This document shows, piece after piece, positions 1 through 64,000 of a stretch of 64,000 nucleotides of DNA; position 1 is the first letter of the stretch, and every line of letters starts with the position of its first letter. Origin of the DNA: Phaeosaccion multiseriatum (lineage: Eukaryota; Protista; Ochrophyta, other classes); NCBI GenBank assembly GCA_965112735.1, contig OZ218951.1, forward strand, positions 5,642,001 through 5,706,000, in the 5' to 3' direction. Below the pieces are notes generated by a model. The model saw only the letters and a list, made by a program, of their open reading frames with translations. It was not told where the DNA came from and searched no databases. Position numbers and translations under genes: made by a program.

Positions 1-259
1 CCAGAGAGGGGCTTCTGTCTCCGTCTGCTGCCATCACTTGTTCTGCCCCCCCATCCCCGCCCCTCAACTAGTGCTACCCCAACTCCCAACGCCAAGCGCA
101 CCCACGCACACACGCACGTACACACCAACCCACACATGCACACACATGCACACACGCACACACACGCACTTCCCACACCTTCCTTTCTTCCTTCCTTTCT
201 CACCTCCTTCCTCCCTCCCTCCCTCCCTCCCTTCCTCCCTTCCTCCCTCCCTCCCTTAC

Positions 260-643
260 CTGTTCCAAGCGGAGTCATGCCAATCCGCCTCGTAGATCAG
301 CGCGTCGTGTTGCTCCTCCTGCTGCGCCAGCCAACTGCCCAACGCCAAGGGAAGCTTACTCCTCCTCCTACTTCCACTCTCACTCCCACTCCTACTCCTA
401 CTCCTACTCCGGCGGCGACGAAGCTCCTGCTGTACGCCTTCCCCTCGCCCTCCCCCTCCCCCCGGCTCCGCCGATGACGAGCGCAAGCGGGAGGAAGAGG
501 CAAGGCAACTCTTCCTCATCGTGCGCCCCTGCTCCTTGGCTCCTCCTCCTGTGGCAGCGCCGTTTGCTCCCATCGCAGCGGCTCTGACTCCATCTCCCCC
601 CTCCCCCTCCCCTTCCCACTCCTCCCACTCCTCCCCCTCATCC

Positions 644-678
<35 letters not shown>

Positions 679-3600
679 GTCGTCTTCGTCGTCGTCGTCG
701 TCGTCGTCATCATCCAGCCCATCTAAACCCTCCTCTCCCCTCCCCAGCGTGTTGGCAGCAAGAGCACTTGTCAACACCTTTGCCCTCAGCCCGGTGCTCT
801 CCAACGCTTTCTGTAACGTCGTGGTAAAGAGATGGAGAGGGACAGAACCGCTCACCGGCAACACCATGAAGGTCCTTCCCTGCCCCACCCGCCCGTAGTA
901 CGCCGAGGTCCGATGACTGCTCTGACTTGTACTCCTGCCTGCGTCCACCCCGCCGTTAACACCACCACCTCCTCCTCCTCCATTAACGCCAGCTGCACCG
1001 TTACCGTGGGTTCCGTGGCCGTGGCGGTTACAGCCGTGTACCCCCAAGCCGCCCCCCGCCAACAACCTCAGCCTCTCCTTGGTCTTCTCGTGTGCATGTT
1101 GCGCCAAGTGAGGCACCACTGCAGGGTAGCGCTGGGCAATGAAACTCAGTGTGCTGGAGGGGATGCGGGCGACGCTCGTGTGTCTGACTGCCCGCACCGT
1201 GGCCCAGTGCTCCAAGCCCGTTATCACTTGCGACTCCCCCACCATCATCCCGCGGCCGTACTCACCCAGCACCACCACGCCTCCGTCTCCTCCTCCTCCT
1301 CCCCCTCCCCCGTCCGCCTGCCCCTGCCCATATGACTTCCCCTGCTGCCCTTGCTGCCCCTGCTGGCCCTGCTGCTGCTGTACTACCAACTGCTGCTGCC
1401 CCCTCCCGCCTCCTGTGGTCTGCACATAGGCCCTCAGCCGTCCATACAACACGACATAGAGACTGGTCCGGAGCTCCCCCTGCCTGACAAGAACCTGGAC
1501 ACATACACACAGAGAGAGAGAGAGAGAGAGGGAGGGAGAGAGAGAGAGAAGGAGAGAGAGAGTGAGAGGGAGAGAAAGAGAGAGAGACAGAGGGGAGTAG
1601 TGAGGAGCAAGCATTGTACAACGGAAGGAACTCGGCTGAACTGATCGGTCTCTCTCTCTCTTTCTCTCCCCTTCTCTCTCTGTCGATCTTGTCTCTCTCT
1701 CCCCTCCTCTCTCTCCTCTTCTCTTCTCTCTCTGCCCTCCCCTACCTCTCTATTTCTGTCTCTGTCCCCTCTTCTTTTCTCTCCGCCTCCCCTTCAAGCC
1801 GGACGGACAAACGCCCTCCTCCTTCTCTTCCTTCCCTTCCCTTCCCTTCCCTTCAACTACATACACACACACACACACACACGCACTCACACACACACGC
1901 ACTCACCTGCCCCGGCTCCAAAAGAAGATACTTGAGTCCGAAGCCGTACACACGAAGCACAGGGGGGATGTCGGCCACGAAGCGGCGACAGATGGCAGCC
2001 AATGTCGAGGGGTTGGAGAAGAGGAGAGAATCATGCGCCTCCTTGGTGAGGAGCACCACCACGGCGCCTAATTTGGTTGGGTGGTTGGGGGGTTGGTTGG
2101 TTGGTTGGTTGGTTGGGTTGAGGGATTGATGACCTTACCTTCTGCGCTGTCCACGGTGCATGTAAGTAGGGAGGATCCCCGGTGGGACAGAGAGGATCCC
2201 CGGTGGTACCAGTCGTCCGTGGATCCCGTCATGAGTGACAGCTGTCCAACGGCGGACCCCGGGGGGTAGCGCTTGAACACCAAGTCTTCATCGTCATCGT
2301 CGCAGTCGGCCTTATCCCCTCTGCTGCTGCTGCCGCTGCCCCCCCTTCTCCCAGAAGACCTTCCTCCTCCTCTTCCTCCTCGTCCTCCCCCCCCTCCTCC
2401 TCCACCCCTCCCACCCCTCCCCCCCCCACCCTGCCCCCCACCTTCCAGTAAGCCCACTCTCCTGGGTTTCATCCTCGATGTAACCGTCCCCCTCAGCACC
2501 ACCACACAGCACACACGTTCGGCACTATCGGGCCCATGGAACAACCTGTGGCCCCGAGGAAGGGCGGCTATGCGCAGGGCAGGCAGTGCCGCTCCAGTGC
2601 CATCCTTGGCTTTAAAACTCTTACTCGCCTTCAACTTGCCCCCCCCCGAGAGCCTAGTCCCCCCCCTTCCCAACCCCCCTCCTCCCACCTCCTGCTTCTC
2701 CTGCAGCTCCCTTTGTTTCTCCCGCCACGTCTCCGCCCGGGATGGCTGGGGCTTCCCCCCCTCCCATTGCCTGCCATCGCTGTCGCTGTCGCTGTCAATG
2801 TCGCTGTCGTCGTGGTCGAGATGGCCATTGCCCCTGCCCATGTGACTGCCATCCGAGGAGTCCATGGGTTGCTGAGTCGGGGTGGGGATGAAAGGGAGCT
2901 TGAGGGGTGTGCCGCTTAGACCTAATGCCTGGGCCACCATTGTCCTCGCTGAGAAACGAGGGGGGGAGGGAGAGGGAAGTGGAGAGGGAGGGAGAAAGGG
3001 GAGAAGATGGCAGTGGATGGATTAAGAGGAGGAGATTGGAGCAACAATCCAAGCACATGCGCACGCGCACACACCCACACGCGCACGCGTTCACACACTC
3101 ACCCTCCTCCTGCGAGGGCCACTCTTCCTGCAGCCTCGCTCTCCGCCGCTGCTGCCCCTCCTCTCTGCCCCTCGCGCCAGCCGAGTCCCCCCCGCTGCTC
3201 TTGACCAAAGCCGCGTTGCCCTCTCCTCTCCTGAGTGGCGCTCCTCCTCTTCCTTCTCCTCTTCCTTCTCCTCTTCCTTCTCCTCTTCCTTCTCCTCTTC
3301 CTTCTCCTGCTCCTGCTCCTGCTCCTCCTTCTAGTTTCCCCCCGCCCCCCGCCCCCTCCACGTACTCGCCACTGTCATCCTCCTCCTCTTCTTTCTCCGC
3401 CGCCCCCCCGCCTCCTCCTCCTCCTACTCCTCCTCCTCCTCCTCCTCCTCCTCCTCTTCCTCCTCCTCCTCCTCCTCCTCCTCCTACTCCTCCTCCTCCA
3501 CCACCACCACCACCACCCTCCCCCTCCTCCTCCCCTCCCCCCTCCTGCACCACCGACCGCATCGGTCTATGATTTCCTGTAAGTGACACCTCATCTCTGA

Positions 3601-6119
3601 GGTCATGCATGAGGCCGAGGTAGCTGAAGCCCGTCAGCAGCGTGAGCCTGTTCACTTTCGTCAGCAGGGCCGTCAGGAAGTGGGACCGAGTCTGCAACAC
3701 GCACACACATGCACACATACACGCACACACGCACACGTGTCGGAAGGAGTGTGGGTAAGTGAGTGAGTGAGTGAGTGAATAAATGACAGAGAAATATTCT
3801 CTGAGCGACAGGGACAGCGGATTACAACACCTGATGGTCGTCGCCAACGCTGCTCAAGAGCCTCCCCCAGGGTACCCTGACCACAGACGTGCGGCGGATA
3901 CACCTCACTGTAGCGTAGGTCTTGGGGCTCTCCTGAAGAGGGACGAAGAGGAGGAGGAGGAGGAGGAGGAGGAGGAGGAGGAGGAGGAGGAGGAGGAGGA
4001 GGAGGAGGAGGAAGAGGAGGAGGAGGAGGAGGAGGAAGAAGAAGAGGAGGTGGTGGTGGTGGTGGAGGAGGAGGAGGAGGAGGAGGAGGAGGAGGAGGAG
4101 GAAGAGGAGGAGGACGAAGAGGAGGAGAAAGAAGAAGAAGAAGAAGAAGAAGAGGAGGAGGAGGAGGAGGAGGAGGAGGAGGAGGAGGAGGAGGAGGAGG
4201 AGGAGGAGACGGAGGAGAAGGGAGAAGAAGCATGTGTGTAAGCGTGAGATGGAGGGGAGACAAGGACAAGGAGAGAGAGCTATGTTATCTAAACTTAGAT
4301 GCCTGTCTGGCACCCCCACCTCTCCCGCCGCCCCTCTACCCCGACTCGGAAGCTTACACAAACACAAACCACACTCCTCTCCTCTCCTCCCCTCTTCTCC
4401 ACCCCCCCCAGCTCCCTACCTCCACGATGCCCGCCAGCAGGTCCACCATCCCTGCGAGGAATGCCCCGCACTCGTCGATAGTGACCACGGACTGCCTCCC
4501 TCCCGTCCCGCCCACACCACACAGGATCCCCCCCCCCCCCTCCTCCTCCTCCTCCTCCTCTCTCTCCAAGCCCCGCCCCCGCCTGCAGTCCCGAGCGGCC
4601 CCCGATGGAGTCCATGCATTTCACTGACACGTTCACAGCGCCCTCCTGCAGGGGGGAGAGGGAGGGGGGAGGAGAGGACAGATAGGGGTCATCTCGCCGG
4701 TGGGAGGGGAGGGGAGGGGATGGCAGTGGATGTGGGGGGGGGGGGGGCAAGGCTTGTTGGGCGGAGGTGGCAAGCAGTCAGGGCGACAAGTACAAGCTTG
4801 GGTCTTGTTGGCATCCGCATGCGTATGGTCCTTCTTCTTAAGGTGTTGTCGTACCTTGAGTAGGAAGACATCTGTGAGTTTCTCCCCCTCCTGCATGAGT
4901 ACATGCCCTTCCTCGCACTGAAGTTCCTCCACCTCTCGGCACACCTCTAGGAGACTGGCGACCTGGGAGAGGGGAGGGAGGGAGGAGGAGAGAGGCGAAT
5001 AAGAGAGGGGGACAAGAGAGAGATGGGAGGGAGAGGGAGAGAGAGGAGGAGGGAGAAATGGGGAGGGAAGGAGATTGCGAGAGGGAGAGAGATGGGAGAG
5101 TCGCACGTCTTCACCATGCAAGTATACACTCCTTCCGGAACGTGAATAACTCGGCCACGCACGCACCCACGCACGTACGCACCCACGCACGCACCCACGC
5201 ACACACGCACCTGCGAGCTGGGGTACATCTCGAGCTCCATGATGGCGTTGAAGGCGAGCAGGCCCGCAGCAGACAGGCCCCTCCCCTGCCCGTACCTGGT
5301 CCCGGGCCTTTCCCTCCCGCCCCCGCTGTCGCCAAGGCTATCAGCTGTGCCCTGCCTCCTACCGCCGCTGCGATTCCCGATATCGACTGGCCCCGTATGA
5401 CTGCCGCTGGCGCCTTCTTCGGCCGCCGCCTGGCGTCTCCTCTTGACGCTCCTGCGGTCCTCTTTGATCACGGGCAGGCCCAGAGGGGCGAACAGACTGT
5501 TGAGGCCGTCGCCCTTGCCGGGGGTGATCTGTAGCTTGTCTGGGGGGAGGCAGGAGGGGCGGTGCGGTCCGGCCAAGGGATGTGGATAGGGAGGAGGAGG
5601 AGGATGAGAGCGAGGCGGGCAAAAAAAAAAAAAAAAACAGGACGCCCAGGACGATCTCACCCCCCCAATCCAGGAGAGAGAGCATCGTCTGCTCAGCAGA
5701 AGGGCAAACACACACGCACCCGAGGCCTTGGCCACACTCGTCTTGATGCTGCGCTTCCTCTTGCCCACCCACTCTCGCGCGGCTCTTTGCAGGGCAGCTC
5801 TGCCCTTGCGCAGCTGCTCTCTCCTACGCGGCGAACCCCCAATGTTGCGCATGCTCAGAGACCGCCCACCGTCTTCCCCCCTCTCGCTCGGCAGAGCGTC
5901 CAGCAAGAAAGATGCGTGCTTGGAGAGAGGGCGGAGAGGTGTAGAGGCAGAAGATAGTGAAGCTGACGCTGGCCCTGCAGAAGGCTGGTGTCGGGGGGGG
6001 TTGTTCCTCAGTCGCCTCCACACCCAGCGAGCTACAGCCACGGCGAGGAGGATCAGCACATAGACAGCCACCACGTCCAGCCCCATAACCCACCACCTTG
6101 CTCCCCTCATCCCGTCCAT
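260..6119 (-). CDS. Neuropathy target esterase / PNPLA6-7-like protein (N-terminal TM + cyclic-nucleotide-binding domains); multi-exon, 3' end (patatin domain) lies left of the window
   Basis: N-terminal TM (VVAVYVLILLAVAVARWVWRR). cNMP-like exons: 'EELQCEEGHVLMQEGEKLTDVFLLK...ECGAFLAG', 'KRYPPGSAVGQLSLMTG' and 'LVRQGELRTSLYVVLYGRLRA...GEYGRGMMVGESQVITG...ATVRAVRHT'. 'SWLAQQEEQHDALIYEAD...AWNR' is the NTE-type linker preceding the patatin domain. GT-AG introns. Confidence 0.8.
3948..4207. repeat. (GAG/GAA)n trinucleotide tract in an intron of the NTE-like gene
   Basis: About 260 bp of nearly pure GAG repeat, forming a CCT polypyrimidine tract before a minus-strand acceptor. Confidence 0.95.
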
Positions 6120-7264
6120 TGCTTTTCTTCCTTGTCGTCCTTGTCTCGCTCGGCACCTCAACAACAGATGGCGACGTACTGAAGCACCAACATCAACTGA
6201 TAGTCCCAACAACGACGGATAATCCCCAACGTTAACCTTTTCTTTCTGGCTTCCGGCCAAATCCGTTACTCCCCTAAAACCCTTTCCCGGGTTTGCTTAC
6301 GAAGGTGCTCATCCGAGCCTTCTCGCCACCACATCCTTGTGATGGACGGACTTGCACCTTTTAACTCATTTTAAACACCCTTATAACGGGAGCAAAGTCC
6401 TTTAACAGGTGTTGTGCACCATTTGGGTCGAGACGAGCACCCTTACACCCTTAACTGCCTTGTACACCAAAGAGAGCTCTCCCGTTGTGTAGGGCCCTGC
6501 CTGTGGATGAGTTCATGAGTGAATGCAAGAAACGCCCGCCCAGAAAGGATACGCACTTGCCTCTCCGGCGGCCGAGTCTCGATCGAGTAGCTAGTGTGAG
6601 GCTCTCAATTGGGGGTGGGGATGGTTCTATAGCTAGATCAACAATTACTGAAGTGCTAATATGATCAAGTACTTGTTCCATGTTGGCTCCCTCGGGCCTT
6701 CTCTCTGCGAGTGTTGCCCATCTGAGCGGCGAGAGGCTGTGAGCGACGGCTCCACACTCCACACGCAGTCAGTCCACCCGTCGTTGCCACACCTGTCTCA
6801 CTTGGAGCGGGGTAGCTAGCCTCCATTGCTTTGTGTACCCCGAATGCTAAAAGACGATCACTGACATCCCCCGTCCCCCCCTCTAACTCTCTCCGTTCGG
6901 TGCCACTTGCTTGCTTGTGTGGCGGTTTTTGTGAGTAGCGAAGGAGCCTCCGCTGTAGTACTCCTCCTCTCAACGGTTCGTCCCTCCCTCTCCTTTTGTT
7001 TTTCTTCGATAGTGACTGACCCATGCACTGCCTGCTGCCCCTGGCTGCTGTGCCCAATACCGCCGCCACCACCGCAGGCCAGCAACAAGCAAACGGCGCC
7101 GCCCCTGGAGACAACCCATCAGCCACGCCGCAGCCAGACGACAAGTCCAAGCCACCGATGCGTCCACCCCTCGCCCCTCTCCTATTTTTATTGTAGGCCG
7201 CACCGCGTAAAAAAAAAAAAGAAGAGGAGAAGCGTAGGGAATTGATTTTGAGGCCAGCTCCAAC

Positions 7265-7984
7265 TCAGAGCTCGGACGTAGCGAATAGGCACATCATGCT
7301 GAAAGAAGTTCCACCCGCTCTGTTCACGACCTCGGTACCAGGAACGCTGGCAAAGCCCAGCTTCTCATAGACTCTTAATGCGGCCTTGTTTTCGGCACGG
7401 CAGCTCAGACTGACACCAGGTACGCCATCGCTCCTTGCCCGCTTCAGCAGCCCTGTAAGCAGTACGGTACCGATACCCCTTCCCTGATATTCGGGCAGCA
7501 CCGCCATCGCAAGCTCGGGAATCGTGTCGTTCTGCACGTATCCGAATCCTTTGTCTTTGAGCAGGCGAATCCATGCCGCACCAACGACGACAGGGTTATT
7601 CTTGTCGGCGGCAGTATGTGCGAAGAGACCGAGATCGCCTGGCAGCTTTCCGAAGTCCTTCCCGTACGGAGCCAAGACGGCAGAGTCTCGCACGTCTGTC
7701 GTTTCATGCGCCGCGTGCATCAGCATCTCCCACACGACGTCTTGATTGTCAGCTTCCAGCGGCTTGAGCGCCACCCCCAGGCCTTTCTCACTCATTCCCA
7801 ATGCATCCAGACCTCGCAGCGACGAAAGTACAAGTCCCAAGGGAAGGGGCGGATGGTTGCGAATGCTTCTTTGGCCCACTGATTTCCGCACTAGGGCGGC
7901 TTCCAGGCCCCCGTGAGTGAAGCCCTCAGAGAGAGAAAAGAAGAAAGAACCAAGCAAGCCAAGCGTGTAGAGCAGAATAAGCAT
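7265..7984 (-). CDS. GNAT-family acetyltransferase with bipartite (signal + transit) presequence; intronless
   Basis: GNAT motif A 'LAMAVLPEYQGRGIGTVLL', 'VSLSCRAENKAALRVYEKLGF' and 'GAAWIRLL'. N-terminus MLILLYTLGLLGSFFFSLSEG|FT; an internal Met at 7795 starts the enzyme domain. Confidence 0.85.
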   Translation of the reverse strand: MLILLYTLGLLGSFFFSLSEGFTHGGLEAALVRKSVGQRSIRNHPPLPLGLVLSSLRGLDALGMSEKGLGVALKPLEADNQDVVWEMLMHAAHETTDVRDSAVLAPYGKDFGKLPGDLGLFAHTAADKNNPVVVGAAWIRLLKDKGFGYVQNDTIPELAMAVLPEYQGRGIGTVLLTGLLKRARSDGVPGVSLSCRAENKAALRVYEKLGFASVPGTEVVNRAGGTSFSMMCLFATSEL

Positions 7985-8233
7985 TGATTTAGAGGAGATG
8001 TGTGCATGCGTGTGTCTAGGGCCCGCTGGGGGCCCTTTACTCTCCCTCCTGGCCGAGGATGGGTGAAAGAAGCAATCAGTACAAGTTGTACATGAAAAAA
8101 AAGGAAAGAAAGTGGGGGAAAAGCGAAAAGGCAGGTGGTTATCCACGGTCACACTTGGCGCCGCCTCTCTCAATCCCCCCTTTTTTTTTCCTTCTTATAC
8201 TTATCTCCCAAAGTGGTCAAGCTTCTCGAAACC

Positions 8234-9942
8234 ATGCATAGGGCCTGCAGCAGCGAGGTAAGTTCCTTTCGTCTCCTCTGCCCCGATCTACTAATCTTCC
8301 GCCCCGGTCCCATCAATTTTCTCTCACCCCCACTCAACCGATACACTCCCCACGTTCCTCGCCTCTTGCCCCTCCTTGTGGCAGGCTACGCGCCTGCTTG
8401 AAGCCATCAGAGGTGATCAGAGCATCAAGAAGGTGCAAGCGGCTGTGAGGGCCCTAGTCGCTAAGAACGGAGGGAGGAAGGCATGTTTGGACGAGCCCCT
8501 CAATGGGAGAGGGGATCCTGCCCTGCTCTTCGCTGTGTGGATGAAGAGGGGTGACATCATTGCTCTTTTGCTGCAGGAGGGGGCATCACCAAATGTCGCA
8601 GAGCGTTCACAGGACTACACTGCGTTAATACTGGCATGCAGTGTGGGGGATGCTGCTCTCGTGCAACAGCTCGTCTCTGCTGGTGCTGACGTCAACGGCA
8701 GTATTAGGAACAGTGGGCGTACGGCGCTTATTGATGCCTCCGAACAAGGGAGGGGGGTGATCGTGAAGAGCCTGCTCTCAGCTGGTGCTGAGGTCGAGCA
8801 GGCCACATCGGAAGGTGCCACGGCTTTGATGTACGCCTCCGAAGGGGGGCATCATGCGGTGGTGCAGCAGCTGCTGTCGGCCGGCGCGAAGGTGAATCGG
8901 GAAAGTACGCATGATGGGAGTACGGCGATTTGTCGAGCCTCGGAATTAGGACATGAACGGGTAGTCCAGCAGCTCATCAAAGCCGGTGCAGATGTCCAAC
9001 TCGCCACTTCGGAAGGCCTCACACCCAATCAATGGAGGGCATTACGCGGTAGTGCAGCAGCTGCTGTCGGCTGAGGCTGATCCCAACGAGATGAGTGGCA
9101 GAGGTGCTGCCGGCGTCACCCCTTTGTTGGTGGCCGCACAAGAAGGTCATCACAGGGTCACGCAGCTGCTGCTGACGTCTGGGGCAGATGCGAACTTGGT
9201 ATCCGGCAATGGGATTTGTCCACTTTATCCGGCGAGTCACCTTGGTCATGGCCTTGTGGTGGAGCAGCTCATCGCAGCCGGCGCTGACCTCGAGTGTCGT
9301 AATGGTGAGGAGCGGCTCACAGCGTTGAGAGCTGCGTCTGCGAAAGGGCACCGAAGTGTTGTGCGAAAGCTGCTCAGGGCTGGTGCAGAGGTGAATGCGA
9401 TGAGTGGTGACGAGTATGGAGCGATACACTTGGCATCTCGGTTTGGCCATGCTCGTGTCGTGGAGGAACTCATCTCAGGAGGTGCCGACGTGGAGATGCT
9501 GACTGCTCCTGGTCCTGGGGGCTTCACATTACCACCTTTGTGTATGGCTGCTAGCCGGGGCTATGGGGTAGTGATCCGTGTGCTCCTGTCTGCAGGGGCT
9601 GATCCTGACCGTGAGGGCGGTGACTTTGCTGCTGTTGAGGGGATTGTCTCGTTTCCACCCTTAGTTTGTGCATCACAAAGCAATCACAGCGGGGCGGTGC
9701 TGGAGCTGCTCTCAGGAGGGGCCTCGCTGACAAAGGCTTTGACAAAAGCACGAGAGTATATCGATGGAGCAGCATGTATAGAATTCCTCCTGGCTGCGGA
9801 AAGACATCACTTTGCGTCACAAAGCGCGTTGGACCTGATGCGGGGCACTGACCGTCTCTTTGGCAAGGAAGGGAGGCTGAAGGTGTCGCAGAGAGAGCTT
9901 AGCCCTGAGGTGCTGCAGGAGGTGGCGGAGGAGATGGCGTGA
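8234..9942 (+). pseudogene. Ankyrin-repeat protein, copy 1 (intron 8258-8384; frameshift near 9025)
   Basis: Many G-x-T-A/P-L...A...G-H..VV..LL..GA-D-x-N repeats split over two frames (8376-9074, 8986-9942), with no intron explaining the shift. Could be a pseudogene or an assembly indel. Confidence 0.7.
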
Positions 9943-10846
9943 CGAGCTCGCCACGTGCGTGTCGGGAGGGAAGACGGAGCGGCTATGGGTTGTTATGGGC
10001 TCGAGGTCGTCTCACAGCCAAGCACAAGGAAGAGCGGCAGCGAGCCGAGCACGACGGCGAGCAGTGGGGGCTAATAACAAGACCGAAGGTTGCCCCCCCC
10101 CCCCTGATGCCAACAGAATGCAGGCGGAGGAGGTGGGGGGGAGAGGGCAGGCGCGGCAGCAGCAGCAGTTGGCAAGACCGGTAGAGCCAACAGTAGCATA
10201 GCAAGACCTTACTTGTCTGCTTGGAGAGGGAGGGCCTAAACCTGGCGGCCAGCATCGTCAAGCATTCATAAACGAGGACGAGGGGGGGTCGATTTTCCTT
10301 CCTTCCTTCCTTCCTTCCTTCCATTTCGTCCCTTTTTGTTCCTTTGCTTTTCTTCCCTCTGCCTGCGTGTGTGAGTGTCCACGCATGTACGTGGCTCCAG
10401 GCAATGATGCACCCTCCTCTATATACATACAAAAAAGCCCAACCCAAGCATATACAACCCCCTCCCTCCCCTCAAAAGCAAAGACTGCAGCTCAGTCGTG
10501 GCGCAGTTCATGCCAATCCGTGTGAAATGTGAAACGAAGCACAGCAAGCCAACACGAAGTACAACACGCCAACACACAAAGAAACACCGCCACGCGAACG
10601 CCTGAGGCACAACAGGCTGGATAGAGCACTCAGCCCCTACTTGCCCTCCGGTCCGGCAGTCTGGCTGGCTGTCCGGCTGTCCGTCTGGCTGTCTGTCTGT
10701 CTGGCTGGCTCTACCGCATGGGCGAATGCATAGACCCACGGACGGGAGGAACGTTCTCCTCCGACCTGACCAGACATTCAGTCCAAACCTTGGGCGCCTC
10801 AAGCGCCAGCCTCAGCCCTTCGACTCCTCAGCCCTTCGACTCACAC

Positions 10847-13800
10847 TCACACCCAGCTCTTGCCCACTCCGAAGCGCTTCTTGGCCTTCATCGTGTCCTG
10901 CCACATCTTGGACTTGGAGGGGTCCTTGCATACGGGGGGGCCTTCCTTCTCCAGCTCCAGGCGCATGCCCACCAGCTTGCGCTCCTCTGCCTCAAGATCG
11001 TCTTCGAATTGACCACGGAACATGTCCTCCTCCTTGAAGCGCGTAAAAAGCTCCTCCTGGTCATAGTCATACATATGGGCAAGCAGGCGTATGGGTAAGC
11101 AGGCGTATGGGCAAGCACTCGTATAGGCAAGCATCCTCCTTCAACCACCTCCTCCGTGATATAAATAGTCTCATTCCCTCCCTCGTCCTTCATCTCCTGA
11201 GTTCATCTCGTGGACGTTATGTACAGTTCCGCCCCTCGCTTCATACTTCACTCCTCACCCCTCTCCCCTCGCCCCTCTGTCCTGACACTCCTCACCCCTC
11301 ACACTTCACCCCTCACCCCTCTGTCGTTACACCCCTCACACCTCTGTCCTGACACCCCTCACCCCTCTGTCCTGACACCCCTCACCCCTCTGTCCTGACA
11401 CTCCTCACCCCTCTGTCCTGACACTCCTCACCCCTCTGTCCTGACACCCCTCACACCTCTGTCCTGACACCCCTCACACCCCTGTCCTGACATTCCTCAC
11501 CCCTCTGTCCTTACACCCCTCACACCTCTGTCCTGACACCCCTCACCCCTCTGTCCTGACACTCCTCACCCCTCACCCCTCACCCCTCACCCCTCACCCC
11601 TCTGTCCTTACACCCCTCACACCTCTGTCCTGACACCCCTCACCACCCACCCCTGTCCTGACACCCCTCACCCCTCTGTCCTGACACCCCTCACCCCTCG
11701 CCCCTCTGTCCTGACACCCATCACCCCTCACCCCTCACCACCGACCCATCACCCCTCTGACACACCTCACCCCTCACCCCTCACCACCCATCCCTCACCA
11801 CCCACCCCTCACCTTCTTGCCCCTGTACACGAGCTGCAGCATGGCGTAGGGAGACCTCCTCTGGTCAATAGCCCCAATATTGTCCACATACTTAGGATGG
11901 AACACCTCCACATCAATGTCATACAGCACTGGCGACTGCGCGAAAGAGATTACAACATCCCTAGCGAACCTCCGGACGGTTTCGATGTCTACATTGGTGA
12001 AGTGGGGGATCACGAGACCGCGATTCACACCACGCAACAGAGCCAAGTCTCCCTTATCGAAGGAGGACTGATCCTCGTGCGCGAGCAAGACCCTCTTCTC
12101 GAGGTTGGCGTAGGCCATCCACACGTCTGCCATGACGTGCTCCTTGGTCTTACCGCGGCTCACGTCCACAAAGCCCATGCTCTCGAAGTTCTTGACGAAG
12201 CGCGCCTTGTCCCACGAGGCCTGGCCCTTGATGTAGTCCACCCAGGACTGTTTGTTGGCAAGGCACGGAAGTCGCACGGAGGGTACACGGAAGGCCCACG
12301 GCAGGCCCACGGAAGGCCCACGGAAGGGATGGGAACAGGGGGTGAGTGGGAGCGTTTGTTGTGCGCGGATGGGGTGTGCTTCGCGGCCATGTAGGGTAAG
12401 GCAGGCTGAGCACACGTGAGTGCGTGAGGGGAGTGCGAGGACGAGTTCGTTGGCGGCCCGCACCGCGTAGAGCACCCTTCACACCTCCCTTCTACGACTT
12501 GCATCAAGGGGCCTTTGAATGCCCGTAGCCACTCCCACCTCCACCCACGGAACGCATGCTCCACTCAACACAGTGTGCTAACCAGACACGCCGGGCTTCC
12601 CCCCTCTCCCTCTCTCGGAGCGAAACCCTTCCATTCCAAGTCCCTTTACTCTCTTTCTCACTTACTGACCTGCTGCTCGCGGTCAATCTGAAGGTAGTCC
12701 TCGGGAATGGTGACTTCTCCCGGCGGCGGCGCGAAGGCCCCGGCGTCGATCGTGTCATAGCGGTCCTCCTCCAACTACAACAGATCCACAACAGATGCAT
12801 CACAGACGGGTTGGGGGGGGGGGGGGGGAGACAGTGTTTAAGTATTAGTATTGTTGTGGGCGTAAGATGAGAAAGCGTTACAAAAGAAACAAGAAAACTG
12901 CAGGCACGTGACGAACGCCTGACTGACTCCTTACCTCATTGCTCTCTTGGGTGGGCTTGGAGGCGGCTGTGATGCCCAACATGGGGTAGGGCGTGGCCGC
13001 GACTGCCTCGTTGTTGTGGTGGCGCCTCACCATGGTCTCTACGCGCTCCCTCGTCTCAATGTCCGGGCCAAAGAAGTTGTCTCCGGGGTCGTAGGTCCCA
13101 GGGTGGTACACTTCAAGGTCAAAGTCGTACTTCTTGAAGCCCTTCTTGCTTACCTCCCCCGCCTGCTTGAATGCGTTCTCCGTCCGCCAAAGGAGATAGA
13201 AGTTCTCATTAAACAGCTCGCAGCCCGGCACCACGAAAAGGAGCCGCCCCCTGGGGTCGTCCTCCTTGCGGAACTCCTGCTCTCCCTCCTCTCCCTCCTC
13301 CCCGCTCCCGGCTCCTGCTCCTGCCTCCTCCCGCTCGTCGATCATCTCCGAGAGTACCTTCCAGTAGTCTGAGATGACCACAGGCAAGTACCGATGGCGG
13401 CACACGTGGATACGGTCCACAGGGAGGTCCACCTTCTTCACCCACTGCTCGACCTCCCTGCAGGGCAGGTGCAGCCAGAGAGAAGGGGGGGGGGGGGGAC
13501 GGGGAGGAGGGAGGGCGTTAGATGGGTGCGGCCCAGCCGAGAAGCAGACAACAGCACTGAGAAGAGTCTAGCAGGCATGGAACAAATCACAGCAGTACGC
13601 GTAGAGCAAAGTCATAGCGGGCGGATACTGCAGACTGTCTTTACAGGCAGGGAAATAACAGAGCCAAGTTTGAGACCCAGGCCGGAAGATTGAAGGATCG
13701 GGAAGGACAATGGAAGAGGGCTGAAGAAACCGGCACGGCATTGCCCACCTCGTGATGTACTTGACGGTGCCCCTCCTTGGTTTGTCCGGGCCCTCTTCTG

Positions 13801-14290
13801 CCTCATCATCCGCAGCAGGACGCTCGGCGGTGGCGACAGCGGAGGAGGAGGCCCCTGCTGCACCTGCTGCTGGGCCAATAGTTCGCGCCACGGCTGCGGC
13901 GAGCTCCCTCGCAATGACATCATCGTCCGCAATAGCGCGGAGGGCAAACGGAGATGCGACAGACCTACAAGAAAAAGGGAAAGAGCGGGAGGGAGGTTAT
14001 CACGGAAAAGAAAGAAGAGAGAGGGGAAAGGGGAAAGACGGAAAAAGAAGCAGACAAAGAGGGGCTTGAGGAGGAGGGTTTTACCTGCTCGCTCCTCTCT
14101 TGCTACTGCTGCTGCTGCCAAGGGTAGCCGGTGACGCCCCTCCCACACCCGCTGCGGGTAGAAAGGATCGCCCCACCGACTTGTGCGCCAGGCTGGCTCC
14201 CAATCCTCCAGGAGTAAAGCCCTCCGTCAAGGGCACGTAGTTAGCGCCCAGCAAGCCCAGCAGGCAGAGTAGACTGATTGAGGACGGCAT
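10847..14290 (-). CDS. Plastid-targeted protein with two DUF1415-like repeats; multi-exon
   Basis: In-frame exons 14290-14085, 13964-13749, 13457-12935, 12774-12670, 12247-11813, plus exons near 11200-10850. Presequence MPSSISLLCLLGLLGANYVPLTEG|FT. Repeated motifs 'DLEVYHPG...TPYPML' and 'DVEVFHPKY...RRSPYAMLQL'. Confidence 0.6.
11270..11790. repeat. Intronic minisatellite (~22-bp CCCCTCACCCCTCTGTCCTGACA unit with CCCCTCA heptamers)
   Basis: Directly visible tandem array. Confidence 0.95.
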
Positions 14291-14412
14291 TCTTCCCCTT
14301 TCTTTTTTTTTTTGCGCTGGCTGGGCCTTCTACACGTCAGTTTGGGTGCCAAGTTGGTGATATTGGTGATATATCTTTCCGCCTTCCTTCTCTGACTCTG
14401 CCTCTCGACACC

Positions 14413-15770
14413 ATGCAGAGGGCCTTTAGGAAGGAGGTAAGGTCCTATACTCTCCTCTGCTCCGATCTGCTTATCATCCACTCCCCGTCCCCCCCCCCCC
14501 CTCTATTTCTCACTCCCACTTTCACCCCCTCCCGCACTCTGGCGGTATTCCCATTCTTTTGGCAGGCCTCGCGACTGTATGAAGCCATGACCATTGATCA
14601 GAGCTTCCGAAGGGTTCAAGCAGCTGTGCGGGCCCTCGTCGCTAAGAACGGCGGGAGGAAGGCATGCTTGGACGAGTTGTTCTATTAGCCAACTGCCCTG
14701 AAAGAGAGGGAGGGGGAAGTATTGCTCTTTTGCTGCGAGAAGGGGCATCGCCGAATGCAAGGTCTTTGACGGGCCACACTCCATTGATGAGTTCATGTGA
14801 TACTGCGGATGCTGCTGTTGTACAGCAGCTTCTCTCTGCTGGTGCTGATATCCATGCAGAATCGAGAGACGGAAGGTCGGCTCTTATGGTTCGAGGGAGT
14901 TGAGGGAGTGTGGTGATGGTGGACATGCCGTGGTGCAGCAGCTGCTGTCGGCTGGGGCGGATCCCAACACTAAGAGAAGCACTGATGATGACCGAACCGC
15001 CTTGTTTTATCGCCGCACAAAACGGACACCACACAGTCACGCAGCTGCTGCTTATCTCCGGGGCAAACACGAATCATCCAGACATCTTCCAGGGTTCCCC
15101 GCTGTATGCTGCGAGCGAGCATGGTCATGGCATTGTGGTGGAGCAGCTCATCACAGCCGGTGCTGATCTCGAGAGGCGTAACTGTGAGCAAGGGAATACT
15201 GCGTTGATGCAAGCTTGTCGCAACGGGCACCGAAGTATTGTGCGAAAGCTACTCAGGGCTGGTGCAGAGGTGGATGCGATGAGTGGCGACGGGCTTACAG
15301 CGTTACACGGGCCGTGTGCACTGGGTAATGGTCGTGTCGTGCTGCTTACTGATTCTGGTCATGGGAGCTTCACACCTTTGTGTGCGGCTGCTAGCCGGGG
15401 CTATGGGGCAGTGATCCGTGTGCTCCTGTCTGCAGGGGCTGATCCTGACCATGATCCTGACCATGATTGCGATCGCTTTGGTGGAATGCTCTTGTTTATC
15501 GCGGCATTCAAGGGCCACAGCAGGGCGGCGCTGGAGCTGCTCTCGGGAGGGGCCTCACTGGCAAAGGCCCTGACAAAAGCACGAGCGCTCAACGATGGAA
15601 CCTGTGTCCAATTCCTCCTGGCCGCGGACAGGCATCACTTTGCGTCGCAAAGCGCGTTGGACCTGATGCGGGGCACCGACCGTCTCTTTGGCAAGGAAGG
15701 GAGGCTGAAGGTGTCGCAGAGAGAGCTCAGCCCTGAGGTGCTGCAAGAGGTGGCGGAGGAGATGGCGTGA
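14413..15770 (+). pseudogene. Ankyrin-repeat protein, copy 2 (several frameshifts/stops)
   Basis: Homologous to 8234-9942 (same first exon/intron, 'VQAAVRALVAKNGGRKACLDE', identical C-terminus) but broken near 14688, 14900 and 15000. Confidence 0.8.
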
Positions 15771-17224
15771 CGAGCTGTGTCGGGAGGGAAGACGGAGCGG
15801 CTATGGGTTGTTATGGGCTCGAGGTCGTCTCACAGCCAAGCACAAGGAAGAGCGGCAGCGAGCCGAGCACGACGGCGAGCAGGGGAGAATGGTTCTTGGG
15901 TGATTCCTATTAAGTCAATAAATTAATCCTCGGCGCCTCCAGCCCAAAGACGAGCCCTCTCACGGGGGGGGCGTTACCATTATGCCAAGGGGCAGGGGTG
16001 GAGGAGGTGCGGGGGGGAGGGTAGCAGCAGCAGCAGCAGCAGTAGCAGCAGCGGCTGGAGCAGGTAGGGGTAAGAGCAGAAGTAGTGGCCGTGGCGGTGG
16101 TGGCAGGAGTAGCAGGAGGCCGAGGAGGGCAGGGCTAGCAGCGAGGCAGGCAAGCCCATCTGGTGAGGCTAAAGGCGGTCGTTGACATCATTCGAAGGAG
16201 TATGGTATCACCGTTAAAACGTGGATAGCAGTCGCGGATTGCCACTCGTTCAACTTGTTCATTCCATTGCCACAAGGGACGACAAGCCGCGAGGAGGGAA
16301 GCGAGAGAGAGGCGTGCCTTACAGGACAAGTATGGAGGGGGTGAGGGGGTGACACAGCTCCGTTGACTTCAGTTCATTACACCTTAACCATAAACGATCC
16401 AACGACCCCAAATATCGATCTGCAATATCGACCTAACATCCCGAGAGGCGGGCGAAGGAGCGAACGGCACAAAATCGTGTCGCTTTCCCTCTCCACCCCC
16501 TCCCTGGAGGAACAGGCCTTCCTTGCTCGCTGCGCGAGAGCTTCCCTTGAGCCCCGAAGGTGCCAAGGAAGGTGGTACGTAATCTTAGGAAGGTGGTACG
16601 TAATCTTAGGGCCGTGAGGAGGGTTTGGCTGCTCTTCAAGGTCTTCTCATAGGACCCTCCGGCATCGAACGGAAGGCAGGCCGAGTGAGCGCAAGGCTCC
16701 GGCCTCTCCATGCATGCGTTTGACTGCTGAGCACCGACTCGCTCGCACCGGCAACCAAAGCTGTCTCCGTCTGCCTCAGGAGGGGGCGGCAAGGAGCGGC
16801 ACTTGCTCTCCCTACCCTCCGATGGCCCAGGCCCAGCCAGGCGCGAGAGTGTCTGAAGACAAGCCCTAGCAGGTGGAGTCCTCCCCATTCGAGCGCCAGT
16901 TGTGACTGTGCTCTACAGCTGGTGTATGTGTGTGTGCGTGTGGCTGAAGCGGGGCTGGTGCAAAAGGGCCTCTCTCCCTAGGCCCGCCACGTAGCGCCCC
17001 AGCCCCTGACCAGCCGCAGATGGCAGCAGACGGCAGTACGCCCTCCCTCCTGAGCCGTGTGGGGTCTGCCTGAGCCCCACCCCTCCCGCCTCGCTCGACG
17101 CCATACAGGGGATGGGGGGGGGGGCTTTCGATCGGACTCACTCTTAAAGAGAGTGGCCCCTTGCCATCTCTTGTCCCTTGCCTTCTCCGTCCGTCCCGCA
17201 ACACTCTGAGTCAGCAGAAGTGAG

Positions 17225-18410
17225 TCACTGGGGTCCTGACACCGTCACCGCAGCGGCCCCGTCGTCCCCTCCGTCCCCGCTCTCTGCGAGCCCCTGATAA
17301 AAAGCACGCACGTCCCGCTGCTCGAAAAGACGCTTGCGGACCTTCCTTTTGCCGAGCATATCCGCTTGCACCTGCAGAGCAACAGTAACAGACGTATGGG
17401 CACATGGGAAGGGAGGCGAGGGGGACACAGGGAGAATACTGAATGAGAGGCGCGAGGCAACAAGTCTCCACTTTCCCTCCCTCCCTGCCTGACTGTCTGT
17501 CTGTCTGCCTGCCTGCCGGACTGCCTGCCTGCCTGCCTGCCTGCCTGCCAATTTCTTCTTCCTCTCCTCTTTCTTGGCGGCCCAAAGAGTACGAAGTAGA
17601 GCCAATGTCTTTCACTATCCCCCCTCCCTCCCCCCCTCCCTCCCTCCCCTCCTCCCCATTACACGTATGACCTACCTGCTTGGGCGTAGCGCCTTCCTCC
17701 TTGGCGAGCAACCACGCCATAACCAGGGCCGCCGACCGTCCGTGACCGGCCTTACAGTGCACTAGCACCTTGCCCCTCCCAGCCTGGCCCTTGCTGTGGG
17801 CATCGTTGTCAGGACCGACCCCGTTCTTGCTCTTGGTCAGCTGTTTCTTGCTCTGCTTCTTGCTCTGCTTGCGCTCGAAGTCCTCAATGAAGGCCACGCC
17901 TCTCTGCAGGTCCTCCACGGAGGGCTCTGGAGAGAGAGAGGGGGGGGGTGATGGGGTGGAGGTGTCCGAGTCGAGGGGTGAGGGGTGAGGGGTGAGGGGT
18001 GAGGGGTTCAGGAGGAGAGCAGGTATATGGGAGCACCCACCAGTGTGGTCCAGTGTAGGCAGCCACAGCTGCTCGATGCCCACCTCCTGGTACTGCTGCA
18101 CTGGCCCCTCGTACTCCGCACACAGGTTGACGACTGCCCCTATACCTAGATGCTGCAGCATCCCCACGTGCCCGAGCACGCTCAGAGGGGCGGCCCCGAG
18201 ATACACGGACTCGTCCATCTGCGTCCAGTAATTGTCCCACCTGAGGGGCAGGGGGCGTTGCGCATGTGGGTGGGTGGGTGGGTGCGTGTGTGTGCGAATC
18301 AGGCTCGGGTCTCAGTCCAGCCTCCCCGTGGAGGGGCGGGGCCGAGGTCGTCAAGTCTCCCAAGCCACGCACGTGTAGAGAGGGCGAGCATGCGAGAGAG
18401 AGAGGGAGAG

Positions 18411-18485
<75 letters not shown>

Positions 18486-18719
18486 ATGTGCACTGTACAC
18501 GGACCTTGAGACTATGGTGAAGGGCATGGTGGGCCAGAAGTACACCTTGGCGGCCACTCGGGCCACAGGGGGAGGAAGCATTCTCTTCTGGAACATGACA
18601 TACCCGGTGACAAAGGTTACGCCGAGGCACCACGCCGCCAGGCTAGCCATGGAGGCCCCTACATCTGGCCCGTTCTCAGGGCCTCCCCGCGCAGGGAAGA
18701 GCCACCCGCCTGGCCTCAT
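17225..18719 (-). CDS. Dual-specificity phosphatase, PTPMT1-like (phosphatidylglycerophosphatase); multi-exon
   Basis: 'VAAKVYFWPTMPF', 'DESVYLGAAP', 'VVNLCAEYEG', 'LPTLDHT-EPS' and the catalytic 'VLVHCKAGHGRSA'. Confidence 0.85.
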
Positions 18720-19123
18720 TTTGTTGGGTTTTTCTTCTTTGTGGTCTCAAACCAACTCGTCAGGCCCTGTAGACTCGCCGGTGCTCCATCGCCTGCCTCC
18801 TTCCTCCCCCTCCTCCTGCCTCTCTCTCCGATTATGTCAATAAATTTAATCTGCGGCATTTTTTCAAATTTCCGACCCCTTCTTCCCCTCTTCTCCTCTC
18901 CTCTTCCTCCATCACTGACTTGTGTTGCCTGAGGCGTGCCCTATAATCACCATCATCAGAAGGAGAAGTGGAAGGAGTCGAAGGAGTAGTAGCAGCAGAA
19001 GAAAGGAGTCCTATCGCTTCTACAGGGGAAAACGAGAGGCGACTACCAAATCAAGGAAGCATCACCGAGTTGTGAGTGCTCACCATCCCCTCAACAGAGG
19101 GAGGAGGGTAGCATCGGGCCGCC

Positions 19124-20654
19124 ATGTTCATCAAGAAGGACGCCCGGAAGATCACGGAGATCTTGGCGGACGACAGCGACCCCCGAGAGGAGCTACGTCT
19201 GGGGAGACGAAGCTCCGAGTTCCGCGGCGAGGTCAAGGCGCTCATCTCGTCGCGCACGCTCCCACGCCTGCAGAAGCTGAAGCGGTTGTCCGTGTATGAC
19301 AACAACATCAGCTCCGTGCGGGGCCTGGGGCTACTGGCGGGCACTCCGCTGGAAGAGCTGAGCCTGGGCAAGAACGAGCTCACCTCACTACACGCTGGGG
19401 TGGGCAAGCTGGTGCGGTTGCAGCGCCTGTGGGCAGACGACAACGCCCTGCAGGAGTTCCCTGCTTGCTTGCTGGAGCTGAGGGCCCTGCAGGTCAGCCA
19501 GGGGCGATGGGTGGTGGGACGGAGCTTGATCGGGGCTCGGTGGTCGGGGACAGATGGGTACAAGCAGGCCAGAGACACAGGATTTCGTTTGGTACTCCTC
19601 CCCTCCACACTCACTCCTTCACCCCCCCCCCTCTTTGTCGCTGCTGTCAATACGCTCTGCAGGAGCTCCGACTGACCGGCAATCGCATCCCCTCCCTGCC
19701 CACGCGCATCGGTGACAGCGGGCTGAAGGGCCTCCGGGTCCTGGCCGTGGACAACAACAACTTGCAGGTGCGTGCGTACATGTGTTTGTGTGCGTGCGTG
19801 CGGGCGTGCGGGCGTGCGTGCGTGTGTGTGTGTGTGTGTCTGCCTGGTGTGCGGCAAACAACAGTCACCTTCAACAACCTCTTGCCGACCTTGGCTTCCT
19901 CTCGGGCCACACACACACCACTTTACGACCACCAGTCACCCACCCCACTTCCCCTCACACCCTTGTACTTACCGTTATGCCTGCCTATCCACCTCCCTAC
20001 CCACCTGCCTACCCTCCGGTGCCCTCCCCTGCCCTCGCCTCCCAGGAGCTACCCGAGTCATTGGGGCAGCTGACAGAATTGCGCTCTCTCCTCCTGCGCC
20101 AAAACGAGCTCCGCTGCCTCCCCTCCTCCCTGGGCGGTCTCAAGCAGCTCACACTCCTGTCGGTGAGCAGCAACAAGCTCAAAGAGTTGCCTCCATGCTG
20201 TGCAGAGCTCACTGCCCTAGAGACACTCTACGCCAACGGCAACGACATCGCCCTCCTGGCTAGTGGGGTGTCCAGCCTACCCGCTCTAAGGAAGGTGAAC
20301 TTGGCCAACAACCACGTGTCTGTGTTGCCGAAGGAGTGGGTGCGTGCGTTCGGGGAGGTGGGGCCGCAGTCATCGGGGGGAAGCAGCACCATGGGGGGAG
20401 ATAGGGAGGGCTGTGTGCTGAACCTACTCGGCAACCCCATCATGCAGGCGCAGCAGCAAGACAAGGAGAAGGGGAAGATCAAGCAGGGGGGAGAGGAGGA
20501 GGCGCAGGAGGAGGAGGAGGAGGAGGAGGAGGAGGAGCAGGAAGAGGGAGAGGAGGCGCAACCAGAGGGCGCGAAGGAGGATAGACTGAGGGGAGCAGGG
20601 GCAGGGGCGCCATTAGACAGGCCCGGGGCAAGGATGGAGGTAGAAGCGGAGTGA
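19124..20654 (+). CDS. Leucine-rich repeat protein (exons 19124-19492, 19663-19767, 20046-20654)
   Basis: LxxLxLxxNxLxxLP repeats across three in-frame exons; acidic tail. Confidence 0.85.
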
Positions 20655-21212
20655 GTCCAGTGCAGGGTGTCAGGACAGGGTTTGTGGGCCTGTGGGGCAT
20701 TCGATTCGGTTATGATTGAGTCTCGGGTAGGCGCAAGGGGCCTAATAGATGTGTATCCTTAGCCCCCCTTGGTAGGCGGGGAAGGGTGGGAGGGGACGGG
20801 CATATGGGCAAGGAGTGTGCTGCTTCCCTCCGTCCCTTCTCACCCATGCCTTGCCGCTCGCAAACACTCACACACTGTACATACAGCACGCTTGAGACCC
20901 TCCTCTTCCTTCATTCACAGACGGAACGCAAGCAGCGGCAGCATTGCATAGGCCAGGGCCAGGCTCGCGCGACGCTCTTGTTTCTCTGCGCTGCCTCTCT
21001 GCTCTCTCTCTTCTCTTACAGAGAAACCGATCGATCCATTTCTCATTTCACATTACTCTCCTTTTTTTCTACACATATTCACACGAAGAGGACGACGCGT
21101 CCATCCGTCAGTCTGTCAGTCAGTCCGTTAATCAGTCGGTCCGTCCCGTCAGTCAGTCAGTCAGTCAGCCGACCAGCTCATCAGCCAGCCAATCAATACG
21201 CCAATCACGCAA

Positions 21213-24085
21213 TCAGCCAGCCTTCTCCTTAGCTCCTGTCTGCCCCTCTGTTGCCATCCTCCTCCGTAGCTCTTGCCTGCCCCTCTCCACGCCCTCGCTC
21301 TGCACCACGGCCTCAGTGCTCAGGTACAAGCTCAGCCTCTCCTCCCCCCGCCCCTGTGCGCAGCTGTGAGCCGCCAAAAGCTGAAGCCTGTCCGCCCCTC
21401 CTCGCCGCCCCACGATCATGTCGAAGCACTGCCGCTGCGCCCACGACGGAGAAGGAGGAGGAGCACCAGCAGGGGCGGAGGACTTCACCTCGCCCTCGCC
21501 TTCCCCCTCCCACTCCCCCCCCCCCTGCACCTCCTCCTCCACCTCGGGCCCACTCGCCTCTCCGCCGCCAGTCGTCCCATCCCTCCTTCCTGAGCCCTTT
21601 CCCTTCCCACCGCTGAAGAGAAAGCTCGAGAGGTGGTGTGAGGCCACGCCGAACATCGCTCCTCCGTCCTCCTCGCGCTCCCCGCAGAAGGAGGGGTGTG
21701 CGAGGGCCCTCTCGTATGCTTCCAGCATGGCCGTACTGGTGTCCGCCGGCTCGCACAGCTGACGACGAAGACGCTCATGCTCAAACTCCTCCCTCGTGCT
21801 CCCCTTCCTTCCACTGCCATCCTGTGGCCCTGTCCCCCAATGCAGCAGCTTGAGCATGCCAACTCTGCCCAGCTCCGTCCACACGAGGGCCCTCGCCTCG
21901 GTGGGGAAGCCAGTCCTTAGCAGCAAACGGAGCGCGAGGGCGAAGGCGGGGTGTGCGAATGAGTCGCCTAAAAAGGTTCCGACGAGATCGGACACGAAGC
22001 TCAGTAGGGCGCGGCTCTCGACGCTCTCCCGAGGGGGCCTGCGAGCTTGCACGTTGACTGCCATCTTCTCCCTGCTGGCCTCCATCGCCTTCGCCAGGGG
22101 GTCCGCAGTGGCGGCGGAGGAGGAGGCGTGCATGCGGCCTACCTCGCGAAGGAGCGCTGCCTCCACCCCGGGGGGGGTGCCCTCACACTGCCTTACGTAA
22201 CAGCCGAAGAGCTCCTCGAAGGCCTCCCCTACCCCAGGGGTGGCCATGACCCCGCCCCCGAACAAACACACGTTGAGCAGATAGTACAGCTTCGTCGCGG
22301 GCGGCACCACAGGCCCCACTGGGCGGCCCTCCCCCATCCACTGCCATCCTCCCTCTTCCCCATACGCCTCTTTTCGCCCCTGCCCCGCCTGGAGCTCTGC
22401 CTCTTGCCTTTGGCGCCTTTGGTCCTCCTCTCCCTTCTCCCCCTCCTCGCCGTCCTCTGCCTCCACCTTCTCCCACTCTTCCTCCTCCATCTCTGTCTCC
22501 GTCTGCGCCCCCCCTTCAGGTGTCTCTCCCTCTCCCTCTCCCCCCTGCCCCTCCTCCTCCTCCTCCTCCTCCTTCTCCCCCTCTTCTTCTTCCTTGCCTC
22601 CCAACACCCGCCCAACCACATACGGACTGGACTGCCTCTCCAAGCAAAGCAGAAATTCCAAACACGCCGACACCACCCTACTACTCGCACCCTCCCCGCC
22701 TTGACTGCCAAGAGGCAGCAGCAGCCAGTGGGCCGGCAGAGGCAGCAGAGTGGCCGTGCCCACCAGCCGGGCAGAGCAACTCAGCAGCCCTGCCGAGTCG
22801 CCTCCCCTCAGTGCCCTTGAGTGTCGGAGCGCCCCCTCGTCGCACACGGCGTTGGTAAGCACGCTGCGCAACACCCCTCTACGCTCTCGAAGGGAAGAAG
22901 CCTCCGCCACTCCAACAGGAGAAGCCTCGCCAGCCGCAGTCTCTTGACCTTGACCTTGACCTTCCCTTGGACCTTGACCTTGATCTTCGCCGTTACCGCG
23001 GGGCGACGAAGAATCCACTCCCACCGGCCCCTTCTCGGCCCCTTTCCCATATGCCTCTACTTGCCCCTCCTCCTCCTCCTCCTCCTCCTCCTCCTCCTCC
23101 TCCTCCTCCAGCCCCCATGCGATGGCCTGCACGGCGAGGGCCTCGTCTCCCCACCCGCACAGCGGCACGAGAGTAAGGGGGTAGGCTCTCAGCAAGGGGC
23201 GCCAGTCGAGCAGCAGCGAAGACTGCTCCGGGGCCGCGATGGCAGCAGACGGGTGGGCAGAGGCCGCCGCCAACGCTCGGCGTAAGAGAACACACGCGTG
23301 GAAGTGGAGCAGGCACAGCTGGCGCCGGAGGAGGGCACCAAGCGGCGTCTGAACAACAACCTCCTCACTTTGCTCACTGCCATCTGTGACTATGCTGCTA
23401 CTGCCACTGCCCATATGAGTGCTGCCTAGCTGTGAGTCGCCTTGTCGCCCTGTCTGCCGCTCTTGCTGCTGCTGCTGCTGCTGCCCCTGCTGCTCCAGCA
23501 AGCTGAGGGGCAGTTCAAGCAGGAGCCGAAGTGGGCCAGCCTTGGTGGACAGGAAGCGGAGCAGCACCTCCCCGTCCAGACAGTCACCAGCGGTGAGCAC
23601 CACGCACAGCCTCAGCAGCCCCGCCAGCCAGTCCGCCGCAGAAACCCTCTCCTCTGCCCCCTCTCCTCCTCCTCCCCCAGACAGCGGCCGGCTGTGAGGA
23701 GCCTCCGACAGCGCCCGCAGAGGGCCCTCCAGGGCGGCCACAGCCACCGCGAGGAGTGAAGTAGAGCCCTTTTCTTGCCCCCCCGGGGGGCCCAGCAGCG
23801 CGAGGGCCACTGACGCGGCGTCTTCGGATAGCAGCATCTGCATCTCCGGCCCTGATCCCGACCCCAGGTAGTGGCTCCTCTTCTCCAGCCCAGTGGCAAG
23901 GAGGTGCAGCAGTGGGGCCTGCCTCTCCAGCCTCTCCAGGGGGGGCTCTCCCGGGGGGGCGGACGAGCACTCTTCCATGAGCTGCGAGCACGCTGCGTGC
24001 ACCATCGCGTGCACACGGACCCCGATGGCCTGCAGGGCTGACGCCTGGCCCTGCTCTTCCTGCGAATGCCTCTCTTGCCCCTGCC

Positions 24086-24120
<35 letters not shown>

Positions 24121-27100
24121 GAGTGCGTGTGCGTGTGCGCCCCCCCCGCCGTCGGCACGCACGCCCTCGCCAGTCTCTCCAGAGCGCGGAGGCTGATCGC
24201 TCCCAAGGGTCCCCTCCAGGTGAGCTGCCAGTGCCAAGAGAGGGACTCCGCGCCCCCCACCCCTACCCCTCTGTCCTCCTCACCCTCCACCTGCTGCTGC
24301 TGCTGCTGCTGCTGCATCACCAACTGCTGCGGGAGCAAAGGCAGCAACACCTCCGCCGCCAGCACGTTAACGCCATAGCAGAGGCAAACGCGCCACAGCA
24401 GAAGCACCTCTCGCTGAACACGCCGCAGCTCGCCTCCTCCTCCTCCTCCTCCTCCTCCTCCTCCTCCTCCTCCTCCCTTCAGCGCCATGAATCCGTTGAC
24501 CGTGTCGAGCAGAGAGGCGTGTCCTCCGCCCCCGCTGCCAGCTCGAGCGAGATGCATGGCCACGCTCCTCCCGCCGCTCTCGCACATGACCCGCAATAGA
24601 CGCACCGCGCACACACAAGGCGAGGTCTCGCTCTTGCTGTTCCTCCTACTTGCCCTCTCTCCATCTCTGTGCCCTCTTCCCCCTCCTCCTCCTCCTTCTC
24701 CTCCTGCTCCTGCTCCTGCTCCTGCTGCTGCTGCTACTGCTACTGCTGCTGAGGTATCATCTTCTACTCCTGACGAGGAAGCTGCTGCTCCCCTGTCACC
24801 GCTGCCAAGGCTAACGGGAAGCGCTCCATCGTCCCCCGGCTCCAAACAAGCCCTCGCCACCGCTCGCAGCACCCCCGGCGCACGCACCAGCAGCTCCGCA
24901 CACCCCTTACTCCTCCTCGCCACCGCAGTAAGGATACGCAGACACGCGAGCAATTCGCGCGGGTCCTGATGACGAGGGGAGGGGCCTCTCCCCAGCAGAT
25001 ACTTGAGACGCGGCAGCAGAGACAGGCCCAATAGCCCACGAACCGGGTCCGCGTAGCATGTCTCCTGCGCATCTCGCCCCCCCCCCGTCTCCTCCTCCTG
25101 CTCGGTCGCCTCCGCCTTTGTCCCGGCTGTATCACCAACTGCCTCGCCTGCCTCGGTCAGGTCCACTCGGCGCTCCCACCTTCCCTCCTCCTTGGCGTCT
25201 TCGTCATCCACATTGACGAGTCCCTTCTCCTCCATCTGTGAGCAAAGGGGCCTGACTGTGGCTCTGCCGATGACCTCGTGCCCCACCCAGCTCCTCTCGG
25301 CGGCGCTGGCCCTCTTCAGGCGTGTGTGTGTGTGGGGGGGGGGGGGGGGGATAGAGTTAGAGGCAGAATAGAGCTAGCTAGAGGCGTATGGGCAGGACGT
25401 TACTCACTACCATCCCCTTCGCTGCCTTCTCTCATCCATCCACTGCCATCCCCACCCCCATCCACTGCCATTTCCATCCCGTCCCTCGCCCCACCTCGTC
25501 TTCGAAGAGCCCCCCGGGGGCCAAGAAAGCCTCCAAGCCGAGGAGTGCCATGGCCACAATCCGAGGGCTCGAGTCATCCAAACATATGCGTAGGGCGAGT
25601 GGAAGGGCACGGGGAAGAGAGGGATGTGGCGGCGATCGACCGTGCAACACGTCGGCCCTCCTCCTGAGCATGAGGCCCGTCACAGCGCGGAGTCCCACCT
25701 GTCTCTGCCCCGTGACGCTGCTCCTGCACAGCTCCAGAAGTTCTGTGGTGGCGGGTGGGTCGGTCGATGGAATGACGGACGGAATGGAATGGAATGGAAC
25801 GGAGGGGGGTGGAGAGGATAGGACGGGGGTCGGGGGACGGAGTGGGCAAAGGGTCAGAGGAACGAACAACATCAGAATATGTACGTGGGAACGTCTTGCT
25901 TCGTTGGCCGTAGGCCACATACACTAGAGGGACACATCACAGGGCACTTAACACCTACGGGGACTCATACACCCCCCCCCCCCTCCCGGGCCTGCCTGCC
26001 CCCTGAGCTCACTAACCTGTAGGTGTGTAGCCCGGCTCGTGCCGCTGCTGGCCCGAGTGGTGATACAGCTCAACGCCAGCTGTAACCTGACCCTGAGCCT
26101 GCCCCCCCCCTGGCGGGGGTCGGGCCTCTGCAGCGCGGCCCACCACTGCGCCAGACAAGTCCACTCTAACCTCCTGGGCCGCCTTCGCCTTCGCCGTAGC
26201 CTTGGTCTTACCAGCCCCTACCCCACCGCCAACACCCACACCAGAGTCTCCTGCGCCTCCTCCTTCCGTCGTCCACGCGAGCTTGCGCCGCTCCTCTACG
26301 GGAAGTCCCTCCACGGCGCTGCTCAGTGCGGCCAAAGTGCCGATACCTCCCAGAGCCGCCGTGTAGCGCTGCACATTCGTGGGACCACAGAACAACGCGT
26401 CGCCCCCGCCCCCGCCCCCGTCTCCGCCCCCGTCCCCATCCCCGCCCGACCATTTGCTGCCATCCGCATACTGACCCTGGCCGTCTACCCCACCACGACC
26501 AGTTGGTGGTACACAACTATTATGGTGGTCTTGCTCCTCTCCGCCGTCGTCCAACCCCCCCTCCTCCTGCTGCTGCTTCTGCTGCTTCTTCCGGCCTCTG
26601 CTCCTGAGCGTGTCCAGCAGGGCCGGTGAGAGTCGTGCGGCGAGCTCTCGCTGCGCTTCCAAGATGTCTTGCTCGCTCATGGCTGCCAGGGCCTGGTCGC
26701 TCGCCGCCCCGATGCCGTCAGGGTCGAGGTCAGGGCCAGAGCCAGAGCCAGGTCCAGGTCCAGGTCCAGGGTCGGAGCGGCGCGGCGATGGCCGCCCTGA
26801 TGCCCCCGAGCCGAGCTGGCTGCCTTCACTGCGGCGCACAGCAGCAGGAAAGCCTCCGAGGGGCAACAAGGACTTGGCATGGCCCCGTGACGTGCCACCG
26901 TTCCCTCCTTCCCTCTCGAGTACTTGGTCGCCCATCACAGCAGCCGGTGCGGTGGCTTGGTCCTGCTCCTTGTGTCCCTCAGGAAGAGAGGTCCCCTTCG
27001 TGGCATGAGCATCGTCGCCCCTGCTGGTGGCACTGCCGCTGCTGCTGCTGCTGCTGCCAAGGCGCCGTTTAAAGGCGCTGGGACCCTTGCCCTCCCCAAG

Positions 27101-27569
27101 TTGCGCGTCTGCTGCTGTCCCTGCTCTGCGGCCTCCTCCCAGCACAATCGGCTTCGGCCTTGCGTTGGCCCTCTCTACAACGCCTCCCCGCAGCCCTGGT
27201 ACGGCAACACCTCCCTTCACCCCCGTCCCCGCCCCTCCCCCCCCACCACCCCCACCAGCCGGATGGAGAGTTTCTCCCCCATCCGCGTCCCGGGATTGCT
27301 GAGGGGCTGACGAAAGCGCCTGGCCTCTCCCCTTCTCTGCCGGCAGTACGCTTTTTACCACCGGAGGCTGAGAGACAGACAGTCATTATTGAAGGGAAGA
27401 GAAAAATAAGAAAGAGGGGAGGGGGTGCGAGGAGAGGTGAGGCGAAATCCAGGATAGTACCAAGGATCTAAAAACGCTGTACCTTGGCTCTGACCACTTT
27501 GACCGTTGGCCGCTGTCTTTGCTTCAGAAACACGTCCTGCATCTGCATAAGCTCATCGTCCTCCTCCAT
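21213..27569 (-). CDS. RPAP1: RNA polymerase II-associated protein 1 (RPAP1/Rba50-like); multi-exon
   Basis: 'MEEDDELMQMQDVFL'; RPAP1_N-like 'LAAMSEQDILEAQRELAARLSPALLDTLRSR'; RPAP1_C-like 'LYHHSGQQRHEPGYT-ELLELCRSSVTGQRQVGL'; 'LRICLDDSS'; 'DPVRGLLGLSLLPRLKYLL'. Confidence 0.85.
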
Positions 27570-28155
27570 ACCAAGCAAAGCAACCTCTGGGGGGCTGAGG
27601 CTTGAGGGGACCGGGTTCTTCCGCTTCCGCAAGTACGAAAAAAAGAGTGAATTTGAGTTCCACATGGAGAGGAGGCGTTTTTTTCAACTTCTGAATTGCT
27701 GACCGACAACCACAACCTCATCAGCAGACTTTGCTCATACCTCCTTTGCTCCAGCAGCGGCGACGGAGCCAAACGGTGGAAGTGATCTCAGGATTATCCA
27801 GCACACTATACGTCACTAGGGAGCGATTCTACCCGCTGTGTTGACAAAAGGGAGGGAGCAGCAAGAAGGGTCAAGGCAGGCACAGGGAAACGGAGGAGCG
27901 CAGAGCATACCGGAAACTGACATTAGAGGTTCACGCGCAGAGAATCAAGTCGTCCCCGCTTCATGCTGCCTGTGCTCTTTGTACAACAAGCACGCGGCAT
28001 CAGTCTGTCGTGCGAACGTGCAAGCACGAGCGGTAAACTCCAGCGCTGTATAGGGGGTGGTCTGGGGGAGGGGGTATTGCTACTGACTGAACTCAGTTCC
28101 CACCACCAAGGTCACCACGGCGCCCTCACGACAGCCGAGGGAGGGTTGGAACCTG

Positions 28156-29640
28156 ATGCGGATTATGAATGGGAGTAAGCGCTCGCCGTGCGCTGGCTCC
28201 GAGGTGCAAAGCCCTCCTGCGCCTCCTGTAAAGTCACCGGTGGATGGGCACAAAAAGTGGGTGCGGCTGGAGACGGATGGCATGTCGCCAAGCCCCAGGT
28301 CGGGGCATGACGTGGTGGTTATTGATGGCAAGGCGTACTTATTCGGTGGTTGCGGGGGGGAGCAGGACCAAATTACATGCTTGAACGACGTCTTTGTCTT
28401 CGATCTGACTCTGCACCGATGGGCCAAAGTGGCCGTGAAGGGCGACATACCTCTACCGCGAGCAAGCTTTGGCATGTGCGGGGGGCCAACTCCGAACACA
28501 CTTATTGTGGCAGGAGGGACGGGGGTGGAGATGGACAGTTTACGAGCTGACGTGGTCCAATACGATACCAAGTCGCGGACATGGACCAAGGTGCTCACCG
28601 ATTCCGAGGAGACACCCTGCAAGTTCTATGGGCAGAGCGTCTGCACCTACAAGGATACTCTACTTCTGTTTGGAGGAAGCACTGGCTTGCACTATTCCAA
28701 TGAGCTATATGAGTACAACATGCGAACGAACCGCTGGAAGAAGCTTGTGACAAAGGGGGTCAAGCCCAGTCCGAGGTACAAGCACCAGACCGTAGTGGTG
28801 GGCCACAACATGTATGTGTTGGGCGGGGGCTGCTTCAAGCCTGAGCAGAGCACCATCGACCTGTACTGCTTGAACCTGCTGACCAAGATGTGGACGACGC
28901 CTGTAATGGAGGGGGATATTCCCAAGGCGCGAGTGGCGCACAGCTGCAGCTACGACGAGGAGGCGGAGACCATCTACCTGTGGGGGGGCTTCACTAGCGA
29001 ACTGTCCCGACTACAAGACTTCTACGCCTTCCATTGCCCCACCGCTACGTGGTTTGCTGTGGGATCGGAGCTGCAAACAGCAAGCGAAGCCACCACCACA
29101 CGTACCAATGGAGGAAGGAACAGCAGCAGCAGCAGCAGCAGCAGCTCCGACAGCAACTCCAACAACAGCAGCCCCGGCAGCAGCAACAGCAGTGGCAGGA
29201 GCAACGCGCCGACTGAAACGGCCACCGCGAATGAGAACGACAAGCAGCTCCCGCCCGCCAGGGCCTTCCACAGTGCCGTCTTCCACGACGGCTCTCTCTA
29301 CGTGTTTAGTGGAGCGAACGGCGACGTAAGGTACAGTGATGTATGGAGATATCGCGTGCGGAGCTCACCGCCAAGCTTGACCATGTTAGCGGCACACGCA
29401 CTAAAGCGAGACGGTCGCGTGACCGACAAGGAAGGCGCGAAAGTGGGGCTATCGAAGGAGGTCGTGGAGGTAGTGATGGCACCCGCGCACGCCGGGAGGG
29501 CGACACGTGTCACGGGTCGGGGGCGAGAAGCAGTGGAGTGCAGCCCCCCCGCGTGGAAAAAGAGCTTGGAAGTGGTGCTTCCACAGGAGCTGCTGTACGG
29601 GGTGAGCAACATGAACGCGTATGCAGAGAGGTTATGCTGA
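28156..29640 (+). CDS. Kelch-repeat protein (KLHDC10/KLHDC3-like) with C-terminal BC-box-like motif, copy 1; intronless
   Basis: Six Kelch blades (PSPRSGH...YLFGG, LLLFGG, PSPRYKHQ...YVLGG, RVAH...YLWGG, ARAFHSA...YVFSG); 'PPSLTMLAAHAL...LPQELL'. Confidence 0.85.
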   Translation: MRIMNGSKRSPCAGSEVQSPPAPPVKSPVDGHKKWVRLETDGMSPSPRSGHDVVVIDGKAYLFGGCGGEQDQITCLNDVFVFDLTLHRWAKVAVKGDIPLPRASFGMCGGPTPNTLIVAGGTGVEMDSLRADVVQYDTKSRTWTKVLTDSEETPCKFYGQSVCTYKDTLLLFGGSTGLHYSNELYEYNMRTNRWKKLVTKGVKPSPRYKHQTVVVGHNMYVLGGGCFKPEQSTIDLYCLNLLTKMWTTPVMEGDIPKARVAHSCSYDEEAETIYLWGGFTSELSRLQDFYAFHCPTATWFAVGSELQTASEATTTRTNGGRNSSSSSSSSSDSNSNNSSPGSSNSSGRSNAPTETATANENDKQLPPARAFHSAVFHDGSLYVFSGANGDVRYSDVWRYRVRSSPPSLTMLAAHALKRDGRVTDKEGAKVGLSKEVVEVVMAPAHAGRATRVTGRGREAVECSPPAWKKSLEVVLPQELLYGVSNMNAYAERLC

Positions 29641-30247
29641 GGGGGTGCGCAGAGGAGGCGAGTGAGTTCCTCTTGATAGGACTACAGATGTACAGAACTA
29701 AAGCAGGGGTGCGTAGGGGAGTAGTAAGGCTGTAGAGGGAGCATTACGTAGCAGGAAGGGGGGGCGGGGGGGGGGGTACAGGGTAGACGAGGAGTAGGAA
29801 GGGAGGGACGAAGAAAGGAAGAGAGGGAGGGAGGGAGGGAGGAAGGAAAGCGTGCCTCTCTTTGGATTGGGAGGTGCGAATATTTGTGCTATTTGTTCTA
29901 TATGTTGCGCACACAAACAAGCAAGAGTTTGTGGGTGAGTGTGTACGCCATGTGCCGCCCTTGGGCGCTACTGCACGGTAAACCTCATCCCGTCCGTATG
30001 TATGGGGCTCTCTGTCTGAGCGTGTTGTGTGTGCTTGGTTGGAAACGTGTGAAATGTGTTAAAATTAAGTAGTGTGGTTGGAAGTGCGTCAATAGTATTG
30101 TGAAGAGGATAGAATAAAAGTGATCCAGTAATACATCTTGCTACAATAAAAAACTCTCAATGGCTTGCGTTCGCTCCTCTTGGGGCCTGCCAATCCAATG
30201 ACTTTCCTCCACTCCTCATGTGTAAGTGTGTGAGTGAATGAGCGAAT

Positions 30248-30548
30248 GAGTGAGTGAGTGAGTGAGTGAGCGAGTGAGTGAGTGAGTGAGAGAGAGTGAG
30301 TGAGTGAGTGAGTGAGTGAGTGAGTGAGTGAGTGAGTGAGTGAGTGAGTGAGTGAGTGAGTGAGTGAGTGAGTGAGTGAGTGAGTGAGTGAGTGAGTGAG
30401 TGAGTGAGTGAGTGAGTGAGTGAGTGAGTGAGTGAGTGAGTGAGTGAGTGAGTGAGTGAGTGAGTGAGTGAGTGAGTGAGTGAGTGAGTGAGTGAGTGAG
30501 TGAGTGAGTGAGTGAGTGAGTGAGTGAGTGACTGAGTGACTGAGTGAG
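30248..30548. repeat. (GAGT)n tetranucleotide microsatellite
   Basis: About 300 bp of nearly perfect GAGT array between the Kelch paralogs. Confidence 0.97.
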
Positions 30549-31391
30549 CTATTTCCGCCCAGCCAGCGGATAACCTTGTTCTCCATCTCCCTCCCTCCCT
30601 CCCTCCCTCCCTCCCTCCCCCTCTCCCCCCCCTGCCTGCTCGGTCCTGCAGGGTGTGAGAGAGAAAGAGGAGAGGACGGAGGGAGAGTCAGAGCGCGAAG
30701 GGAAACCATGGGGGTATAAAGGGAAACGGGAGGGGAAAACCGGCTCAACCTTGGCCCATAAGCCTCCAAATTATGAAACGATACTTTATCCGATGGCGGG
30801 CCACGAGATAAATCCTAACGTGCAGAAGCCTTTGCAGCGAAATTGGAGGCCCGAGATCGCTGCTGCGTACGAGGGAGGATAGGTGTTGCTAGGGGGTATC
30901 ACGGGGAAGAAAGAGCGAGCATCTCGCCATTTGCGCGGATGAGGGACATACGAGAATAGCCAGCACCTCAGACAACAATCGACCTGCACCAACTCGTGTG
31001 TGAGGAGGATACACGGTGTGCGGAAGCGCAAGCGGGAATATAGCAACAGCAGCAGGCCGAGTAGCAGCAGCGGTGGCAGCAGCAGATAGACGGTAGAATT
31101 TCCAATTGGTCGCTTGAAGTGCTTAGGGAGGTGCCGGTGACGGAAGGGTGAGGGCAGACTCGGGGCAAGGCATTGCAGTAGAGTAGCAGCAGCAAGCAGC
31201 GCGCCTCCGTGGGTGCAGCGGTTCCGTGGGAATTACGGGTCTGCCACGCAACAAGCAGCAGTAGCGGGGGCGGCGGCCGCGGCGGCGGCGAGACTGGGAA
31301 GGGGGGAGTGGGTGTTGGAGCGACATCGTGAGTGGGGGGGCTGTGGGGCTGGAAGGAAGGTGGTCGGGGTGCAAAGACAGGCAGAGCAGCC

Positions 31392-32834
31392 ATGTCGATG
31401 TCACCAAGGCGAAACTCCGCCCCTCTGTGCAATGGGGGCACCACTAGAGGGATGCGAGCGCGGCTGCGGCAGCACTGCGCCCTCCCCCGCTGCTTTAACA
31501 AGGCCGGCGACAGCTCCTCTGAGGTTGCCCCGACCTCAACAGCAAAGGGCAAGAGCGACGAGAGCTACGATCACCAAAGATGGGTGCGGCTGGACACCAG
31601 CGGCACATCTCCCTCGCCTCGGTCCGGGCATGACGTGGTGGTGATCAATCAGACGGCATATCTGTTCGGCGGGTGTGGCGGGGGGGAGGGGGATACTGTG
31701 GGCTGTCTGAACGACATTTACGCCTTCGATATGCAGACTCACCACTGGAGAAAGGTCAAAAACATCCAGGGGGAGGAGGCGAGCGCGCGGGCGAGCTTCG
31801 GCATGTGCGCGGGGCCCACGCCGGGGACCTTTGTGGTGGTGGGGGGCACGGGCGTTGAGATGGACTCGCTGCGGGAGGACGTGATGGAGTATGATGTGCG
31901 GTCAAGGACCTGGCGGAAGATCGCCAGCGAGCAGGACACGCCGTGCCAGTTCTACGGGCAGAGCGTGTGCAAGTACAACGACAAGCTGCTGCTCTTCGGC
32001 GGGAGCACGGGCCTTCAATACACCAACGACCTCTACGAGTTCAACGTCAGGGCCAACATTTGGAAGAAGGTGCCCACCACGGGCCGCAAGCCCAGCCCAC
32101 GCTACAAGCACCAAGCCATCATCATCGGGACAAAGATGTACGTGTTCGGCGGTGGCTGCTTCAAGCCGGAGCAGTGCGATCTGGACATGTTTATACTTGA
32201 CCTCACCACGAGAGAATGGGTGGAGCCCGAGTGCTTTGGCGAGATTCCCATTGCGAGGGTGGCTCACACGGCCACCTACGACCCCGTCCAGAACAAGGTG
32301 TATCTGTGGGGAGGTTTCACGGGCGAGCTCAGCCGTCTGCAGGACTTCTTCGTGCTGGATGTGGATACGCTGGTGTGGAGGCAGGTGGAGATGCCCAGGG
32401 GGGCTGCCACCAAAGGCGGGGGTGGGGGTGCGGGTGGTTCGAGCAATCTCATGGGTGCTGAGGCGGGAGCGGGAGGAACGGGAGGGGAGGCAGGCGCGGG
32501 AGCAGCAGGAGCAGCAGGGGCAGCAGGGGCAGCAGGGGCAGCAGGGTCGGGTGCGGTTACGGCCGCCGTCGTGCCTCCTGCGAGGGCTTTCCACAGTGCC
32601 CTCTTCCACGAAGGAGCTCTGTATGTCTTCTCAGGGGCCAACGGAGATGTGCGATACAATGACGTGTGGCGGTATGAGGTGAGGGCGACTCCTCCCACGC
32701 TGGCTCTACTCGCTGCTCGACACCTCAAGGACAATGATCCTGCGGGACTGCTGGAGAAGGCCGGGGTGTTGCCGCCGGAGATCTTTGAGTCCGTGCGTTT
32801 CATGAACAACGACGCCAAGAGGTTATGTTTCTGA
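31392..32834 (+). CDS. Kelch-repeat protein with BC-box-like motif, copy 2; intronless
   Basis: Colinear paralog of 28156-29640; 'PPTLALLAARHL...LPPEIF'. Confidence 0.85.
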   Translation: MSMSPRRNSAPLCNGGTTRGMRARLRQHCALPRCFNKAGDSSSEVAPTSTAKGKSDESYDHQRWVRLDTSGTSPSPRSGHDVVVINQTAYLFGGCGGGEGDTVGCLNDIYAFDMQTHHWRKVKNIQGEEASARASFGMCAGPTPGTFVVVGGTGVEMDSLREDVMEYDVRSRTWRKIASEQDTPCQFYGQSVCKYNDKLLLFGGSTGLQYTNDLYEFNVRANIWKKVPTTGRKPSPRYKHQAIIIGTKMYVFGGGCFKPEQCDLDMFILDLTTREWVEPECFGEIPIARVAHTATYDPVQNKVYLWGGFTGELSRLQDFFVLDVDTLVWRQVEMPRGAATKGGGGGAGGSSNLMGAEAGAGGTGGEAGAGAAGAAGAAGAAGAAGSGAVTAAVVPPARAFHSALFHEGALYVFSGANGDVRYNDVWRYEVRATPPTLALLAARHLKDNDPAGLLEKAGVLPPEIFESVRFMNNDAKRLCF

Positions 32835-33096
32835 GCACTCCTTGTCAAGTGCTTCTGATACATAGAGGAGGAGGAGGAGGAGGAGAGAGGGGGGGATAGA
32901 ACGTAAGCCCTTCCCCTGAAGGTTGTCCATATGCGGTTAATGTCGAGTTTTATGTCGTAGCAATTTAGGAGTAAGAGTAGGCGGAAAGAGGAGAGTCTTC
33001 AGGCGGGCAGAAGGCCATCCGGAGGGGCAATTTCATCTCAGCTTTCACGCCAACAAGTAGTACAGTTTTATAATATACACACTTCCCCCCGCCTCC

Positions 33097-33926
33097 TTAG
33101 GCGTAATGTACAGCACCGCTCCGCTGCTGCTGCGGCTGCTGCTTGGCATAAAACAGCATGTAGGCGTGGCTGTTGAGCACGTCATGGTCCCTTACGGGCT
33201 CCACATGCTCGTCAGAAGCTAACACCCACTGCCCCGGCTCCTGTCCCTGCCCATATGACTGCTCCTGCCCCTGCCCCTCGACTCGGAACCCGCCCCCCCC
33301 TGTAGTAGAGGAGGAGGGCGGCGGAGCGGAGGGCAGACGCCGATACGTGACGTAATGCCCGCCTTGCGCCGTTCCCTCGTGGCTCACAACTGCCTGCAGA
33401 TCGTACATATAACCGTCGCTGCCGCTGCTGCCGCTGGTGCTGTCGCTGGTACTGCCGCTGCTGCTGCTGTCGAGGATGCTACTACCCTCCTCGTCTGCAT
33501 GAAAGCCCTCGCCATTGGCTGCCATCTTGCCGTCCTCTGCCGGCATCATAACGTGGTGCTTCCTCCCCGCCTGCTGGTACCCGTCTCCCTCAGTCGTCCC
33601 CTCCATGCTCTCCCCCCCATCTCTCGGACTGCTAATCGGCGATGTGTCCGTAGTGCTGATGGCGGGACTCCCCGACCCCCCCGCCCCATCTCCCCCTGCC
33701 CGAGTTCGGGCCCCTTCCATACACCGTCCTGCTTCCTCCGCCACCCCCCTGCCGCGGCAGTCAAAGCCGCCCTCTGCCGACAAGCTCTCGCTGGCCCTTC
33801 CCCCGTAGCCGCAGTAGCGAGACAAGTCCAGCTTGAAGGGGAAGCTCACGTGTTGGTTGAGCTTTTGCACGGCACCGCCGAAGCAGCAGAAGCGGCAGAA
33901 GTGCAAGCACAGAGCGGAAGGGGCCC

Positions 33927-33959
<33 letters not shown>

Positions 33960-35036
33960 GCGTGCGTGCGTATTTCGAGTCAGAGAAAGACACGGACGGA
34001 GAGAGAGAGGGGAAGGGAAGGCAACAAAGAATGCACGCACACGCACAGACCCCACCACCAATCCACCCACCCATGCACGCACGCACACACGCACGCACAC
34101 ACGCACGCACACACGCACGCACGCACCTAGCGAGGAGCAGCATCTTGTCTGCGTCAGCCTTGTGCGTGTGGCGCTGCCACTCTTCGCTGCTGTTGAAGCC
34201 CGCCTGCAGCTCCGACAGCTCCGTTTCCAACTCCCTTAGCTGCCGCTTCAGCACTGCGTGTGCCTGGGCCGCTCGGCCTTTGTCGATGATGGCCTGAATC
34301 TCACTCCGCTTCCCCTCGAGCTCTCTGTACCTGTGGAAGGAAGAAGGAAGAGGGAATAAGGAATAGGGAAGAGGAAGAAGCAGGGAGGGGATGACAGAGG
34401 CAGTGTGACGCATCAATCAGCAGAGGCCCATGCAACGCATGTAACGCATGTAACGCATGTAACGCCAGGCGAGGTCGCGTCGCATAGCGAGAGCCCCGCC
34501 CTTGCCGTTGCCGTAGCCATGCACTTTGCCCTGCCCACCCTACCTCCTTGTTGTCTCTCTCGTCCTCCTCTCCTCTTCACTCTCCCGCCTGTCGGCCGCT
34601 ACCCACCCACTCACCCACCCACCCACCCACCAGCCCTCCCGAGCCTGACGCACCTGTCCATGAGTGGACACATGTCGCAGTCGACTTTCTCAACCGTCTC
34701 CATGTCCGTAAACATCTTAAGACACGTGTGCAAATTCATCTTGCCCGCCCCCACAAAAGGCGGCGGCAGGGGCAGCGACACATCCACAAAAGGCGTGACA
34801 TTTGTAGCCCGCTTGTCTCCACACTGGCGACATTGAAGACTGTTGGCGAAGAGGCCATACAGAGGGTTGAGAGTACGTGGGTGTAGGGAGGGGCCAAACG
34901 AGGACCCGGCTCCTGACACTGCGACTCCGGACACGACTCCCGACATGAGTCCTGCCCCTGACCGATGCAATGCCGCTGTCGCTCCAGAGGAGGATGAGGA
35001 TGATGATACTGATGGTGATGATGATGGTGATGATAG

Positions 35037-35074
<38 letters not shown>

Positions 35075-36150
35075 GCTGCCTCTCCTCCTCCGCTCTCTTT
35101 AGAAGCCGCTGCCCGTGGTCGCCCCCCATGGCTGCCAGCCCGAATGCCCTGTTCTCTCTTGCCTCTCTCGCTGCCGCCTCCTCGAAACCCACAATACAGA
35201 TCATGAGCTGAAACGCCTCCTCCGCGTCGTGCTGCCCCATCCCCCTGTACCGCCCATCGTTTCTCTGCAGAAGGCGGTGCAGAAGCGAGGGGTCGTGGGG
35301 CCGCAACGACGAGGCGGAGGAGGAGCCCGAACCAGAGCCGGGCCCCATGGCCAAAAAGTTGGTACGCAGGGAGCTGAGGAGTGTGCTGCTGGAGAGCCCC
35401 TCCTCAAGCTCACTTGGCTGCAGCGACTCCAGACAGCGCAGAAACTGCACAGATGGCACCAGAAGGGCACCACAGAGAGGGGCAAAAAGCAAACAGGGGA
35501 GGAGAGGAGAGGGGAGGGGCGAGGGAGAGGAGCCAAAGAGAGAGAGGAGCCAAAGAGAGAGGGGAGAGGGTGAGAAAGGACATTTCGAGTTCGAGCAGGA
35601 AGCAGCACCCGTGCCGTGCGCGAGGTGTGCAGCACAGAGCAAAGCTCCCTTGTCCTTGCGTTGTCCCTCTCACTTCTCGTAGTGTGGTTGTCTCTCTGGG
35701 AAAAGAAAGCCCCCCCGAATACAGTGCCATACAGTGCCATCCCACCCACCTCGAAGGTGAAAGGCTTGTCGGTCTTGGTGGGCTTCAGCTCGCTCAGGTA
35801 CGACACGAAGGACGGGAGGGCCGCCAGCGATTGCAGGATGCTGTTGAAGAAGCAACTGTTGCCGATGTTCCTCAGCCCGCGCACCGTGCAGGCAGGAGTC
35901 CGAGGGCCCGCTCCTGCCCCTGCCCCCGCTGCGGGCGTTGTGTGATCGCGGAGGCACCGGTTTGCGAAGAACAAGGCCGCAAGAGTGGTGGCGGTACCAC
36001 CAACGGCGGTGGCGATATTGACGCCCGTGACACTGCTTGAGCCCCCTGGGGCGCCGCCCAGGAGCCCCCCACCCCCTCCTCGCTGGGACGCAGTATGCGG
36101 GGCCCGCACATTGCCGCTGTGGCTGCATTGCCTGCTGTGGCTATGGCTAC

Positions 36151-36182
<32 letters not shown>

Positions 36183-36313
36183 CTGCTACTGCTGTTGCTG
36201 ATCCTGCGGCTGCTCACGGGTGGGGAGGCACGCGTTGAGGTTGAGGCGGACCTCCTCCTCGACCTCTGGAAAACGCCTAAGCCGCCACGGGGCCGGGGTA
36301 TTTTTGGCGGCAT
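33097..36313 (-). CDS. Ubiquitin-specific protease (C19; USP30/UBP27-like); multi-exon
   Basis: Cys box 'GLRNIGNSCFFNSILQSL', 'QHDAEEAF', zinc-finger CxxC pairs, 'KLNQHVSFP', His box 'YDLQAVVSHEG..GGHYVTYR', 'WVLASDEHV', 'AYMLFY'. Confidence 0.9.
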
Positions 36314-36959
36314 CTTCCAATACCCCAAACCAGCACTACTCCTCTTCTCTGTGGGTCAAAAGCGAAAAGGAGGGCGGAACGAGAGCTAAGCGAAGAGACA
36401 AAGCCAGAGGGTGGGGACATAGTTGAGCGTTTCACCTGACAAAAGAGACGCAACTTAAGATCACCCCACAATGCACTACTCTCCTCCTGCCCCGACATGC
36501 CGCTGCGCCAATCGGGCAGGACAGGAGGACGCGGGCTTTCTACGAAAAGCATGCACCTCCCTCCTCAACGTGCGGCACCTCCGCCTTTCTCTCTGCTGCC
36601 GCCTCCTACCCCTCCCAGCACCCTTTCCTTCTACAGGAAGCCCTTCTGTTCCACGTAAACTCTTGCCTGCTTCTTCCGCTCCTTCCCTCACCTATTCACA
36701 GCACAGCCCCTCTCCCCCTCCTCCTCCACGCCCCTTTTCCGCGCTCGCCTTTTGCTGGTTGGACCACCAGCGCGGCAGGGCAGGATCAACGAGTGGGCAG
36801 CTTACGGTGACTCACACAGGAAACAGGACGGGAAGAGGATTCAGCGTTGTCGGAGTGGAGAGAGGGAGGGGAGGAAGAGTGGGGGATGGAAGAGCAAGGG
36901 ATTGCCATCCATTGCCATCCATTGCCCCCGCGGTGCCTCTCTCTCTCTCAAAAGTAACG

Positions 36960-37386
36960 ATGTCGACACGAATTTTGGCCCTGCAGGGCCTTCGAGGCGC
37001 AGCGTGCGTCGTGGGGGCGGCAGTGGCGGCTTCGACAAAGGGGGGCAGCGCCAGCGTCGGCGTCGGCGGCACGAGCAATGGCAATGGCAATGCGAGAGTG
37101 AGACGACGCGCGGGAGAAGCTAATGCTGGGGCAGCAGCGTGGGGGGGGAGAGCGTGGAGGGGGGGGGGCGTGGTGCGCTGTGAGGGGAACGAAGCAGCGG
37201 CAAAAGGGGGGGAAGACGCGCCTTCTTTCCGAGACAGCGTAGTTGGGTCGTACGAAAATCGCATCCGCAATTTTTCACCCCCCGAGCGTGTGTTTGAGTA
37301 TTACGCAAGCGTGGAGAAGGACGGGGTCTTCTTCATGACCCCGAACGACTTTGCGAGGTCCATCACCCCCTTTAGGTAGGGTCTCT

Positions 37387-37469
<83 letters not shown>

Positions 37470-38710
37470 TTGCCTTTCCTCTCTCCACTATGCCCTGTTG
37501 CGAAACCCTGAAAAGGGAGAGATGGCGCCCACTGCAAGCTCTTGTATGCCTGCCTCAAAGCGTCCTTATCCCCTGCCGCAGCAGCCACTCAAGCCATAGC
37601 CTGACCCCTGACTCTACCCCCCTCCCCAACACACATCCCGACACAGCAACAAGGCGGGAGACGAGGTGGGCAGCAAGAACTTCAAATACAATTGGCAGGC
37701 GCGCAACAGACACCCCTCGCAGCCGCAGAAGGACGAGTACAAGGCGCTCCTCGCCAAGGTGCGCCGCCCTCACCGATCAGATGGCACTAGAAGAGGCCCT
37801 CGTCGGTACTGAACAGGCCTTTGTCGGATCGATCAGATATGATAGATAAACAGCAGAGGGAGCACGCTCCCCCGTCTCCCTCTTTCTGCCCAGCTCTGAT
37901 TTCCCCTGCGCGTTTGCCTCTGCTCTGCCCATACGCCTCTACCCCATCTCCTGTCACCTCTGCCCATATGCCTCTACCCTGCCCATGTGGCTCTGCCCTA
38001 CCTCCCCCCCCCCCGCCCTGACTTACTGCACTCCTCAAAGGTGCTCTCGGACTCCAAGGTGACTGCCGACGAGCTCAAGCAGGTGCTGCGTGCCCGAGAG
38101 GACTTGGGTATCACATCGGAGGCCCATTTAGAGGCACTTCGGCAGCTGGACGTGTCTGCTGTGTACTTTGAGGAGCTCTGTGAGGCCAAGGGTGAGTGAG
38201 TGCTACTTTCGTAAGGCACACGTAACTAAGAGCATAGGAAGGCTTCCACTTCTCAGCTTGACGGAATGCAAAGGTTGAGTGAGTGACTGCCTGAGTGTCC
38301 ACGTATGTGACTGGCCGACTGGATGGTTGACCACCAGCCCCCGAAGCTGATGAGAGAGAGATGACTGTGACAGCAGTGGAGGCGCGGGGGCGACCGACCA
38401 CACGGCGGAGGAAAGGGGAAAGGGGAACCGAAGGGTGAGGTGTACCGAGCACCTGCTGCCCTCCCAAGTCCGCCCTGGCCCATATGCCTACCCCTGCCAA
38501 GTGTAAACAACGCCCCTGCCCCGGCCCCTGCCCCTGCCCCATGCAATTCCCCAGGCGGGCTGACCCGCAGCCACTTCTTCTCCCTCGTGGACCTTGACGG
38601 GGATGGCGTGCTGTCCTTCGAGGAATACATTCTGTTCCGCACGCTGCTGGCCCTGCCGCTGAGCCGCCTTGGGATGGCCTTCCACATGTTCGATAGGGAC
38701 GACAGCGGCA

Positions 38711-38763
<53 letters not shown>

Positions 38764-39115
38764 TGTGTGTGTGTGAGAGAGTGTGTGCTCCTTCCTCCCC
38801 TCCCACAGAAGCATGCGACATGGACCTGTAGATTCACACTGTTTGGGTTTTTGAAAAGTCTTAAAACTGAGACTGAAACTCCTCCCCCCTCCCCTCCCCC
38901 CTCCCCCGTGTACCCACCTTTCAGATCGATGAGCACGAATTCTCGCAGCTCATGGCGGCGATGCGAGGGAGGACAAACGCGGGGGGGAAGGGGGCAAAGT
39001 CCAAGGAGGGAGGCCGGGGGGGCGGGCAGCAGCTGGACATAGGGGGAGGGGGCATCAACAAGTGAGTTCCTGCAAGTGGCTGCCTTTTCTTCCTCTTCAG
39101 AGGATATACATATAT

Positions 39116-39157
<42 letters not shown>

Positions 39158-40579
39158 TGAGAGAGAGAGGGGCCATTGAGTGGAAGGGCACAGGCAGGCA
39201 GGTGGAGGCGGGCAGCAGCAAAGGCTAGACTAAGCTTTCACGAGACTTGCCTTTCACTCACGCTCTCAACCCACCACCCCACCCCACCCCACCCTACCCT
39301 ACCCTACCCCATGTACCCCATACCCCCTGTGGTAGGGTGTTCTTCGGCGAGGACGGCTCCAAGCAGCTCTCTCTGTCCGAGTTCAGCGCCTTCGTCAAGG
39401 AGCTGCGGGCAGAGGCTCTGAGGCTCCAGTTTCTGCAGTGGGACGCGGTGAGATGGGGGGGGGGGGATGGCAGTGGATGGTGGGGCGCTTAGTTCTTCAT
39501 CTTATTCAGGGAAGGAGGGAGGGAGAGAGCGATTTATGTATGAAAGGAAACTCTCTGACGCCATCTCCCCCCCCTGCCCCTCCTTCCCTCCTTCCCTCCT
39601 CCCGTCCTGTTGTTTTTTCAGGATGGATCTGGAGAACTTTCAGCCCTCGAGTTCGCCAACTTCCTCCTGACCACCGTTAGCGCCGACCGGGCATTGGAGA
39701 AGGTCAGTCAGTCAGTCAGTCAGTCAGTCAGTCAGTCAGTCAGTGAGTGAGCGAATGAGGGAGGGAGTGAGTGAGTGAGTGAGTAAGTGAGTGAGTGAGT
39801 GAGTGAGTGAGTGAGTGAGTGAGTGAGTGGAAGGGATCGGCCGGAGGGGGTCGGAGAGGAGTGAGAGGGGTGAGGGGAATGATGGGCGTGAGAGGGAGGA
39901 GGGGGAAGAGGGGGACGAGGGGGAAGAGGGCCTCAGCACTAAGAGGGAGAAAGCGGAAGAAAGAGGGCCTCATCTGTGGCCGTGGATAGGCTTCCATCTG
40001 CTTTATTTTGCTTTGCTTTGCCTCTGGTCCATTACCGGGAAGCTCCTGACACCCTCCCCCCCCTCCTCCCCCACCCCCCCTCCCTGCTTGCCCCCCTGCC
40101 CTCTGCTCCATGCCTATACGCCTGCCCAGCGTGTCAAGTCCCACCTGAGCCGCAACGAAGCCGCTCTGCAGGCCTTGGGAGTGAGCGTGTCCCTCAGCGA
40201 TTTCCTCGCCTACATGGGCTTCCTGTCCTATCTGGACGAGATGAAGGTGGCAATGTGGGTATCGGGTACCCAACTTTCCCTAGAAGGCTTCCTCAAGGCC
40301 GCGCGGGCCGCCACCATCAAAGCCAACAGGGAGGAGGGGGGGCGCAGTGAACCCTCCTCCCCAGGGGGGGTGGAGATCCCTCCCCCCGGGGTGTCTGAGA
40401 GCGTGGCCAAGGTGCTGTTCGCGCTGTTCGACGCAGATGGCGACGGCTGCCTGAGCTCGGATGAGTTCTTAGGCTTGATGGAGAGGCAGAAGGAGGGGGA
40501 GGACCCTTCCAGGGAGCTCGGCGTCGTGCACTTGCTCGCCACGCTGCTGGAGTGTGCTAGGCAAGAGGTGGCGTCGTGA
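36960..40579 (+). CDS. MICU1: Mitochondrial calcium uptake protein (MICU family, EF-hands); multi-exon
   Basis: 'YENRIRNFSPPERVFEYYAS...FMTPNDFARSITP'; EF-hands 'DLDGDGVLSFEEY', 'FHMFDRDDSGKIDEHEF' and 'FDADGDGCLSSDEF'. Confidence 0.85.
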
Positions 40580-41388
40580 GGAGAGAGGAGGAGAGGTGTA
40601 CAGGTACAGGGGAAAGGGCGGGGGGCAGGAGGGAGATGAGGGGTTCAGAGGAGCAACTTTGTCGAGTTATAGGAATCAACCTTAAGAATTACGTATGCGT
40701 GTGTGTGTGTGTGTGTCCCAGAGGAGCGGCCAGGGCGAGGGGTGTATGGGGATGAAGGAAGGGAGGAAAGAAGGGAGGGGGGGAGGAAGGAACGTTTGGG
40801 GTCTATGGAAATGGCGGACGAAGGGCCACCCCATCTATGGCTGTGCTGTTTACGGACCACACACCATGACACACCATGAAAACAACACGTGTTGGGTCTT
40901 CGACTTTCAAGAGAGAAGTTCGGGCCGCGCAGGCCCCACACAAGGGGGGGGTCTACCACTTGGGGTCTACCACTTGGGGTCTACGCTTGCAAGTGGCCGG
41001 GGGAACGGTGTTGATTATTTTTTTTTAATTAAAATTAAAAATAATAATTTATAATTTATAGCAAAATTAATTATTGCAAAAATTATCATCAAAATAATGA
41101 GAAGCGCAGACACAATCATGTAGCAACGAAGGAGACCGATGCCACCACCACAACGGGTGGAAGCCAGGGCAAGGTTGGACCCTCCTGAGTCTTCAGACGC
41201 TGTTCCTTTTGGAGCAAGCACAGAAGCTTCGATGTCAAAGGGGGGGGGGAAATGACAAGGTCGCGTACACTGAAAACTGAAGACTGCGCCATCTGCGTCT
41301 GCTCGGAGCATAAGAGAGAGCCCATGAAAGTCAGCCATGCTCGTCGTGACGTCATGCTCTTCCGCTCCACCTCCCCCGCTGCGCTTGC

Positions 41389-42733
41389 CTATCTCAAGGG
41401 CACTGCTGCTGTATCACCAACTGCTGCCGTATCACCAACTGCTGCTGCTGCCGTACCACCGACTGCTGCTGTATCACCAACTGCTGCGTCTGCGTGGAGG
41501 TGCCCCAGCAGCAGGCGTGCGTGGCCCTTCTTAAGGCCCTGCTCCTCCACGAGCTCGGCCTCCGTCACCATCTGCAGAGAGGCCCAGCTGTCGAAGCCGT
41601 CAGCGCACAGGGCCTTACTGTAGCGAGTGGCTTCTTCCTCCGGGATGCCCAACGAGCGCAACCAACGAGGAAGTCGGGCGGGGCTGGACAGGCAGGGGGG
41701 GTCGGCCGGGGGGGCCGGCCGGGGAGGAGGAGGAGGAGGAGAAGCAGCCGCGGAGGGCGGGAGGGGCTTCGCCGCGCCGCTCCAAGCACTGCTGCTGCTG
41801 TGTTTTCCCGGGCCACTGCCATTCGAGGGAGCGAAAGCTGTGTGTGGCGCTGGCCATCGCTGCGGCTCATCTCCTGGCTTGGCGCTGCCCTGCTGTTGGC
41901 CAGATCGATCCGGGATGGGTGGTGGCCCAAAGTGACTCTTGTCGTCCGCCTCATCAGCCTCGGAGGACGTACACGGAGACGCTTGGCCCGAGCCGCACAG
42001 TAACGCGTGGCCGGTCCCCGCTGCGTCTCCTCCCGTACCCTCTACATCGAAGAGATCACTCTGCCCCTCCTCAATCCCGTCCGTCCCATCCTCCTCCTCT
42101 TCCTCCTCCTCCTCCTCCTCCTCCTCCTCCTCCTCCTCCTCCTCCTCCTCCTCCTCCTCCTCCTCCTCCTCCTGCTGCTGCTGCTGCTCGCCTCTCCTAT
42201 CCTCCTCAGTGCTCCATCGTTCAACCGAGTCCTCCGCACTCCTCTCTTCCTGCTGGAGCACCGTCTCCTTGAGACTAATCAAATCACCTTGTCCTTCCTC
42301 CTCCTCCTCCTCCTCCTCCTCCTCCTCCTCCTCCTCCTCCTCCTCCTCCTCCTCCTCCTCCTCCTCCTCCCCCTCTTCCTCTCCACCCCCCTCCTCCTCC
42401 TGTTGCTGCTCCTCCTCCTTCTCCTCCTCTTCCTCTCCACCCCCCCCCTCCTCCTGCTGCAGCCCCCCCTCCCTTTCCTTCTGCCCCTCCCCCTCCCCCT
42501 GCTCCAGCCTCTCTATCTCCGCACACATGTCCGTGAGCTCAGCCTGCAGCTCCATTGCTTGAGTCAGGGCCGCGTCCACTTCCCTCTCTGCCTCATCTGC
42601 CTCACGTGTCGTCCGAGCCAGCCGCTCCTCCAAAGCAGTCGGTGGTACGGCAGGTGGTGGTACGGCAGGTGGTGTCACTGCCAGCCCCTCCGCCGACCCA
42701 AGCACCGCCCCGTCCTCCCGATGTATCACCAAC

Positions 42734-42766
<33 letters not shown>

Positions 42767-45367
42767 GGGTGGTCTGAGAAGAGCAGATAGCTCCCATCGG
42801 CAGCGGCAGAGGCAGAGGCGGAGGCGGAGGCAGCGCGGCGCAGGCGTGACAGAGCAGGAAGAGCAGAGAGTCGCTGCAAAGAGACACTCAAGCTCAAGCT
42901 GCCCCCGAGGAGACCCCTGCCTGCCATGCCTGCCATGCCTGCCATGCCTGCCGCCCCCGTGGACTGGCTGCTTCCTCTCGCCTCCTTCACAGCTCGGAGC
43001 TCTGGTGCTGCTGCTGGTGCTGCTGCCACTTCCCCTGCTTTCGCCGCCGCGTGCTCCTCTCCCCGCCGGCACCACTCATCCCATAAGGGGTCATCGTCAG
43101 TGCCGTCTGCCGCCCCCCCCTGGGAACCCCCGCCGCCACCCCCCCCTCCCGCCTCTGCTGCCTTCTCCTCGTCGCGGTCCATAAGCTCGTACGGGACATC
43201 GGCGTGGAAAGCTCTCCAGCGTTTTGGGGCGATTTGCACCACCTGAAAGGCGCCTCCCCTGAGCCGGAGCCCGTTGGCCCAATTGGCCGCACTCGCCATC
43301 TGTAAGAAGAGCGCCACACGGTCGGTTTCCGCCTCCAGCATGTTTCCGCTATCGTTTATCACCACCCACCGGGAGACGTCAGCAGGCATATGGGCAACAG
43401 GAACATGGGCAGGCATATGGGCAGGCTTGGCTCCTTTCAGCTCCTCCTGGCCGCCCTCCTCCTCCTTCTCTCGCCCTGCCGTGCCCCCACCAACCACTGT
43501 ATCACCAACTGTTACATCTGAGCCCTTGCCCCCGAGCAGCTCCACGACGTCGTCATGCCCGCCTGCCCTGGCGAGGTCGAGAGGGGTCCTCCCCCACGCG
43601 TCCTCCACCTCAAGGAGACCACTGCCCGTACCACTGCTGCTGCTGCTGCTGCTGCTGTGTGCACTCTCTGCCGCTACCGCTGCTGCCGCCCCAACCCCAA
43701 GCAATCTGCGGACGCATTTGACAGAGCCGTCGAGGCAGGCCAAGTGCAGGGGGGTGCGTCCATCGCGGTCTACAGCCAAGTGCAGGGGGGTACGTCTGCC
43801 GCGGTCCACAGCCCCAGCCACGCCCGCCCTGGGCCACAGGAGTTCGCGGACACAGCCTGTTCGGCGCGGTGCACACAATCATATATACATACGCACACAC
43901 GCATACACATACACATACATACACACACATTCATCGAGTACAAAGGCGTTAGAGAGCGGCAGCCATATGTGTGGAGGAGGGGCGTGTAGGGGGTACAGAG
44001 GGAGGTGTATGGGGAGAGCCCTCGGTTCCGGGTCAGGCCCCCAACTAGAGCTTGGCGGCGCAGGGTAGGGTAGGGCAGGTCAGCAGGTCAGCCCCCAAGC
44101 CTATTCAAGAGAGCCGAGAGCAGACCGTCAAAGCGCCCATGAGGAAGGCTCTGATGCTTAGCCAGTCAAGACTAGAACGAGGTCCTTTCGAGGCAAAGAG
44201 CATTCCCACAGAGACCCTCCGACCTCCGCTACGGAGTCGAGCAGGCTGGACTTGACGAGGCTGGCCCACCACTTTGCAAAGGACGTCCACAAGCTCACAG
44301 CCTGCCCACCTCCTCCAACTCCCCCACGTACCTTCTGCCCCGGCCTCGCAGGCGAAGTGAAGGGCTGTGCGTTGATCCAATGCCCGAGCCTCTGGACTTG
44401 CCCCAGCCCCAAGCAGCGCCGCGCAGCCCTGCCACGAACCGCTCATGCACAACAGGTGCAGCGGGGTGTGGCCGCGCCTCCGGGCGAAGGGGGAGGGGTT
44501 GGCCCCTGCCCTAAGCAAGGCCGTCAGCGCAGGCACACTGCCTCCCTCTGCAGCCGCATGCAGAGGTGTCCATCCGTCCGCCTGCCTTGGGGCGTTGACG
44601 TCGAGGAGGGGTATGCCGTCCTCGCCCCTGGCCTCGAGGAGCCGCTTGAGCTTGCTGAGGTTACCCGTGGCGGCGGCGGCGAAGAGCTCCTCCGTCAGGG
44701 ATGTGGGGGAGGAGGAAGGGGAGGAGAGAGACGTATCTTCCTCCTCGCCGTCCGCTGCCATCCCCGGCCCTCCTCCTCCTCCTCCTCCTCCTCCTCCTCC
44801 TCCTCGGTCCTCGCCCCAGTCGGTTTCGGAACCTTTTCTCCGCTCCAGAAGCCCGCCCCTCCCTTCTCCTCCATCGTGGAAGGCCCACGCCCCTGTCCCC
44901 TTCCCACAGCCCTTGTTGACGCTGCTACTGCGTTGGAATGGCGGAGTGACGGGCGGCTCTTGCTGCAGCCTGTAGTCGGAATCATCCGCCCCCGCCAGCT
45001 CCTCCTTAATGTCGCCCCACAGCTTGCCGTGGTCGGCGTGCTGCCCGCTGCCCCTCCCCGCTGCCCGCGCTGCCTCCCCGATCTGCTTGCCCAGCTTCAC
45101 GCTGGCGTCGGTTCCCTTCTGCACCAGCGTCGAGCTCGCTGACCGAAGCTTCGCCATGAAGCCCCCCCTGCTTCCCCCTGTGCTGCTGCTGCTGCTGCTG
45201 GTGGTGGTGGTAGTGGTGCTCCTGCTCCGCTCAACTTCAGCGGGAGGGGTTTCTCTTCGCTCTCCTCCTCCTCCTCGTCTCCCCCCACCCTCCTCCTGCC
45301 CCCCGTCCCCATTTTCTCGCTCCTGAAAGGCATGGTAGGAAGACGTCGGCTCCAGAGGCTCGGGCAT
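41389..45367 (-). CDS. Ankyrin-repeat + coiled-coil + SAM-domain protein; multi-exon (true start may be an upstream exon near 46454)
   Basis: Ankyrin repeats 'DGWTPLHAAAEGG', 'GHTPLHLLC', 'GRTPLHLAC'; SAM-like 'LPRWLRSLGI...YSKALCADGFDSWASLQMVTEAELVEEQGLKKGHARLLL'. Confidence 0.75.
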
Positions 45368-46337
45368 GCTCCTTGCGCTCTCCGCTCGCCGCCTCACTCA
45401 GCCATGACATGAAACGGAAACAGACCTATTTATTTCGCCGCTGCTGGAGCTGGCGCTCCTTCTAAGCCCCTTCCTTTGAGGAGAGTAGTAAATACACCTC
45501 CACCAAGCGACGTTTAAGGGGATTATTAGCAAGGCACACTGCAGGGGAAGCCAGGGAAGGAACACTCTCTCTTCTTCCCCTCTCCCCACGACTCATTCAT
45601 TGACTTCCCCGGTTTTTTAATTCTCCCTTGTGTTTTAAAACCTTTGTGTTTTGAAGGTCTTGGCCATGGCGATACCGCTGCTGACGCTGCTCTTTCTTGG
45701 GGGGACAGTGTGCGAGGGTAGAATGGTGCTAATGGGAGGTAAGACAGCAGGCCAGGGGAAGAGAGGAGAAGGAATGGTTTATTTTGTTCCCCTCCCCCCT
45801 CTCCCCCTCTCTTCCCTTCCCTCTCTTTCACCACGTTGACCTTGATCCTTCTCCTCGCCCTCTCTTGTCCCTCTCACCAGACTCCTTAACCGATGATGGA
45901 AACTTGTGAGTGGTGGATCGGGAGCTTCTTTTCACCGTTCTGTGCGGGAAGGCAGTCCAGGCAGCGAAAGAGAGCGGCGCCACCAGCTATGTCGCACGGC
46001 ACCTCGGTGTGGCTGCGTCTCACGGCCGCACCCCTCGCGCCAACATTTCGATGCGCACAGTTGCTGACGACGAGACACACGTCGGCAGACAGTCGTCGGT
46101 TTAAGGGTACTGAAGGGAGTGGAGGGGAGAAAAAAAAAAAAAAAAAAAAAAGGGGGAGAAGAAGAAAGGCACCTTGATGCCGCCCCCACCCATTCTGTCC
46201 CTGTGCCATTGTTCTCTTCGCGCTCCTTCCTCCCAACAACCTCCGCTCGATTGAACCATTGCCCCACAACCCGAACAAACAGCCTGAAGCAGTGTGAGTA
46301 CCGGGCCCCAGCCTGGAGCAGTGTGATGCCTCCCTTC

Positions 46338-46373
<36 letters not shown>

Positions 46374-46702
46374 GAGCCACAGGCGTGGGGCGGCTCTCTC
46401 ACTTTGATGCACTTCATCCGGCGGCGGCCGCCGGGAGGTCAGGATACCGCCCATCGCAGCTACCTTCGCGTCTCGCTGCCGACAGCCAACCCGCTCGGCG
46501 GTTGGAGTAGGAGGTGAGGAGCGAGCTGGGTGTAAGCAGAAGGGCCTTGCAGCTTGCAGGAAGGCCGAGGGACAGAGGCCGCAGCGCGGAATGTGGGCTG
46601 TTTTGACGACATTGTACAATATTGCTTGTGGACCGGGGCGGTGTGTCGGCCACCCCGGGGGATGAGTATTGCGCGGGAGGCCAGATGATCCTCTCGCCCT
46701 GG

Positions 46703-47108
46703 TCGACCCCTGACACGCTATCCGCTAACGCTATCGCCGGCGCCAGCCGGCACGCTATCCGCTATCTCCGGCGCGCTATCCGCTATCGCCGGCGCAGCCG
46801 GCTCGCTATCCGCTATCGCCGGCGCGCAGCCGGCTCGCTATCCGCTATCGCCGGCGCCAGCCGGCGCGCTATCCGCTATCGCCAGCGTCAGCTGCTACCG
46901 CACCGGGGGGGGGGGGGGGGGGGAGAGCTGACGCCAGCCGGCGCGCTATCCGCTATCGGCCGGCGCCAGCCGGCACGCTATCCGCTATCGGCCGGCGCCA
47001 GCCGGCACGCTATCCGCTATTGGCCGGCGGCCGATAGCGCGCTATCGGGCCCGCCGGGGCGCGATAGCGCGCTATCGAGAATGTGAGCGATAGCGTGTCA
47101 GGGGTCGA
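46703..47108. mobile_element. Non-autonomous TIR DNA element (MITE-like), 406 bp, with 7-bp TSD
   Basis: Perfect 20-bp TIR TCGACCCCTGACACGCTATC / GATAGCGTGTCAGGGGTCGA; flanking direct repeat GCCCTGG (46696-46702, 47109-47115); internal tandem CGCTATCCGCTATC motifs. Confidence 0.85.
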
Positions 47109-47402
47109 GCCCTGGCTCGCCTCGCGCCGCACGGGCATACGGGCATGCAGCTGTCTTGCATGGGCCAAGGCCAGCAGCCGAGCAGCCGGCCGCACAGCAG
47201 AAGCACCAGAGCAAGGGGTCACGTCGCTTGGACCGCGACGGGCAGGAGGGATGTTTTTTCGTTTTTCGCTGTTGTTGTTGGGTGAGTGCGTGTGTGTTCG
47301 TTTCGTGACTTACTACACGATTGATTTCTCTCACCTTGCGCATCCACCCAACTCTCTCTTCTTCCACATCTTCCTCAAGAATATACCACCCTAAGAGAAA
47401 AA

Positions 47403-48483
47403 ATGAAGCTTTTCACTGCGTTGCTGGTGCTTGTGGCGAGCCTGGGGCTGTCGGCGGCCTTTCAGGTGCGTGTTAAAGCGGACATAACCTGATGGACTTA
47501 CGACTGACGATGCAACAGTGAGATGCAACAAGGAGAGATTTGATTCCAATATCTCTCTCTCCATAAGCATAACCACGCCTTCATATCGCGACACATTACT
47601 TGTCCTTTACCTCCTTGCGAAGTACTCGTTGTTGCTCGTGCCCCCTCTCTTGCAAGCCGCCCTCTTGATGAATAATCATACCCTTGCCCCTAATGCCCCT
47701 GGTTGAGTTTTCTCTTCCATGGCCCATTCGCAAACGCTGGTATCTGTCCACCGTGCGCATTCCTTCTCAATTGACAAGACGTTCACTAATCTCACGGCGC
47801 TGATGCACTCTCCGGTGCCCCTGTCTCCCTTCGTGCTCTCAGATGTCAGTTTCGCCGCCGCGAGCCTCGTCCTCGCTGAACACGCGTACTTCGGCTCGGT
47901 ATCATCAGCAGCAGCAGTTGTGCGTGCAGCAGCGCCCCCTGACTCAGCACAACCTGGGAGGGGGTGTGGGACGGCGCTCTCTCCTGGTGAGAAACATGTT
48001 TGGAGACGATCCCAACGCCCCCCGGATCACGCGCGACAGGGAAGAGGAGGCCGAGTACTTTGAGACCAATCTGGATAAGGTGAGTGAGTGAGTGAGTGAG
48101 TGAGTGAGTGACTCTTACTAGCAATCAGAAAGCTGCTATCAGAGAGCGCTTCAATTACTCCATATCCACTCCGACATTGACTGCGCACTTCTCCCCTCTG
48201 CCAAGGCTACGACGGCTGAGAAGCTCAAGGATCCGGTCCTGCTCATCGCCTTCGGATGGCTCTTCTCCATGGCCATAGTTGGTGAGAAAAGAAGAGATCT
48301 CCGCATCCATGCCCTCAGTGTCGTGTCATTCGAAGGACAAGATCGCCAGAGCCGGGTGATGCACCCATGTCTCCACTCATGTCTCTAAATGCCCGCCCCT
48401 TCTTGTTCCCGTGTATGTGCCGCTTCCCCCGACCCGACTTGCTACGCGCAGCTACGGTCTTTATCCTCAAGGGCGTAGAGTAG
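47403..48483 (+). CDS. Small plastid-targeted single-TM protein (exons 47403-47465, 47843-48079, 48206-48281, 48452-48483)
   Basis: Signal MKLFTALLVLVASLGLSAA|FQ (ASAFAP-type), transit peptide, mature part 'FGDDPNAPRITRDREEEAEYFETNLDKATTAEKLKDPVLLIAFGWLFSMAIVATVFILKGVE'. All three GT-AG introns splice in frame. Confidence 0.75.
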
Positions 48484-48812
48484 ACTCGCTGCTTCCGCCG
48501 CCGCTGGCGAGTCGTCTGTCACTGATTGACTGACACTGACCTTCCCTGTGAGGGTGGCACGGTCTCCTCAGCTGCGTTCTTCCTCCCGAGCCACGGACGG
48601 GGTCGCGCGAGGGGACAAAGAGGGGTTATTGGGGGGGGGGGGGGAAGGCAGCAATGCTATATACATACACCGGACTTTGTTGATGGCAACAAATGACCGA
48701 CACTAGACAACGTTAGAGATACACGGAAGGGGGGGTGGGAGGCGGGCAGCAGCTTAACGAGGACGGGCGCCTAGTCTCGTGTGACGTGACCATCACGTCG
48801 TATTTATGTTCT

Positions 48813-49220
48813 TCAGCAGTCAAGCGTTCCAGACTTGGGGGGGATGGCGGGGTGAGAGGGCCCATCGACGCTGCAATAGTTGGTGTCAAGAGACTCTGCT
48901 GCTTTGATTGGGCCGTAGGGGCAGGATACGACACTGGAACAAACCAACGGTCTGCGTAAGAAAGTAACGACAGGAGAGAAGGGGAAGGGGAGCAACGATG
49001 TGATGGCACCCGCACCAGCACGGCACTGACACAGGAGCAGAGGCCGGTGGAGGCGTCACGGAGGAGGAGTAGACTCTGGCAGTGGGCAGGTGAAGGACGG
49101 GCAGTAGAAGTAGGACAAGGAGGAAATGGGTAGCAAGAGGAGCAGTAGTGCTGCCAGCTGGAGGCGAAGAGCACCGTCTGGGGCGGCGCTGAAGCGAAGC
49201 CAAGCGAGGGCAGCTGACAT
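48813..49220 (-). CDS. Small putatively secreted cysteine-rich protein (99 aa; exons 49220-49060, 48951-48813)
   Basis: Hydrophobic signal-like LQLAALLLLLLPISSLS, then six Cys; a 108-bp GT-AG intron joins the two ORFs in frame. Confidence 0.45.
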
Positions 49221-49622
49221 GATCCCTTGATACGATAGCAAAGGTGTTCCATTACGGGAATATGATTCGTTCGAGCGTGCCTCTCTCTCTCAAGCTGCTC
49301 CACGCCGTCGGGCGACACGCATCGGCATGGATTGTCGCTCCTCCCTCATGTTTGCACTCATTTACCCGTGTCCGTCAATCCGTCGCTTCCCCTCTGTGAG
49401 CTTTGCAACACTCCTCCTCTTCTCCTTGCCCCACCAGCGAGCGAGCAGAAAGGCCCACTCGCCGCCCTGTCCTGTGCCTTGTCTGTCGATGTCTGTCTGT
49501 CTACCGATCGACAGGGACAGAACAGGCACAGCGGCGAGAGGGGGTGTGGGTAAGGAGCGAAGGGCTGCCATCCGTGCGTGCGGAGAAGGGGGCAGACACA
49601 GGAAAGCTGGTGCATTGCATAC

Positions 49623-49660
49623 TGTCTCAGTGATCAAGGGTGGTGTTTAAAAACACCAGT
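49623..49660 (-). promoter_or_regulatory. H2B 3' histone-type stem-loop + downstream CACTGAGACA element
   Basis: Minus strand ACT-GGTGTT-TTTA-AACACC-ACCC-TTGAT-CACTGAGACA; matches the H2A 3' element. Confidence 0.8.
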
Positions 49661-49726
49661 GTGTTGGTTCTTGTTCGTCGTGCGTGCGGCAGTGGGCCGC
49701 CGACGAGACCAAAAAAGCCAGGCTCC

Positions 49727-50358
49727 TTAAGTGCTGGTGAACTTGGTGACGGCCTTGGTGCCCTCCGACACGGCGTGCTTGGCCAGCTCACCGGGGAGCA
49801 TGAGGCGGACGGCGGTCTGGATCTCCCTGGAGGAGAGGGTGGACTTCTTGTTGTAGCGGGTGAGCTTGCCGGCCTCGGAGGCGATGCGCTCGAACACGTC
49901 GTTGATGAAGGAGTTCATGATGGACATGCCCCTCTTGGAGATTCCGGTGTCGGGGTGCACCTGCTTGAGCACCTTGTAGATGTAGGAGCTGTCATGTGTT
50001 GTGCGGGGGTGGGGTGGGGGAAGGGGGGGGAGAGGGGAGAGGGGTTGGTGTGGTGTTGCTGCTTTGAGCAAGTGCCTTCTCCCTCCTCAGAGAGGGAGCC
50101 TGTCTAGGTAGGTAAGCCGCCCCGCCCCCCCTTTCTCCTCCTCAGACAGGGAGCCTGTCTTAGGTAGGCAGTAGCCGCCCCCCCTTCCTCTCCGCCCCGT
50201 CCCTCCCGGCTCTCTCTCTCCAAATCAAAGGCAGCCCCGCTTTCCCGCCTGCTCTCCTTCCCGCACCTGTAGCTCTCAGTCCTCTTGGACCTCTTCTTCT
50301 TGCCGTCCCCAGCCTTCTTGGGAGTCTTGGCGCTCTTCTTTGCGGGAGTCTTAGCCAT
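49727..50358 (-). CDS. H2B: Histone H2B (exons 50358-50267, 49988-49727)
   Basis: MAKTPAKK...[31 protein letters not shown]...[15 protein letters not shown]; one phase-2 GT-AG intron. Confidence 0.97.
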
Positions 50359-50453
50359 GGTGGAGAGAGTGCTTCTTCTGGAGGGAAGGAGAGGGGGTGG
50401 TGTTGTGACAGCAGTCGAGCATCTCACAGCCCCATCACAGGAATGTCGAGATA

Positions 50454-50576
50454 CGCGCCAAAAACACTTCCGGGTCGTAATACGCGCGAATTCACAGGCC
50501 GAAAGTAACGGCAGCGCGCGGCTCGCGGGAATAGCCCCAGGGGGGGACGGGCGAAGGGGGAATGGGATTTTCGCGC
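50454..50576. promoter_or_regulatory. Bidirectional H2B/H2A promoter with E2F-like sites
   Basis: CGCGCCAAAA (50454), CGCGCGAA (50483), CGCGGGAA (50524) and TTTTCGCGC (50568) resemble TTTSSCGC. Confidence 0.45.
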
Positions 50577-50637
50577 TCGGCTGCAGGGGCCCTCACACAA
50601 ACAGCTTTGCTTCGCTTAAAGCAAGAGTACTGCCACC

Positions 50638-51018
50638 ATGTCTGGAAAGGGAAAGGGAGGTCGAGGAGATGGGAAGAAGTCTACGAGCAGCAGTGCCAAG
50701 GCGGGCCTGCAGTTCCCCGTGGCGCGTATGGGCCGCTACCTCAAGGTCGGGCGCTACGCCCAGCGCACCGGAGCCGGAGCACCCGTGTACATGGCCGCCG
50801 TGCTCGAGTACCTGTGCGCCGAGATCCTGGAGCTGGCCGGCAACGCCGCCAGGGACAACAAGAAGAGCCGCATCATTCCCCGCCACATCCAGCTGGCCGT
50901 GAGGAACGATGAGGAGCTCAACAAGCTGTTGGGCCAGGTCACCATCGCCTCCGGCGGTGTGCTGCCCAACATCCACGCTGTGCTTCTGCCCAAGAAGACC
51001 AAGTCTGCCAAGAAGTAA
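50638..51018 (+). CDS. H2A: Histone H2A (canonical type, intronless)
   Basis: [10 protein letters not shown]...[10 protein letters not shown]...[15 protein letters not shown]...[20 protein letters not shown]. Confidence 0.98.
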
Positions 51019-51112
51019 AGCAGCCTTTGCTCTTTGCAGCACGGCCCTCGTCCACTGCTCGAGAGAGCACCGGGGGAGCCTGCTTCTCGCGTCGACGACA
51101 CAACACAACCAA

Positions 51113-51148
51113 ACTGGTGTTTCTTAACACCACCCTCACACTGAGACA
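51113..51148 (+). promoter_or_regulatory. H2A 3' histone-type stem-loop + downstream CACTGAGACA element
   Basis: ACT-GGTGTT-TCTT-AACACC-ACCC-TCA-CACTGAGACA. Confidence 0.8.
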
Positions 51149-51925
51149 CAAACTATTATCCAACGCCGCAACTTCCTCTGCCTGCCCCTCCCTCTCTCTC
51201 GACTCCCAGTCGAGGGAGGAGAAAGGGGATGGGTTGCCGAGGTGGGCAGAACGGGTCGCAGGAGGGGAGAATGAGAAGGGGGTGTGGTAAGGAGCGAAAT
51301 CTCGTCCTGATCCCCTCGCCGCTCTTGCCTTGTTGCTTCTCTCTGCCTCTCTCCTCTGTAACAGCCAATATGCTCTTTCCTCCTGCTCTCTCTCTGCTCA
51401 CACAACCCCTCCCTCTTGATTGACCATCGCCCAAGTGGGACGGACGGCGGGCGGTGGGACAGGCTCTGACAAAGGACAGCGCATTCTGGAGGGTCGGGAC
51501 ACCTCTTCGCTGTAGTGAGCGGAATATGTGTAACTTATGTGCCAAGTGACTACCTAATCTAACCCCCGCTCAGAGAGCCTCCCCTGCTCTACCGGCATCA
51601 GGGCACTTTGAAGTAAAAGAGTGCTGTCTGCTCGGCAGCACTCGAAGGTCGCTTCATGAGCCCTGTCGTTCTCCCGTCAGAGCATTCGTGGTGCCTCCCT
51701 CACCGCCCCAAACCTGAGGCAGGCTTCCAGGGTCGGCTCCAGCAGGCAGCAAGGGCAGGAAGGGTCAACCACCTGTCCGCATGGTATACCTTCGTCAACA
51801 CCTCCTTCCCAGCCTGAGGTGTGTGCTGTTCACACACTGGAGCCCGTCTGTCCCGGTGAGCCCTCCAAGGACGCTCACTGCGACACGGCGGTCCCTCCCA
51901 TGGTATGCTAGCACCACACCCTCTG

Positions 51926-54828
51926 CTATGAGCCTGCCGAGGCGGCAGCGAGAAGCACCTTCAGCGCCGCCACGTTGGCAGCCTTGTTCTCTCCCGCGCC
52001 CACGCGGCCCACCCACTCCTGCATCACCCCCGGGGGGAGGCGCTCCAGCAGCTCCCTGCCCACCGCCGAGGCCAGGGCCACGCCAGCAAAGGCGCCCCTC
52101 CCGTCTGTGGCAGGGATGGCAGTGGACAGGTGGGGTGTCCCCGCCGCGGCGTGCTGTGCCTGCTGCGCCTGCTGCTGCTGCGCCAGGAGCCCCTGCAGCT
52201 GCTGGAGCTGCTGCTGTTGCTGCCCCGGCCCGTTGCGCAGGTCGAGCAGAAGCTGCCCCAACATGCCCAGCATGGACGCGCTGTCAGCATCTGCAGGGTC
52301 GAACCCCCCTGGTGAGAGGATGAGGGCCAGCACGGCGGGCAGCACGTCCGACAAGACGAAGTGCGTGAGGCCGGCCACCACGGCGGGGTCTAACGCCGCG
52401 GCGGCAGAGCCATTCTGCTGCCCCTGCTTGCTGCTCGCACTGCCTGCTGCTGCCCCACTCTCTCCCCCTCCTCCTACTCCGTTGCTGCTGCTACTGAGGC
52501 TGCTACTGCTGTCGCCGCCGCCCCGGCTACTCCCCCCGCTGCTGCCCCTTCCCCCTGGGCTACATGCCCTAATGGCCGATGCACAGAGCTGCAGCGCCCC
52601 CTTTTTAAGCGTCGCGTCGTTGAGGCCCGTCAGCGACCGCATCACCACCCCCACCAGCGTGAGGGGCAGGTGCGGGGCGTTGGTTGGGCTGAACAGCACC
52701 CCCACAAGCTCATACTGCGTCAGGTACTGGCAGAAGGACATGTACACCTTGAGCAGAGACACCAGCTCTGCCGTTTCGTGTGGCTGCAGCGGTTGCAGCG
52801 GGGAGCTCGGCGCGCTGCCATCGCTCCCCGCCCCCCTGCCCCCTGCCACCGCGCCATTCACCCCATTCCCCCCGTTAAATACAAACCCACCGCCACCCCC
52901 ATTCGCCCCAAACCCGGCGCTGCTACTGCCGCTGCCGCCGCCCGCTCCATTGGTGAGCGTGCCCCCCTCCCCACCCCCGCCCCTCGGGAGCAAGCTGTCC
53001 ACCTTGGCGTACACAGGGAGCAGCAGCCCGTCCATCATGCTCCCAACCCCTAACCCAAAAGTCTTGATGAGTTGGTTCAACAGCCGCACCACCTCCTCCA
53101 CGTCCCCTGCGTCGCAATTGGCCACGAGCGCCTTGCCGATGGGCTCCACATAGGGCAGGAGCTGCAGCCCCAGGCAAGGCACCATGCGGTGCGTCAGGAA
53201 AATCACCTTGGAACGAAGCGCCTGGGCAAGGCAGCAGCAAGGCATATGGGCAAGCACACGACCAATGAGCAGCGGGGGGGGGGGGCGTTGGTCCTCTGAG
53301 CGCAAGTACATATACTGCCCTCCCTCTTCCCTCTCTCCCTCTCCCTCCTCCTCTCCCTCCTCCCTCCCTCCCTCCCTCCCTCCCTCTGTACCTCGTGGTT
53401 GGGTAGAGCGCAGAGAGCCGCGAAGGCCACCTCGAGGATGCGGCTGAACACGTCTGAGAGGGCCGGCTGCGGGGCCTTGAAGCCCTTGCTTACATTGGCG
53501 ATGGCCCCCACGCTACACGCCAATGCATCCCCCAGAGACGCTCGACAGGACAGAGCAGGATCCCCTCCTGCGGCGAGGCTCATGTTGGCGGCTCCACCAG
53601 GCAGGGACAGCACCTGGGTGGAGGGGGGGAGGGAGGGGAGGGGAGGGGAGGGGATGGGAGGGAGGCAGGGAGGGATGGATGGGTGGGTGGATGGAGGGAG
53701 GAAGGGAGGGAGAGGGTGAGGGAGGAGGGAGGGAGGGAGGGAGGGGAGGGAGGGAGGGAGGGAGAGGGTCGAAAGACCAAGCAGGGCGGTTTCGTACTGT
53801 ACTGTCTGTAGCACAACCCAGAGTCACTACTCATAGCAAGACTTTCCACACATACCTGGCTATTCTGTAGAAGCTGTTGGATTCGCTCAAACTGAGGCGT
53901 GAGAATGGCCTGCAAGTATAACATTCTCTTCTCCTCCGTCAGAGCCCCAAGGCTAGCCCTCGCTTCCCCTCCATTCGCCAAGTCACCGCCCCCGCTGCTG
54001 CCCCCCACCCCATTGCTGCTGCTGCTGCTGCTGCTGCTGCTAGTGCCGCTGCCCCCTGTTGCTGGGAGGGCCATAAGGCAGCCCAGAGACTCGTACAGCC
54101 ACTGCCGCGCCTCTTCACTGAGGTTCAGTGGAGAGGAGCTCAGCAGCTCCTGCGGAAAGAGCAAGGAGACAGGTCAGGGTCAGGGTCGGGGTCAGGGTCA
54201 GAGTCAGGGTCAGAGTCAGGGTCAGGGTCGGGGTCAGGGTCGGGGTCAGGGTCAGGGTCAGGGTCAGAGTCAGAGTCAGGGTCAGGGCCAGGGTCAGGGT
54301 CAGGGTCAGGGTCAGGGTCAGGGTCAGGGTCGGGGTCAGGGTCGGGGTCAGGGTCAGGGTCAGGGTCAGGGTCAGGGTCAGGGCCATGGTCAGGGTCAGG
54401 GTCCGCGTCACGGTCAGGATCAGAGTCAGGGTCGGGGTCAGGGCCAATATGTGACTGGCGCTGGCGTGCTGCTCACCTGCACCCCTGGCACTGCCACCGC
54501 CACGTACTCGGCCATCCCATCCCCAATTCCACGCACGAGCTTCGTCAGGAAGTAGCAGCAGCGGCAGCGCACCAGGAAGGTCGGGTGCGTGAGCCCCCTC
54601 GGTCCGCACAGCGCGTGCATGACCTGCGCCAGGGCGGAAGGGTTCTCCTTCAGCAGGCGGATGTAGCGCACGCTCAGCTCGTAGTACAGCAGCAGCACCT
54701 GCAGGAGGTGGTAATACAGGCCAGGCGGTCATGTGAGACAGGAGCAGGGGGGGGGGAGCAGGGAGGCCAAGAGCGAGGGGGTTGGGTATCGGCTCGAGCA
54801 GTAGGGCACGGCAAGGCAGATGTACCGT

Positions 54829-54896
<68 letters not shown>

Positions 54897-55549
54897 GAAT
54901 ATGTGGGTGGTTGCTCACGTCGCTAGCGTGCAAGGCCAGCACCATCTGCGGAAAGGTGCCCTCCCTCAGCAGAGCCTTGGGGTTGGCGCCCGGGAGGCTC
55001 GTGAGGCCCGAGCAGCCCTCGCTAAAGTGGTGCAGCAGGCGCAGAGCGGCATACACGTCGGGCCACGGCTGGGCACTGAGGGGCGCGGGGAGGGCGCTGA
55101 GAGAGGCGCACATCATCTGCAGCACCATCTCGGGGTATGTCCTGCAAATGTTGACGTACACCCTCCGCAGCTGGGTTCGCAGCATCATCTCTCCCCCGTC
55201 CTCCTCCTCCTCGGCGTCAAACTCAAACTCTGGGGGGTACCTTTGGTAGCGGAGAGAGAGAGAGAGGGAGCGAGAGGAGTGGGGAGAGGAGGTGACGGTT
55301 ACGGGGGGGGTGGCGGTGCGAGTCGTACAGATGGCAGCAGACGGAATTTGGTCAGGGCGAAGGCGAAACACAACGGCTAAGGGCCTGGAGCTAAGACATC
55401 ACAACTGGCGGAGCGCAAGGCAGGGGCGCACACCCTCTGGTGCCTCTTCTTACTTGCTCCGGAGATGCGCGAGCCTCAGTAGCTCCGCCACGTAGTCCAC
55501 GGCTCTGAACGTGCCCCCTTGCGGCTGCTGCTGTACCACCAACTGCTGT

Positions 55550-55593
<44 letters not shown>

Positions 55594-56922
55594 GCCGCCC
55601 TCCCTCCCTAGTGCCTGCTTCTTGAGCGTGAGGCACAGCGCCAGCACGAAGGGTATGACGGCCGCACTCACGTCCACCTCGGGGTGGTTGAGGCACATGA
55701 ACACGGGCGGCATGGTCTTGGAGAGCTGCTCAGTGCCTGTCTGCAGAGCGCGCTCCAGCTCCGGCCCAGGGGGGAGTGCGTCGCTGTCGGGATGGCAGGG
55801 GATGGGGAGAGGTAGAGTGGGCGCTTGCGCTTGCGGCGGGTCCCACGACGGCATGTGCCACGTGGGTAAATCCACATGTCCATACACCTGTTAGCCACGT
55901 GCCTCAGCCCACTCACCCACTCACTCACTCAGTGCGATTTCCTCCTTACTCACTTTCACCACCCCCATTCACTCACCGACTCAATAAAACCCGCCCTCCC
56001 TCCTTCCCTACCTCCATCCCTCACTCCCTCCCTCCCTCCCTCCCACCCTCCTCCCTCACTCTTTCCCTCCCTCCTCCCTCCCTCCCTCCCTCCCTCCCTC
56101 CCTCCTCCCTCCCTCCCTCCCTCCTCCCTCCCTCCCTCCCTCCCTCCCTCCTCCCTCACTCTTTCCCTCCCTCCCTCCCTCCTCCCTCCCTCCCTCCCTC
56201 CCTCCTCCCTCCCTCCCTCCCTCCCTCCTCCCTCACCTCGACTGCGTGGGCGGCTGATTTGGATCGATAATATCCCACGCCAGCAGCAGCTGCAGCCCCA
56301 GAGCGTTGACCAGCCCTCCCACCGCCACCGCAACATCTTCATCCCCCATGGCTACCCGGCCCCCACTCAGTACCCCCCAGAGCTCGAGCCGTCGCAGCAG
56401 GTCGAGCTTGTGGGCAGGATTGGCGACGCCTTTGCATACCACCTCCTGCAGGCACTTGCTCGCCCCGCAGGCAAGCTCACTGCAGCCTGCCGAGCACAAC
56501 GCCTCGTACAGCAAAGAGAGCATCGGAGGACTCACCACATGCTCCAGCTGCACCCATGGGATGAAGCGCGACCACGTCTATGGGGGGGGGGGGGGGTTGG
56601 ACAGAGATGGCACTCCACGATTAGGGAGGCGAGTGAGAGGGTCTGAAAAGATCGAGAGACAGACACACAGACGAGCGCCCATCCCACCCCATATCCGCGT
56701 GCACGCACCTCTAGAGCGAAGGCGGCGAGCTCTGTGTTGGTCTCGCTGTATTCGCGCACGGCGATGAACACAACGTTGGCGACGTCCGCGATGCAGCAAG
56801 AGGCACGCATCGTGTCCTTGATGAGCATATTGTGCTCCAGCTGGTGTGTGCGTGTACGCCAAGTGTAGGCCAAGGGGGGGATGGGTATGTATTCATTGCA
56901 GGGGGCAGGGGGGGGTAGCAGG

Positions 56923-56955
<33 letters not shown>

Positions 56956-58486
56956 TGTGTTGGAGCCGGGGAGGGCGGGAGGGAGGCCATCGACGTGGGG
57001 AAGAAAGTAGTTTGCAGCATTTGGCACCATCCTCCCTCCCTCCCTCCCTCCCTTCCTTCCTTCCTTCCTTCCTTCTCCCCCTCTTCCTTGCCGCCATCTC
57101 TCAAGCTCTCCTTCGCATCTTGCCTGCCTACTCATCCACCCCTGCCGCCCTCCCTCCCCTCCCGTACCTCGTGCTTGGTCCTGTCGATGTGAAACGCCAC
57201 AATCTCCTCATCCACCGCACACAGCACTTTGAGAAAGAAGTCCACGTACACCTCCCCCCACGCCAGCATGCTCATGAGCTCTGCCCAGCACGAGCCCCAA
57301 CGCTCTGGGTAGTCAGTCTTGAGCAGCAGCGTCACCACCACTGCCAGCTTGCGGCGGACAAACTTCTCCTCCCCCTGCAGCTGGCGCACCCTCGCCCCGC
57401 TGCCCCCCCCAGCCCCGCCGCTGAGGCTGCTGTCCATACTATTACTACTATTGCCATCGGTGCCCCCGCCGCTGCTGCTGCTGCTGCTGCTGCGCCCCTC
57501 GCCACCCCCGCCGCCACCGCTCGGCTGCCCCCCTGCCTCCTTCTCCTGCGCCAACCAGCTCATGACCGATTGGCGGATCTGCAGAACGGCGGCGGCGTCT
57601 GTGACGCGCGGCACCCCCCCCACCTTGCTGCCCCCCAGGTGGTCCTGCAGGAGAGAGAGCGCGAAGAAGCGGGCCTCTGCGCGAGGGGACACCATCAGCA
57701 GCTGCAGGGAGATGGGGGGGCGGGCAGACAAGAGAGAGGGGAGAAGAGGGAGGTGGGGATTAAGGGGGGGGGGTTCGGTGGGGGAGCGCATTGCCTCAGC
57801 TTTCAGACTGAGCCCTGTGGGCACGCAGCACCAGTTGGTGATACAGCAGCAGTAGCCAGCAGCGCCAATCCACCACACCAAAGCAGAAACAGACCTGCAG
57901 GGCTAGCCTCCACGAGTCCGGGGAGGCCTTGACCTCGTCGCAGTACTTGGTGGCCTCCGCCTTGAGCCGCTGCCCGTCGTCGTCGGCTGGGGGGGAGGCG
58001 GAGGAGGAAGGAGGAGGAACAGGCGGGTTACTTTAACCAGTTCGGTGGGGTACACGGGGGTCCAGTCGGGGTGTGTGACATAGAAGGGAGAGGGGCGGTG
58101 GAGAGAGCTGTCTATGTATGGCAGCGATTGCACAGGATGGAAGGCCCCTAAAGTGTGAAGGAGTAAGGGGGACCGAGGGCTCCTGACACTGTCATGGGCA
58201 GGGGCCGGACATGCAGACGAACGCACTGTGCATATTTGTATGGGACAGGGGTGTGTCTACAGCCCGACAATCGATGAGCCTTCTCCCATCCCTCCGTCAC
58301 CCCCCCCCTCCCTTTAGAGACTACAGCCTTCTCCTCTCCCCTTTGTACCCCCGTTCCTCCGTCCTTTCCCTCTCGCAGCGGCTTTCTCTCTAGTCTGCCT
58401 CTCCGTACCCACGGACACGCACCTTCGCTCGGGGGCTGGAGGGCATAGGCCACCGCCATTTCCAGTTGCTGGACGGCGGAGTCCAT
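51926..58486 (-). CDS. XPOT: Exportin-T (Xpo-t/Los1); multi-exon
   Basis: 'LKAEATKYCDEVK', 'ARFFALSLL', 'EKFVRRKLAVVVTLLLKTDYPERW', 'FFLKVLCAVDEEI', 'NMLIKDTMR', 'LLYYELSVRY', 'VRCRCCYF', 'LRSKVIFLTHRMVPCLG'. Confidence 0.85.
54172..54443. repeat. (TCAGGG)n hexamer array in an exportin-T intron
   Basis: About 45 copies of GGTCAG with GGTCGG/AGTCAG variants. Confidence 0.95.
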
Positions 58487-58889
58487 GGCCCTCCTTAGTT
58501 TTCTTTCCCTCCTCCTCTTCTGCGCCCCTGCCCTTTCTTGCCCTCAACACCCACGCAGACTCCCCTCCTCAGTAAGAGGAGGAGAGGGTTGCTAATTCCT
58601 TCTTACAAATGAAAGCTCTCCTGGTGGTAAAAAGATTTTATCTTTACGAAGAAGGAGGTGTAAAGACAATGCGGGGCCCAGTCGTAAGCAAGCCGTCGGC
58701 CGTCCCTGAGGGCGAAGAGAGGATTCAGGGCCGAGATATAGGGAGAGGAGGTGTTGCAGCAGCCCAGGAGGGACCAAGCACCGCACCGCGCAAGGGCTTG
58801 CAGGGGGGGCGCAGGAAGGGCAGCATCACGAGAAGCAGCACTAACTGGAGGAGAGACAGGCTACTTGATTGATTGTGCTTGTGGCAGCG

Positions 58890-59336
58890 ATGTCCTCCTC
58901 CTCCACCCCCAACCAAGCAAAGGATGGCAAGAGCAAGAAGAGTAGCAAGAAGAGGCCAAGGCCGATGGAGATTGCTGCGGCTGCGGCCAAGGGGGACGGC
59001 ACGGCGATCACCAGTGGCAGCAAAGCCAGCAGTGTAGAGACAGGAGCGGCGCGTGCCACCCCTTCTATTGATGCTGCTGCTGCTACCACGGCTCGGCCCA
59101 CCTCCCCTTTTGAGGAGTGCAAGGTGCGAGAGAGTTGCGTCGGAGGCTGTGGTTGGCGACACTCACCCTCCCGTTCCTCTGTGGGAACGAGAGCTCGTTT
59201 CAATACTGTGCTTTTCAGCGCGCAGGACATCCGCTGGCCCTCTCCCACATTGCACGCCACCGCCCTGCTGCACACCCGAAGTGAGCCTCCTCGTAACAGC
59301 TACTTCACCCCGTTTCATTTTTTTCTTTTTCTGTGT

Positions 59337-59403
<67 letters not shown>

Positions 59404-60147
59404 ATGCGGCTCCAGGTCAGCCTGCTGCCAAAAGACATGCGGGACATCTACCACGGCATCCGCAGCAACGTGTACAAGCTGCTCATGCGCTACGACGACT
59501 CCGCCGGCGGCGTGATCTTGTCCTTCAGCAGTATCAGCTTCCCGGCGGGGAGGGAGCACGGCTGCATCATCGACGAGATGCCACACATCCACTTTGCTGT
59601 CAACGCCACGGCCCTCGTGTTTCGCCCCCTTCCGGGCATGGTGCTTCGCGGGAGGGTCAACAAGGTGTCTGTGACACATGTTGGGCTGCTCGTGTGCGGC
59701 ATCTTCAACGCGTCCATCAGCGCACAGGAGATGGGCAAGAAGTGGAGCTTCCACTCCGGAGCCGAGCAGTGGCAGCGGCAAGGGGAGGGAGGGGAGGGAG
59801 GGGAGGGCGTGGGGGAGGTCGGCTTGGAGAGCGTGGTGGAGTTCTCGGTGCGCAGGCTGCACGAGGCCTCTGGACTCATCTCCATCGAGGGGGGCCTGAA
59901 GGCATGTCGGGGGCTGCTGGACAACGAGTATGAGGGAGCGGATGGTGCTGCTGCTGCTCTTGGGGCCTGGAGAGCTGCTGGGGAAGGCGGCGAGTCTGCA
60001 GGCGGCCAGTCTGTGGCGGTGGTCGCTGCTCGTAGGAAAGGGGAGCCTACTGGCGAGGAGGAGGAGGGGCCGCCCACCAAGAGAAAGAAGAAGGACAAGA
60101 AGAAGAAAGACAAGAAGGAGAAGAAGGAGCACAAAAGAAAAAAATGA
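58890..60147 (+). CDS. RPA43: RNA polymerase I subunit RPA43 (exons 58890-59123, 59404-60147)
   Basis: 'RLQVSLLP...LLMRYDDSAGGVILSF...IIDEMPHIHF...LVFRPLPGMVLRGRVNKVSVTHVGLLVCGIFNASI'; Lys-rich tail. Confidence 0.85.
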
Positions 60148-60171
60148 GATTGGGGGGGGGGGGGGGGGGGT

Positions 60172-60651
60172 TCGACCCCTGACGCACTATTGCCCACATT
60201 GTCGACAGCGCGCTATCCGCCACCGGCCGATAGCGGATAGCGGATCGGCTGGCGCCGGCGATAGCGGATAGCATGCCCCCACAACCCCCCCCCCCTCAAA
60301 GCCGGCTGGCGCGTATCGGATAACGGATAGCGTGATAGTGCGTCAGTCAGGGTCGAGGGGGGGGGTAGGGGCTGCTCGGTGCGAATTTCGAAGATGGCAC
60401 TGCACGCGCGAAAAATCCACTTTAGCGAAAAAGTTGCAACAAACGGTCGGGGCGACTGACGCACTATCACGCTATCCGTTATCCGATACGCGCCAGCCGG
60501 CTTTGAGGGGGGGGGGGGGTGTGGGGGCATGCTATCCGCTATCGCCGGCGCCAGCCGATCCGCTATCCGCTATCGGATAGCGCGCTATCGGCCCCCCCGG
60601 GGCCTGATAGCGCGCTGCCGAGAATGTGGGCGATAGTGCGTCAGGGGTTGA
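60172..60651. mobile_element. Two inverted copies (60172-60356 and ~60454-60651) of a short element related to the 46703 MITE
   Basis: Ends TCGACCCCTGACGCACTAT / ATAGTGCGTCAGGGGTTGA, internal GCTATCCGCTATC motifs; the arms are near reverse complements. Confidence 0.8.
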
Positions 60652-61206
60652 CCCTGTGGTGTTGGATGTGGTGACCGCCTCCATTCGAGCACGAGTTTTA
60701 GGTCGACAAGACAGATATCCGAGGGAGCGGGTTGTGGGTGAGGGTGGGAGAAGGAGGGACTTCCCTCGCCGTGCAGAGTGCTATCGACAACCGTGTGGTG
60801 TAGCACGCTTACAACGTTCGCTTCAATTTTTTTTTTTAATACACTCGATTTGCGTAAGAATCGCCCAACAAATGAAGAAGCGCTATAGCTCTTCGTGTAG
60901 CTCTTTGAGATGCCTACCGACACACAGTCTTTCGGCTTTCATCGCTTTTCCCCTACCCTACTTGTCAGCATTTCTGCAATAGCACTCCCCCTTCCCTCCC
61001 AACCCCCCCTTCATCTTCTTCCCCTCTCATTTCTTCTAAATCACTTATATGATAACAATACTTCGTGGTAATAATAAAATTTTTTGCCACTGCGCCCTTC
61101 TCGCAAGGAAAAAGGGGGCTCCTCCGGCTCCAACTCAATTATCTCCCGTACCTCTATCTTCCCACACACCAAATCAAATCCAATCAAAGTAACTCATCAT
61201 CTCCGC

Positions 61207-63537
61207 TCAGCAGTCATCGAAGCGTCCAGACCCGCAGAAGCGGCACAGAAGCTCACCACCGGCGTTGCAGCCCAGCCCGCCACTCGCGCAGGACGGGTCG
61301 CGTACGCACGTGAGTGCTTCTCCGCTGGGGAGGAAGCCAGGGCACTCGCAGTCAGCCTCCTCGCTCTCCTCGCTCTCCTCGCTCTCCTCGCTCTCCTCGC
61401 TATCCTCGCTATCCTCCGCCCCGAAGTCTCCACTGCTGCAGCTGATGTTCTCAAAGCGAGCGAACTCGCAGAAGCGGCAAGACTCTTGTCCTGTAGGCAG
61501 CCAGCAGCCAAGAGGCACACAACGGGGCAGCGTAAGGGGCGAGCCAGGGAGGGGCGGGGTTCGACCAGTTTAGCAGCATACAGACAGTCAAGTCAAGCCA
61601 AGCCAAGCGCTCTAGCAAGCAAAGAAAGAAGCGCACTCACTCCCTCACTACCCACGCCACGCCACACCACTCGCTTACCCAAGGCGTTGCAACCGAGGCC
61701 TCCATTCGCGCAGGACGAGTCCGTCATACAGGGCTCGTTGGGGTTGGCTGAGGCGCATGCGAGGGTGCAGGGGTCCTCCCCGGGCACAGGCGCACTGTCT
61801 GTGGTGGTCCCGCAGAGGGAGGCATCCACGGGGGACTCCGAGTCTACATATGCCTCCAGCATAAAGGCGGCTGCGATCTCATGCCCCTTATCGCTGAAGT
61901 GCGGGGTGCCGTCAAAGAAGAGGTAGGAGTCCGGGTCGTCGCACAGCTTTGCGCAGCCCGCCACTGTGGTACCCGAGACGTCCTCGCAACTCAAACCAGT
62001 GTTGACGATGCCCGCGTCGCGGATGCAGGACGAGAACTCCAGAGTGCCCTACACATGACAATGTTTTGTTTCCAAGGCGAAGGGAAGGAGCAGCTCAGGG
62101 GGAGGTGTGTTGTGCGCTTATATATTTCACACCATTCGGCGGGATGGATCCTCATGAAGAAGCAGCAACGGTGCCGAAATGTAACGAATGAAACGAACCG
62201 TAAGTAAGGAGAAGACCGGAAGCAAGGACTTAACATACTTACCCATCAAGTCCATCATTTCATTTCTTTCCCCCGCCATCTTACCTCCGCCTCTCCGACG
62301 GCCACCATACAGGGTGTGGTAACGTCGAGTCCCTCCACCACAGCCTGGTCAACGGTCTTGCGCACCACGCTGTTGAGATCCATATAGCGGATGTCAGCAC
62401 AGGGCAGGGCCTGCCTCAGCTGCGCAATGACGGCCTGCGTAGTACTGTCAATGCCCGCGGAGAGCTGCGTTGCAACCGCCAGCCCGGCCTCCAAGCTGCC
62501 GAAGGTGCTCAGGATAAGCGCCTCTAGGGCAGGGAGCTGACCAACTCGGGTTGTGAACTCTTCGGGCTCGATGGAAGAGCCCCACACGTACACAGTCTCG
62601 GGCTGTGTGGCCATCAGCGTCTGCAGGTTGGCGCCCAGCTCGCTCGCATAGAGCGTCAGGAAGTCGGTGGGGGACGTGCCGTCTGCTGCGTCGAAGAAGT
62701 TGGCCACGTCGTTCTTGCCCGTGATAATGGACACCTCGTCGGACAGGGGAGTTGGCCCCGTAGCGATGTAGGCTGCGACCTATGAGAGGGGCGAGGAGAG
62801 AGCGGAGGGGTAGGGGAGTAGAGGTAGCGTGGAGGGAGGGGGGAGAAGAGTGGTGTAACGGTGAGCTCGGCCCAAAGCCCTGGGCGCGTTGACGTGGCGG
62901 GTAGGGGCACTCTCTCTCTCTCAATCTCGCCCGATATGAGCAGACCCCCACTCAAAGTGGAGCAGCAGCGACGGAGGAAGGCGGGCACCACTACAGAGTC
63001 TATTCAGTCACCGCGTGAGAAAGGCCACCGCCCCACAACAAGCACCGCCATGTTCGTACCTGCTCCGCCAGCGATCCGGGGAAGAAACCGGGAGAGTAGG
63101 CCGCCGTGGTGGTACCGCCCGCAACGGCAAAGCTCACCACCTCCTCGTCCACCCCGTCTTGCTCGACAATGTGCTCCCACCACATCAGCCCATTGCTGAG
63201 CGCGCCATCGCAGTAGGGCGGCATCGAGGGGAAAACACCTCCGGTAACAGCAAAGATATTGCCCTTGTCCGTATAGCTGTCTGCTCCCGCGCCACGAGCC
63301 AGCGTCGCGGAGGGGGTGGGGGGGGGAGGGGGCAGAGAACATGAAGAGGAAAGAGGAGGAGTGTGTATCATTCATCATCTCATCTCAAAGAAGAGGTTCC
63401 CGACGGGGAAGAGTCAGGAGTGTTAAATTTTTTGCAGCCCCTCCCCGCTACTACTCACCTCCGAGCAGGATCTGCCTCCCGGCCACCACCGACGCCATAC
63501 CCACCAAAGCCAACACACGAGGGCCCATCTGCGGCAT
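61207..63537 (-). CDS. Secreted GDSL/SGNH esterase-lipase with C-terminal Cys-rich repeats; multi-exon
   Basis: Spliced block I 'ILLG|DSYTDKGN', 'LSNGLMWWEHI', 'FAVAGGT', block III 'ITGKNDV', block V 'YLFFDGTPHFS'; two 'D.SCA.GGLGCNA.G...CRFC' repeats. Confidence 0.8.
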
Positions 63538-63922
63538 TTTTTTTCCCCCTCTCTCCGGCTTCCTTGTGATACGATCGTATGGAGAGAGATTGAAGATTGA
63601 AGAGGGGCAGAAAGAGGGTACACTGTAGGGATGTAGGGAGAGGCTATCCGGAAGTGAGTGGGAAGTTGGGAAAGTGATCGGGCAGGCTGCTCGGTGCGAA
63701 TATTTCGAAGATGGCACTGCACGCGCGAAAAATGCGAAAAAATACAACAGACACTCAGGGGGGACTTCGGCGCCCTTCAGAACTTTCCCAACTCTCTCCT
63801 TTTTCCTGAACTTCCCACACTCACTTCCGGATAGACGTCTGAACCTCTCCCTCTTTCTGCCCCTCTTCAAGCTCTTCTCCATACGATCGTATCACAAGGA
63901 GGCGGGAGAGAGGGGGAAAAAA

Positions 63923-64000
63923 ATGCCGCAGATGGGCCCTCGTGTGTTGGCTTTGCTCGGTATGGCGTCGGTGGTGGCCGGGAGGCAGATCCTGTTCGGA
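63923..64000 (+). CDS. Start of a second, inverted GDSL lipase copy (partial)
   Basis: MPQMGPRVLALLGMASVVAGRQILFG is nearly identical to the minus-strand copy starting at 63537. Confidence 0.75.
   Translation, partial: MPQMGPRVLALLGMASVVAGRQILFG

Follow-up and report, generated by a model that had tools for sequence, protein, structure and literature searches.

A histone-type stem-loop and a downstream purine-core box at the 3' ends of a divergent algal H2A/H2B gene pair

In animal histone pre-mRNA, SLBP binds a hairpin and the U7 snRNA pairs with the histone downstream element (HDE). U7 was considered restricted to animals by Marz et al. (PMC5054213). Physarum polycephalum has a histone stem-loop, a purine-rich HDE, SLBP and LSm10/LSm11, and no U7 was found there (PMC8600027). 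According to Zhao, Bond and Ni Leathlobhair (2026 preprint), the stem-loops of stramenopile histone genes are less conserved and sit at a greater distance from the stop codon (10.64898/2026.10.14.759114). The accessible sections of that preprint report SLBP homologues in many protists, stramenopiles included, as well as homologues of LSM10/LSM11 in stramenopiles, Ectocarpus among them. The only U7-like RNA that these sections name outside animals is that of Rozella, and they name no stramenopile U7 (10.64898/2026.10.14.759114). As far as the available text of these surveys extends, the partner proteins of U7 are thus found far outside animals and the RNA itself is not, the U7-like RNA of Rozella excepted. 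The initial annotation of the present locus treated U7 as not established outside animals. This view needs amending for the RNA reported from Rozella in the accessible part of the preprint (10.64898/2026.10.14.759114). With reports on stramenopiles and Physarum already in print, the underlying idea is also less novel than that annotation assumed.

A fixed-distance box of the form YYGRAR, which we describe below, appears not yet to be in print for ochrophytes, as judged from the accessible text of these sources. The HDE criterion in the available sections of the preprint is the presence of AAA or AAGA, with no fixed-distance YYGRAR box (10.64898/2026.10.14.759114). The Physarum genes resemble the present ones in being non-animal, in combining a stem-loop with a purine-rich HDE-like box, and in the intron carried by some histone genes (PMC8600027). 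Physarum belongs to the Amoebozoa though, whereas the present locus is from a stramenopile, its transcripts also carry AAUAAA-like signals, and a positional box consensus as given here was not defined for it (PMC8600027). Divergently paired histone genes with mRNAs ending in stem-loops are further described for Chlamydomonas and Volvox, according to the available portion of PMC13525598, which cites Fabry et al. 1995. These green-algal 3' palindromes share with our locus the algal setting and the divergent pairing, but come from an unrelated lineage and are likened here by their description in that portion of the text (PMC13525598).

The window, meaning the whole 64-kb stretch of DNA that was analysed, contains one pair of divergently transcribed histone genes, H2A and H2B. 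Both genes carry the same succession of elements past the stop codon. The features of the pair are as follows.

50638-51018, + strand: histone H2A coding sequence, a single exon encoding 126 amino acids (open reading frame and homology search)
51100-51114, + strand: AC-rich leader ACAACACAACCAAAC, 5' of the H2A stem-loop
51115-51135, + strand: H2A stem-loop U GGUGUU UCUU AACACC A with ACCC tail, 6-bp core stem at 51116-51131
51116-51135, + strand, in parts: stem GGTGTT (51116-51121), loop TCTT, stem AACACC (51126-51131) and ACCC (51132-51135), followed by the spacer TCA
51139-51148, + strand: H2A downstream box CACTGAGACA, purine core GAGA starting 12 nt after the stem
50359-50637: divergent promoter region common to H2A and H2B, 279 bp between the start codons
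50267-50358, - strand: histone H2B exon 1 (read from the sequence and the list of open reading frames)
49989-50266, - strand: H2B intron of 278 nt, GT...AG (read from the same sources)
49727-49988, - strand: H2B exon 2 with the stop codon at 49729-49727 (open reading frame; splice acceptor read from the sequence)
49659-49675, - strand: AC-rich leader AAGAACCAACACAC, 5' of the H2B stem-loop
49638-49658, - strand: H2B stem-loop U GGUGUU UUUA AACACC A with ACCC tail, 6-bp core stem at 49642-49657
49641-49638, - strand: ACCC of the H2B stem-loop, followed by the spacer TTGAT
49623-49632, - strand: H2B downstream box CACTGAGACA, purine core GAGA starting 14 nt after the stem

The encoded H2A has a canonical C-terminus without an SQ motif. 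The best named match in the protein homology search is H2A of Tribonema minus (92% identity); Vaucheria, Phaeothamnion and brown algae come next, and the matched proteins carry the Pfam domains PF00125 and PF16211. These matches place the alga among the ochrophyte stramenopiles. The exact H2A protein of the window is absent from the contig index. The H2B intron splits a serine codon after ...RTESY, and the H2B of Discosporangium is by eye near-identical to the part encoded by exon 2. In Tribonema, Phaeothamnion and Discosporangium, the retrieved H2B genes were each called with one exon, in contrast to the intron-containing gene of the window. The intron itself contains a tandem duplication of about 55 nt, visible as a direct repeat of AGGGAGCCTGTCT at 50093-50105 and 50148-50160.

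The initial annotation placed the stem-loops about 70-100 nt past the stop codons, and described both as GGTGTT-N4-AACACC with ACCC, followed by an identical CACTGAGACA 3-5 nt further on. We recover this arrangement in full, with spacers of 3 nt (H2A) and 5 nt (H2B) and distances from the stop codon of 97 nt for H2A and 69 nt for H2B. The stem-loop pattern occurs at only two places in the 64 kb when one mismatch or fewer is allowed, against 0.07 expected by chance. The exact 10-mer, also written CACUGAGACA, likewise occurs at only two places in the 64 kb, both behind histone genes. Matches to the 10-mer are no longer rare if one mismatch is tolerated, so that its weight rests on its position. 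The stem had been given as 6 bp with a 4-nt loop; the core stem is indeed present in both genes, and each can extend to 7 bp through a U-A pair. RNA folding yields 7-bp/4-nt hairpins for both RNAs, with a minimum free energy of -10.5 kcal/mol and z = -3.15 for H2A. The annotation had further considered the rest of the two 3' UTRs unrelated. Loops, spacer lengths and flanks do differ, but an AC-rich leader of about 22 nt is alike in both genes and a CT-rich block recurs. This second common block, CTTCCTSTGYCTGCCCC, lies 15-22 nt past the 10-mer (51171-51187 on the + strand and 49589-49607 on the - strand). It may represent CT-rich sequence of low complexity, or else an additional signal, for instance for termination.

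Both hairpins have the structure of a histone 3' UTR stem-loop, defined by a 6-bp stem, a U-rich loop of 4 nt, a GG...CC base, a U-A pair at the top, an A/C-rich 5' flank, ACC(C) as 3' flank, and a core histone gene whose 3' UTR contains it. The box lies where an HDE is expected, as a purine-rich element about 10-20 nt 3' of the stem-loop that is common to the H2A and H2B genes of the window. A local search with the Rfam model RF00032 (Histone3) singled out exactly these two hairpins in the window, with 30.5 bits (E = 2.6e-06) for H2A and 28.7 bits (E = 1.2e-05) for H2B. The gathering cut-off of RF00032 is 34 bits, and at gathering threshold Rfam has no match anywhere in the window. Both hairpins fall below the cut-off and are thus divergent members of RF00032 by that measure. 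The near-threshold matches, taken together with compensatory stem changes in relatives, uphold the reading of the hairpin as a histone-type 3' stem-loop.

The signal resembles its metazoan counterpart (RF00032) in the 6-bp stem starting with GG, the U-A top pair and a loop of 4 nt whose first and third positions are U. The A/C-rich 5' flank, the ACCC 3' flank and the purine core about 10-15 nt after the stem are also shared, as is the divergent pairing of H2A and H2B. The stem sequence differs, being GGUGUU in the window and GGCYCU in metazoans. The stem-loops also lie further from the stop codon, at 69-97 nt compared with the 25-60 nt given for animals in the accessible sections of the preprint (10.64898/2026.10.14.759114). 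The box of the window lineage is GAGA or GGAA preceded by YY, in contrast to AAAGAG in animals, and the distance between stem and box differs by 2 nt between the H2A and H2B genes of the window. H2B departs from animal replication-dependent histone genes in having an intron, and the likeness to the animal genes is known here from DNA sequence.

The two-part layout is not special to the window pair. Loci of relatives were retrieved via H2A proteins and comprise Tribonema minus (L001, L004 and L005), Phaeothamnion confervicola (L002), Discosporangium mesarthrocarpum (L003) and a Logan contig (L006). The same type of hairpin is found in 12 of the 14 histone 3' flanks of these loci, the two flanks lacking it being those of Tribonema H2A genes (L001 and L005). 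The hairpins of the relatives have GGUGYU or GGUAUC with compensating 3' arms, are followed by ACCC, ACCA or GCCC, and are likewise preceded by AC-rich leaders. Compensatory double changes affect three of the six stem pairs and pairing is 100% across the 12 flanks retrieved via proteins, a result to be read with the caveat that the relatives' hairpins were chosen because they pair. A purine box follows 4-10 nt past the tail in most of the flanks and 19 nt past it in Phaeothamnion H2B. In Tribonema H2B the tail reads ACCC tcgctcc TGAGAAAC (also written UGAGAAAC), which is very close to CUGAGAC of the window. Five genes of Discosporangium carry the boxes GAGGAAAG, GAAGAAG, GAAGG, GAGAGAGG and GAAGAAAGG.

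A scan of metagenome contigs by the hairpin pattern CTGGTGTTNNNNAACACCACCC alone, imposing no requirement on the downstream sequence, added 120 loci (L007-L126). A histone gene ends 33-110 nt upstream on the same strand in 20 of these, and at the same offset most of the 20 have (T)GGAA(A)C or GGAGAGAC. The scan selects contigs by sequence pattern, whatever their taxonomic origin. A Gibbs motif search over 33 non-redundant flanks, the window pair included, returned YYGRAR with a log-likelihood ratio (LLR) of 130, compared with 108 +/- 4 (maximum 117) for shuffled sequences. The distal part of the same 33 flanks also yielded a motif above the shuffles, with an LLR of 120. The sequence signal alone is thus modest, and it is the positional clustering that carries the argument. 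The motif starts at +9 to +13 after the stem in 21 of the 33 flanks. Leaving out both window sequences, GRAR starts behind the 31 other histone-linked stem-loops number 27 at +10 to +15, compared with about 11 in the 31-position stretch between +26 and +56. The HDE-like two-part layout proposed by the initial annotation is therefore real in position and composition and recurs in relatives, as the purine-core box is found at the same place behind 31 other histone genes. On the sequence comparison, the 10-mer of the window is the local form of a wider YYGRAR-type element.

Some metagenome sequences fit the pattern less well. The contigs encoding the closest metagenome H2A proteins (P0020 and P0015) have a GGTGAA/TTCACC hairpin with ACAC and a less clear box, and brown-alga-like contigs have degenerate hairpins. 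The roughly 100 non-histone matches of the hairpin scan were considered as a control and dropped, since they form one homologous family with a periodic composition of its own. They are copies of one conserved coding sequence, probably bacterial in origin, and not chance matches. Shuffles and distal positions served as controls instead.

The layout matches the processing signal of animal histone pre-mRNA, and we therefore take the hairpin and the box to be a signal for 3'-end formation. We suggest a two-part signal of replication-type histone genes. The first part would be the histone stem-loop, composed of an AC-rich leader, a 6-7 bp stem starting with GG, a 4-nt loop rich in U, and ACCC as its tail, and most likely bound by an SLBP-type protein. 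The second part would be the purine-core box, located about 10-15 nt after the stem and past a pyrimidine-rich spacer. Endonucleolytic cleavage would most likely occur a few nt after ACCC, between hairpin and box, by a CPSF73-type nuclease positioned jointly by the protein on the stem-loop and the factor on the box. The resulting mRNAs would end at the hairpin, with no poly(A) tail. The box would most plausibly be read by a U7-like Sm/Lsm10/Lsm11 snRNP pairing through a UGUCUCAG-like 5' region. Our confidence differs among these components. The stem-loop is very probably a functional histone 3' signal and the downstream box is likely a functional positional element. A guide RNA as the reader of the box is a tentative proposal, to which we assign somewhat less than an even chance. 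The specific version in which ochrophytes use a U7-like snRNP, whose 5' end (about UGUCUCAG here) pairs with the YYGRAR box and sets the cleavage site, is a shade more doubtful still. Taken as a whole, we consider the explanation evenly poised between right and wrong.

Searches for the putative guide RNA covered the window and 0.83 Mb of fetched loci. Sm-type sites have the form RUUUNUCYNG or are AAUUUUUGG-like, and the anti-box complementary to YYGRAR is YUYCRR, or UGUCUCAG in the window species. Neither the window nor the fetched loci contain a match to U7 (RF00066), and the searches for U7 and the anti-box returned chance matches only, in bacterial contigs. The small RNA envisaged by the initial annotation, joining an anti-box to an Sm-like site, therefore found no candidate in this material. 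Only one RNA run was identified, an oligo-dT metatranscriptome in which 5% of the sampled words occur. Contigs L130-L138 were considered as transcripts and rejected, because their sequence resembles genomic DNA and lacks an A tail. A tRNA-like stretch with the T-arm motif GGTTCGATTCCC lies within about 60 nt of the H2A hairpin in L130 (2990-3055) and also in L131-L137. The lineage of L130 is a marine protist encoding the H2A protein P0078, and ARAGORN calls no tRNA in that stretch.

The stem-loop might direct 3'-end formation together with a box that is read by a protein instead of a guide RNA, for instance a zinc-finger or CstF64-like factor, or the box might act to pause or terminate Pol II. 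With YYGRAR, the conserved core spans just about 6 nt and varies within a genome as much as between genomes; across the five Discosporangium genes, the box looks as a degenerate protein site would. Such a reader is also favored by the lack of a U7-like RNA in the window and the 0.83 Mb of fetched loci, and by the failure of the published Physarum search to find U7 (PMC8600027). Animal HDEs are equally degenerate though, and U7 nevertheless reads them. The stretch of 10/10 identity that the two window genes share is moreover longer than typical protein sites and would allow a good duplex. We know of no role for LSM10/LSM11 beyond the U7 snRNP. The stramenopile homologues of these proteins, reported in the accessible part of the preprint, hence argue against a purely protein-based reader (10.64898/2026.10.14.759114). 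We consider a protein reader rather unlikely, though the strongest of the competing accounts.

Alternatively, the hairpin could serve mRNA stability or translation, or mark an alternative end, while cleavage and polyadenylation of most mRNAs take place further downstream and the box forms part of a poly(A) signal context. Histone mRNAs of Physarum do combine a stem-loop with a poly(A) signal (PMC8600027). The accessible sections of the preprint describe stramenopile stem-loops as more distant from the stop codon and less well conserved (10.64898/2026.10.14.759114), in line with the 69 and 97 nt measured here. The H2B intron and the occurrence of the relatives' histone proteins in poly(A)-selected MMETSP transcriptome sets point in the same direction. 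Reading by eye, however, we found that the roughly 400 nt downstream of H2A and of H2B contain no AATAAA, though stramenopile poly(A) signals are poorly defined. The fixed distance between hairpin and box in many species fits better with a measured cleavage between the two elements, and we rate downstream polyadenylation as unlikely, slightly below a protein reader. The common 10-mer could finally be without function, either by chance or because one 3' end was once copied onto the other. The leader similarity and the further CT-rich block common to both 3' regions would fit such copying, and a direct repeat of 24-27 nt that brackets the pair points, with the likeness of the leaders, to a history of duplication. 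The 10-mer is also not rare in the window once one mismatch is allowed. Against this stand the differences in loop, spacer length and flanks next to a box identical at 10/10 positions, and the purine core at the same offset behind 31 histone genes of other organisms. Given the cross-species positional enrichment, we regard a functionless remnant as very improbable.

The two-part signal read by a guide RNA, if true, would extend guide-RNA-dependent histone 3' processing to SAR and push its origin near the last eukaryotic common ancestor. If a protein reads the box instead, the two-part layout would be older than the RNA guide. The YYGRAR consensus and its distance from the stem provide a concrete handle for finding the missing guide RNA in genomes and small-RNA data. 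The box could also serve as an annotation marker in algae to tell replication-type histone genes from variants.

The 279-bp promoter contains two sites of the form TTTSSCGC, which we take to be the E2F site, in opposite orientation (50455-50462 on the - strand and 50569-50576 on the + strand). The whole 64 kb contains 11 such sites, these two included. Their placement suggests S-phase control of the H2A/H2B pair. A further TTTSSCGC site lies inside the H2B intron at 50241-50248. The H2A/H2B cassette is flanked by a near-identical direct repeat of 24-27 nt, GAGGGGGTGTGG(G)TAAGGAGCGAA, at 49538-49561 and 51275-51298 (+ strand). The two copies are about 1.74 kb apart, 62 nt past the H2B box and 127 nt past the H2A box. 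Both have the same orientation and thus stand outside the mirror-symmetric signals of the genes. The repeat may mark a junction at which the histone-pair unit was duplicated or inserted. Elsewhere in the window, a long near-perfect inverted-repeat hairpin at 1508-1736 gives weak, symmetric matches to many plant miRNA-precursor models on both strands, all far under the gathering scores. A strongly AT-rich island (TTATTTTGATGATAATTTTTGCAATAATTAATTTTG...) is located at about 41,000-41,103 on the - strand of the window, which has a G+C content of 61%, and could be an insert of organellar DNA or the remains of a transposon.
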